Assembly: GCA_973895155.1 (NCBI GenBank)
Contig: OZ316897.1
Coordinates: forward strand, 4,665,876-4,729,875
Length of the DNA: 64,000 bases
Origin: Marsupella aquatica
Taxonomy: Eukaryota; Plantae; Marchantiophyta
Direction of reading: 5' to 3'
The notes under the pieces were generated by a model. The model was given only the letters and a program-made list of their open reading frames with translations, was not told the DNA's origin and ran no database searches. The position numbers were made by a program, and so were the translations under genes. Below, one piece after another: positions 1-64,000 of this stretch (the stretch's first letter is position 1; every line of letters starts with the position of its first letter).

Positions 1-1391
1 CCCGAAAGTAAGGAGGAAAAACCCATGAAAGCGGGATGGGAGAGACAGAGCGTTTTTTCAAGAGGCGAAAATTTGCCAAACTTTGCCAAAATTCAACCTC
101 ACTGGAAAGTATTTGCCAGAAAATTAGCCAAATCTTCTGACGTCAATAATTAGCCATTTTCCCAGGTAACCACTGCCATAATCTGTGGGTTGTCCTTAAA
201 TGTAATGAAAGTTAAGGGCCAGAACTTAATCTAAATAAAATAGATGTTGAATATTTTTAGCATCTTTGCCTTCACACAAGGTTAAAAGAGCCATCCCTTG
301 GCAGAAATGGAAAACCCTGAAATACCCTAACCGTGATTCATGGGAGATTCTCTATTTTACACCCAGTTGTCAGATTATACTCTGAGGCTTTGTAAGTTCA
401 AAGGGCTGAATTATAGCATTTTTCTTGCAATCTTCCGCCATCTTTTTGCACTTATCAAGAATTTGTATTTATTGGTCTGTTTTACTCGTATATGGCACTA
501 ATAATGTATGAAGGGAGTTCCAATTTAGACCCAACTCGCCAAGTATTCCAGGTGACCCAGACCTGACCTCCAGAGGGAAGGATCAAGGGGCCCCTTTGTA
601 CCACGACTTGTGGTTTAAGTGTTACTGTTTTTGTTACACAAAAATTCTTGCACTTATGGCTGGATTTTACTTATCAAGGTTGCACTCACTCTAAAATGTG
701 ATGTGCTCTCCAAAATGTACTAAAAGAAAATTGCTTCATAACTGGACCTCAAAAATGCAATTATTGTAGAGTTTTAAATGGCTAATCTCAAGTGTGAGCT
801 CACATGGAGAGTCAAGATTCCAGGCAATTTAACAGGATGCAGTTAGACATTAACTTAGTAGTCAAGGTATTCCAAATTGATGATCCATAACTTTCTGCCA
901 TATTTATTGGTCATATGACCAGAAATCAAGCTACAGGCTAGTGACCAAAAAAAATTTTTGCATAACCCTGTGAAAAATCATAGCTATCATAGTAACTGTG
1001 AAGTTGCGAGTCCCCCCTAACGTTTACGAGTTACACAGCCGCTGTCCATTTCCAAAACCTGGTGGATCCTTGTACCAGAATTAGTCAATCATGCTATGAA
1101 GTCGACTGTTGATGAGATGACAGTCCAACAACCCCATGTTTCTGGGTTAAACCGCTCCTGTCCATTTCCCAAACCCCATGGATCCAGGTCACCAGAATTA
1201 GTCAATAATGTGCTTAATAAAGCATAAAGTGAGCCAAAAAGTTAGCAAAAAGTGATTATTTTGTCAACCACATCTTCCGGGACAGTGACGGTTTAAAGGG
1301 GGTGAGTCACACTATTTTCTAGCATCTCCTTTTAGGGTACACTCCAATCCTGTAAACAACTTCGTCCAGTCTCTTATTTATTAGAAGACCC

Positions 1392-1468
1392 AGATAGACA
1401 GATTAGATGTTCATTATTAGACTAGACTAGTCTAGACTAGATAGATTGATAGATCGATAGATTAGATA
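1392..1468. repeat. Degenerate (TAGA/TAGAC)n microsatellite
   Basis: agatagacagattagat...tagactagactag...atagattgatagatcgatagattagat. Confidence 0.8.
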
Positions 1469-2537
1469 TCCAGTGTAGTCAAATCTTTATCTGGAGGACG
1501 GCCGCGCTGGCGTCAGTTGCCGAAATTGCTGTCACCGCAAAAACAACGCTGATTTGCTTTTCCAGCGCTTTGAAGCATGTCATCAGCTATTCTGGTGTCT
1601 GGTCACATCCTCCGCGATTTGAGCAGCCGGACGAGCTTACCGCACGTGCCGCGAGATCCCACTACAACGACAGACGGGCCGATGAATTGACGAGCGCAGA
1701 GTGATGTCGCGAGATAAGAGAGGAGGGGAGAGGAGAGGAGGAGAGGCAGCACCATCAGATCAGAGCAGCAGCAGCACCGGTCCAGTTCAGCGTCGTCACC
1801 GTGACACAGCGACCACGTTCTCCGCCCGTCAGGACGACTCGACCAACATCCTCTCAACCGAAGATATTTTAGTGAGGACAAGAGAAGCGACAAACGAGCG
1901 GGATATCATCGTGTACAGTGAGTGATTGGCGAGCCAGCCAGTCTTCTTGGAAATTAGGTCTTCCACGAACTTGGAATGTGATACGACCGGACTTCCTTTT
2001 CGCTCGTCAATCACTCACACTCAATTGCCCCCTCCCCGCATTGGCGGCCCTCATCCATCTGTGTCCTGTAGTCATCTCGCTCCCCTCGCTAGCTTGCTAG
2101 GTACGAGTTCGGCCCACACTAGACGAGAAACAAAGTTACGAAGCAAAAACCTTCACCAAAGTACTGTAGCTGACGACTGCATGCTAATGATCTGACCTCT
2201 CCTCCACGGATGCGCTCTCTTTGGTGTTTACAAATTGATTGAGTTACTTGGCAAATCAGGGTGGGAAGAGCACTCACCAGCCCTGCCTGAACTCTAGATA
2301 TGTAGAGTATACCCTATATCATAGCCTAGTCTTAACTTGCTTCGCCATCGTTGATCGTGAGAACTTATTTTGACTTGCTTCCAGACTTATTGACTGAGTC
2401 TATTTATTTCCCTTTTGGCCTTTACTTGGCTAAACCATATGGCCAGGTCTTCTTTCAATGGAAAACACACTCTGGGGGCATTTCTTCTGCGGTAAAGTTT
2501 TTCAGGCTGTGGTGTCTAGAATTTTCATTTTCATCAG

Positions 2538-2990
2538 ATGTTCCCGAACTTCCTCCATGTTATTCCAGCCCAGCATTTCTGGAGCCTCCAATTTTTGCTC
2601 CAGGCACCAATTTTGTGCAAACCTAATGACCACTGTGGTAGCAGCCCATGTGCAGATGGAGGTAAGGAATTGGTTAGGTTTCAGTGGATGCAAATAAACT
2701 GGGGTTGCAGTACTCCTGGCCCGGTCCTTGAGTTTGTGTCTTTTCCTTCATTTTCCTCTTGAACTGTAGATCTTAATTCTGGACAAGCATGCCTATTAGT
2801 TTCCACCATTAAATGCTGCTCATTTTAGAGTTGTGTACAGTTGGCACAAAAGGTGAAGACATGATGGTGTATTGCCTTCACATTTCCAAATGCAACCTAT
2901 GGTGCATGGTCCACACAAATGCAAAGTTTGCTCAACATTAGTTGTCCCAACAAGCATTAGCTAAAGAGGTGCAGTCTTCATTGCGACAAG
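2538..2990 (+). pseudogene. Two exon-like segments (2538-2661 and about 2829-2989) encoding a Cys/His-rich, PHD-like remnant
   Basis: AG/GT-bounded segments join in phase to give CKPNDHCGSSPCADGELCTVGTKGEDMMVYCLHISKCNLWCMVHT, followed by a stop. Confidence 0.35.
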
Positions 2991-3002
2991 TGAGCTTTCA
3001 AG

Positions 3003-3102
3003 TTCAAGCTTCTTAAGTGGACCGGTTTGTGCACGAAAGACCTTACACTAAGGAAAAGTCCGCAAAAGACCTTACACAAACCGGTCCACTTATGAAGCTG
3101 AA
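3003..3102. repeat. Near-perfect ~28-bp inverted repeat (foldback) with an internal direct repeat
   Basis: ttcaagcttcttaagtggaccggtttgtg ... cacaaaccggtccacttatgaagctgaa; aaagaccttacac occurs twice between the arms. Confidence 0.85.
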
Positions 3103-4424
3103 TAGGATATTACATGCTCAGGGGATGCAAATAAGCACTGGAGTTTAGGATTTAGGGTTTTAGGATCCATTTGGGTAACATCCATTTCATTTCATTTCAC
3201 TTCTTGTTTTTGTCTTTCAACCAGGATCTTTATGATCAGATAGACCACCTGCCACCTTCTAGCCTAGATGGACCACATCACCATAGACCTGAAAATTGGT
3301 AGATTGATTTACAAAGGGAAATTAAATACTATTTGAACGCAAAAGGGTTGTTTTGCAGTCTATCCAGGTATGCCACCCATTTATTTTCCAAATTTTATTT
3401 TTGTCTTTGCACCAAGACCTTGGTGCTCAGATGGACCACCCCCCTGAACCTTGCAACCCCAGGCTTGTATTCTGGATGGACCAGATCACTTTGACCCCCA
3501 AAACTGTGGATTGATTTATAAAAGGAAACTGTATACAGTTTATGGTTCATTGTATTGCCCCTCCCTAATCTCAAGCAAAGCGTAAGGGCTTCAACCATCC
3601 CGGCAACCATCAACCCCCTTGGCCATGGTCAATCCCCTCCCAATACCCCCGCCAATACCTTTAAAGTACTCAGACTATGTACACCATCATACAAATCTAG
3701 CCCTGGCAAGTAAGGTGCTTCGGAACAACAGCCCTCACAGCAGCCACGTCCTTCCTCTCAACTGTCATATTGATGTCAAGGTTAAGAGTTTTGGGGGATC
3801 TCAATTGTTGCCCAGGGCTTCAGCACCTCTTGAATCTTGCTGAGCAAAGTCTGGAGTTGTCTGGTCTTTTTTGTGGACTTAGCCAACTACTATATATATC
3901 TCACGTGGGTCTCACATTGTCTAAGAATAACACATCCCAAATAAATGTCCTAGAAATTGCAAGTAAGTTGTAGCGTTCCTTTCCAGTTTGTATTTTACAG
4001 TTCAGAAATGAGAACCTTGGAGGGAGTGCACAACCTAAGTATGTCTCAGGAGTTGTCCCAACTCCTGCCATCAAGCCTGGACTAAGCAGCAGCTATTGAA
4101 AAGGTGGCCTATGTTCAGAGTCAGCCCGTTAGTGACCCCTCACTGGCTGGCTCTCCCATTATTTTGTGAAGAACCTGTGATTCAGAAGTCTCCAAATGAA
4201 TAATTGAACTTTAGGCAGGGCCCACCCACCCCACAACTTCTTCCAACACTACTGCCAGGATATCGTTGTGCCCATGCCAGCACTACTGCCAGGACGTTGT
4301 TGTGCCCATGTTGCCCCACCTTTGGTTCAATTGAGTGATGTTGTATGGGTTAGAAGAAACCCAACTCACTCACACTCTATTGAAAAACTTCCACCCTTCA
4401 TTCTTCCCACTCCAATTTAGTCCC

Positions 4425-7400
4425 ATTTCCTACCAGTACTTTGTATTAGGTCCCTCTTGGCAATTTATTCCCACTGGATCAATTTTGAGTGGAAGTCCCT
4501 GAATCTAAGAAAAACAACTGTAGATCTATTCAATCTATTCCAAGTCCCCAAAATTTGTGAAAGCTCACCTGACTATTTTATCTATTCCAAGTCCTAGAAT
4601 TTGTGAAAACCCACCTATCTATTCTATCTACTCCAAGTTCCAAAATTTGTGAAATCCCGCCTGTCTATTCAAAATATCCCTTTGACTTAGTTCCTCTGCT
4701 GGGAGCCACATACTGCTAGTCCCAAGTTTTGAAATCAGATAGTGACTTTGTCCCACGGTCTGCCAAATACCTTCTTAGGTTTTGCTTCTCTGGTCAGGTA
4801 TTAGATTTTTCCTTAAATCATAGAGAAAAACTATCTTGCAATTACCAGGATTGAACAAAGGAAAACTTCAAGGATATATTCTAGGAAATTCCAGTTTGGG
4901 TTGTCAACTTCCAACTCTACTTCCATCAACTTATGAAAACTGGTTTTTGATATGCAATTTGATATTAATTTGTGATCAATGCATCCGGTCAGAAACACCT
5001 ACAAATTTTGGTGCGTGCCAAATACCATTGGGCACTAAAGTTGACCACTTGTGTCAAAACAAAAGTGATCTATGGGAGAATTTTTCCCACACGTACCAGT
5101 CTCATTTCCAACCAGTACTTTGTACTAGGTTCCATGCTCTCGGCAATTTCTTCCCATTGATCAGTTTTGAGTGGAAGTCCCAAAATTTGAAATACAATTG
5201 AAAATACAACTGTCTATTTTATCTATTCCAAGTCCCAAAAGTTCTAAAAACCCACCTGTCTATTTGATCTATTCCAAGTCCTAGACTTTGCAAAAACCCA
5301 CCTGTCTATTTGATATATTCCAAGTCCCAGAATTTGTGAAACCCCGCCTGTCTATTCTATCTACTCCAAGTCCCAGACTTTGCAAAAACCCACTTGTCTC
5401 TTCACACTACTCCAAACTCCATAATTTGTGAAAACCACACCTGTCTATTCGATCTAACCCTTTGACTTAGTTCCTCTTCTGGGATCTATGTACTGCTGGT
5501 CCAAGGTTTGAAATCAGAGAGTGACTTTGTCTCCCAGTTTGCCAAACACCTTCTAAGGTCCTTCTTGTGAGCTGGTAAGTTATCAGATTGTCCAGGCTTT
5601 CATAGGGAAGGAATGTCCTGCAATCACCAGGACTGAACAAAGGAAAAACTGCACAAGATATGTTGACTAGAAAATCCCAGTGGGGCTTGTCAACTTCCAA
5701 CTCTACTTCCATAAACTTTTCAAAAAAATGGTTTTGGATGTGCAATTTGAGATTGATCTGTGATCAATGCATCTGGTCCAAAACATAACAAACTTTTGTG
5801 TCTGCCAAATACCATTGGGCACTTTAAAATTTGTGAAAAACCAACTGTCTATTCAATCTATTCCAAGTCCCACAGGTTCTGAGAACCCACCTGTCTATTT
5901 GATATATTCCAAGCCCCAGAATTTGTGAAAAATGCACTTGTCTATTCAATATGTCCCTCTGACTTATATCCTCTACTGGGATCCATGTACTGCTGGTCCA
6001 AGGTTTTGAAATCAGAGAGTGACTTTGTCCCCAGTTTGTCAATCACCTTCTAAGGTCCTGCTTTTGAGCTGGTCAGTCATCAGATTGTTCCTTTCATAGA
6101 GAAGTACTGTCCTGCAATTACCAGGATTGAGCAAAGGAAAGACTGCACAGGAGATGTTGAGTTGGGTCTGTCAACTTCCAACTCTACTTCCATCAACTTT
6201 TCAAAAAATGGTTTGGATGTGCAATTTTGAGACTGGCCAGAAACATAACAAACTTAGTTTTGTGTCTGCCAAATACCATTGGGCACTTAAAGTTGACCAA
6301 TTGTATCAAGATTAAAAGTGATCTATGGGACTCATATTCCCACAGACTTGACTCCAGTATAGTTTTCAACCAGTACTTTGTAATAGGCCCTTCTTGGCTA
6401 TTTCTTCCCATTGGATCACATTCAAGTGGAAGTCCCAGAATTTCTGAAAATCCAACTATCTATTCAATCTATTCCCAGTCCCACAAGTTCTGAGAACCCA
6501 CCTGTCTATTTGATCTATTCCAAATCCCAGACTTTGAAAAACCCTGGCACCTGTCTATTCAATCTATTCCAAGCCCCAGAATTTGTGAAAAATGCACGTG
6601 TCTATTCAATCTATTCCAAGCCCCAGAATTTGTGAAAATTGCACCTGTCTATTCAATCTGTCCCTCTGACTTAGTTCCTCTGCTAGGACCACGTACTGCT
6701 GGTCCAAGGTTTGAAATCAGAGAGTGACTTTGTCCCCAGTTTGCCAAACACTTTCTAAGGTCCTGCTTTTGAGCTGGTCAATTATAAGATTGTTCCTTTC
6801 ATAGGGAAGGACTGTCCTGCAATCACCAGGACTGAACAAAGGAAAGATTGCACAGGATATGTTGACTAGAAAATCCCAGTTGGGCCTGTCAACTTCTAAT
6901 TCTACTTCCATAAACTTTTCAAAAAAATGGTTTTGGATGTGCAATTTGAGATTGATCTGTGATCAATGCATCTGGTCAAAAACATAACAAACTTGTGTAT
7001 CTGCCAAATACCATTGGGCACTTAAAGTTGACCAATATATTGTGTCAAGATCAAAAGTGATCTATGGGACTAATATTCCCACACACTTGACTCCAGTATC
7101 ATTTTCAGCCAGTACTTTGTAATAGGCCCTTCTTGGCAATTTCTTCCCATTGGATCAGATTCAAGTGGAAGTCCTAGATCTTGTGAAAATCCAACTATCT
7201 ATTCAATCTATTCCCAGTCCCACAAGTTCTGAGAACCCACCTGTCTATTTGATATGTCCCTCTGACTTAGATCCGCTGCTGGGATCCACGTACTGCTGGT
7301 CCGAGGTTTTGAAATCAGAGAGTGACTTTGTCCCCCTGTCTGCCAAACACCTTCTAAGGTCCTGCTTTTGAGTCAGTTATCAGATTGTTCCTTTCATAGA

Positions 7401-7680
7401 GAAGGACTGTCCTGCAATTACCAAGATTGAACAAAGGAAAGACTGCACAGGATATGTTGACTAAAAAATCCCAGTTTGGGGTGTCAAGTTCCAACTCTAC
7501 GTCCATCACCTTTTGAGAAAATGGCTTTGGATGTGCAATTTTGAGATTGATCTGTGATCAAAGCATCTGGTCAAAAACATAACAGATTTTGATGTTTGCC
7601 AATTAAATACCATTGGGCACTAAAGTTGGTCAGTTGTGTTAAGATAAAAGTGATCTACAGGAGAATATTTTCACCCAAAG
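4425..7680. repeat. Hierarchical tandem array: about 5 diverged units of ~500-780 bp, each carrying a variable number of 46-bp minisatellite copies
   Basis: Marker aaataccattgggcac recurs near 5020, 5807, 6271, 7007 and 7606. Marker ccc(t/tt)tgactta recurs near 4678, 5458, 5955, 6662 and 7258. The subunit cccacctgtctatttgatctattccaagtcccagaatttgtgaaaa recurs with period 46 (5251, 5297, 5343, 5389). Confidence 0.95.
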
Positions 7681-9284
7681 GATTTGTTGATGGATTGGTT
7701 GGACACTTGGCATCAACCTTGGGCTCTCACTTTAACTAATTCCAGGAGGAAATGTAACATGTCATGGTACTTTTCATTCATTATGAAATAATTTTATAAG
7801 GCTATAACATCTAGCACCCTTTTAATGAGGTAACAAGGTGGGTCTGAAAACCTTGCCATATAATTATTGTACTTAAGGGGATTAATAATGATCGTGACAA
7901 GCATCACCATGTCAGTGTTCCACATGTCCAATTCTCATTGGTACACATGTCATGCTATTGTATTAAAAGATTCATATTCGTCTATCCTAAGGATAATGCT
8001 TTGAAGTATTTACAACAGTAGCATTCTTTATTTCCTTTGTTCAAGAGAAATCCGTGAGTACTAATATTGGGTAGCTTGAGTGGCATTGTTCTCTTTACCA
8101 AAGAGGTATAATGCAAAACAAAATCTGCATGCATGCAGCATTTGCAACATATATGCCATAGTTAGTCTGACCATACTCAGGTACTTGATCAATGTTAGAT
8201 GTGTTACTTTGGATATGCACATCCAAGCATGAGTTAGCTTAGCTTATGAGTTAGCTTAGCTTGTGAGTGGAACTTAGGCTCATTGTTACATAGGCATCTT
8301 AAAGATAGGGAGAATTTCTATTGTAGAGATTTGGTTTGGCCAACGGCCCTAGAGTGCAATAAAACTCTTTTGTTTAATCCCGTGGACATGGCCTGTGGAA
8401 AGGTGAACCCCGTATCTCTTGAGTTGACTATGTGCTCATTAGACATACATTTCACATGTGCATGTTGTCTATGAGCGATCCATTCCTAAACAATTGGTTA
8501 GAAGTACCAAAAAGTTATCTTGTGTGTTCCCGTGTACGTAGCCTTTGGAGAGGTGAGCCACATGTCTCTTGTGTTGATTACTTCTCATTGGATGTTTCAC
8601 ATCTGCATGTTGTCTATGATCAATTTGTCGCTCAACAATTGTGGCATTGGTGCTCCATTGGATGTCACAACTAATCCTAACCAAAGACCCTAGTGCGAAT
8701 CTGACAAAGTATCATTGACTTGTAATTTCCTAGAAAATCAAGATATGATTGATGCCCATATATATTGCCTCAAACAGTGTGGTCAGTTTAACTTGGGAAT
8801 CCCATGAGGTGAGTGTGAGTTAGATGAGTATTAGTTAACTCAGGTACCCCCAAATGATGTTGCCTTACTTGGTCATGAGGTAATACACAATCCTAATGTT
8901 TTGAGAGAATGATGCAATATCAAAATTGAACATGCAGCTATTGAACATAAGTAAAATTTGAAACAACAAAATGAATATGCCTTTTCCAGCCAGGTGGTGG
9001 TTGGACAGTGTACAAAAATGTTTGCAAGGTGGGCCCACAGATGGTGCCCAATGCATTCCAAAGATCGTCGTGGCAAAGACCATTGGGGCACATAGCACAG
9101 GCTGATCAAATGCTGCCAAAACAAACCTTGAGGTTATCAATCAAAAGCATTGGGGCAGGAATGGATCAAGGTCAACCATCTACGAAAAGACATGTCATGA
9201 GTCCAATAATTAATTTTGTAGATGGGAGGAAATTTCCCAACCTCCCTGTTTGAGGGATTTCTAGAGCTAGTGACACTATAATCA

Positions 9285-9538
9285 TAGTGTCCTCACCTCG
9301 TTTCTTCCAACCCATTGCGCCCAAAGAAGTTAGGGTTTTTTAATTCAATTGGATGGAGGACTTAAGAAAATTTGTTTGAAGAAAAAAATAGGGGTGTTTT
9401 AATACCAAATTTGGGAATATTCCATAGAGAAAGGGGTTAAAACTAGCAAAATTTTACTTTATTTTCTTGAGTTTTAGGGTGTTTATTAACTGAAAAGTTT
9501 GTGCATGATATAAGACTTTTCTTGGAGTGAGGCCTCTA
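9285..9538 (-). mobile_element. MITE family A copy (inverted, diverged)
   Basis: Ends tagtgtcctcac ... ggagtgaggcctcta are the reverse complement of the family A ends, with similar internal sequence. Confidence 0.55.
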
Positions 9539-11904
9539 AGGCTATAATGCCAGGGAATTTCTGATTGTCATCAGTACAATAATCTCTAGTAGTGATGTTG
9601 TGCTTGCTATTGTTCTTCGCATAATTCTTCATCCTCCCAGGCATGTTGCTCACAATCATGCATAACAACACAAAATCATATCTAGGCGCTTTCGTTTAGT
9701 GCAGACGTCAACCAGAGTGTATAGATCTAGACTTAAACATCAGTAGTAATACAATTTTTTAGATGGTGTGATGGTTTCTATAGGTTGCCCAAACATGAAT
9801 GCCAACAGGTTTGCATGTACATTGTTCGCTCAAATTGACAAGTGCCAAATGCTTAGAAACTTTTCCTTAAGATTTAGCAAAGTACCCCAAAAACCTCAGG
9901 TCCTTCTAAGACGGCACAATTTAGAAAAGGAATGGAAGAGCAAGGTTGGATGTGATCATCTAACTCTAGCAAGATCAGTGCCATTTCTGCCCTTATTTCC
10001 AGATGGGTTGACAAAGTCTTTTAGACCTAGAAGATGTCCAAGAAGACATTAAAGCTCAGGTCACACTCTCATTTTAGCAAGATATTCAAGCTTACCTCCT
10101 ACCAATTACCAAATTTGATGCTGCAGCCCAAATTTATTATCCAGAGATTGCAAGGGAGTCCTTGCAACAAAACTACTCAAACCTTAGGGACTCATCAATC
10201 CTATGGCCAAAGGTTTGAGAAGCTTGTTCTGTCTCAGATGTTAGGATTAACAAGCTTTACAAGTAAGAAAATATCTCTCACTTTGGATACTGTGACCCTG
10301 TCCTCCTTTGTTTCTTCCTGTGTTTCCTTTTGCCCTATTTTGATATCTTTCCATGTGCCTTCACGGGCCTGCTAGGTCCTCTTGTCTCCCATTATTCACA
10401 TGGAATTTAAGTGGAAATTTTAAAACCTACAAATAAAATAACTAAGAAGAAAAAATGCCAATCCAGCCTGTTTGGAGGTTACTGATCATTTTAGTAATAA
10501 TCATCATAGTATAAAAGTTACTTATCTCTAGAAGGAAGAGTGGGAAGGAAGAGTGGGTGGCACTTTCTGTTGTCACTCTTGTGACAAGAATACCAGGAAT
10601 AAACCATTTAGGGTTTGAGCAGTGACTTTGCATTTCTGGTTCCCGGTTACAAAGATTGATAATAAGCCAATCATCACTGTAGAAAGTTACAATAGTAAGT
10701 TGTTTGTAACTTCATAAATAAAACTCCAAAGCAATTTTCTTGGGACTCATTTTGAAGCCATCAATGAGCCCAATTTAAATAATGGTGTTATGTTGTCAGC
10801 CTGTTTATCAGTGCCATCTCCACATAAAAGGCTATAATACAGATTGATAACAGTTTGTGCTCAAAACTAGTAGCTAAAGATCCAAACCAGGGGGCGACCA
10901 GGATAGAAAGGGGTACCCAAAGTCACATAAAGTTATTGTTCCAATGACAACGATTGACTAATATATGACTAATAATGGTTGTACCTTTTGCAATAAACAT
11001 CCAAAGCTAATCATATTTGTACCCATTTTGAAGCCATAAATGAGCCCCATTGAACGCCTATCTTGTCATGTAAACATGATGCCCATATAAAATGTTATTG
11101 GTGGAATGAATGTTGCACTAAAATATTTCAGCAAGAGGATCCAAACCCAGATTCAGGACTAGGAGTGAAAGCAGGGGGGATCCAATTAGATGGTGGACCC
11201 CCCACTTGTGTGTGCCATAATACTTGTCCTATTAATCTAGTCCTATTTTTTATTATTTAATTTTAAAAACATTGCATACACTGCAATGTCAGTGTTTACA
11301 TCAAAATGCTCAGAACTTGTTAGCCAGGATTTAGTAGTAATATAAATTTATTTATGATCAGAACTTGTTAGCCAGGATGACATCACAATAGTGATTCTTG
11401 TGCTAATACTGCCAAAATCATTCCCTTCTCCAGCTCCTTGTAAAATGCCGCAAAGGAAAATAAAGTGAACAAATTTTAATACATAATGCCCTAAACCCTA
11501 AATATTTTCCCTTTAGACCTTTGAGGCATTGGTCAATTCAAATAACTATCTCACAAAATACGGGAAAAAATCACTCAATGTCCGGATTAGGGAAACACCC
11601 AATCATTCTTATTTTGAGGATTGGGAGGGTGGGACAACGCTTCAAAAATACCAACTTGGTGCTGAAAGGAGTAGAATAAACATCTATTCCAAAACCTTAC
11701 AATATTGTGACACATGAGTGGCTAACCCTAAACTAATGCTCAACAAAAATGAAAAACTAATGGGTGGTACGGTAAAGCTCAACAATAGCTCAACTAAACG
11801 GAAACTTGCAACCTCAAATCTGTTCCCCCTCCTTGCCCATCCTAGTCTTCAAATGACTTTTTTTCTTTCTTTTGTCCCCAATTTTTTCTTTCAACTTTTA
11901 AATA

Positions 11905-12100
11905 CATTGCCACTAAAGATGTTTGAATTCACAATACTGTCACTATTTCTTTTTGTATTTACAAAAATTACACGGTTTTTGTATATAGTTCCCCTTGTTA
12001 CCTTGGAAAACTTCTCATCTGTATAAGAAACCCTGACATTTTTATAAATACAGAAAAAATAGTGGCAGTATTGTGAAGTAGAACATCTTTAGTGGCAAAG
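11905..12100. mobile_element. 196-bp Tc1/mariner-type (Stowaway-like) MITE, family B
   Basis: ~45-bp imperfect TIRs (cattgccactaaagatgtt...cacaatactg / cagtattgtg...aacatctttagtggcaaag) with TA on both sides. Confidence 0.85.
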
Positions 12101-15100
12101 TAATTAAAAGCTATTTTTTTATTTTCTTTTGGTTGTCCTTCAATCTCTTCAATCTAATTGGTTTGATGAGGATCACCAATAAGTTTTGGGACATCCATTT
12201 TTCTTCAAATTTATTTAGTAAGTATGCCCAAGCTAGGTAGTAGAGTGAAACCATTTCAGCCAAAGTGGGCTTGAGATGACAAAATTCTGATAAAAACATA
12301 TATTGATGCATTTTTTCTTTTTTAAAAAACATTTTTTTAAGGGAAATCTGTGAAACCCCATAGAAAGGGAATAGACAGCCACAATAGTTGAATTCAAGAC
12401 CTATCAGTGTCTTCACTCAAGTGAGCTACCACAAAGTCACGCCTCTCTGGGCTATATTGATGCATCTTAGGATACTGACATACCCCAATAGCACAGAAAT
12501 AACATCATGAAAACCCAACAACTCACTAACTTAAAAGACTGTTTATTACTTAAGGTGCACACTGCCACTATTAATTATCAACATTTGATTTTGATCTAAG
12601 AATTTGACAACATGCATAGAGTCTTGTAATCGTTTGTATTGTTGTCCACCGGCCTCTTTGTTAGTCCTATCAATCAATCACATCTAACGGTTATAATTAC
12701 TCATTGACATTTTTAACTAAATGAATCAAATACAGAGATCGATATGATTAATCAAAATTTAAAAGTAAATTAAAGGGTTACAAGAGGTTACCTTTTCGCC
12801 CTCACTCTTTGCAATTTGGCATCCATTGTAACTTTTTAAAATTGTAAGTTTTTACCATTTGCGGGTCTACCCAATTATGGTTAACTTTAGTCTTGGGTCA
12901 ATTTCTAGTTACTAAAGCTAAACCACCATTAGGGTGTTAATAGTGGTTAATAGTGATTAGCCATGACTCAATATTTAGCATATAGAGGGGCTAGGGATTG
13001 AGAGCTCCTCTTGGAGACTCATGCTCATTGTTGAGGGAGCTAGCTAGGTGCTAGGAGGAGAGCTGGTTGCTTGACTCATGTGTATGGTGTCGCCGGTTGT
13101 CCCAACAATAACAAGCACAAATGGTAGTGTTTGTTTGTTGCAACAAATACCACCATTTGCATTTGTAATGGAAACCGCTGACATGGTGCAACCACTGGCT
13201 AGGAATTTTGGAATGAACTCATCAGGGGGTCCTAGATATATATATATTCCAACTTTACAGTCAGGTACAATAAATTTATGATTTTTGTGTATTAATTGGC
13301 AGCAGATTTCTGCAGAATTGGTCATGTACACTAGAAAATCAGCTTAGGTATTGGTGGGATATTCTTGCACTTTTGGAAAAAATGCCATAAATTATAGATG
13401 CTTAGATTGTGTTGAAGTTGTTTCAGTTTGGAAGATGCAATTTTTGTGGGCATTGAGCATTCCTTGGATGACCAACCCAATCTTGACTTTGATATAAATT
13501 GAGATTTAGTGGTAGATTGATGTATATCTCATAGAATATATTGATTGTGGTAGATTTGGCCAAAAGTTGAAAACATCATTCTTGTTCTGTCCAAAAGTGT
13601 GCTTCTTTCTACTAACCCCGCATAAACACAAATATTTTTGAACCCTTACTGTTGTTCTGTCTGGGCATCGTGCTAGCACAAACAAAGATTTCCAAAAAAA
13701 CACTTCAATGAATCTTTCTATCTATGTACACACATAGCCTCTCCCTCGGTCTCCCTTTTTTGGTTTTGAAAGATGGGAATGTCACCCAAACCCGCTCCTT
13801 TACAATTGCTCCTAATGCACATATTCTAGCTGGCCAGTAGAAGTTTGTCAATTGACATCTTATAAATGGTTATTCTAAAGTGGGTTGAGTATGTTTTTAC
13901 CCTACTGTTATAGTTTCATGCTCCTTAGTTTACAGGGTTTAGAGTAATATTACTTATGAAATGCTAAGCAGTTCAAATTTCTAGGTTTGCTGTTAGAGAT
14001 CCTTTAAAATAAGTTCTAGGTTGTTCCACTTTATTAGAGAATTCTTGGGGAATTCAGAGCTTGCACCCTACATCATAATTTTTCTGTGTTGTTTCAATAT
14101 ATTCTCATCGTGCTGATTGGCAATCTGGTAGTACAAAGTTCATGCTACTTTGCAGATGCTTGCTTCGATCAGTCAGCTAAGTCATTTTGGGGTTTTTCCA
14201 CAATATCTCTACTTAATATATTGGATGTCTTGTAGTATCCGACCTGACCATTCTTCCACTACTGAGGTAGTGGAGTCGTCTGATCTTTAATCCAAGGATC
14301 CAGCCCTTACGATGGAGAAGGGTTTAGCTCAAGGGAAGGAAAAATTCCTTTTGTTGGTTGCCTGAAATGCAAATGGAACAAAGAGTTGGAGATTCCCTAG
14401 TACTTCAAAATACCAACAAGAAACTTGATGTTCTCTTTGCATTGATTCAAAGAGACTGGCGCTCAAAGTAACCATGATCTTACATGGTGTTGCCACTCTT
14501 CTCACAATACCTGGCACCTTTGACTTAAAGTTTTATCCCTCAAAGTTGAACAAGTACTTAGAGGCCCTCAGCTAACCATTTTCTGATTGGGATCCCATCA
14601 TCTCTTAAAATAATTTGCAACTTTGGAAAGTGCGGTGGGAGCTGGGAAATTTTGGCAAATCTGACGGGAAAGTGGCATTGTATATATCTGACCGTGGAGG
14701 AATGATGCCTCTTTCAACCACAAGGACTCACAAGACTTTACAAACTGTGATCATTAGTATTTGGTATAATAGTGGCTGTTACATTAGGCCAGACATTAGG
14801 GTCGACTGGAAACTGACATCGCTTAGCTTACACAGGACTAATTGTGAGCAAAGTTTGTGATGTAGATTCACAAGGCACTGAGGTAATCATCCCATTGGAC
14901 CGCTTATTTAGGATTGGGATTGTATTCAAGTTGCAATTTCTTTCCTCTGTCTTCTTTGTAATTTTGTCAATTCTTCAAATCTTGTGTGTTTATCCTCTCA
15001 TCAATTTTCCTTTCCTTAGTGCAGTACTCACCATTACCTCTCCAAAAATGGACAGAATTGGCAGTGTCATCCAACAGTGTCTCCCATTGTATCCAATGCA

Positions 15101-15821
15101 TGTAATGTACCTCACATGCCTAGTATGTAGTTTGGATGGTTATTCTGACGTTAGGTTATAAGAACTTCTTGAAGCAAGCTCAAATGTGCCCCTTCTTAGA
15201 AGAATATTGAGGCTAAGATATTTAGGGCGCAAGAGAACTATTTTGAGAGAATGGAGAGAATTGATGAAGTGAGAGGTGATCCGGGGAGGTGATTACAGAG
15301 GCGATGGGCCATGATAGTGTGAAGGGAAGATTCATAGATTGAGAAAGTGCATTAAGTGTAAGGATGAAGCAAGAGATCATGGATAGTATTTGAATACATA
15401 ATTGAGAGGGGTTGATTGCACCAAGGATGAGAGAAATTGGATTATCAGAAGAGAAAAAGCTTCATTACCAGTGACTGGATGGCCTTCTTGAACACATGCA
15501 TAAATACAATATCACTAAGAATATCCCCTAGCGAGAGAGGCCTGGCTACAATACACGTTGACTGTACGTTGGTCACTTACATGTTTTCAGTATACTATGG
15601 TTATTGTACTATATGTCATAACAATGGTAGTCAAACTTTCCCATGGGTGGAAAGTGGTTACAGTGAGGTGTACCATTTGATCAAGGAGTTTGTCTGGCCT
15701 CTCCTGAAAATTGCTTGATCACTAATTGTACACCTCAATGTGTGGCCACATCATTGTGAGGCCAGGTGCCTCATGCATTGCTTTGAATCAGATTGTATAA
15801 ATTAGCATGAGCTGTAATTTA

Positions 15822-16484
15822 CATTGTCACTAAAGATGTTTGAATTTATAACACTACCACTAATTTTTATTACGGACCCCACTAGAGGTCCTTTCCAAAC
15901 TTCCTGGCACCACAGCGCGCCACATCATCAAGATGCGCTGCAAATAGGTACATATTGGTTTACAAAACAAAATTTGCTTCCACATTCTTGTTTGTGGCGT
16001 GATTATGATAAAATCAAGGACGCCATGCCGTAAAACTTGATGTAAAACTATTTTAAAAGTAACCGTTTTATTTACTCTAGGTAACAAAATGTTGAAGTAA
16101 TCATAGACTCGTAACCATTTTTTAAACCCCGAATAACCGACTGCCCACCCTCTGGTTCAATTAAGTAATTAATTAATTATATATCCTGCACTCTCTTGTC
16201 CTCCGGATCACACAGAGGGTATCCTAGCAACTTCTCTTCGAACTGCTTTATGCTTCGTTGAGCCCTAGGCAAGAAAGCACTCGAGTCAATGGCCACAGCA
16301 GCCATTCAATTCAAAACAGATGAGGTCTATGAACTAATTGTATTTATAAATATGTCACAATTTATGTATATAGCTCCCTTAGTTACGCTGATGAACTTCT
16401 CATCCATATATAAAATTGTGGTATATTTGTAATACAAAAGAAATTGTGGCAATATTGTCAATTAGAACATCTTTAGTGACAAAG
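15822..16484. mobile_element. Family B MITE carrying a ~470-bp nested insertion (about 15867-16332)
   Basis: Same TIRs and TA flanks as the 11905 copy. Internal homology resumes near 16338. actaatt is duplicated on both sides of the insert. Confidence 0.75.
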
Positions 16485-17277
16485 TACGTACAAAAACTAA
16501 TGAATTGCTTTCCTAGAGGAAACCATCAAGCTTCATTGCATAACCTGTGTTAGTTTCTCTCTGAGGATCTAGCTTCCCCTTGGTTTCATTGTGATTCCGA
16601 GTGAATCACTGTTTTTGTTCTATCTTATATATATTCATGAATCATGCTCTTTTGGTGTATCTTTGTTGTAAAATAAAAGTGTAAATTGACAAAAAATTGT
16701 TTATATCTACAAATTTCAAGACTCAAATGAATATATCTGTATATTGGGGTTTGATAATAAAAACAATGTTCTTAGTGTTTGGTCCTCTCTCTGTGAATCA
16801 AGTAATATTTTCTGCCCTATTGGATGCACTTGATGGGAACCTGGTCTCCTTGTTCAATGTGCACTGTACTTCACTCATTCAATTGCAATAATATATATTT
16901 CAGTTTTGAATCAATCCTTGAATGATCTTATATACCACACCCATGATGAAAGCTATGTGCTTGCAATAGGCTGAACCAATATCTAGAGCATATTGTTTTG
17001 GCTATACAATTTTGATAAGATGTTCTGACAATAAGTTATGGGGCCATTATTGGACCCCTATCACAATACTGAAGTTCAGCCAATAAGTAGGAGTCAAACC
17101 AAAAAATCAGATCATTGCTATGATCTTCCTACACATATAAAAAGTAGGGGTCAAACTAAAAGAATCTGATCTGTGCTGTAGGGGAGAACTACTATGATAA
17201 GATGCAAATGGAGGTTATAGTGGACGCAAAACTGGTCTTGACTATGGGACCTCGATCAGTTACTTATGCATAAGACT

Positions 17278-18710
17278 GCCAAAGAACAAATGCACCAACC
17301 AGGAGACACTATCCCAAATTGCAGGAGATATATCCAATAAAGGGGAGAAAACTAGGGGAAAACCAGATAGACGATAGAGCCAAAAACAATTCACTTATGT
17401 TGAAGTTTGCACATCTTAAAAGTATTTTGGAAACTACTCAAACTCAAGATCAATAAAGCCAATACCTCAGAAATCATGACAGGGCCTATGATGATTTCTT
17501 TTGGCTGATCCTGAAACATGATCAAACTATCACATGAGGCTTAATGATACCTCAAGAGACAAGTACTTTTGCAAACTGTGAACACAAGACTAGAGATTTT
17601 AACATTGACTTGAGTGAAAGTCCGGTGGAGTTCACTGGGTCCACTTAGAGCAACTTATGAATTTAGTTCCTGAATTGACTCACAAGTTGACACGGGTAGG
17701 GAAGTAGACCTTGTTTACCCTGTATTAATTTCCAAACCTGCATAGTGTATTATGAATTATAACCAATAATTAGTAATTTGTTGCTCGTTCAGACAAGTGC
17801 CAAATGACACAAATTTATGGGTTTTGTTTCAGGCTTGCAGGAAGGAAAACCCCCATTTATATTTTTGTGAATTTTTGAAATAAATTTTGGCAATATCGAC
17901 CTGTTCTACGTACATGGTTTGTAGCAGAACCCAGAACTTTGAGAAATTATGGGGCCATGAGCAAGCAATTGTTATGCTTTGGCAGCCACACTAAGCCACT
18001 CAGAACCTTCAATGTTTGCCGACCCACCTTAAAGCCACATGTATCCAATATTTGTCCCTAAGTACCATTATCATAGTAAAGTGGATAATATCCCTAGTTC
18101 CAATTTTCAATTTTGTGCTGGTAATGACTTATTCCATTCTATGTTATTATTGATTGAATGAATGAACTGACATACCACTGGTACATATAACACGGTGCCA
18201 AAGAACAAAAGAGCCAAACCTGGAGATAGGGATCCCAAAGGTAAAAGACCCAATAAATGTCGGACAAGGAAAAGGGATCGCAAAACTCACGCATCATAGA
18301 CTACTCACCTAGGATAGATTACCGGAGAATAATATGAACATATTCCCAAATATATAAGAAATTAGAAATATGGGGTGATACAAAACACAAAAGAAATGTT
18401 GGTTTAATAGTCTACTGTTGATCAAAGAGCTCGCTGGTACCTCAAAGAAAAGAAATTAATATACTCTTTGCACTTGGTATAGACTTTTGCAACCATGATT
18501 GCGACTCATTATTTTATTGGGTATTTTTCAACCAAAAGCCAACTTGTTTTATAGATACCAAAAATGAATAACTGTTCCTTGTATTGGGCTGCATAGCTCT
18601 TGAACTTTTTGCTCTTTGGTTTGCCCTGTTGTTCAGTTGTTTTCCCCCTCTTATTGGGTTTTTGGCCTGTGGATCCTGTCTCCGTATAAGGCACTCTGTT
18701 CTTTGCAGCT
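17278..18710. repeat. Three copies of a ~100-bp dispersed repeat (about 17278-17390 +, 18197-18290 +, 18600-18710 -); also at about 41850-41935 - and 62505-62610 +
   Basis: Shared core aaagaac...aacc(t/a)ggagacaggatcccaaag...ccaataaag. Confidence 0.65.
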
Positions 18711-19158
18711 ATATATATATATATATCCAGCACATAGTGGTCCTTGACATGTTTTCATTTAACTGAGATTTACTCCATTGGGGGCCACTACTTTTTGCCA
18801 AATTAGAAACTTTGGCATTCTTTTTAGTGTAGTTATTGCTTGCTTAAGCCAAGTAACTTTACTTAACTTGAAACTGTCTGATGATCAGCATCCAAACAGT
18901 TTAGACCAGCAGATGGTCATCCATATCCTCTACCTTTACACAACATGCTTTGCTCCTGCCCCAACCTGCTCCACCCGGCTGCCCAACTCCCCCACCCCCT
19001 GGTGGACCAGGGTGTTGAGCCCAAGTTAAGGATGGTATCAACTGTCCGACAGTGAAACTGGCAAGATGGCGAGGGTTGGATCATTCATAACCAACTACGG
19101 TAGAACCACTTTGCTTAAATACACTGTCCACCGCAATTAGAGTGAGTGAACAATTACT

Positions 19159-19435
19159 CAGGGGCCTCACTCCAAGGGGGGGTACCCATATTATGTACAA
19201 TTTTGGGGGACTAAATACACTAACACATAAGTAAATAAAGCTTTCTTCAGAGAATTTTTTTACCCTAATTTTTGGAATGTTCCCAGATTTGGATTAAAAA
19301 ACTCTTTCATCCTAATCTGGATTAAATTACCCCCTAATGTTCTTCCACAAAAAAATAGAAGTCTTTTACTGAACCCAATAAAAAACCCCTATACTTTTTA
19401 GTGAGTGACGGGTAGAAAAATAAGTGAGGACCCTG
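19159..19435 (+). mobile_element. ~280-bp non-autonomous DNA transposon (MITE family A, CAGGG-type TIR, hAT-like)
   Basis: TIRs caggggcctcact / agtgaggaccctg (12/13 match). Related copies occur elsewhere in the window. No TSD is recognisable. Confidence 0.7.
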
Positions 19436-21239
19436 GGAACAATAAGTGTGGACACCAAAATTAGAGTGACTCACACTAATTTGTGTACTTTTGGTTTTGA
19501 TCAGGAATCAATATAATCAAATATTTAAAGCTACACTATGTCCAAGAAAATGAAGCTTCTGAAAAAGACAAATTCCACTCAACAAGATACCACTCAGGAG
19601 CATGAAAAATCACACAGGAGATATATGTGTACAAGTTGTATTGAAAGCCTGATGTTCACAATTTTTTATTTGTATTGAGAGTACGCCTGATGTTCACAAG
19701 TTTCACTTTGTGTTGAGCATTTGCTTCTTAATGCTTTCCCTGGGAGGCTTGGTACACATTCCTTAATGCTGTCCCTAGGGGCTAAGATCCAGAGCCAAGC
19801 CCATCACCCACCAAACACGGTCATTCTCTCCCCTTACAGTGCTATTGAATGCCACTAAGTCTAAGATTTATGCCCTCTGTTTTGATTCTCTGTGTGCGCT
19901 AGATATGCAAGGGGAGCACTACAATTAGTGTGACTAAAGGTGACTTTATGTGCACTGCAATTAGAGTGACACCAAAAATAATGTGAATCACTCTATTTTC
20001 TGTGAGACTGAGAACTGACAATACCTCAGGCAATTGCGTTGGACACTGTATTGCTGGAAAAATGTAATAATTGAACTAGAAAGAGTGGCAAAATATGCAA
20101 TCCTAACGAAAAAGTGGCAGAAAGGAATGTGCATGTAGTAAATCTCACTTTCAGCCGAAGTTAACGCGCTCAGGTTGGAGTGTTGTTTTTGGCTGAAATC
20201 ACAGGTTTTTTTTGTCTCCAAAGATTATTTTGAATCCCATTCATTGCTGCATCAATAGTTGAATTTATATTTTCAGCGGAAAAGAGAAAGCGCACTCAGG
20301 TACAACGCACTCAAGTGAGCCCATCGGGTATTCGGGTGTGAACTGGGACACCGGCTGATTCGACTTTTGCTGGACTGTCAAAGGAATGATGTCTAAATGT
20401 TCCTCGTGTAGATTTGATTTGTAAATCCCATTCATGATCAATGATGCGTGCCGCTTTTGTCAGCGCGTGGACTGATCAGACTCCCGGCCTCCCATCCCGT
20501 CGATCAGGGAGGCAGGGAGAAGAACAGATTGCTGCCCATCGCTTGTCAGGAAGGCTACAGCCCCTCAACAGACTCTCATGCTTCGCCCTAGGCTTTACCG
20601 CATACTCCGCCATTAATGTGCTAGTCTGTGTTGTGTTGAGATGGCTAAGAAGCTGTGTGCTCGACCTACGATAGGTACGACAGTGTCCTCTCCATCGTTA
20701 CCGTACTCTAGGTTCCTACTTCCTAGCCTGCCCTGACACAGGAGTGGTACAGGACTCTACAGCTCTACTTCTAGTCTTCTACTACTACAGTGCTGTGCTG
20801 TAGCGCTGCTCTGCCTTCGGAGTTAACGTACCGAGAGATTGCTAGTCTGTTGCTCTGCTGCCGTAGTTCCCGTGCTATAGTTGATCTTCAGTGTCTTACC
20901 CCTGTAGGTGCAGAGCGTAGTTGTAGCTTGAAAGCTAGTGGTAGTAGTGTGGATCAGAGTAGGGCTCTAGAGCGCAAGTGGAAAGAGGAGGAAAAGTGCA
21001 TCGTCCGTTCTTCTTCTTACAACAAACAGTACATCTGACGAGCGAGTCGAATGAGATTCATTTCAGCAGAGCGGAGTTTTTTAATATATTGAAACTTGAA
21101 AGCTATTTTTACCCTGAAACATCCAATTGAATTCCATTCACAGAGAAGCTATTGTACCTTAGTGTACATCTCGAGTTCTGGAGTTTTGGGAGTGCAAGTG
21201 GGAAGGAGTAGGAAGTGCGATACCAATTCTCTGTGTGTG

Positions 21240-21505
21240 CCCTACGGTATGGTATGCTGTTTCAATGAATGAAATTGGACGGAATCTGTCAGGGCAAAAA
21301 AAATAGCAGTAGTGAATACTGTCCAGTCGAATGAGCTTCATACCATGGTGAAAGAACATACGGAACCGTACCGTGACTGTAGAAGGACCCTGCCAAACGG
21401 TACGGTATATTCTGGTACTTGCCGGGAAAGGGGGTCGGCTGGGCCGTTTTGGACTTTTGGTATCCCGGTCAGCTTCAGTGGTATCTGTACCGACCAATTG
21501 TTTAG
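21240..21505. mobile_element. Decayed MITE-like segments rich in cggta/taccg subterminal motifs
   Basis: tacggtatggt ... accgtaccgt inverted pair, then acggtacggta ... gtaccg. Similar motifs occur near 28630-28930. Confidence 0.35.
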
Positions 21506-22504
21506 AATTGTTGTGCCTGCACGAACTATGTAATGAGTGTCCTGTTAATTAAGTAGCACGGTCGACAAATTTATTAATGGGAGAATCGAAAGTGGATGGT
21601 GTGGAGGGGCTCAGTACTATCCGATCTTCTAATGAGGAGATTTAGGGGAAAGAGTTGCTTTTTGATTAATGTGATAGTCGCCAATGAGTACGTACAATCA
21701 TGTCAAACTCGCACATAATGAGTGATTTTGTGGAAACCTTTCGTACAACTGCAAATATTCATACCGTCATGTAGAACGCACGAGCGAGGATACTGATGTG
21801 GTATGGCGAGTTTGAGCAGAGTCATCTGCTGCAGAGCAACTTACTAGCAGGGCATCATCAGTCTGCATCAGCAACTTGGTTCCTGCTTGGGAGAGCGCGC
21901 TATGCAGTTACGATAAAGGAAGTGATTTGATTGCATGAAGAAATCGGCCGAATCGATATGCAGCACTTCGGCCAAATATAATTGCGGATGGCACAGCCGT
22001 GCAGTGTGAGCAGGGCCCCTACTACGACACTATTGCAACGAAAACAGACGCGAGAGGGCTACGAATTTTAATGCTCTCATCAGACAGACAGACAGCAGAC
22101 AGAGAGCAGGGAGCTGCAGAGCAGTGAACGCCGGCCACCTATCTAGGCCAGAAGAGAAGATTCAAGGAGGTAGCAGGCAGCTCCACCTTTTGAGGTGATG
22201 TGGCCTGTTAAGAAAGCACATGTGTAAATAACGGGTAGAGTCCTACGGGGTGAACTTGTGGACTGGGGATAGAAAGCATCATTATTTTGCCCAACAAACT
22301 TTATCTTCCTTTTCTGCCTGGTCCTGCTCCTCTTGTTGACAAAAACAGTCGCCAGCTACGACACTTGTAGACGAGCAAGCAACTGGGAAGAGCTATGAAA
22401 TCGCTGTATGCCTCAGGCCTTTACAGTATAATCTGCCTAGCTGAAAGCCAGAGCAGCGGCCAGTCAGAGCCAAGCCAGCTGCCTGCTGCCTGCCTGCCAT
22501 CCGG

Positions 22505-22531
22505 CCTACCTTCCTTCCTTCCTTCCTTCCT
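22505..22531. repeat. (CCTT)n microsatellite
   Basis: cctaccttccttccttccttccttcct. Confidence 0.9.
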
Positions 22532-23890
22532 TTGTTCCTTCGTTCGAGGTTACTGGAAAAGCAGACAGGCAAGGTGCCCTTCTTCTCTTTGGAATGAAAA
22601 AGGAGCTGAACCTTATTACTGCTCGAGTGATGAACACAACTTCGCCAGAGTAAGTGAGGGTGAAAGGTCTGCCACGAGAAAGGTACACGAGTAACGAGCA
22701 AACACACCTCGTACAAGAAAAAGGGCAAGAGTGCCCACACGACAAAGATGAGTCACGAAAATGGGAGCCAAACCAACATCATTGGTCCGTGTATACAGAT
22801 TTATTTCAGAGGACAGATTTCAATCGAAATTTACAAGACCATCGGATCTCTCAGAAGGTTGAATCTCACTATCACCGGATCCTCCCTCTGCTCGAGTGGA
22901 GAGGACTACTGTATTTATAAACCCAGTCACGGCCATCAGACAGATATACCCTATGGCCGCTTTACTGGTGGGCACCGTCGATAGTGGCGACTGTTGTTGA
23001 GATGCCGATACTCATCAGCTACCAAAATTGCAACTCCCGTTGCTAGGTTGTGGATGACGAATTTGCTGCATAGGATGGACGAGCAAAGCCGTGCTGCTGT
23101 GGGGGCTTTGGCTTTGAGAATTTGTTCTTCAAGGGGCTGTGCCGTTGTTTTCAGCTTGCTTGCCCTGGAACCGCACGGCAGAATGCGCAGAGGGAGGGAC
23201 TGAAGCTCGTTTCGATAAGATCAGCGGCAGAGGAGTTCGTGATGAGGCGAAGAGCAAGTAGCATAATCGTACAGAGGTGTCACAAAATATCATCTATCAA
23301 TTTCGTTTCCCAGGGGCAAAGTTTGCAAAATTTATCCCCGCCGGTCTCAAAAGACGACACTCAACCCAAATTGCTGCAAACGTGGCGCATTTGGATGCTC
23401 GGCAAAATCGGCCAAGGCTATGGAGTGCATCTAACTAGAGAACTTCAGCCAAGTAGAAGTCGAAGACACCAGCTTGTAACTCCTCAAAGAATCATTTGAA
23501 CCTGAGTCCTAAAATTTGCTATTCCTCTCCGCCTCTAAAATGCCGCGACAAAAAATTTAGTCTTCCAGATGCTGCTGCGTCTGCTGCCTGCCATGCCAAC
23601 TAAACCTTGGGCAAGCTTTTTTGCTGCTGCTGCTGTAAAGATCCACTGACAGACATTCACGTCTTTCATCGCTGAAAAATGATTTCAACTACTGGTGCTA
23701 ATCGCCCGATCGTGAGTGTGTTTAACATAGCCAATTGCCCGCGAAAGAATCCCGCGGCTCCAGCATTGGATAGACCGGTCGATAAGAGGGTCTCCGGAAA
23801 GCAAATAAACACCTGCCGTTATCACCTGCCTCTCTGTACATGCGAAATCAATCCCGTTCATTCACTGAACAATTCTCTGTAGCACCGCTT

Positions 23891-25390
23891 TTAACTATCG
23901 TCCGCAACGACTTTAATAGAGATTAAAGCTTCCCTCTCATCTCCTCCTGCTTCCGCCGGCTCGTCATCGAGGGGTTTGTGCACTAGGAATTGATCTTCTG
24001 CACCATCAAACTCGGTTGCCGGTGCCACCTTGGCCGTCGAATGAGGATGGTGAGCCGTCAGGTCCTTAGCGCGCTCTGCCTGCCTCATCCAATCGGTGCG
24101 GAGCAGTACGGTGAGCATCAACGTTACGCAAGTGAGCTGAGCAGCAAGTAGTCCAAACCAAAGTCCCACAAAACCGACGCCAAGCCAGAACCCTAGGGCA
24201 AGGGCTACTGGCATACCCACGAGATAGAAGGAACCCAAGTTAATGTTGGCACCTGTGCTGGGCCTCGCACTACCTCGTAATACCCCACAGCCGGTGGTCT
24301 GGGGGCAGTTGCCCAGCTCGCAGAGCCCCACAATTGGCAAGACCAACGCTGTGAGATGCAGAATTTTCTGGTCTTTGGTGAACATAGCTCCCCAAACGTG
24401 GCGCATGGAGGTGGTGAAGGTGCAGGCAAGAACTGCCACCACACCTGCACAGCTCAGAGCAACGAGCATAGCAGTGCGTGCTCTGCCAGGCCGATTGGCA
24501 CCGAGCTCATTTCCCACTCTTGTGGACACAGCCTGACTCAAAGCTGAAGGGAAGATGTAGACCAGAGCGGTGGTTTGGATAAGAATTCCCATGCTAGCAA
24601 CCGTAGCCTGAGCATCGACTAGCAACCCGGACAAGATAATCATGAATTCATACCACCACCACTCTAAACAAACTGACACGCAGCTCGGAATCGCCAAACG
24701 CAGGAGAGGACCCCATTCTCGGAAAGCCGCCAATGACCAACCGTCCCACGTCTCCTTGTATCGCCCCGAGTACCAGAGATAAGCCAGAAGGAACACCACG
24801 AGATTAAAATCCGTCCACGCAGTTGCGAGGGCTACACCCCGGACATGTAAGCCAAGATAGTCCACCAGCAACAGGTTTATGGGCACGTGAAGTGACAGAG
24901 CTAGAAATGCGCAGTACGTCAGCGGTGTGGTAATATTTTGCGAGCGAAGATAGATCCGCAGCGGATTCAGAATAGCTTGTGCCGCAAGGTCCGGTAAGGA
25001 GAACATGAGAAAAGTGTGTGCAACGGCAAGAATTCCTACATCTTGGCCGCAAAGTGCAAGGATTCTCTGCATGTTTACCCACAAAATGGCAATTGGAAGA
25101 CATGCGCAGAACAGCATCATTATGGTGCGCTGGAGTGTGAGGCCTATGAGTTGCCATCGCTTCGCTCCATAAGCCTGTCCACAGATGGGCTCCATGCCCA
25201 TAGCCAAACCTGCCAATACTGAGTAGCCTGTGATGTTCGCGAATCCAATAGACAACGAACCCCCCGCCAGTTCGAGGTCGCCCAGTCGGCCGAGGAAAAG
25301 CATTGATATCATAGCCCGCAGGTACAAGAGTACTCCCAGTATTACCATAGGCCCGGCGATGCTGCCCAATTGCCGCAGCTCATGCACAAT
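23891..25390 (-). CDS. MATE (DTX) family transporter, DTX48/DTX49/DTX51 (ABS3/ABS4) clade; second coding exon (499 codons + stop)
   Basis: ORF 23891..25450 has hallmark plant MATE motifs: RAMISMLFLG, ELAGGSLSIGFANITGYSV, GMEPICGQAYGA, CVSVCLEWWWYEFMI, STRVGNELGA, ELGNCPQTTGCGVLRG, NLGSFYLVGMPVA. Its first 20 residues are intronic: pyrimidine tract plus CAG acceptor (ttcttgttcgtgctgcag|att) at 25391/25390. Confidence 0.96.
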   Translation of the reverse strand: MVHELRQLGSIAGPMVILGVLLYLRAMISMLFLGRLGDLELAGGSLSIGFANITGYSVLAGLAMGMEPICGQAYGAKRWQLIGLTLQRTIMMLFCACLPIAILWVNMQRILALCGQDVGILAVAHTFLMFSLPDLAAQAILNPLRIYLRSQNITTPLTYCAFLALSLHVPINLLLVDYLGLHVRGVALATAWTDFNLVVFLLAYLWYSGRYKETWDGWSLAAFREWGPLLRLAIPSCVSVCLEWWWYEFMIILSGLLVDAQATVASMGILIQTTALVYIFPSALSQAVSTRVGNELGANRPGRARTAMLVALSCAGVVAVLACTFTTSMRHVWGAMFTKDQKILHLTALVLPIVGLCELGNCPQTTGCGVLRGSARPSTGANINLGSFYLVGMPVALALGFWLGVGFVGLWFGLLAAQLTCVTLMLTVLLRTDWMRQAERAKDLTAHHPHSTAKVAPATEFDGAEDQFLVHKPLDDEPAEAGGDEREALISIKVVADDS

Positions 25391-26212
25391 CTGCAGCACG
25401 AACAAGAAGAAGCATTTTACAATCTTAGTCAAGTTACAAAACGGAAGCAATCACCACATAGTTGGCGTGGCCGTAATGACCATTCGCTTCACCACAAGCG
25501 CGTGTCTGCCGCGAAATTGAGACACCATCACTCCTTAGATCCATCAAACTCAAAATTCATCATGACATGCAGCAGCCTCTAAGTCCCACGAGGCTTGGCA
25601 GACTTATCTGTAAGGCATATTCTATACAGGTCATTAAGAAGGTAACAGGTGCTGGCTGGCGCTCTGCTAGCGCTGAATGAACGGGTCAAACAAAATGTCA
25701 CAATGTTGAAGCATCCTACGGAATCAATGAGGTGTACCAGGAAACAAAGACCTCGGTGTACACTCACATGGAACGACAGCTACATCTCTGCTTCTCTCGA
25801 ATTGAGAAAAGAAAGCCAATTATTTTCCACTTTACCCGCAGCCGGGAAAGATACCTTCAGTTGGTCGGTTTGGCAAGAGCCTCGTTGAAAAGTGTGGGCT
25901 CACGGATTGCCCATTCATTGACACGACAACAAAACTACCCGGCTATGGGCGTTGTTGAGACGTCCAACTGGAAGAGGGCTTTGGAGCAAGGATTGCAAGA
26001 ACATAAGTTCCCTTGGTCAAAATTACCGAGGTCAGGCATCTACGCAGGATAAATGGTCGAGTTATTAGTTTGGAGAGATTTACACTGACCAAGATTTGGA
26101 ATCGTACTAGCAACACCGAGAAGGAATTCTACACAAAGTAAAATTGTCGCGTCTAGGGTTTCTCTACGACTGAATTATAGCACCGTCAATTGCGCATTTG
26201 AAAAAAATTTAC

Positions 26213-26491
26213 CTCGATCGCACCAGGCCAACGTTGAAGATCTGAATCACTTGTATCCATCTTGAAGTTGTCGGAGTCGAACGGTTCTGGAGGTGTACAT
26301 GACATCATCTTGCAACTCGACGAAAAATTTGGTAATACAATGGGATGGGAAGACGGACGCCCGCAGCGGGTTAGATCTACCGCCATTCCGTCCGATCCAC
26401 AGTTATTAGAGCAAGGGGTGTGGTGGCACATAATCGTTGAACGTTCTCCTTCGACTGCTACACAGATTCTTTCGTATCTGTCTGCTTGCAT
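26213..26491 (-). CDS. First coding exon of the MATE gene (start at ATG 26491 or in-frame Met-Cys ATG 26431)
   Basis: ORF 26186..26491 ends DLQRWPGAIE followed by the donor GAG|gtaaat at 26213/26212. A phase-0 join to IVHELRQLG gives the RWP..E..E motif typical of this MATE clade. The intron is 25391..26212 (822 nt). The protein is 572 aa from Met-Cys or 592 aa from the first ATG. Confidence 0.85.
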
Positions 26492-27044
26492 TACGGTATC
26501 ACAAGACTATGAACAGATGGCTCGAAACTTCCCCTTCGAATTCCAGCTCTAAATGGTCGGTCAAGCGCTGCTTTGCACTCGGGATGACCTTCCTGCGCTG
26601 CTTTGCACCCGCCCTGACCTTCGTCAAAGATCAGCCACCCTACTTCAGACCTCTCGCACTCGCGAAAGTCTAATGTAGATGCTCGAAAGCCCCTACGCAC
26701 AATAGCTATGGTGGTCCACCGGCATTACGTTAAGGGGTTTGGGAAGCCACCGCCCTTGGCGTGCGCGAGGTTGCTTCATTGAGAAAAGACACGGTCGCTT
26801 CTGCCACATGCAGCAGAATGAGTCCCCAATGAAACACACTTTCTTTCTGTTGGAGAACACTCTTACTTGTACAGTTTCTTCCTACGACTGTCAACGGACT
26901 TCTTCTTCTCCTCTTTTCTCCTGCTTGCGTTATTACCAGTCCATCGCAACGTCAGAGACGATGGCAGAGAGGGAGTGCGCAGCGACTGTTGCCGCAGTTG
27001 CGTCAGTCTCCTCTTATTCTCTTCAAGCTGTTCGCTGGTTAACC

Positions 27045-27506
27045 CTGGAAAGGAAAAGGATTAAAAAAGGACAAAACAAAAACTCCTTCCCTGGACCTCC
27101 TCGCCTGACGTGTGCATCAGAGGTGGCGTACTGTTTCCCCTCTCTGTTACGGGAGGGCGCGTCAAGTGCAGTGCTGTTCGTGTGTGATGTGCTTGATTAG
27201 ACCTCTTGAGGTCCCCACAGAACCTCTTTTTCATTCCTGCTCGCGCGCTCCCTCGCTCATGCTCCTCCGTCCTTCCCTTCCCGGCCTAGCTCATGCTCCT
27301 CCGTCCTTCCCTTCCCGGCCTAGCTCATGACCCGTCCCCGTCCTCTCTTCTTTTAAGACTCGGTCTGCAGTTTCGTCCGTCACTTCTTATCTAGCGACCT
27401 CCAGGACCTCCTTCCACACAATTGAAAGATTGCTGCTTTCGTAAGCAATCAATCTAGCTTGCTTGCTTGCTTCGCAGACAGACCAGCATGCCTTGAACAC
27501 TCGTAC
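27045..27506 (-). other. Putative 5' UTR intron of the MATE gene
   Basis: Strong minus-strand acceptor (ttttgttttgtcc...tttcctttccag|gg) at 27045. Candidate donor gag|gtacga at 27506; the donor choice is uncertain. Confidence 0.45.
27255..27329. repeat. Perfect 34-bp tandem duplication in the MATE leader region
   Basis: gctcatgctcctccgtccttcccttcccggccta x2.2. Confidence 0.9.
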
Positions 27507-27748
27507 CTCTCCTCCTCTCTCGCTGGAAGGGATAAGCAGGCGTACAATTGTTAGAGCATCCCAGAGCTCGACTTTGAGTACTCCACCACTACAATAGTGC
27601 GATCCTCTCTCGCCGTCCTAGTTGTGCCCTTCATTCATATCAATCCCCTCATTCATCACTCACTCGTTCCCTATCCCACTCTGCCTTGCTAGCTCTCACT
27701 GAAGCTATCATCCTTTCAAGCAACAGCAACACTAGCACCGCGGCGAGC

Positions 27749-27754
27749 TATATA
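27749..27754 (-). promoter_or_regulatory. Candidate TATA box (ctatatag) upstream of the MATE leader
   Basis: TATATA in a GC-rich context about 1.3 kb upstream of the start codon. Leader-like sequence continues to about 28.4 kb, so the true TSS may lie further upstream. Confidence 0.3.
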
Positions 27755-29584
27755 GTCCACCGCAGGTATCAGCCATGGCTGGCTCTCTGGCTTTACTTGC
27801 TGGGGAGCAGTAGTAACAGCAGCAGCAGCTGCAGCGCTGGTGGACAGAATACTAGACGAGACGCACGCACGCATGCGCACACGCGCACCGGTGAAAGAAT
27901 GAATATTGAGTGCTGTTTTAGTCACGCATGCGGGGCGGTTATACTCCTCCATTCTGACTTCTTCCTCTCTCCCCCCAGATCCATCTCGTCTCCACTGATC
28001 TTCCCCACAGCTACCCAGGAGCAGACTATCGGAGTGTACTTCTGCATGAAAACCCTTCCCATCGACCATCTGAATTCCCCAGCCAGCCTCCCTCTAGGAA
28101 TCCTACACCTCCTACCTCTTCTTTTTTTCTCAGAATCTTCCGCCCGACTTCCTTCTCGTCAGGATTTTTCTCTCCTCCTTCCTTCTTCAATTCACCAAAC
28201 GAACTCACTCGTCTCGCGAGGCAGCAACCGACATAGAGAGAGAGCAGAAGACGAGCAGAGAAACCCCTTCAAGACCAGAATTGTCTCTCAAATACTTCTC
28301 TGCCCGACTCAGCAAGTACTCCCTGCATCCCTCGCTCCGCTCTCCTCCCTCCCTTCCCACCGGATGGGCTCAACAGGGCGGTCGAGCAAAGCCGCGCACC
28401 ACTACTCGTCGCACCTCCCGTGATCCGTCCAAGGCCAGCACGCAAGCGCCAGATCCAATCTAATAATAATAACTAGGACAACGGTGTCAAGCTTTGGTGC
28501 TGCCGCACCTGTCTCTCGGCGTGTTCTTTATTTGCGGTCGTTATGAACATCTTGCCCGACCTCTGTGTTTCCGTCATTTCGCCGGAAACTAGTTCTGCGG
28601 GCTTCGGACCGTATTATTATATCAACTTTGTACCACGGTACCATCGGCGAGACACAGTCAGTACAGTAGGGTCTGGGTCCGCAGCGGATAAAGCTTTACC
28701 CGGAACAGAGCTAAGGACCCCTCCCAGACTCCCAGTTCGATCATTATTCCCCAATCCTTCTTTCCACGGAGTCAACTGCATCCCACTCGTCAGTATAGAA
28801 CAGTAGTTAAATACGGTGTTTTGTACTGTATATCCACTGGCGGTAAAATTCCCCGGAGGTATTAACAAAAGCGGAATAAAGTGGAAATAAAGCGGAAATT
28901 TCTGGATTTTCTAAGAAATATGATACCGTAGCCGGTAGACAAGCGGGTGGACAAACGGACGGACGGGGGCCGAACGGCGAGAGAGCGCAAGGGGGCCCCC
29001 ACCGCACTAATCACTACTATGCTGCTACTACTACTACTACTTCGAAGCTATGCCGGACCTGACGAGCCCCTGCTCCTGTGCTCGCTGGCTGGCTGGATGG
29101 CTGAGTGGCTGGGCTCTCCTGCCAAAGTGATGCCACGCCGGCGCTCTCCTTCCTGCCTGCCTGCAAGAAGAGTTAATCGTACTTCTGTACCTCGTTGGTT
29201 GTCCCTGCCTGACCAGAGCCGTCAAGCAAGTACTCCGTGGACACAAACTGCAGGGACGCAGGGTCGGGCAGGGCTGGCGGGGTGGGTGGGGCGGCGGGCG
29301 GACACCTACCGTAGCTGCTGGATGCTGGCCCGGCTGGGAGGGAGGCGGGAATGGAATGGAATGTGCCTGTCGGGGGAAGAGAGCGCTACGAACAAAGGCG
29401 ACCCCGCTTCCCACTCCCACAATTTTGTCTGCCTGTCTCGCCACCGCGTGGCAAGGACGCGAGCAACTGGAGTTACTGTTGAAGCCAGCATGAAAACAGA
29501 CAACCGGTGCCCGGTGACGGCGTGCTCGAGACCGCTTTCGGCCCTGAAAGTCACCAGTGTGGTATCACGGTATGCAGTATGAAC

Positions 29585-29914
29585 CAGCGTATTTTTTAAG
29601 GATTTCACTTTTTCGCCAGAGTGGCGAATGTAAAATGTGTGAATAAAAAGATACTCAGAAGATTTCTTGTTCAATTATTTTTTTGACCATCAGATCTCTC
29701 TAGACTTAAGACTGACCGTTAGATTTAGGCTAATGGAACCTAATCTATCTCTCTAGATTTAAGACTGACCGTTAGATTTGGGCTAATGGAACCGGGGATT
29801 AGGTGAAACACTCGCTAATGAGCCAGCTAAATAGTAACGAATTTTTGCCAAAAGTGGCCAAGGATTTTGGGGGAGGTGGAATCTAGCTAATTTTCGCCAC
29901 TAAAAAAAACACTG
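29585..29914. mobile_element. 330-bp hAT-type MITE (family C)
   Basis: TIRs cagcgtattttttaa / taaaaaaaacactg; 8-bp TSD gtatgaac / ctatgaac (7/8); internal ~53-bp tandem duplication at 29695-29793. Confidence 0.8.
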
Positions 29915-32399
29915 CTATGAACCTCATCAAGGTGTTATTCTTTTACTAGGCGATGCCGGGGATGGATGCGGTCACAGCAATGGGAATATGGGACGAATCT
30001 AATTAATTTCGTTCTCTTTATCAGGATCACTGGGCGTTTCTTGTACCCCGCTGCCCTATTTAGTGTTTTCAAAAAACTCCAAAAATTCCCATTGCGGCGA
30101 TGTGAACCCACGTTAATGTCGTTTCTTTTATGGTTTTGGTGATTGGAATGATTCTATAATAACGGGAAAGTAGACCGATGACCAAAAAGGTTTCTCGATA
30201 AGGTAAATTTTGACTCCCCCTTGTAAAGAAGCCACCTGGCCTGCTCAAAATGAACAGTTTTCAATTGGTGCTTTTGGTTTGTCCTAGGACAATATTTTCT
30301 TCGTATTTTCGTCCATATGGAATCGGAACAAAAGCCCCTTACGAGTTTTGAGTATCTTGTTTTTTGAGTAAGGCCTTTAAATTCATTTTGGAACCCCAGT
30401 TCGAAATTGACACAGAGGAGAGCACAAACCGCCCTCAATAACAAAAAGTTGTTAATTGACTATGCAGTTAAATAGTGGACCTGGACCTCTTGGTTCCCCA
30501 CAGTCATACAGACCATTGTCACTCTGGAAGTCTACTAGGAGTGTAAAAGTCAGATTCTTATATATTAAAATGAAATCACATAATAATACTTAGTTGTTGG
30601 CATTAATTATTGCTTGCCCAGGCAGAATTAATTGTTCACTGACAGAGCTAGGCTAAGCTAGCCCTTGTTTTGTCATTTAACATAATGTGTACTTCTGTTA
30701 AGAATTGTCTATTTTTAATTCGTATTTTTTCGATTGAATAGTTTTCCTTTTAATTTGCTAAAGAATGAAATACTGGATGACAAAGATTTAAACCCCCTTT
30801 GATCCCCAAACTGTGGCACGACAAAATAGTTATTTCCTTACTCTGTTAAGAACATTGTTGATTACATGTGATAATAGGATCCACTAGATCTTGCTTAGGG
30901 ACAATCAGGGAGTACGCTACACTGAACTGGCGGCCGCACTTTTTTGCCTGGGTGGTTCCATATATGGCAGGCCGACTTGTTGCAAGCCCTGTCAAAGTTC
31001 AACCCCTCTTGCTTACACATGCCCTAAAAGCACTTCCCAGTGTAGTTTTGGCCACAATTTTGGGGGGTCAGTAGCCCGGACTACGAACAACAAGTACAAA
31101 GATTGAGATGCCCGACTAATGTCCTTATCCCTTCTCATGTGTGCTATGTCTTTTACCCTCCCTCAGGTTGTCTTATTATTTCTGACTACCTCTATTGACT
31201 TCACTTCAATTAGTCAAAATAGTTAGTGCAGGAATTGAGGCAAAATAATCGAGAACAGCCATCAGAAATCCCATATATTCCTCATGGTATGAATGCTGTG
31301 ACACCAGCGGACCCTTCGTCTCCAACTCCTGCAACGGCTATGAGTGTAGGCCCACAACAACACCCAGGTCCCTTGTGCATTGTCTAAAAATTGATTTGAG
31401 CAGAATTGGAGGTGGAGTCCACCCATTTCGATCTGTGTGCTCCTCTAATGTGAGCTGAAATCCAGGAGCTAGTCCAAACCGTCCATTAAAAAACGACAAA
31501 GGCATTCCACTTAGTTCCAAAACCCAAAACAACAAACCACTGCCAGCCTTTGGCTATTTTGTTTACTAATTTAGCTCTGCATTAGAGGGAGAGGAAAGCA
31601 TGCCCTAAACCTTATTCGATGGACGTGGAAATAGGTTTTGATATGGGAGATAACTTTTTCACATTCTTGATGGGTGATGTTCTTGTCTGGGTTCATACAT
31701 TGTGAATATCCGGATAAGAACAAAGTTTGTCCACCTCTTATGACCTGCATTCTGTGTCAACCTTCCCTGGTCCCATCTTGTATGGCTTTTGCTAAACCAT
31801 AAGTTATCAACCTGGTTGGGGTCATTGTAGCGTGTGAGAGAACAGTAAAAATATTCTTAAAACAGTGAAAACATTCCTTGCACAAGCAAAAGTTTTACTC
31901 ACATCACCCCTGTTTTTCTATATCCAACTGCCTTGCTAATAGCAAACCTAGTTCGTAACATCCAGACTCCCATTTTGGCTAGCAAACTCGCAAGCCATTT
32001 GGAGTTTTAGAAAACACTAAAAACACATAGGGCAGCAAAAACCAAAAGAAATTTAACCACTAGTGACTCGCTAACAACACTCTCCTCGCTATCAAAATTC
32101 CTGTTTGCTTGCATTATAGAATACCTCCAACCACATGTATGCATATAGTCAAGCTCTCTCCACCCAATTGAACACCTAACCTGCAACCCTAATTCTAGGC
32201 TGTTGTTTACCAAAAGTACAACAGATATTGGCCTCCCTGCCATTTGCCACTTTCCTCATAGCATCAATGGATGGATCTACATAATGCCCGTGCTCAACTT
32301 TCTTGTTGCTTCAGTTGGGTCTAAATTCCCTTTGATTGCTCCTTGCTGCAGAGTTTGATGTATGTTTTGGTTAAATCTATTACAAGTCCAATGCCTATG

Positions 32400-32560
32400 T
32401 GTTGCACACTTATCATTGCGGTTGTGTTGTGATTGTGGCCAGGTTGTCACTGCAGCCATGGTGTGGTTGTGGAAGTGTTACCATTTCGGCCATGTCATTT
32501 GTGCAATCGCCTTGTGGTTGCAGAAATGTTATCATCTTGGCTGGGTGGTTGTCATTGCAA
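32400..32560 (+). repeat. Degenerate TG-rich repeat family (tgtggcc / gttgtcattgc motifs); also at about 59140-59270 and 60370-60520
   Basis: Recurring motifs gttgttgcagtcatg, ttgtggccatgttgtcattgc in three places. Confidence 0.5.
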
Positions 32561-34485
32561 AAAAGTTGTCATTCTACTTGATGTTCTTGCTGGGGAGGTT
32601 CCTGGACACAAAAAGGGAACCTTTTTTCTCTCGCCTCCCCTGTTTTCCTATGTATTTTTTTCTCCTTTTCTTCCTTCTTCCTCCTGTTGCATACCTTTTT
32701 CCTTGCTTGGCCCTCTTATTCCCCCCTCTCTCCCTCGCCCTTCTAGCTCATTTGTCCTTGTTCCCTCCTGCTAACTCGCTAGCCTGCCCGAATTGGCTTG
32801 CCTGCCAACATGCACCCACCCTGCACAGCGGTTAGCACGCAAGAGCCACGGTTGGGAAGTAAGGAATTGAAGGGCGGGGGCAGGATGAGCTGCTCACCCT
32901 GGAGGATTGGTCATGTGAGCCAGGACATGCACCAATTGCAAGTTCTAGATGGCCGGTGGCAGGCCTGCAAGGATGCTTTGGCTTATGTGAAGGTGTGTGG
33001 AAAGATCTAGCAAATCAAACAGACATAAAACAATCCGCCATATTGAATATTGTAAACTGACCAGGGGAGAAATGAAGGAAGACTTTTTATTGGAGTGTTT
33101 AGATAATACTCTTACTTCCCACTTTTACAGCTCTAGGCCTTAGAACATGTGCATAATTTGAGGGAGAATCACATCATTGCATTTCTATGTCAAAACGTTG
33201 TGAGATGACAGTGCATTTCTCACTCTTTGTGCCAAGACGCTTGCCTTGTCAGCTCTGGTCAGCATGATGTGCAGTTGGTGATTTTGTTCCTGCATGAGAG
33301 CACAAGTTGATTCTTTGACAACGATTCAATGGTTGGCCAGGTGCATGTTCTGTTTTCCTCTGCTTTAAATAAATGCTCGCCACTTCAGGTTGATCTGTAG
33401 TGCTTTCAATGATTGGGTATGGTGGTGGTCATCCTTGAGAAACTCAACTGCACTAGCTTGAGTTTGCAGATCCTCACCAAAAGAATAATTTATAAAAGTT
33501 TGGTAAAGTCCGGTAGCATGGGTGAGTGGCCTGCAGTTGTGTCTAAAATGAAAGGTGATACACAATTTCGTTTCCTGGCAGATTAATTATGGGAGAGTGG
33601 CCTCCAGTTCTGCCTTGTTGAAGGTGAAACACAATTTAGTTTCCTGGCAGTGTACAGGGGGTGAGACTAGAGGCCAAACTCACTTTTGCTGTTGGGAAGC
33701 TCCCTTGTGTTCTTCTCAAGATGTGCATGGGACGGCTGTTGTGCGTGATTCAGTTCCCTGCTGGGTGCAGCTACATCAATGTGAGTTTTTCACAATTCAT
33801 TTTTTAGACTTTATGGAAACTGACCTGTTGGCTTAAGAGGTGATTCCATCTGCGGTATTCTCCCCTAGAGTTTTAGAAAACTTTATTATGTTCAAAATTA
33901 CAACCAACAAGCTCAAGATGCTTCATCATAGATATATGAACAGTGCTTTTGCTTACAGGCTACGCACTGTCCTAACACATTGTGAACACGAGATATTGAT
34001 AGTTTAGTTTTACTTTTGTTTCCTTTGAGCTTGAGCCCTCACCAGTCGCGAGTCTACTTGTCAAGGAGTTGACAAGGCTGTTTTGGTGGCGCGGTTGCTG
34101 CTGTGAGGGGCAATACTTTTGGGAGCTTCTGAGTTCAACTTGGAGGCATGGTGACTGCCTACACTAGTTGCTTACACCACAAGTTCCCAAAAGCACTCTG
34201 GGTAACGTGTAGTACTCATATTGCATAGAGTACAATCATGTGTGTGACAGGGCATGAGTAGAGATTTGTGTATGAGTGTCATCTCATTAGATCACCATAT
34301 GGGGTAATCCACTCATCCAAACCACATCTATAATTAGCCGATGCTTTTTAAGAAATTATATTTCTAGGGCTGGAGGGTCTTATGATGGGAAGGTAGTGGG
34401 AGAGCCTCAAGGGTAGGTCTACTTTTCACCTAGGCACAGCAGCCAGCAGGCCCCTTTTATAGAGGGGCAGGGTGTGGGAGTAATA

Positions 34486-34735
34486 GGGTGTCTCAAAGCT
34501 TCAAAATTATGGATGATGGCTTTTGGCCCCAAAGGAATGATCATACCTTTTCACAAGGGTATATAAAAGTTTTATTTATTTTTCATTATCTCCGCAGTGA
34601 TTACAGGTAATGGCATATGATCACTCTTTATGTCAAAAAGTTATGGACTGCAAATTTGGTAGGATGTAACTTTTTGTGTCTGTAATCCATAACTACAGAG
34701 TGAAGGTCCATCAAATTCTGACCTTTAAGATGCCC
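34486..34735. mobile_element. MITE family D (TIR ggg(t/c)(g/a)tctcaaag), copy 1
   Basis: gggtgtctcaaag ... ctttaagatgccc, flanked by taata / taatg. Confidence 0.65.
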
Positions 34736-34746
34736 TAATGATAATA

Positions 34747-35250
34747 GGGCATCTCAAAGCACGGCCTTAACAAGTTATGAGTTGGCTATAAGGACTGAGT
34801 TACAAGAATGACCATAAATTGACTTCAGTAGGAAAGTGTCGTGGCCGTTGACCAAAACCTGTATCTTTAACTCTGCTTCGTAATACGGTGCGCAAACATT
34901 GTGTAATTTTTTTGTCTTTTTGTCTATCCAACATTCCCAAAGGACTTTGAATTCGCATCTTCACAAAATAGAGTCATCACAACATCTTGTCATCCAGGGA
35001 CAGTTCAAACGACATGCCAGTCATTGTGTATGATTAGAATGCTATCGTGACCACTTGTCAAGGTAATAGACTTGGTCTCGTCCGACAGGGATGGGCCAAA
35101 AGCACTTACTCTGAGCGGGAGCACTCATAACTGATCCCTTAATATGGCATGAGTCAATGCATATACCCCCTGCAACCAATGGCCAATAAAGTCTTGTCAT
35201 AAGGTGTTTTATGGACACAACTTTCCTTATGGCCCTGCTTTGAGACACCC
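34747..35250. mobile_element. MITE family D, copy 2
   Basis: gggcatctcaaagcacggcc ... ggccctgctttgagacaccc, flanked by taata / taata. Confidence 0.75.
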
Positions 35251-36755
35251 TAATAGATGATTACTTTCTTGGTAACCCTACCATTGCAGACAGCAATTCT
35301 AGTTGAAGTGTGGACTTAATTGATTTCCTTGTTGTTCTTTGGGAAACCCAACGTTCCCAAAGGACCACAATTTGTCTTTGGGAACTTTGGGTAGACAAAA
35401 AGGCAAAAAAAAACGATCTGGACGCACACAGCCACTTAGGTTACTCATTTCCAAATGGTACACTGTGGGTGCACATAGTACATTCCACCATTTTGTGAAA
35501 TTGTGTAGTAGGTCGGCAGTTGTTGCCCAGTAACAATTATTCTATTGAGTATCCACATTGGTTGCCCCTTAAATTTGGTTTGAATTGTTGGCCTGCTACA
35601 GAACCACTACAAGTTTACAAGATAATCCACTTACATAAACAGTGGTAGAAAATGACTTTTTACCTGGGTTTTGTAGCACAGCTACAGTCTGGAAACCATC
35701 AATAATAGTGTTAGGAGGATGGGTTGATAGACTTCTCAATTTAATGAGGAAGACAAAGAAATTTGACGAAGCGTTGTATGCAAGCTGCTCCCAGGAGAAA
35801 ACCCAATGTTTTGGTAGGAAGGGTTTCACATTCCAAATATGTCCTGAAACATGAAATTTGAAGAAGCAAATGAAGATACACATACTATCTGTTTGATACA
35901 CATTCCAAGCATAACGTGAAACAGTCAAATCTTACGGAGGGCACTGTAGGTTATACAAGTGGAAATTGGGAGTGATACCAAAGCCTGGGAGCCACGACTA
36001 GCAAAGAAGAAACCCTACAACCTATATGGGTGTTAGTGTGAGCATCTAATTAGTGTGAATGAAAAACTAGTGTTTCTAACCATAAATGGGGTAGGGCTCA
36101 TGGATACTCATTCATGTTGTGCTACGAATTGACTTTCAGTTCTCGACTTCTAGTTAGTTTGGCCTTACTAGGGTCAGTTGGCCCTTGGTTAGTTTAGGAT
36201 AAGATCCATTTATTTAGGCTCACACATCTTATTTTCCCTTGGGGAGTATAGGTTGGAGGGAGAGCATTCTCTCCCTCATTCTTCACATGTGCTCTCTTAT
36301 GCTATGGATCTTTCAAGAGTGTCTCGTCGATGTAGCGTCTGATCGAGTGTCTCTCTCATGTTTCGCATTGCTAGTCCGGAACCGACGGTTTCTTACATGC
36401 TACAATCAAGGATTTTTATGCTGGACCTAGGCCACCTACCTTCTTTCTATTTGGGGGAAAAAAAACTGTTTAAATGCATGCAAAGATTCACCAGAAGTAG
36501 CGTGAGTAACTCCAATTAATGTAGTCATTTGCCCTAGTAGCTTGTAAATACTAGAATCTGACCTGTACTCCACCAATCGATAAACTGTTGATTGTTCATT
36601 TGTAACATAAAGTTTAGTGTTATTCTCAGCTTACATCTATCTGAGATCTCTTTCTTGGGTGTAGAGTAGAACTGTAAGTGATTACGATTTCTTTAGTGTC
36701 CTTTCCAGCCTTTCCAAATGGTAGCAAACACTACACACCTGTCCACTCTCACCTA

Positions 36756-37000
36756 TGGGTACCTCAGTGAAAGGGGGGTCAAGTATCACCTTCAACGTTT
36801 TAGGCACAAAACATACTCCCCGTATAATATGATAGTATTCTACTGCCATTTTTCTCAAAATGAGGTTTTAAAACACCATATTTTAAAAATTTACCTCTAA
36901 TGTTTCTTAAAAAAAAAAAACATAATCCTTTCACTAAACCCAATAAAAACCTACATTTATTTGAGCGGGATGAATGGAGACAAAATAAGTGAGGATCTCG
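36756..37000 (+). mobile_element. MITE family A copy
   Basis: Shares ctttcactaaacccaataaaaaccta...aaaataagtgagga with the 19159 copy. Confidence 0.6.
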
Positions 37001-37024
37001 GGGGCCAAGAAGTCATTGGGACAT

Positions 37025-37279
37025 CAGCCCGGTTAATTTTAAGGGATTTTTTATGGCCAAAGTGGCCATTGTAACTTTGTGTGAAGGTAATGATGTTAAG
37101 AATATTTCTTAGTTAATTTTCTTAGACTAATTTCTGGCCATTAGATCTCCATACATTTAACAACTACCATCACAAACTAGCCAATTCAAGAAAGAAACCC
37201 AAGACTGTGAACTAAATCTGGACAAGACTTTTCATTAAGGTGTAAGTTGGCCAATTTCCGCCACTACAAGAGAACAATG
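37025..37279. mobile_element. Diverged family C-like MITE
   Basis: Start ttttaagggatttt...gccaaagtggc and end tttccgccactacaagagaacaatg resemble the ends of the 29585 element. Confidence 0.45.
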
Positions 37280-38199
37280 GGATTTAAGGACTTAGGGACA
37301 ATGCTGAGCTGGCCTAGGCCATTGAGCAGGTTTTCAATGAGGTTTTAGGCCTCAGTGCTCCTGCATGGATAAGGTGAGGTGGCTTTAATGAGCTTCTCTT
37401 TGTTTCTTCGATGTCTTCAAACTCTTTTCCGAGAAGTTCTTGGGCATGACCCACACATATTTAGAATGCATGACTAGTGGTCCTCGATCTCACTTTGCAC
37501 TGTTTTTTCTTTGCAAACAAAATAAGATGCAAAAGCCAAGTATCTTGAGCCACCAACCTGATTCGAACTGCGCATGATTCTCGTTCCAAAACAAAAAACA
37601 AACACAAACAATGCTACGAGGTGGGGGAGGAGAGCCGTCATCATAAGTTACTGTAGTTATCCAGGACAACAACACAAACACAACCAACACTACGGAGGGA
37701 AGAGAGATAGTCATCATTAGACTTTGATGAGATATATCCAGAACATTGTCACCGTACACGACAGATATTTGTATTTGTCGTCTACTCTATTGCCCCTTTG
37801 CAAAGAATCGGATGGGAGCAAATAACTCAGATAGTTGCAAGGAGCGGCTAAGATTTATCCACGGGGGCAGCTGACTAATTAAAATCGATTTTCGCGCACC
37901 CTGAGAAAGTTGTGCGTTTCGGGGTAACTTAGAATAGATTTAGAGTATTCTGTCGTGGGTCCCCTTAGGTCCTAAACCACTGTGGTTTCCAGATAGAGTA
38001 AACTTTATTAAATTTGAAAGGACAGTTATTTTATCTTACTGATATAAATTTCAAAAAAAACATTTCTAGAGAGAACAACAGTGAGGGATATGCTTAAAAG
38101 ATCTCCAAACAACACTTTCTTGCCTGATCAACCCCCACACCATTTGATACCCAATGGACCCCCTATAACAGTTTCTTATAGATAGTTATTATGAGGAGC

Positions 38200-40225
38200 A
38201 CTACTTAGAGACTTTACCACAGTGAACTCTAATTTTCTATGATTTGAGCCCATGGTCCCGCCCATGGTATGCTGTAATTGTGGCGAGATAGCAGTTTGCC
38301 CACAATCTGCGCGTGAGAAATATGGCACCAAATGTAGTTGTGGATACTTTTTGACTGCAGTTGTTAAGGGTTAGGTCCCCGGTTGTCTGAAGTTTAGAGG
38401 TGGGGCTGCTATCTCCTTACTGTTCATCATTACTTTGTTGAGCATTTTCATCCATGCATTTCACCAGCGACAAATCTGTTCCTAGATCTTCCCTCAGTGA
38501 CAAATACTTTGCTAAATCTGTCCACTTGTGCTCTAACATTATTAAATGTTTTCAGCCTTAATAGCACACAACCATTAATGACAAGCAAGAATCCAAACAC
38601 CTGTCAAGTTTTTCAAAATCCTTGAAAAGTCTGCCCTTTTTTAATTTGAGTTGCCTTGCTTCTAGTGCTAGCAATTGAAGAAACTGTGCATTATGCATCC
38701 CCTCAACAAAACAACAAGGAACTTAGGAGTGATTTTAAGTGAATACACAAGAATAAGCAATAAAATATCAAGAATGATTGATGACAACGTTAAATTCTTA
38801 CACACCTTGTGGGCTTTCCCATCAAGTATCCTGGCCACATCTTAAATCCATGTGCAATTGCATCTCGTTTTTGGGCATGCTATATCCTGTGGCTGTAACC
38901 TACCACATTTTGAAAATTGTCCACTTCACACAGATCCCCTCTATGCCAAAGATGCATAGTGACATTGTCAACTCCAGACACTGATATCCATATGTGTACC
39001 TCAACATTATAGTGCCACCCAGGTAGCATGCAAATGCTGACCAAAAGACACTCAGCCTCCCAACAACCTCCATTACCTTATATTCCCCCAAACCTTATGA
39101 CATACAGAAGTTGTTATGAGAAAATGCAAAACAATGAACATGATCTGGATCATGTTTTGTGAGGACAATTTATCAATAAACGTTTAAAGACACCACACAT
39201 ATTTTAGTCACATCGTTTTTGTAATCCTCAGTAATCAGAGTTTTGGCCGGCCCTAAACCAAGTAGATAATGGTTTGGTCAAGTTGCTTGCACCCATGGAT
39301 AGGTTCAGGTAGACTACAATTGCAATGCAGGGTTATGCCATGAATGGGTTCAAGTTCTCATATGCCATTATTGATAGTACACTATATAATGCCCAATACA
39401 AGAACATTTCACCAGAAACTATAGGGGGGTTGATTGGGTTTCAAAAATAGTGTAGAGGGGTTAAAGGTTTCAAAAATAGTGTAGAGGTGTTAAATTAAAC
39501 CTGAAACTTACATTGAGGTTTACCTCCAATTCCACAGGAGGGATGAAGGAAAGGAAAGACTCTCATGTTGCGAATTAAAACTTATGTAATAATTGTCAAA
39601 AATCTTCATTCTGAGCTGGTCAGATGCCTTGTCTATCAGGGGACTTCAAAACTTGCTTCACAAACTACTTATCGCACATACTAGGTAGCCCCATGAGATA
39701 AACCCACATAGACGTTTTCAGAAAAAATAAGAACTCAACCCAACCTTGGCCTTTGGGATCTGGACAGTCATTTCTAATTTCTGTTACCTGCGTTCTCTAT
39801 CCCTAAGAAAATATTCTCACATGATCTTGGCTCCCATTCATCCACATCACCATAAATTCTTAGGAGTGTGAAATAGTTTCCATTTCCTCGTGGATAGCAC
39901 TTCCCACTCGAGTCTCGTGCTTTGTACCCCATTTGTCCATATCTATACAAACGAATATGTAAGACAAAACCCAATCACTTGAATTAATTGGACATGTAGT
40001 AGTGATCCAAACTTTGGAGCCCTTCAACAGTATGTCTTATCCCACAACACCACCTAGACAAATGTAGACCTTGGCAAATGCTAGCACACTGCCATCCTGT
40101 CCATGATCCTTGCAATGCTTGTCACTTGGATCAAGAAAAAAAGCACAATTACGTGGATGATCGCAATATGGTAGTGGCTTCAAGTTGGTATACTCATCGA
40201 AGTACTTGTAAATGTCTTCCACTAC
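38200..40225 (-). pseudogene. Decayed multi-exon gene, product unknown
   Basis: Exon-like blocks with splice-like edges at about 40220-39980, 39942-39788, 39093-38806 and 38530-38240, with protein-like translations and few stops. Confidence 0.3.
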
Positions 40226-41159
40226 TACAACGTGAACTGTTCAAAACTCAAAAACATCCTACCTAACAGTACTACAACGTGAACTCCAGAAACTGAATGC
40301 TAACTAATCAGGTTTATCAAACCTGGAGGCAACATATTATATATGTTTCCAACTGGGGCTAAGTAAGACTTTTCGTATTGGCAACTGTCCATTTGTAGTT
40401 GGGATGAGATAGTAGTAATTTTTCAATACTCGGGTATCCTCTTGCATGTAGATTTTCCATAAACTAAGTTTCAGTCTAAAAATAAATGCCTATATCTAGG
40501 TATCCTACGTGTACCATAGTCATAACCAGGTTTGGCCAAAAGATGACATTCCAAAAACGATGGTGGAAAATAAGTGCGCAGTTTGGGGAATTGGGGAGAC
40601 AATTGATTCGAGACTCAACAGCCTGAAGAACTTTGCATGAAGCATGCGCCTCGGGAAATTGTGTTAAATTTGAATTTGGCAGTGGAGACGGTGTGAGGTT
40701 AACTTGTGGACAATGACAAGAGTCCAATCCAGAGAAACTCATCAGATATTTTGACTCTTGGATCATTTCACGCTAATCAAAGTTGCTTTGATTGATTGAC
40801 ATTGAAAGAAGATGACAATATAGTTGTTAAAACTTAAAAGAATAACAAAATAAGTAAATGCAAAAAATAGATAAATTAAATCTCGAAATTTTTAGTGACC
40901 ACCGGCGAGACTCTCGAAACAAGGAAGAAATAAGTTTGCAATTGAGAAACGCGAAACTAGTTATCATTATGATAACTGCTATTGTCAGGTCTCCCTAGAT
41001 TTGTGGGGAACCGTCAAAATTCTGGCTACCAGGTCGTGACTAGTAAAGAAAGGATTGAGCGAGTTAGTAGTACCTTTTCTTCAGGCAAAAATTAAACGAG
41101 TAAAAAAAACACCGACCCATCCCCTGTCCTCCGGATAGTAATCGGATTGGGGCCCGCCC

Positions 41160-41760
41160 AACACAAATGTGGGGCCTTCTCCAGCTCTTTGACAGTCATA
41201 TCCGGTTGGCCTGTAATGAATTCAATCTCTTTTGCAAAACGCAGCAGTTCTTCGACGAACACGTTCTAGTGACGTACACGTACACCCTTGCGAGTGATAT
41301 CTCCCATACAAAGGGGACTAGAATATGATCATTTTCTCCCCATTGCGTATTCCTTCCTATGTTTTCGTTCAAGAAACATCGAATCTCCGGCGATCCGCAT
41401 GCTTCGAGAGTCAATATGCTGTGCTCCAATACTAGGAGAAGATTCCACGTGGTGTAGCATGCCACAGCACTTCATCTTGCCTTGAAAGTTCTTTTAATAT
41501 TCCCCAAGAAAAGTAGTATACGTCGAGGTCCTCAGGGAATGCTACTCCTTTCGTTCATGCTTGCCCGGCGGCTAACTAGCTCACTTTGGACTCATTCTCA
41601 CTTTGGTGCAAAATGATGTGGGTCTGCATCGTCGACTCCTCCAGATATGTGGCAATGTCCTCCACGGAAGAGCTCTACCTCGCCGCTGTTCACCGGCCAC
41701 TTTATGAAGGGGAACATTTCTCTTTTCAGGGCCTCCAGACAATTTTCTCTTCGTGACCTT
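41160..41760 (-). pseudogene. CpG-retaining decayed coding fragment, product unknown
   Basis: Joined frames read LEALKREMFPFIKWPV / SSVEDIATYLEES...FPEDLDVYYFSWGILKELSRQDEVLWH / VFVEELLRFAKEIEFITGQPDMTVKELEKA. Confidence 0.3.
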
Positions 41761-42087
41761 TAGTATGCCATCTACTCTACAGCTTTGCCTTCTACTGTTG
41801 AGCTTTACAGGCTTTTCAGTAGGGCTTTATTTCCTAGTCATTGTGGATGCCTCTCAGGCTTTTTGGCCCTTTGGTCCTTTATTGGATCTGTTGCCTTTGG
41901 AATCCCGTCCCAAGGTTTAACCTTTTTGGTTCTTGAGAGTGTGATATACATTCTAATAGGAGTTGCTATGGAAAAACCACACAACTGGTTTGCGGGCAAG
42001 GATAACTCCTGGTTTGTGTTGAACATCTCTAAGAATTTGACAATTGTCAAGAGTTCTGCCACTGGGCAGAACTCATAAGCTCCAACA

Positions 42088-42330
42088 AAATCTCCATCCA
42101 AATCTTTGAACTGGAATGGATCTCAAAATGCTCCTTGTATGAACCTTGTATGAAAGAAAAGCTTATTTACTCTAGCTAGATGTCATTCTAGTGAAACACC
42201 TGTTTGAGTAGACACATAACCTCTGGGAAATCTCCATCCCAACCTTTGAATTGGAGTGACCTTGTATAAAAAATAAATTATTTACTCTAGCTAGATGTCA
42301 ATTTAGTTGCAACACATGTTTGAGTAGAAC
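42088..42330. repeat. Diverged ~140-bp tandem duplication
   Basis: aaatctccatcc...ccttgtat...ttatttactctagctagatgtca...tgtttgagtaga occurs twice. Confidence 0.8.
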
Positions 42331-42924
42331 CCATGCAAGCTCAAGAATCCTATCCAAGCAAAAGTCTTGGGATACAAAACAAGCTTATAGACAAAATGGA
42401 AGGCATGTTTATTGTTGACAACAAATTGAAGGACACCCTATGAAGGTAAGAGTAATCAATATTTAGAGCCACAAACATGAGGGCAGAGTCAACTTTGGCA
42501 CACAGCCAAGAATGAGGGAGACAAACCCACCCATGGAACTAGGCAACAAATAAATCCTTCCTTCTACCCAATCATAGCTCCCTTAGATTATGAGACATAC
42601 AGCTAACATGTTATGTGAATTTTTACATGATATAGAACCTTCTTACATACCATTGTTGTCAACTATGTAGTTACTCGTTTCATGTATGAGTGTAGTCAAC
42701 ATTTTTTCTGGGCATTTAATTATGGGGCACGGGAGTCTCTATGAGATATTGAGAGATATATTTAGTAGACCACATTAATCGTTGGAAATGACCTTTCACC
42801 AAATCCATCCATCAAGGCCCCAAGTTCTCCTGCAATTCCATCAAATTCCTTTCATTTATAGTTTTATCAATACATGTGACACAGGCAATCTGTCACTTAC
42901 CATGGATCAATTAGTAGATTATGA

Positions 42925-45900
42925 TGTATATGGTCATTAGGTACGTATCCGTATAGCTAGGAACCCCGCTAGGAACAGTATGCATATGAATTTTAGTAAT
43001 TATGATTAGGTTAGGGATAGGTTAGTCAACATAATGAGTGCCGAATGCAATGCACACTATTATGACCATTTGCTATACTATGACGACGGCGGAGTGACAG
43101 TTCATCCTGGTAATTCACACTTGGACCGAGGCAGCCGTGCTCAATTGGGAGAATGGCGGTTGCAGGTACTCAACGATCTCACGTCCAAACTCCTCCAGGA
43201 GCCCCCCTAAGAACCCCTTTTGGTGGCTTGGCAGCTCATTTACCTCGCTCTTTGCCATCATGTCGCATGCTCCATGTTCGTTTGCACTTATTACGCTCAG
43301 GTTTTGCTCAGGATCAAACTTGGTTTGTCAAGGAAAATTGAAGGATAGTGCACATGGTAGTGGAATTTAGTTGGGCGTAGTATAAGGAGACGATCAGGAG
43401 ATAGCGGACCTGCCCTGCAGAGGAGCAAATGTGGCGAGAGAGACAAGCTCTATCAACGGACAAAGTAGATTAATATGACCCTTACCGCTCTCGGATTCTG
43501 GACCCTATTTGGGGAGGTAGCAGCAAAGCTATGGGAGACTTACTGGTATTCTTGAAGGCTGCATATGAGCAAAGGTACACTAAATTGATGATTAAGGTAG
43601 CGCAAATCAATTGCAAGAAGGTCGTTATCACCAAGGATTCAGGATACAACAAGACCCAAGCTTACATTACTGAGCTATTCATCAACAACGAGGGCTTTTG
43701 GTTTGTAACTGAGGCAATTTTGGTGGTATCAACGGAGTATTTCAAGTTGCCCAAGTGGCAAAAGCTTACTCAGGCGGAGTATGACAAGATCCCAAGCTAC
43801 ATTAAGCAACAGCTTGCGGTCAAGCGGAGGGAGGAGGAGATCAACTATCAGCGTGAGGCAGCACAAAACCTCACCTTCCTCTAAGAAAGCTCTAACATGT
43901 TTAACTAGGATATGGCTACTCTGCCAGGACCTATCCCCGCCAGCCCGCCTACCACTGGCCCGCCCAAGAGGATCCCTCCTAGTCAGGCACAGGTACGCGC
44001 TGTGGACAATGCAGATTGTTCTTTGGGATTGGCCAGTGAGGGTAGTCCGCACCTGACACAGCGGGTGCAAAAGAGGACTAGAACGATGCAGGGACCTAAA
44101 CCACCTGCCCAAACTACTCTTGCCCCGTACCAGTTTTTGCCCCGGCCAACCCCCCGGCCAATCCCCCATCCAGGAAGAGACCCGCCCCCTCAAAGCAACC
44201 CTTGCTACCAAAAATCTGCATACCCAAGGCGTTGTGGCAGACAATCAAGTCCCCAGCCCACGTGGACTATCTCAAGGAGCATCAATTGGACAAATTTGCT
44301 GAATTACCCTAGCAGCCTACCACCTTCGGAGCAAGGGAAATGCAAGAGTTCATTGACCCCTATTGTGGTGCCCGCACTGCCTCCAACTTGACCACCCCCG
44401 TTTCTACCACCCCTTACGGATCCCATTCCCTCTCCCTTGCCAACTACCAAGGAAGCAGTATGCCCCACCCATGGAGGAGCCTTACATTATGGCTCAGACC
44501 GTGGATGAGTATCAAGTGGTACCTCCCACCTTAGCCCACAAGTTGGTGCAAAAGTTTAGTTAGGACCTCTTGGTGGAGCTGGTAGAGTTCATAGCCCGTC
44601 AAGTCACGGACCACTTCCAATCGGCCTTCTTCACTTTGGAGCACCATCAGCTGGCTTATGGCCCTCGCACAAGACAAACTCATGGCCAAGGGGAATGAGA
44701 TTGGGGCCCTCCAAATGACCGTGGAGCGCCTGGAGTTAGCAACAGCAACCATCCAAGGGGATTTGGTCCGTGTCTCAGACCAATGGGAAGGACTAAACCA
44801 AGAACTACTTAAGGTTCAAGACAACCTTAAAGAACAGAAGGTTGTCATGCTTGGATTGAGGAGGAGTCCGTGGCTTGGGTTATGAGCCTAACCAACCTGA
44901 ACAACCAGTTTGTGCAGGCTGCTCGGCTGCTGAACATTGTCACCTTGGATCAAGATAAGTGGTTGGCGCAACATCAGGCCAACCTTAAAACGATTGGCAA
45001 ACTCAACCAGGAGGTGGTGCGTCTACAAGAAGGGGTGGATGAGATCTCCAACAAGGCAGAGGAGGCAATCCGGGACAACCAAGCCCTGCAGTCTTGGGTT
45101 ACTCTGCTGATGAGCTAGTGAGGCGTGGCAAGAAATGCCTCTAACCAAGGTGGCTCGAGGTGCCAGCCCGACAAGATGACAAACAGCATAGCACAAGCAA
45201 GGGGTGGTTAGAGGAAGGGGCAGTCGGTCAGCTGCAAGATAGAGCAAGAGGGCAATTGGCATCTTTTGGCTAACTTCAGCTGCAGGACAGCTGCCATTAG
45301 ACGTTGATTAGCAGCGCAGCAGATAGGGTTAGGAGGGAACTTAGGACCACCAAGCGTAGGATAGGATGCCAATCAACATGTTATAAGCGATTGGTAGTAT
45401 GTTCTAGGGATTAGGGTTGCAGTCAACTACGCCAGCATGCTGACAGTCAACTAAGCTAACTTGCTGATGGTCAACCGCGCCAGTTTTGAAGGCCACAACT
45501 AGTTAGGTACTTAGGCAGGGATTACGCAGGGGAGGTAGTGTCTCCTCCGACCCTTTGGCAAGTAGTATTTAAGGACCCCCCTTCCCGCATGGAGTGGGGC
45601 TTTTTGGTTTATTTCAGTAAGCAAGATTGCTATTGCATGGGGAGTATTGGCCTGAGTAGGACTAGAGTGCACTAAAGAGTCAAGCTTGTCAGGCAAGTGC
45701 AAGACAAGGTCTCGTAGAGAGTGGGCATCAACTGCCATTAGGCGTGCTAGTCGCTTGGCTAGCCGCTTAAAAGTCAAGTCAACTATGTACATGTCACTGT
45801 GTTTTTTGAGTAAACATAGTCTTTGCCTCCCGCTTTGCCTCTGATCTTTGTGAGTAAATTGTGTATTGAGCATACCTTACCTTTAACAAAGGTGTCATTT

Positions 45901-48238
45901 CAAAAGATGCACCGGGTGCGAACTAATGGTTGGGATTGTAAGGAAGATAATGTTGAGTACGTTGCAAGTTCTTATTGTTGGCAATGGCTTGGAAGTCCCC
46001 AAGCCAAGAGTTAGTATGAGTCACTAACTATGGGTGTATTCTAGCCGTGGATTCCAAACATACATATATACGATAATAGTCCAATTTAGGGTGGTACGAG
46101 TAAAAACCCACTACTACACCCCTCCTTGCCCGAAACCTCACCCTTACTGGTGGTTTTGCGCACTTAAAGAGTGTAACCAAGCTCACCCAAATACATAGCT
46201 TCCAAGTCCAGCCTTGCTTGCATGTAGCTCTTTAAGTTCTATTGCTTTAGTTAGTCTATGTGAGATCACTCAATTGGAGTCCCCCCGCTTCTACCGGGGC
46301 TGGCTCTATATACTCACACATTGAGACCAAATGGTTGGATGCTATGCTGCTAGAGCCCCATCCCTGCCCTAATAGTGTTGCCATTATCTCTAACTACTCA
46401 AGCCTAACTCAACTTTATTTCTATCTCCAAGATTGTCCATGTACTTTGAATTTGGCCCTTCTTCACAATTTTTGTGAGCTTGCACCTCTTCTCTCAATTT
46501 CTCTATTCAACCAAGTGGTGGACCTTGCCACCCAGCGCCCTCACCAATCCCAGCACTCACGCCTAAGTGCCCCTGGTGCCCAAACGCCTCAACGGAATAC
46601 CTCGAGCAAGTAAACTAGTGCCCCTTGCACCGCCAGCGGCCCCTCCCATACGAAGCTGCACTTGCTCTCTAACACGACCGCTACTCAATGGTCCTCCCTA
46701 TCTGCACAAGCAACCAAACACCTCAGTAAGTAACCCTGCAGGATCTAGAACTCACCCAGTCTAGCATCCTACTCAAGCTCAACACACATTGGTAAATAGG
46801 TTAGCGATAGGTCCTCCCAATGCCATAAGCCGGAACCAGAACCCACGCCCACTGTTCGTCCAGAACAACTCCTTAATTGGGCCCGGCCCGGGTTCCCCCT
46901 TGTACCTATCCATCACCAACTGACCGCCCTGACCCCAGGACATGCTCATGGCCCAAATAGCGTAGCTTGTCCTAAAGCTTGTCCCAAGCTTGTCCTAACG
47001 CGCCGGGACCAGAATGCCCCCGACCCTAGAATCCATTCCCGGTTCACCTCACTGATGATCTAGGAGCCAAACACTCTTGGGACTCAACCTCCACACCTAC
47101 TTGGCCTTGACTCCCCAACGCAAGCTCCCTTGGGAGACTGAACGCGGCTTGGCTGCTGTTTGACAGGATTTGGCAAGTGGACGAGTTAACACCCGCACAC
47201 CCCAAGACCCCAAGGTACCCCCAGACCCATCTGAGCTCAGGAGGGCGTAGCCCTCTTCAAGAGCTTTCCAACGCACCCAAGAAGTACTCCAACGGACTTC
47301 CCGTTGGGAAGATATCGCCATTTCCGTTTGGTGATTTCCCTTAGTGTCGCGACCGCCACGGCTCACGACTTTGGCTCGCCCTTGGTCCCCAGGGAGAGAC
47401 CACTCCCTTCATATATGTTTTTGGAGACCTGCCACCCTCGGACCAGCTTTGGTCCCTAAACATTTGGCCCCCAACCCGGATCTTATCGCGCATAATGGGC
47501 GCTCCCTCAACTGGCAACGCCTGTAACTTTCTCGTTAGGCATCCGCAAGCGGAGTACCTTAGCCCGTTGCGATCCGGCCGACCCAGTGCTCATGCCTAGG
47601 CCCTCAGGTCTCATCGCCGCTCGGGGCCCCCAATCGGCCCAACCCGGATCGGGCCCTAACTTGCGCCCCAAGTGTCCGTCGCCCATGGTGTCAACTCCAT
47701 TGGCCTAGGGCCCAAGAGGAGCTCACACTCAAGCCCTCAGAACTCCAAGTCCATCCGGAGGTCCGGACAACCATCCTTGAGCCCGACCCATTTACCCTTG
47801 ACCCGACCAGCTATTAGCTAGTCCAAGTTCTTAGTGTGTGTCCCCAGCTCGGCTCCTTGCCTCGCTAGTGCCACGTCTCATTGCCCACAAGTCTCCCCAT
47901 GCTAAGTCCTCCCCGGATGGCCTATCCGGGCTCAGACCATAAGGGAGCTCGGCGTCGGAGTCAGCGACACCGGAGCTAAGTGTTAAGGTAGTCGAGTTCT
48001 ATGACTAACCATCTGCTGCATGGATGGAGGAATTGGAAGCTACTTGGGCTCTCCTTCCAATGAGCTCAATTATAGCCAATTTGGTCAAAGATGGAGAAAA
48101 TTATGCCCCCGTAACCAAGAAGGGGTACAAATTGCAGAGCTAACCCGTGGCCTCAAGCTAATCCACTAGCCGCTAATATGCTAACCCGCCAACTCAAGCT
48201 AAGTTGAGCCCAAATCCAAGCTGACCTATGCTCAAATG
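42925..48238. mobile_element. Decayed Ty3/gypsy-like retroelement block; no RT or integrase recognised
   Basis: GC-richer block containing a broken long plus-strand ORF and a TG...CA segment (about 45539-46118) bordered by purine tracts. Boundaries are approximate. Confidence 0.5.
43480..45300 (+). pseudogene. Broken ~600-codon ORF: globular N-terminus, Pro-rich linker, coiled coil; resembles the extra ORFs of Tat/Athila-type gypsy elements
   Basis: ORFs 43531..43884 and 43912..44391 are in the same frame, separated by only 2 stops. ORFs 44658..44885 and 44870..45118 are heptad-rich. Confidence 0.6.
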
Positions 48239-48661
48239 CTCCCCCAAATTCTCTGGGTCAACCACAAGATCAATAAATTGATCGACATGCTTTTGAATCT
48301 TGTCTCCACCAACCATTTTGAAATGCATGAGCTTCAAAATTACATACATTTGGGTTGATATCTCCAGGTTCTTGTAGTACTTGTTGTATTATGCTTGAAA
48401 CAAGTCCGTCACCATTTGTGTTGACTTTTCCTCAAATTGTGTCTTCACATTGTTTTTCAGGTTCATGCCAACAATGTTCACCTCGTGATCTTATAGATCA
48501 TTCCAGCCATTGGCTTCTATCTCCTTGGGTTGAGGTCACAATACCTTGTCTAGACCCATTGCCTTTATTGCATCCCTTAATTACGTCCGACATAGTATAG
48601 TCCATCCAACCATCAAATATTTTTGCCTCAAACCTTTGACTCCAATCCTAGTAGTCGTCAT
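48239..48661 (-). pseudogene. gag: Copia gag N-terminal fragment
   Basis: FEAKIFDGWMDY / LRDAIKAMGLDKVL...WNDL...MYVILKLMHFKMVGGDKIQKHVDQFIDLVVDPENLGE matches the copia gag pattern (EKFDG..W, GL.KAL, L..M..G..I..H...F..LV.DL); contains stops and frameshifts. Confidence 0.8.
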
Positions 48662-50446
48662 CACTAGAACGTTGAGTGTAGTGTTGAGTCTCCTTCCAAC
48701 AAGAAATAAACTTTGAATGCTGAGATGTGGGGTGTGAAAACAAAGCCAAAACTGAAAGTTGGTGAAGATTAAAACTGATCACTCACTTGTGTAGCCCACA
48801 AGATTAATTATCCACCAAAGTTTTTAAATGGTTTGTCAAACAGACCCGCAAGTGCGGAGAATGTTTACGTACTTTAATGGTACGGCCAAAAATTAAAAAT
48901 ACCCCATGAGGGAATCTTTTATACTAAAGATTCTGCTGGCATACATTTTCAAAATTAAAATCACCAATATATGCCGAATTTCCCCAAGTATACCTCTCTA
49001 AAAGTTGAAGTTTATCCAATTTTGCCTTGGATCTTTGATGTTTGGTCAAAATTTAAGCCTTCTTTTTGGGAAATTTTGCTCACCTTTGTACATTCCATGT
49101 GGGGGAAGTTCATAGAGGCATTTCCCCTACTTGAGCCATGTCAACCCCTCAAACATCTCCCTTGATTTTTTGATCTCCTCCGACGCCTACGTAAGTGACG
49201 ACTATTCATGGCAAAAAGTACCCCAGAGCATATTCACACAAATTCTTGACTTAATTTGTACCAAAATCTGAATTTTATTGTAGATTCAAAAACTAGACTT
49301 TGAGGGCACCAAGATGGACATAAAAAACTCTAAAAATTATGAAATAACGAGGGAAAAACAATTAAGCAAAAATTACTTATATTAATTTATCCGCCATTGC
49401 CAAATTTTTGAGTTCAAAACAAGAATTCAAAATGAGATTGTTTTGCAACTGCTTGACTGAATTCAACTATTTTGATATCGAAATGTTTAGAAAGACAAGG
49501 TGCTCAAGCCTATCTAAATTCCAAGTCCAAAATAGCAATTCAAAAGACTGAGATAAGATATCAAACTTATCTCTTTCCCAGTAACTCAATCTGAAACCAT
49601 CACTTGTGATTTGTTCAATTTCTAATCTCATGCCACCATTGCTTCACTAAATGAGCCCCTGCAGGTTGTGTTCTCCACACTTGTGAGAAGATTGAGTGCA
49701 ATCTTCTCCCAAGAGCTCCGTCCCAAAGAGAAAACATCTAATGTTTGCTCCACTTGAAGCAAGTTCTATGGAGTTTTTAAGGAGATAAAAAACCTGAGCT
49801 CTGATACCAATTGTGGGGATAAATCTAATCAGGCAAACACTCAAATTGTACACTTACTCATTGTTACGTGGTTCACCTCAAGGTTGGCTATGTTCACGAG
49901 AATGACAAAGCTTTATTAGCGATTTTGTGTCTACTTAGAAACTCACATTAACAAATCTCTTCCTCTTGAAGCTCTTATCTCTTGCTATGTGCTTTGTGTT
50001 CTCTCTTGAGCACTCTAGTTGTATGTTCTCACACCTTGAAAAGAGTTATGAGTCAAGCCTGCACCCAACTTGCACAAGCACAACCAATTAGTCCCCAAAT
50101 ATTGAATACAACACCACCATATCTACTATCCAACCTATTTATGTTCAGTTGATTAGAGTTATAACCTTTAAATAATGAAGAAAGCTACATTTCATAACAC
50201 AACAAAATAACACAACAACTAAACTAGCATAATTTTGAGAATTTGGTTTTACTAGCATATATTAACAAATAAAATCTTCAAAACTAAGCTGCCCAAGACA
50301 ATATCATAGATATTTACAACTAGTGGCTCAATCCAAGCCATCATTTTTTTACATAGCCTCTTATTATTGTAAATGAGCTTTTGATGTCATTCATACAAAA
50401 TTAAATTTATGCACATAAATTAAAAATTACAGAATGATTTACAACA
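48239..50446 (-). mobile_element. Truncated Ty1/copia LTR retrotransposon (5' LTR about 49812-50446, PBS, leader, start of gag)
   Basis: PBS tggtatcagagc (tRNAiMet) at 49798-49809 on the minus strand, 2 nt from the LTR end ..ccccaca. The LTR carries the ttacgtggttc...ggctatgttcacg motif common in copia LTRs. The distal LTR end is approximate. Confidence 0.85.
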
Positions 50447-50562
50447 CTCGTTTAATACATTTTGGCAATATGATCTAGCCTGTATGCAACACTCCTTTGA
50501 ATGCACTTTGACAATATGATCTAGCCCATACTCAACACTCGATTGAATGCACTTTGGCAATC
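50442..50562. repeat. ~45-bp tandem repeat, about 3 copies
   Basis: caacactc..ttgaatgcactttggcaatatgatctagcc repeated. Confidence 0.8.
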
Positions 50563-51682
50563 TGCTGTACCCCAAAGGATTGAGCTGGACCCACATACTA
50601 GTTTCATTTCTTAGGTACTACATAGAAATGGGGAGAACAGGCATGGGATCAGAGTCAAACAAACAAGACTCCTTCCATGACAAGTGAAGAGTGGTGACTC
50701 TTCACTCTACCATGGAAGGAACAAAACACTTTTTAAAGTTCTCACCCCTTGATACTCTAGGGAATGTTGTCTTTGTTGACCCTGAAAAAAAAACAATTTA
50801 AGGCCCTACCTGATGTTTCTGTTTGTACTTTGGAGAACATTTCTCCTAAGCATGTTCTACACATAACATATTTCAGTGGAGAATGTCCTGGCTCGATTTG
50901 ATGTGACCTCCCAACTAAAGGGTAGGTATGATTGTTCATTATATTCATATTCTTGTTTTTCCTTGTGCCTTTTCATTCCCAATAAGTGGGCAAACCATTG
51001 TCCTCAGTCAAGTCTCTCAACTCTGTTAAAATACATGTGTACCATATATTTAATTACATTTAATCCTTACCATTAAGATTGTTTCTTTTTCATGGACCAC
51101 ATTAATATTTGAATTGGTGGTCATTGTTTGCCATTTTTTCCATCTTTATAATTATTTATATGATATCAAAAAGTTAGATATATTTATTATTTTATCACAT
51201 TAAGATAAAAATACATATCCTTTTATTTTGCTGCACGGCAAGATAAGTAATCAGTTTCAAGAGGATGAGCTAACTGTACAGCTATGTCGGGACACACCAG
51301 AAGGATTATCCCAAAGAAAAGAAACTTGGAAGAAAAGTCATCAGGTGTTTATTCAGGAAAATGCCATCCTTAAAGGGCTTTATTTTACAAATTTAATTTA
51401 ACCTTTTGGTTGCATTTTTGCATTCCGCTTGTTGAGCAAAGACGCTACTCGCCAAAGCATGTGACCATCCAGCAACTTAGTAGACAATAACAAGACATAT
51501 GCCGGACTATGGTCTTTCCATACTCCCCGCATGCCTTAGAATATGAATGAGTATTGAGATGGGTGGTCTCATTAGTGAGCTTCTCATTCACAGTACCACC
51601 TCTCCTGTTGATCTCCCTCTTGAAACGCAAGACCCTATATGGTTTAACAGACTTCTCCACTATAACAGCAGTGTGCTCTTGA

Positions 51683-52063
51683 CTCATATTACATGAACCA
51701 TGTGTTGATGTAATTAGATTCATGAAAGTAGACAGTCAACCTATTTCAGTACACACATAGCATATATGAGGCCCTTTTAGTGATTTTTCCAGGTATAGCC
51801 TGATCGAATTCACATAGAAATACCTGTCTCTAAGGTCACAGTGGTAGGGACTGAGAATGATTTCATTCAATTGCCTAATTTCTAGTCACATCTGTAATTG
51901 AACAAATGTATGGGTCAGGCACTACTTAAGATGAACTTCGTTTGGAGCAAAAACTACACATAATTTCACCTATATGTATTTTCATACTCCAATGCATGTC
52001 TGCTATTTTATTCCAGACTACATTGCCTGCTTGGAATTCTTAGCCTTTTACAGTTATGGTCTC
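51683..52063 (-). pseudogene. BAH-like domain remnant downstream of the PHD module, same strand
   Basis: One frame with no frameshift but with stops: ETITVKG*EFQAGNVVWNK...IHIGEI...ITDV...P*RQVFLCEFDQAIPGKITKR...TWFM*YE. Motif order and spacing fit the BAH consensus (Y/F.xGD.V; YIG.I; E.FLS...D.....I..K; FF..Y). Confidence 0.55.
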
Positions 52064-52471
52064 TTACCATACACATTATTTACTGGAAGTGAAAAACACA
52101 AACATCCTTGTGCAGGCCTTAAGTTCAAGATTGCGATTGACTTAATCAGTCTTCAGAAAAGAAGTTAACTTGGTTTTTTAGGTGTCAAAGTGTAGGAAGG
52201 TATAAGGACACAACCATGGCTGAACTGAAGAAGCAACATCAAAAATCACTGAGTGGTGACAAACTCTACAGACAATTTCAAATTAGCAGGGTGATTCTAA
52301 TCTATGGTTCACAGCAAGCTATGGTTCACAGCAAGAGCCGCCCCACTTCCTTAAGAAGTCCAAAATGTGAGATGTGTGCAATGTTGGATTCATTTAGCTT
52401 ACTTAGCCTATAGGTGCTGAGGAGCTTGTTCTGTTGCTGGAGCTGGAGGTGTCATCTAGCAATAGCAAAGT

Positions 52472-53033
52472 CAAGTGATCTGTGACAGGGGTCTACAGAT
52501 GAGGGTCAATTGTATGGAGGTGACAATACAAAACCATCTATCAACCCCGTGTGCACATTGACAATAATCTGGTGGTCACATGATACCCTTGTGCCTAAAG
52601 GGCTAGTAAGCACCCATGGTGCCAACTGGTGGGACATCTGAGACAATGGACCATATCTATCCAGTAGTCACCGTCAGGCTCCCCACAAACAGGACAAATA
52701 TGCAGTGGGCAAAGAGAGTTTTCACGGGGCAGGCATGTGAAACAGAAAAAACAAACACAGAAATCAATCGGTCTAGACATTTCCAAAGCTCTTGCTCACC
52801 CCCCCCCCCCCAACAGTGTCGGTTGTGCCACATTGAGCACACTTGTTGATATTAGTGGCACAATCAAAGCAGGTCCAAGCACCCCGATGGTCCTCTTGGA
52901 GCCCAACCCATGGGCATGCATTCTTTGGTGCATAAGTGGACTGGGAATTCACATGGAATTGCCTTACACAGGTGCCATCACACATGACCAGGGCACATCC
53001 ATCATCACAAATGGCACAGACATGAGTGGCCAT
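52472..53033 (-). pseudogene. EDM2-type composite PHD-finger module, disrupted by two frameshifts and stop codons
   Basis: Joined frames read VCAICDDGCALVMCDGTCVRQFH...CPWVGL...CFDCATNINKCAQC / ELWKC / FCVCFFCFTC...CPLHICPVC...VHCLRCPTSWHHGCL...MVLYCHLHTIDPHL*TPVTDHL. This matches my recollection of Arabidopsis EDM2 (CAICDNGG..CEGSCLRSFH, CPLHKCSVC, CRRCPKSYHRKCL, VLIYCQEHEIDEELLTPVRDH). Confidence 0.82.
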
Positions 53034-54239
53034 CTGATGAATATGTGCACTTGACCAGTGACAATGCCTTCTCATGACCTGTGATCCACCTCTGCATGCT
53101 GGCAGTTTTGGACGAACCATGACTTCTCATGAAGAACAAAAAACAGCACAATATGGTTGGAGTCATTGATGCAATGAAGCCACGAACGAGAAGTCACAAC
53201 CATGCATTCATGCCTAAGATTTTCCAAAGTGTCAATTCAAACATCCAAACACAACCTGTATGTCACCAAGTACCTACTAGTGGGTGCAGCTCACTTATGT
53301 TTTAGAAAGAGACAGTTTATATGTCAAAACACTCTACAAATAAGAACATGAATGTAGAGGTGCATTTGTGTGCATGGAGTAAATTTTCAGTTTAGGACTC
53401 TTGAGATTGAACACTGTCAATTACTGACAGATTTTGTACATTGAAGGTGGGCAATTGTTGGGCCAACATTTACACAGATTACTTAAAAACATAGCCAAAA
53501 TTGAAGGTGGGCAATTGTTGGGCTAGCACTTTCACACGCTACCGACAAATTTTCACAGATAATTGAAAGGAAATCGCTACTCAGGGAGCCCAATAGAACT
53601 CAACGTATTAAAGAAAAGAAAAGAAAGGCAACATTGGCACCACAAAGACCCTACCAACAAGCCACCAAGAAGAAGCAACATGTCCATTGAACTTTGCAGC
53701 AAGACACTGTTTTCATGATTATCCATCTGTAGTGATGATAATAGCAAAGCACACACCCTAGATGGCCGGTGAGATGACAAGAAACAAGAACGTTGATTTC
53801 TTTGTAGATCTTGTGATCACCGAAAGAGATGGAGACAACCGGCACCGCAGCTCATCTTTGCGGAGGAGAGGCGAGGACGACCACAGCTGAAGTCAGCTTT
53901 GCTCAACTCAACAGAGTAGGAACCCGCTCCTCCCGCTAATTAAGCTGCACACGAGTAGAAATGGCCAGAGTCATTCACTCGGTCAAGCTAGGAACAAGAA
54001 GTCCCTACCATAAATTAGCCACATGACTACAAAAAAGTAAACCTACTAGCACGCCCCCCCCCCCCCCAACCTTGGACCTTGTGGTCTTAATATACTATAG
54101 AATACCACTTTGAATGTCAACACACAACAAAAAGATAAACAACATGAATGTATGTACAGGTAGCAAACACATGTGTGGAAGAAATTTCACTGACTGATGA
54201 AGCGGAGTTTGGAGGGGAGATTACTGAAATCTCATTTAA

Positions 54240-55560
54240 AACCTCAAAACAAAACCTGTACCGGCCTCACTGAGTAATTGGTATTGGTGGTCCTGGAGAC
54301 TGTTCAAAAACAAGGCAACTTTATATGTCAACACAATGAAAACATAATTACAGGTATGAAACAACGGCATCAAATATATTTGAACTTTACGGCTTAAGCA
54401 CAGATTGTGGGCTCCAGAGAGAATGGCATAGGTGGAAGATGACAAGAAACTCTCTACACCTGAAGACAGTATAGGAAGATCAGCCACGCTAAAAAAGGTG
54501 GACGTTGATTTCCACTCAAAAAAAAGTCACCATGAAGGTGGACGTTTGGCCGAGGGGGCATGAAGGCACCCAATGTTCTGTTTGTGATGAAAAGATGGTC
54601 ATGGGGGTGGGGAAAGACAAGTAGGAAGAGGGGTGGGGAGGAATGGTCAGTTACCTTTAGGCCATTTTGATAGAATGGGGACCCTAGCTTGTACTTAAGA
54701 AATGATGTTCTATACAAATGGTGGTAACTATAAGTTCTAACCCAATGAAGAAGTGTATTGACCAACACCATGGGCCAGGTCCTTGGGTTTGATTGGAGTT
54801 GCAATGAAGATATTCCACTCTTGCGGAATGCAACTCTCTATAAATGACATTTGTGCGCAAACTACTGAAATGAGTGATTCAAAAGAGTAACGGGGTGGTC
54901 AACTTTGATCATCCGTGGCTTTTACTAGTGGTACTAATGAATCGGTAGTCAGAACTCATCATACTTAGGTGACCTTGTCATAATAGTCAAAAGTAGTGTG
55001 GTAAAAAATAGGGGGGAATTCTACTAGTGCTTGCAAGCCTATAGTTGAGTGTCCAGAAAAGGTTAAGAATTTATTCTAAGGCTGGATGTTGGATTGTTGC
55101 AATTTCTCAAGACTATTTGTCATTACAATGAGGAGGGGTTAGAAGTTAGTACATAGGTAGGGGTAAGATACTCTTGGAGGTCGGGATTTCACACTAAGAT
55201 TATGTCAAGGATCATGTGCAGGGTTTAATGATATTTGAGGATTTCAAAACATTTGAAGGACTTATTGCACACCATCCCCCTGCCATGGAAACCTTTTGCC
55301 TTAGAGCCTTTGTTGATAGCTGTGTAATGGGTCTGATAGTGCCAAGAGATCTCCCGTGGAACTCCTGCTATGGATCTGGGAATGCTGAGCTATCAATTGC
55401 AAGTCCTCAACGCATAGAAAACCAAGTCTCTCAAGGCCACCTTCCCTTAGGGTGAACTGAACCTTGGAAGCTAACCAACCCCCTTTACTTCCACTTAGTT
55501 GCCAACCTAAGGCTTTCCTATGAGTCATGGGCTCACTAGTCCATGTAGCAACTTGCAAGG
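54240..55560 (-). pseudogene. Decayed multi-exon ORF with weak ParB/Srx-like motifs
   Basis: Segments IRPITQLSTKALRQKVSMAGGW (55272-55337), EEWNIFIATPIKPKDL...PILSKWPK ending at a donor aag|gtaact (about 54655), and YAILSGAHN (54404-54430). Confidence 0.3.
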
Positions 55561-56593
55561 ATTGTCAACGTGATCACAACTCTTGATAGTCAGGTGAGGG
55601 TAGTTCCCTCATATATATCGCCAAGTTGTAGTGCGAGGAAATGTTTTGAGGGAGAATTTTTTTAAATTATTTTTTTCACTATGGGTGTCCGTACAGTATG
55701 GACACAAAAACATCTCAATTGGGCAGCTGAGATTCAGAATTTTTTTAGATAACTGATGTCAGCCGCTAATATCAGTTATCAACTGATGATGTTGTGTACC
55801 CCACAAAAAAGTTAAAAATGATCAGAATAATGCGCCATGCCATATTTTTCAATGCCGTGAAGCAATGAATGCAAGCACAAAAAAGCTAAAAATGATCAAA
55901 GAAATATGATATTGCAGTTCTTCCAAGATATATGCTTGATGGGACCCCGACAAAAGAAATTTAGGTGATATAAGCTCTTATGAAAATTTTGTTACAAACT
56001 AGGCCCCCTCTAACACTTATGTGTCAGATGTTCTTGTAAAGTTCCTATAAGGAGTTTTAGCTTGATACCATCACCAATAAGATTGAACTATTGTAAAGTT
56101 TAAAGTCAAACCATGCTTAATGATAACTAAACCGTTGGGGGAACCGCGGAGTAATGGCAGCCGTCGCGCAAATTGTGAGTTTTTAAATGAAGACAATATG
56201 GTTCATGTCTTCAGGTTTGAAGTTTGTCTTAAGGTTGTTTCACGGAACCTATGCACAGGGTTTGCATGATGTTTCAATGTTTCTCTTTGTTCGTTTGCCT
56301 AAGTATGGAATGAATCCTCTACTTTTGGCCATTGGTCCCTATCGCAACGTTTTAAAATTATCTTCTCACATCTATCTAGACCCCAAATTTGCCTAAGTAT
56401 GGAAGGAACCAAGGATCTTTTACTCTTGGCTGTTTTCTCTTGTTGCAACTTTCAAAAATTGTCTAAGTGTGAAACAAAGACACCATGGACTCAATCACAA
56501 CGAGAAAAGTTTGCTAGCCTGCAAGAGCTAGACTAAATGTAGGCTAAATAGTGTAAAACCCACTATCCTGTAGCTAGTAGTGGATCCCTTATC

Positions 56594-56694
56594 ACTCTAT
56601 AATCATGTGAAGACATAATCCCATTATGTGTGCAAGCATAGACATACTCTATAATCATGTGAAGACATAATCCATTATGTCTTAAGCATAGACA
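56594..56694. repeat. ~52-bp tandem duplication
   Basis: actctataatcatgtgaagacataatcc(c)attatgt...aagcatagaca occurs twice. Confidence 0.85.
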
Positions 56695-57519
56695 GTCTTG
56701 CGGTGGACTGTGTCATAGCGTGCAATGGATTGCCCTGGGAAATGTACGGTTTACAATGCATTTAGGCACCACATAAGAACCATGAGTATGGAACCTATGT
56801 AGGGGGCCTAGTTGGTAACAAAAATTTTGTGGGGGGCCTACAGTAGTTTGTAACAAAAGTTTAGTAGGAGCTGTCACGTAAATCTGTTTTGGCAAGGGTC
56901 CCATCAAGCATATACCTCCAGCTCTTCCATCTCAAACACGGTATGTGTGCCTTTTTGAACTCAAGATCATGTACTTTAAAACCTAAATGTACTCTTCAAA
57001 ACTTGAACAGGAGCCAGGGCAGAGCACCACTCACCACATATTTGAATATATACATGGTCCAGGGTTGTGTTCCGGGAAGGCAGTAGTTGAATCATACTCT
57101 AGTCTCCACCATACCCCAATTCTTTATTGTTTTCTCCTTGGATAGAATACGGGCACAAGAACAACAGTAGAGAATATATTTGATGTTTTTGAGATTTTCA
57201 AAAGTTCATATATATAGAAAGCAATACTATGCAAAGTGGGCATAGCAACCCAAGCAACCAAGCTATGTTCAGATTGGCTGCTTGGTTTGTCTTGTCTCAC
57301 ACCCAATGAAAACCATAACTATCACGGCATAGACATGTTGTGTGGCAGAGCAAAAAAGAGATGTATACAGTGAGGCTTCTCCGTATATAAAAAGTGTAGT
57401 ATACATGATACAAAATGTACGTACTGTAGAGCGGTTGCAGAGAGGTGAATCATGTTTCTCTTGTGTCCACAACTTGTTCGTTGGATGTTTCACATGTACA
57501 AGTTTATGAGCAGTTCCCT

Positions 57520-57980
57520 CTCAACAGGCTAGCCAACTCCCCCATCCCCCACATCAAGGGTTAGAGAGGCCAGGATGTGGATAATAACCTGGGGCTGGTG
57601 ATGACTCTCTGACGATAAGAACCGTGCGTGTGCAAGATGGTGGTGTTGGATCATTCCAAATGAACGGATAGTTACTTTGCTGAACCAAGGGGTTGAAAAA
57701 GGTGGGGTTCCATGGGCGCGTCTGAAGGCTTTGTGTTGTTTGACCGGATCTTGGTTGGATTGGGTGGCTCCTTTGCTGGTTTGGGCCAGTTGTGGATTAG
57801 TTTGGGATTTTGCCTTTGGGTGCCTCCTTCTTTCAGCCATCTGGCCTTCTTTTGTTTTCTTTTCTCTTCTCTGGGTGCGCTCCTTCTCTCAGCCCCCTTG
57901 ATTGTTCTTCTTTTCCTCCGTCCCCCCCTCCTGGGCGGAGTTGTAGTGCTTGTTCCCTATGAATAAAGTTGTTCCCCGGG
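57520..57980 (+). mobile_element. Probable LINE 3' fragment
   Basis: Trp-rich ORF tail (VPWARLKALCCLTGSWLDWV), pyrimidine-rich 3' UTR, and aataaa at 57962. Confidence 0.4.
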
Positions 57981-59361
57981 GTTGTCCTGTTTTGAGAAAA
58001 ATGGAAAAAATGAAAAGAACAAAAAGGCGGGCAATGTAGAAACAAACTAAAAAGAGTGGACAAGTATGTGATTCGACCAAAAAAAGTCACCATGGAGTAA
58101 ATCTCAGTTTTGACTATATGACATACACAAAATCTAAGTCTAGCGAATCTCAGGCTGTTCCAAACCATGTGAATTACATAATTGGATATATTCTCTTAAG
58201 TTGTTTGTGTCACGCAAAGAACATTAAGTTCCCATTCACTTATTGGATAGCAGAAAAGTACACAACTATTCTTGTATGTAATAATTACAATATTCATATA
58301 AGGTGCCATTTGATACACTGTGACATCCTTTTTGGCTTAAGTCAACCATATGGCATTATTACATTAGCATTCTGCACGCCAACTGTTAGATTCTGTATGG
58401 AGAAGTCCAAGTAGACTATGCAATCCATGATATCCTTGTTGAACCTCTTCTTGTACATATTCTTGTATCCCTTGCTTCTTTTGGCATTTGGAGACATTGC
58501 AAGATTACCTATATAATTTTATGATGGGACATGTAGATGATTTACAATCTTATGCAGTAAACACAAGTAAGATCCCTCCCACGACAAGATACCACCGACG
58601 CACCGTTACAATATCTGCTGACAAACTTTATTGGTTCTGGAACGCAAAATTAATTTATTCCACTGAAAAAGATGCAAGCACAAAGGGAGAGCATGTCGTG
58701 CACACAACCAAACCTCCAGAAATGCTCAATGTCTAGTTTTGGAAAAAGTAACATTTTGGTCAATAGTCTTGGGGATGAGAATCTATCCAGGGGAAATAAT
58801 CACTTTACGATTATCCCCTCTCAAGACGCTTTAGAGGAAACATCGGATTATCATAAAGAATATAGAAGATTCAATAATACTGTACAGTGACAAATCCAAA
58901 GGACCACTATATATTACTACTAAAGAAACATACAACGACAAAGTGAGGCTAAAATTTGGCCACCAATCCAATAAATGTGAAGAATTGAGGTTTCCCACTT
59001 ATTTTAATCAGAGATATGGAATTACATATTTGGTTCTAGAGGACTTTCTGATTTACTGCGTATTGCACAATGATATAGAGGCAAGGCACCCGGCAAGGCA
59101 AAGAAATGAAGTGAACCAAGGAAGTTCTCGAGACATATTATGTGTTGTTGCAGTCATGTCCATGGCGGTCATTTTCTTGTTGTGGTCATTGTGCAGCCAA
59201 ATAGTTGCTGCATCCATCTGGTCATTTGATCATGGTGTTGTTGTGGCCATGTTGTCATTGCGACCATGTTATGAGTATGCAGGCTTAGTGTGCAAAATAG
59301 TCAAAGAGTAGAAGTCAATCATCTCAATGAAGATATCATGTGTAAAACGCTTAAATACAAA

Positions 59362-59939
59362 CCATTTTTACTACCTTGTCCCCCAAACTGCCGTACGATT
59401 ATTCTCAATCTGCCCCTACACTATTTTAATTACTACATTGACCCCCATTTTGTATATGGTTTCCGCACTAGTATATTTCATTCCGCACTAGTTGTCCACC
59501 ACATGGCAAGGTGCCATTGGCTGCGCAATGTGAATAATCAACCCGGCCCCAGTTTATTCTGTTCAAACCCAGGATGGTGGGCAAGGAGCTGAGCGTGAAG
59601 AAGGAGGGGGCAGTTCTGTTGTCAGGTCTGTGAGTTCTAAAACAGGAGGGCGGGGAGGAATCCGGGCTAGGGCCTGGATTTGAGCATTGTGAGGGAACTG
59701 ACCCTGTACTCCCACATTTTTCATAATTGGAATGAGGCGGCCTGGGTTAGGGCATTACCGGATGGGGATTGGTGGGGCCAATAGCACCTTGCCACATGGC
59801 AGACAACCAATGCAGATGACCTTGGGTTAACTACAAGAGTAAGAGTAACCCAAATACAAAATGGGTGTCATCCTAGTAACTCTGGGGGGACAGGTTTGAT
59901 AATAAAGGTCAGTTTGGGGGGCAGGGTAATAAAAAATGG
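59362..59939. mobile_element. 578-bp long-TIR (Mutator-like) non-autonomous element
   Basis: ~170-bp imperfect TIRs (ccattttta..accttgtcccccaaactg...atggcaaggtgccattggc and its reverse complement); 10-bp TSD taaatacaaa / taaatgcaaa. Confidence 0.8.
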
Positions 59940-61829
59940 TAAATGCAAATGTGAAGCCATATTCTTCCAATGCCCACAGGGATACAAACATTAGTTACAA
60001 AGGTAGATGCAAACAAAGGTAATGCAAATACAATCATAGGTTGAAGAGAGTAAACCACATGCCTTTTATATTCATATTCAACAAAAAATCTCATCATATA
60101 CAACATTTTCATCAAACTTGCTTGACCCTCTTTGAATTCCATATATAGGCCCGGGCATACCCAGGGCACACCACAGGAGGTATACTGGAGGACGAGGCAG
60201 ACAGTGGGCTGGAAGGCACGGGGATGTGTTTTCCCAATTGAACGGTGATAAAAAAAATGTTTTTTTCAGTGGAAAGCCAAGGTCCAGTCCCACTATTTTT
60301 GTTTTTGTAAACAGACAATGCCCCCCCCCAAAGTCCTATTGCATATTATACTTTCTGATAGTTCAATATCCATTGTGTTGCACAACTGTCATTGTGGCCT
60401 TGTTGTGATTGGTGTGCAACAATACTTTTGCTTGACACAGAAATATCAAGATGAGACAAGTTGCAAGTGAGGATTGTTGTTCTGATCATGTGGTTGTTGC
60501 AGTCATGCGGTCATTGAGTTGCACAAAAATGTAAAGGTGAAGTAAAGAATTAATTAATTGCAAGTGAGGCAAAGAAGTGTTGCCGTTAGGAGTTTGTCAT
60601 TTATACACCTATATACATGGGCAAAAAATAATTGTTGTTCTGGTTGGGGAGGTTGTTGTTGCCAAAATGATGTCACTGGGTTAGCATCATTGTAAATGTG
60701 TTGTTGTTGGGGAGGGTGAGGGCACGGGAACACAAGACGGGTGACAGGAAATGGCAGCCACAACATCATTGCAAAGTCCAAGCATGGTCGCGCAGCATGG
60801 AGGGATGGGAGGGGAGGTCTATGCTTGATGGGACCCCTAGCAAAACTCATTTACCTGATGGAACCCTACAAAACTTCTCTTACCAAATAGGACCCCTCTG
60901 ACACTTTTCTGTCATGATTTCTTGTAGCAGTTCATGTAACCAGTTTTTGCTTGAAATTGTGACCAACGACAACTACTGTGAAATTTATGACCCAACCTTG
61001 GACTATCAAACACACAGTTGGGGAGAACCATGGAATAGTGGCTGCCGCCGCCCAAACTGCAATGTAACTTAAGTGAAAATAATATTGCTAACATCTTCCA
61101 GTTTGAATTTTTACTGTATCACAGTTTTCATTAGGTTCACTTTCATGCAAGCTTCTGCACAGGATTTTCACAATGTTTTTGACATTTTTTGATGTGCAAC
61201 TGTCAGTGTGTGTGTGTACCAGAAGGGAGGAGGAATGCACGCGTATGCAATTGCAAAGGGTAGGTGTCCTTCAATTTACTGCACTTGGGAAGAGGCATAG
61301 GCTTAGGTGAATGGTTTTAATGGAACATATCATATGTCCTAAAGGTCCCACTTTGAAGCTGAGATATGGTTATAGTATCAGTTTAATGCAGTGGGTGCAC
61401 AGTGGAGGCTCCTAATTGAGCCGATGGGCATAGGGGGAAAGTTGAACTGGTTGGATTAGACTAGTTTGGCCATCAAGTATTCAAATGTGGCTGCTGTGAA
61501 GAAATTTTCTGTAGCAATGAATACTTGAAGTAGGTGACAATGGCTACAAGTTAGGATTTGCTGCATTGTCACTAGTTGCATACCAGGCAGAGGCTAGGAG
61601 AAGGCTAGCAATAGGAGTAAATATAGTAAGGTTTTGCAAAATTTAAAGTTAGCAATGTTGCTGTACTCCACAAATTTGAATTTACAAATTTCAGGAATTT
61701 TGGTTATTTGCAATCGTCACGTGTACCCAGTGTTGTATGAATGCCTTTTGTGGTGGACTACACAATTAGGCTCCATACAAGAACATACTGTATTGCTAAT
61801 TAAGAGGGATCATAAATTGGTAAGAAAAG

Positions 61830-62250
61830 TTTACGGATTAAAGCAGCATCTCTTGGAATTCTGGCTCAACCTCAGCTTCTAACCTCACTATTGCTATCAA
61901 TCTTGGACCACCATTTGTGATTACATCTGCATTCATTTAAAGGCAAGCAACTGGTCTCCTTGCTACCGCTGACCAAACAAAGCAGGATCATCTGTTGGCT
62001 GCCTTCAAGCTCATGTGGGTCCTGCCCCACTTGGCCCAATGGTGCCTGATCACCTGTCCTCCAACCACCACTTTCCATGGCTAAATTGTAGAATAAAATC
62101 TCAATGCTGCCCTGCAATGTCTTCCCGCCTTAGTTACCCTACAACGTTTTTTCGTGAGTGAGATGCACTTCCTGTTGCATTGGTGTCCCCTTTGGTGTAA
62201 CTGGTGGGCGTTTCCTTACCTTGGTTGCATACTTGGGTTTTTCCTCATGT
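61830..62250 (+). mobile_element. Possible LINE 3' fragment
   Basis: Decayed frame ending QDHLLAAFKLMWVLP, followed by a T-rich tail. Confidence 0.3.
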
Positions 62251-62659
62251 AGGTCATGGGTTTCTGTTCTTGTACCTTGCAATTCACTTCTCATTAATTA
62301 TAGTCTTTGTCATACCAGATGATCTTATATCTTTTAAGTTTAAACTTGACTTTCAGGTCAAGGATTTGAGGACTAACCCCATGGATTCATGTTGTCTCAA
62401 ACTATATCCCTCAGACCATTCCCTCTTTCATGCAATCTTATTCAAATGAAGAAAATGCTTGTAACATAATACTTTCTCCCCTTTCCCCAAATATATCACA
62501 CTACTAACAAAAATCCGTCAAACCTGGAGACAGGATCCCAAAGACAGGAGATGCAATAAAGGGAAGAAGACAAGAGAAAAAAACCCTAAAAGACCAAAGA
62601 GCCAAAGAGTCCTCAATAGGTAAAGGTCTAAGCCATGTAGTAGAGTAAACTGAAATGCT

Positions 62660-62948
62660 TGGGGGCCTTACTCCAACAGGGGTCCCATATCACACACAGA
62701 GTTTTTGGGCAATAAACACCCTTAAACATATGTGAAGTGTTTTCAAATACTTTCCACTTCAAGTTTCTGGAATAATTTTAGAATATTCCTAAAATTGTTT
62801 AAGAACGCTACAATTCTGACAATTCTCAAAACTATATTAAAAAATCTCTAGTATTATGTAAAAAAAAATCTAGTCTTTCACTAAACATAATAAAAAACCT
62901 ATGTACTTGGTGCATGATGGTTTGGAAGAAAATAAGTGAGGACCCCTG
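62660..62948 (+). mobile_element. MITE family A copy
   Basis: ggggccttactccaa ... gtctttcactaaac-ataataaaaaacct ... aaaataagtgaggacccctg. Confidence 0.7.
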
Positions 62949-64000
62949 GTGAACATATGGAGTGAATTGCCTAAGAGGGTGACAAGAAAAATTGTCTAGA
63001 GGCCCTAAAACCAACAGACTCAGCCCTTAAAAGTGAAAAAGGGAGGGAAAAAGAGAGAAATAGAGCTCCCAAAAAACAAACACAAGGAAAGAAATACAAA
63101 CAATTGTTCATACTAATACATGCCTATTTTGACTTATCTAAAAGAATGAAAACAATCATATAATAGTTCATGTGATGATAAATTTTAATTTGACTAGTTT
63201 ATGAAACACTAATATCGAAACACTTTTTTAAATGTGAGAGAGGTACAATGCTTTCTGGTTGAGACAAGTGCATTTATGTGACTGGACTAGTCAATATATA
63301 GGTATAGTACTTTGAGATTCACAAAGAAATAAGCTAACTTTGTTCCTTTCTAATTCTCCTCTATTTGATGAGGCTCTCTATTTAGGTGACACATTTTGAT
63401 ACACAAACCATAAACATTGTTAACTTTATAACCAATGGACATATAAGCTGTACTTTATAACCAATGGACATAGAGTCCTCTTTGCCTAGTTGAAGTGTCA
63501 AACTTTCTCATGCAAGTAAAGAAAAATGCCTTAAAAATAATTAATAAAACGTAAGGAACTGAAAAATAACTAAGGAATGGAAAATTTAAGAGGCGGGTAG
63601 AAATGACTAAATTCCTAATAATACATGACAAAAGCATAGATTAGACAAGATTAACATAAAAATACATTGCAAGCAATTCAATCAGACAAGATAGCCAAAG
63701 ATTGCCCACTGCCTCAAAAAAATACACATGGCATGTACAGGTGTTAGTAGGATTATGCACGACCACTGTCCAAGAACACTGATTGAATTGAAAGGATGGG
63801 ATGGCTAACCCTTTGCTATCGTCGACCGTGAAGTCCAGGTTCAGATGAGATGCCATGTGCTTTCTTTTTGTTGTTCAAAAGGACTCCCAATTAAATCGCA
63901 ATAAAGGAACCGCAATCACGCATTACCCACAGACGGGTATGCGCTTGCACTTAGACAAAAGCATCACAAAGAAAATGGAAGACATGACAGCAGTTCATTA

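Follow-up and report, generated by a model that had tools for sequence, protein, structure and literature searches.

The locus lies in a 64-kb window of the Marsupella aquatica genome (the whole stretch of 64,000 nucleotides that was analysed, to which all positions refer). It contains two decayed coding stretches on the minus strand, one with PHD fingers and one with a BRCT domain, together with a number of smaller features:

52403–53120, minus strand: small stand-alone EDM2/NSD-type triple-PHD pseudogene of about 235 codons (Pfam, tblastn, Cys/His alignment, tree)
52799–52811, minus strand: 13-G run (13 C if read on the plus strand), site of the first frameshift, from frame 0 into frame 2 (frame reading)
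near 52771–52768, minus strand: second frameshift, frame 2 to frame 1 (frame reading)
52493–52597, minus strand: four in-frame stops in the third PHD finger and tail (TAG at 52597–52595, two at 52543–52538, one at 52495–52493)
51670–52402, minus strand: spacer and expected site of the N-terminal half of the BRCT gene (first BRCT, linker), with no recognisable coding signal
51493–51669, minus strand: BRCT domain core, remnant of a separate twin-BRCT gene (tblastn to a relative's protein)
53440–53549, no strand assigned: pair of direct repeats, each about 50 nt long and spaced 60 nt apart, on the upstream side of the PHD gene (family D1)
53780–53950, no strand assigned: CpG-richer patch with 9 CpG (observed/expected 0.81 versus 0.45 in the window)

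The PHD relic is complete but disrupted: two frameshifts and four stops interrupt its reading frame. The first-pass annotation had reported an EDM2-type PHD region with its diagnostic tail on the minus strand, and Pfam, tblastn and the tail itself (...VLYCHLHTIDPHL*TPVTDHL at 52537–52472) bear this out. The extent proposed for it (52472–53033) falls within the region, but its boundaries had to be moved: by homology the gene starts at an ATG at 53120, and it ends with a TAA stop at 52405–52403. The N-terminus MVRPK matches MARPE, MARTK and MTRTK of relatives, and an alignment with them shows that none of the 21 conserved Cys/His columns has been lost. For alignment and tree the relic was read through with an X at each break. 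Three NSD-like PHD profiles were tested (PF23011, PF22908, PF23004). PHD-1st_NSD matched over 53120–52776 below its cutoff of 27 (E 3.1e-4, 21.3 bits) and PHDvar_NSD over 52795–52598 above the same cutoff (E 2.4e-6, 27.9 bits); the middle finger is split by the frameshifts and unscorable as one piece. The intact relative P0001 (245 aa) matches all three models weakly. In tblastn its residues 19–229 align to 53126–52487 with an E of 2.5e-35, the relic and P0001 being collinear over the full length.

The 13-G run is spanned without any difference by exact contigs of the public runs X1 and X2. Other copies part from the window at about 52805, and by our own reading the consensus of their loose ends is ...ELRKCPD..., like that of intact relatives. 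At position 52597 the contigs of other copies have a G where the window has an A, giving CAG (Gln) on the coding strand and not TAG.

Downstream of the PHD region the first-pass annotation had placed a candidate intron (52402–52266) and a BAH-like frame (52063–51683), and had read the whole as one decayed gene in which an EDM2-type PHD module is spliced to a BAH domain, possibly fusing the reader functions of EDM2 and ASI1/IBM2. Splice-site dinucleotides are indeed present (GT at 52402, AG at 52267–52266), and coding-like sequence does exist downstream of the PHD gene. However, the TAA at 52405–52403 lies directly before this GT and the intron therefore joins nothing. Over its 127 codons the BAH-like frame contains 8 stops, a number that chance alone would give (9.4 ± 2.9 in shuffles of the same bases). 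Of 16 stop-free pieces from 51226–53120 none matched BAH (PF01426) in Pfam even at E up to 10, and a Pfam scan of 16 relatives turned up no BAH. Intact relatives all end 2–12 residues past the TPxxDHI tail; the relic protein ends directly past it, as do P0001, P0039 and P0014. Finally, the downstream coding remnant is BRCT and belongs to a separate gene. There is no BAH domain and no PHD-BAH fusion at this locus; a spliced PHD-BAH gene is extremely improbable, and the single-protein architecture of an EDM2-type PHD plus BAH reader is removed as false. Likeness to the ASI1/IBM2-AIPP1-EDM2 complex, which combines a BAH-RRM protein with EDM2, is limited to the EDM2-type PHD module. Neither BAH nor RRM was found here, and the partner gene encodes BRCT, which differs in fold and function.

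The frame of the BRCT remnant (51885–51448) contains 1 stop in 146 codons compared with about 10 expected. Within it, 51669–51493 is matched by residues 173–231 of a 271-aa protein encoded on L011, a 13-kb public contig (tblastn, 36% identity, E 6.7e-9; E 2.1e-11 against a sub-region of the window). This protein passes the Pfam BRCT model at residues 172–248 (E 6.7e-9, 36.3 bits versus a cutoff of 21.3) as well as BRCT_2, and the window match corresponds to its second BRCT domain. The window ORF itself gave weak Pfam matches to BRCT and PTCB-BRCT (E 0.019 each, 15.6 bits, below cutoff), and a BRCT cluster was its top ESM Atlas match (score 0.90). Compared with solved structures the ORF (92 aa) gave no match, and its single-sequence AlphaFold model (mean pLDDT 58.7) was too poor for a fold search. 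Through homology to the Pfam-validated L011 domain the match is significant, and 51669–51493 is assigned on this sequence evidence to a BRCT domain. Eight pieces of 51670–52402 gave no Pfam match, and residues 1–172 of the L011 BRCT protein had no tblastn match there. A 1014-nt contig of another copy (record 3 of run X1) is collinear with the window from 52893 to 51873, which places 51670–52402, with the proposed intron and BAH-like frame in it, inside the repeat.

In four public runs from two studies the contig depth over 51379–53151 was 10- to 400-fold above the flanks, these figures being sums over contigs and not copy numbers. Summed depth in run X1 was 124–264 versus 17–21 in the flanks, and in run X3 it reached 37,416 versus 24–190. 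The contigs matching the window repeat were mostly 85–99% alike. Since the raised depth covers both the PHD and the BRCT parts, both belong to a high-copy repeat. Over the relic the CpG observed/expected ratio is 0.1–0.3 versus 0.45 for the whole window, a sign of decay.

The PHD module shares with EDM2 and EDM2-like proteins the three-finger arrangement, the NSD-like Pfam models, the aligned 21 Cys/His columns and the C-terminal tail ...YC..H.ID..L.TP..DH... Such a clearly EDM2/NSD-type module in a window that lacks a transposase might be expected of an ordinary pseudogene of host EDM2, a segmental or processed copy with no transposon tie. However, in the tree a branch with 100/100 support separates 17 small proteins, the window copy included, from 8 long EDM2-like proteins, of which P0032 combines DNMT1-RFD with PHD_NSD. 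The small family (e.g. P0001, P0014, P0039) has the PHD module alone in 220–245 aa, lacks the RFD-like N-terminus, the C-terminal domains and the PHD2 insert of about 20 residues seen in the long proteins, and relatives in it adjoin a transposase rather than a host-gene context. The start codon and the end of the relic match this family. Features of EDM2 proper, i.e. an RFD-like N-terminus and C-terminal domains, are absent from the window copy, which has its own ATG, stops after the tail and is flanked by domain-free sequence without RFD or other EDM2 parts. A Pfam search of the flanks (49470–51003 and 53580–54837) likewise gave no F-box, zinc-finger or transposase remnant. A single-copy ordinary EDM2 pseudogene, against which the first-pass annotation had set its proposal of a mobile cassette, is thus not what the tree and the high copy number indicate, and we consider a host EDM2 pseudogene of any kind highly improbable. 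Public members of the small family are distant (35–55% protein identity to the window copy), and a homologous-protein search with P0001 as query returned just three further small relatives. With the 92-aa BRCT ORF or the 115-aa PHD ORF of the window as query it returned no protein, an outcome which, in view of the length and word limits of this search, does not bear on whether relatives exist.

The gene context of these relatives points to a transposon. On L011 a PHD gene, the BRCT gene, Transposase_21 (3.9e-41), DUF4218 (2.7e-32), DUF4216 and Transposase_24 follow each other on one strand, the BRCT gene sitting between the PHD gene and the CACTA transposase. On L002 (5.7 kb) a PHD gene is followed by Transpos_assoc (2.1e-5). 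Together with the four domains on L011, Transpos_assoc forms the usual plant CACTA domain set, and two PHD relatives, those on L002 and L011, lie directly upstream of CACTA-type transposase genes. A search of the L011 contig for CACTA ends or inverted repeats found no element ends. On L001 a BRCT-like ORF comes after the PHD gene; it has no significant similarity to the window BRCT ORF. This L001 ORF gave only non-significant matches to solved structures, including a 53BP1 BRCT at E of about 0.4, and its single-sequence AlphaFold model (mean pLDDT 30.7) was too poor for a fold search. When stop-free segments of nine related loci were compared with the window by tblastn, the PHD stretch alone matched; it is all that the relatives' contigs share with the window, except that L011 adds one BRCT stretch. 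The first-pass proposal that the PHD reader is borne by a transposon and has intact relatives in other places agrees with these results, namely the intact proteins P0001, P0014 and P0039, the transposases on L002 and L011 and the high-copy PHD and BRCT parts.

In L001, L011 and the window alike, the PHD and BRCT parts are neighbours with the same orientation, separated by 0.35–0.7 kb, and the contig of another copy is collinear across both. They could accordingly be exons of one gene that encodes a single PHD-BRCT fusion protein in intact relatives. However, in the protein relatives as well as in L011 and L001 a stop closes the PHD frame right past the conserved tail, and the BRCT frame of L011 has its own ATG; a single fusion protein is therefore very unlikely. 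Among the listed runs that contain this stretch, none is recorded as RNA. Many small intact relatives are found on short contigs without a transposase, which would also fit a host-domesticated, stand-alone PHD family that is multi-copy and not mobile, the window copy being a dead member. These contigs are only 0.5–2 kb long, too short to show neighbours, whereas both contigs of sufficient length (L002, L011) have a CACTA transposase beside the PHD gene. Taken with the very high repeat depth, this makes domestication very unlikely.

In the window itself no transposase homology was found anywhere in the 64 kb, which indicates a dead fragment and not an element. Candidate CACTAC ends exist, e.g. 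at 53734, but none has a matching partner or a matching 3-bp flank, and the search for CACTA terminal repeats with 3-bp target duplications gave no convincing pair. Membership of the CACTA class is consequently based on the relatives and the repeat depth and not on the structure of the window copy.

Very probably the locus is an inactive piece, about 1.7 kb long, of a high-copy CACTA (En/Spm)-type DNA transposon family; it would come from the accessory-gene region and carries separate PHD and BRCT relics. The first is what remains of a small EDM2/NSD-type triple-PHD gene on the minus strand; the second, co-oriented and some 500–700 nt downstream, is from a twin-BRCT gene, of which it represents the second BRCT domain. 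Intact relatives have the order PHD gene, BRCT gene, transposase; in the window the transposase and the element ends are missing or unrecognisable, and no working protein is likely to be expressed from this copy. In intact elements the PHD protein would, by analogy with the PHD module of EDM2, read histone H3 tails, and the BRCT pair would bind phosphorylated partners, so that the two together might form the transposon's own interface with chromatin or repair. A two-protein chromatin module owned by the transposon, with an EDM2-derived H3-tail reader and a twin-BRCT adaptor ahead of the CACTA transposase, is a possibility we put forward tentatively, and we think it somewhat doubtful. If it is true, the module could counter host silencing, choose integration sites or link excision breaks to repair, and the window would hold one dead copy of it.

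As a broken fragment the locus is by itself of little weight. In L011, an independent public case, a CACTA transposase stands in a row with a PHD gene of this family and a BRCT gene that has been validated, and this supports the idea that these transposons carry their own chromatin-reader cassette. The window shows that such cassettes also persist in detached form, as relics that might be taken for novel host genes.

Classical En/Spm is known to encode just TnpA and TnpD. In the relatives both the PHD and the BRCT genes share the strand of the CACTA-domain genes and immediately precede them, as cargo additional to the classical gene set. The window copy has neither transposase nor recognisable ends. 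In the literature searched we found no published description of CACTA elements whose standing cargo comprises a BRCT gene and a PHD reader. Transposon-encoded proteins that interact with the host are known in VANC of VANDAL21 and the ULP protease of KI-MULEs. The likeness to these is one of concept, that of a DNA transposon retaining, besides its transposase, a gene with a possible effect on host chromatin; they have no sequence relation to the PHD/BRCT pair, whose role is putative.

Upstream of the PHD gene two further features were noted. The CpG-richer patch at 53780–53950, taken in the first-pass annotation for a possible 5' end, does exist, but it is separated from the ATG downstream of it by 660 nt, has single-copy depth, and no connection with the gene was found. 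The direct repeats of family D1 are a separate observation: they recur elsewhere in the genome, and in their case depth was raised in the bin 53349–53545 only.

Reading 51000–54200 in three frames revealed a PHD-type cysteine pattern on the minus strand. The relic starts in frame 0 with an ATG at 53120 (MVRPK...), passes into frame 2 after a run of 13 G (52811–52799), stays there for about ten codons (EQELWKCLD) and shifts a second time near 52771–52768 into frame 1, which it follows to the TAA at 52405–52403. Frame 1 is interrupted by four internal stops, located at 52597–52595, 52543–52538 (two) and 52495–52493. The EDM2-like tail reported in the first-pass annotation (VLYCHLHTIDPHL*TPVTDHL) is present in this frame reading. 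The PHD half of that annotation was thus borne out for gene and tail but not for extent: the ATG lies 87 nt farther upstream and the end just past the tail.

In Pfam the first PHD piece matched PHD-1st_NSD (E 3.1e-4) and the second PHDvar_NSD (E 2.4e-6, exceeding the curated cutoff). Using the 115-aa first piece as HMMER query against 1.84 billion representative proteins, 36 proteins were matched: the top matches are small (131–245 aa, 51–53% identity), and the lower-scoring ones include long proteins of 800–1600 aa. Residues 19–229 of the 245-aa relative P0001 cover 53126–52487 (tblastn, E 2.5e-35), and tblastn of the relatives found by HMMER gave no second matching place in the 64-kb window. 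When the window copy was aligned with an X placed at every break, it retained all 21 Cys/His columns that are invariant among the relatives. The small proteins end 2–12 residues past a TPxxDHI motif in this alignment and are without the insert of about 20 residues in the second finger (PHD2) that only the long EDM2-like proteins have. Among the latter, P0032 combines DNMT1-RFD with PHD_NSD; in the remaining long proteins the same PHD module is joined to other domains. In a maximum-likelihood tree of 26 sequences, the window copy included, it groups among 17 small proteins, which are split from 8 long proteins and the small P0017 with a branch support of 100/100. Judged by its sequence, the relic is a member of a stand-alone PHD protein family, as its C-terminal end, insert state and tree placement all indicate. 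A pseudogene of the host EDM2 is ruled out by the tree split, the small-family C-terminal end and the missing PHD2 insert.

It had been suggested that the PHD frame continues through an intron (about 52402–52266) into a BAH-like domain at 51683–52063, forming a single-chain fusion. The candidate donor GT at 52402 directly abuts the upstream TAA, therefore splicing there cannot lengthen the PHD frame. The proposed BAH frame (52063–51683) contains 8 stops in 127 codons, the other two frames 9 and 12; since shuffling the bases yields 9.4 ± 2.9, stops occur at chance level. All stop-free pieces of at least 20 residues from 51226–52480 were queried separately against Pfam at E up to 10, and none matched BAH. 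Likewise, a BAH domain was found in none of the 16 relatives scanned. With a stop before the donor, no BAH and a BRCT remnant downstream, the PHD-BAH fusion is rejected. The CpG patch at 53780–53950, regarded as a possible 5’ end, is real (observed/expected 0.81) but belongs to the single-copy flank and has no tie to the gene.

Downstream of the PHD relic, frame 51885–51448 carries one stop in 146 codons. Its open part (92–96 aa) weakly matched Pfam BRCT and PTCB-BRCT (E 0.019 each), and its first neighbour in the ESM Atlas was a BRCT cluster (score 0.90). The public contig L011 (13 kb) encodes the PHD relative P0034, followed on the same strand by a 271-aa BRCT protein and transposase-type genes. 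Residues 167–254 of the 271-aa protein pass Pfam BRCT (E 6.7e-9) and BRCT_2 (E 1.1e-6). Residues 173–231 match the window at 51669–51493 with 36% identity (tblastn of the protein: E 6.7e-9 for the whole window, 2.1e-11 for the sub-region). By this match, the window ORF is what remains of a twin-BRCT gene, namely its second BRCT domain. The N-terminal half of that gene would sit at about 51670–52200, where BAH was proposed; a search with the L011 BRCT protein did not detect it there.

The transposase-type genes of L011 comprise Transposase_21 (3.9e-41), DUF4218 (2.7e-32), DUF4216 and Transposase_24, a domain set known from plant CACTA (En/Spm) elements. On a second contig, L002, an ORF whose product has a Transposase-associated domain (E 2.1e-5) lies about 420 nt beyond the PHD gene. 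On L001 the ORF after the PHD gene has BRCT as its nearest ESM clusters and a weak BRCT_2 in Pfam. The transposon-borne origin suggested in the first-pass annotation is supported, as L011 and L002 put PHD relatives beside transposase-type genes and depth is high. No F-box remnant was found by Pfam in the flanks of the relic, nor on L011. Between its transposase genes and the Transposase_24 ORF, L011 has 27-nt units (ACCTGCAGTTTCAGTGAAGCCAT...) arrayed in tandem at 10237–10501, with a run of N breaking the array.

Transposase homology is absent from the entire 64-kb window, the flanks of the relic contain no domains recognisable by Pfam, and no CACTA end pairs with matching 3-bp flanks were found in the window. 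It therefore holds a detached fragment, which is assigned to a CACTA element through its relatives and its repeat depth. As a member of a PHD/BRCT cassette family, this locus is ordinary and dead: with both genes broken and no transposase, this copy does nothing.

Contigs of four public runs (X1–X4) from two studies were placed on 50000–55900, and depth was summed over contigs at least 85% alike, a value that is not a copy number.

Summed contig depth over the relic (minus strand) and its flanks
50788–51378 and 53152–54924, flanks, without the short repeated bins 51182–51378 and 53349–53545: X1 17–21; X3 24–239
51379–53151, PHD and BRCT: X1 124–264; X3 up to 37,416 (PHD) and 18,151 (BRCT)

The summed depth shows many near copies of 51379–53151. 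A 1014-nt contig that stems from another copy runs collinear with window positions 52893–51873, thus the PHD-BRCT spacer also lies inside the repeat. The TAG at 52597 is CAG in other copies. By our reading of a 30-letter loose-end consensus these carry ...ELRKCPD... in place of the G run at about 52805, as do intact relatives. The window’s own G run and lesions are borne out by exact contigs. CpG observed/expected is 0.1–0.3 over the relic vs 0.45 for the whole window, which fits long-term methylation and deamination. In an X3/X4 contig about 93% alike, 52639 is joined to 54593, skipping 1953 nt; it may represent a paralogue whose upstream junction differs, which could help define how the fragment formed.

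From the domain families, an intact PHD protein would most likely bind histone H3 tails, as reported for the PHD module of EDM2, and an intact BRCT pair would most likely bind phosphorylated proteins. Together they would link the element to chromatin state or break repair. A literature search of incomplete coverage for CACTA together with PHD, BRCT or EDM2 brought up no description of such a cassette, a result that does not prove novelty.

On the plus strand, 13 consecutive C occur at 52799–52811 and, 1256 nt away, at 54055–54067 (repeat family D9); AAC and 16 loosely similar nt follow each run. Contigs of X1–X3 also show a form without 54052–54132, removing the second run; a homopolymer-prone insertion and a small mobile piece are both possible origins. 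Contig depth rises 10-fold or more above the surroundings at 50000–50590, 54925–55121 and 55516–55712, and nested inverted repeats (I3, I4, I6) occupy 55926–56917; these look like small non-autonomous transposons near the relic. The block 44000–48000 (GC 0.51–0.54, strong negative GC skew) has many open stretches of 100–170 aa on both strands with no Pfam match and could be an unrecognised repeat or decayed retroelement. At 23891–25450, inside a GC-richer block (20–30 kb), the minus strand carries a 519-aa ORF, intact and in a single exon, that strongly matches MatE (MATE efflux transporter, E 1e-63); this is probably a genuine host gene.
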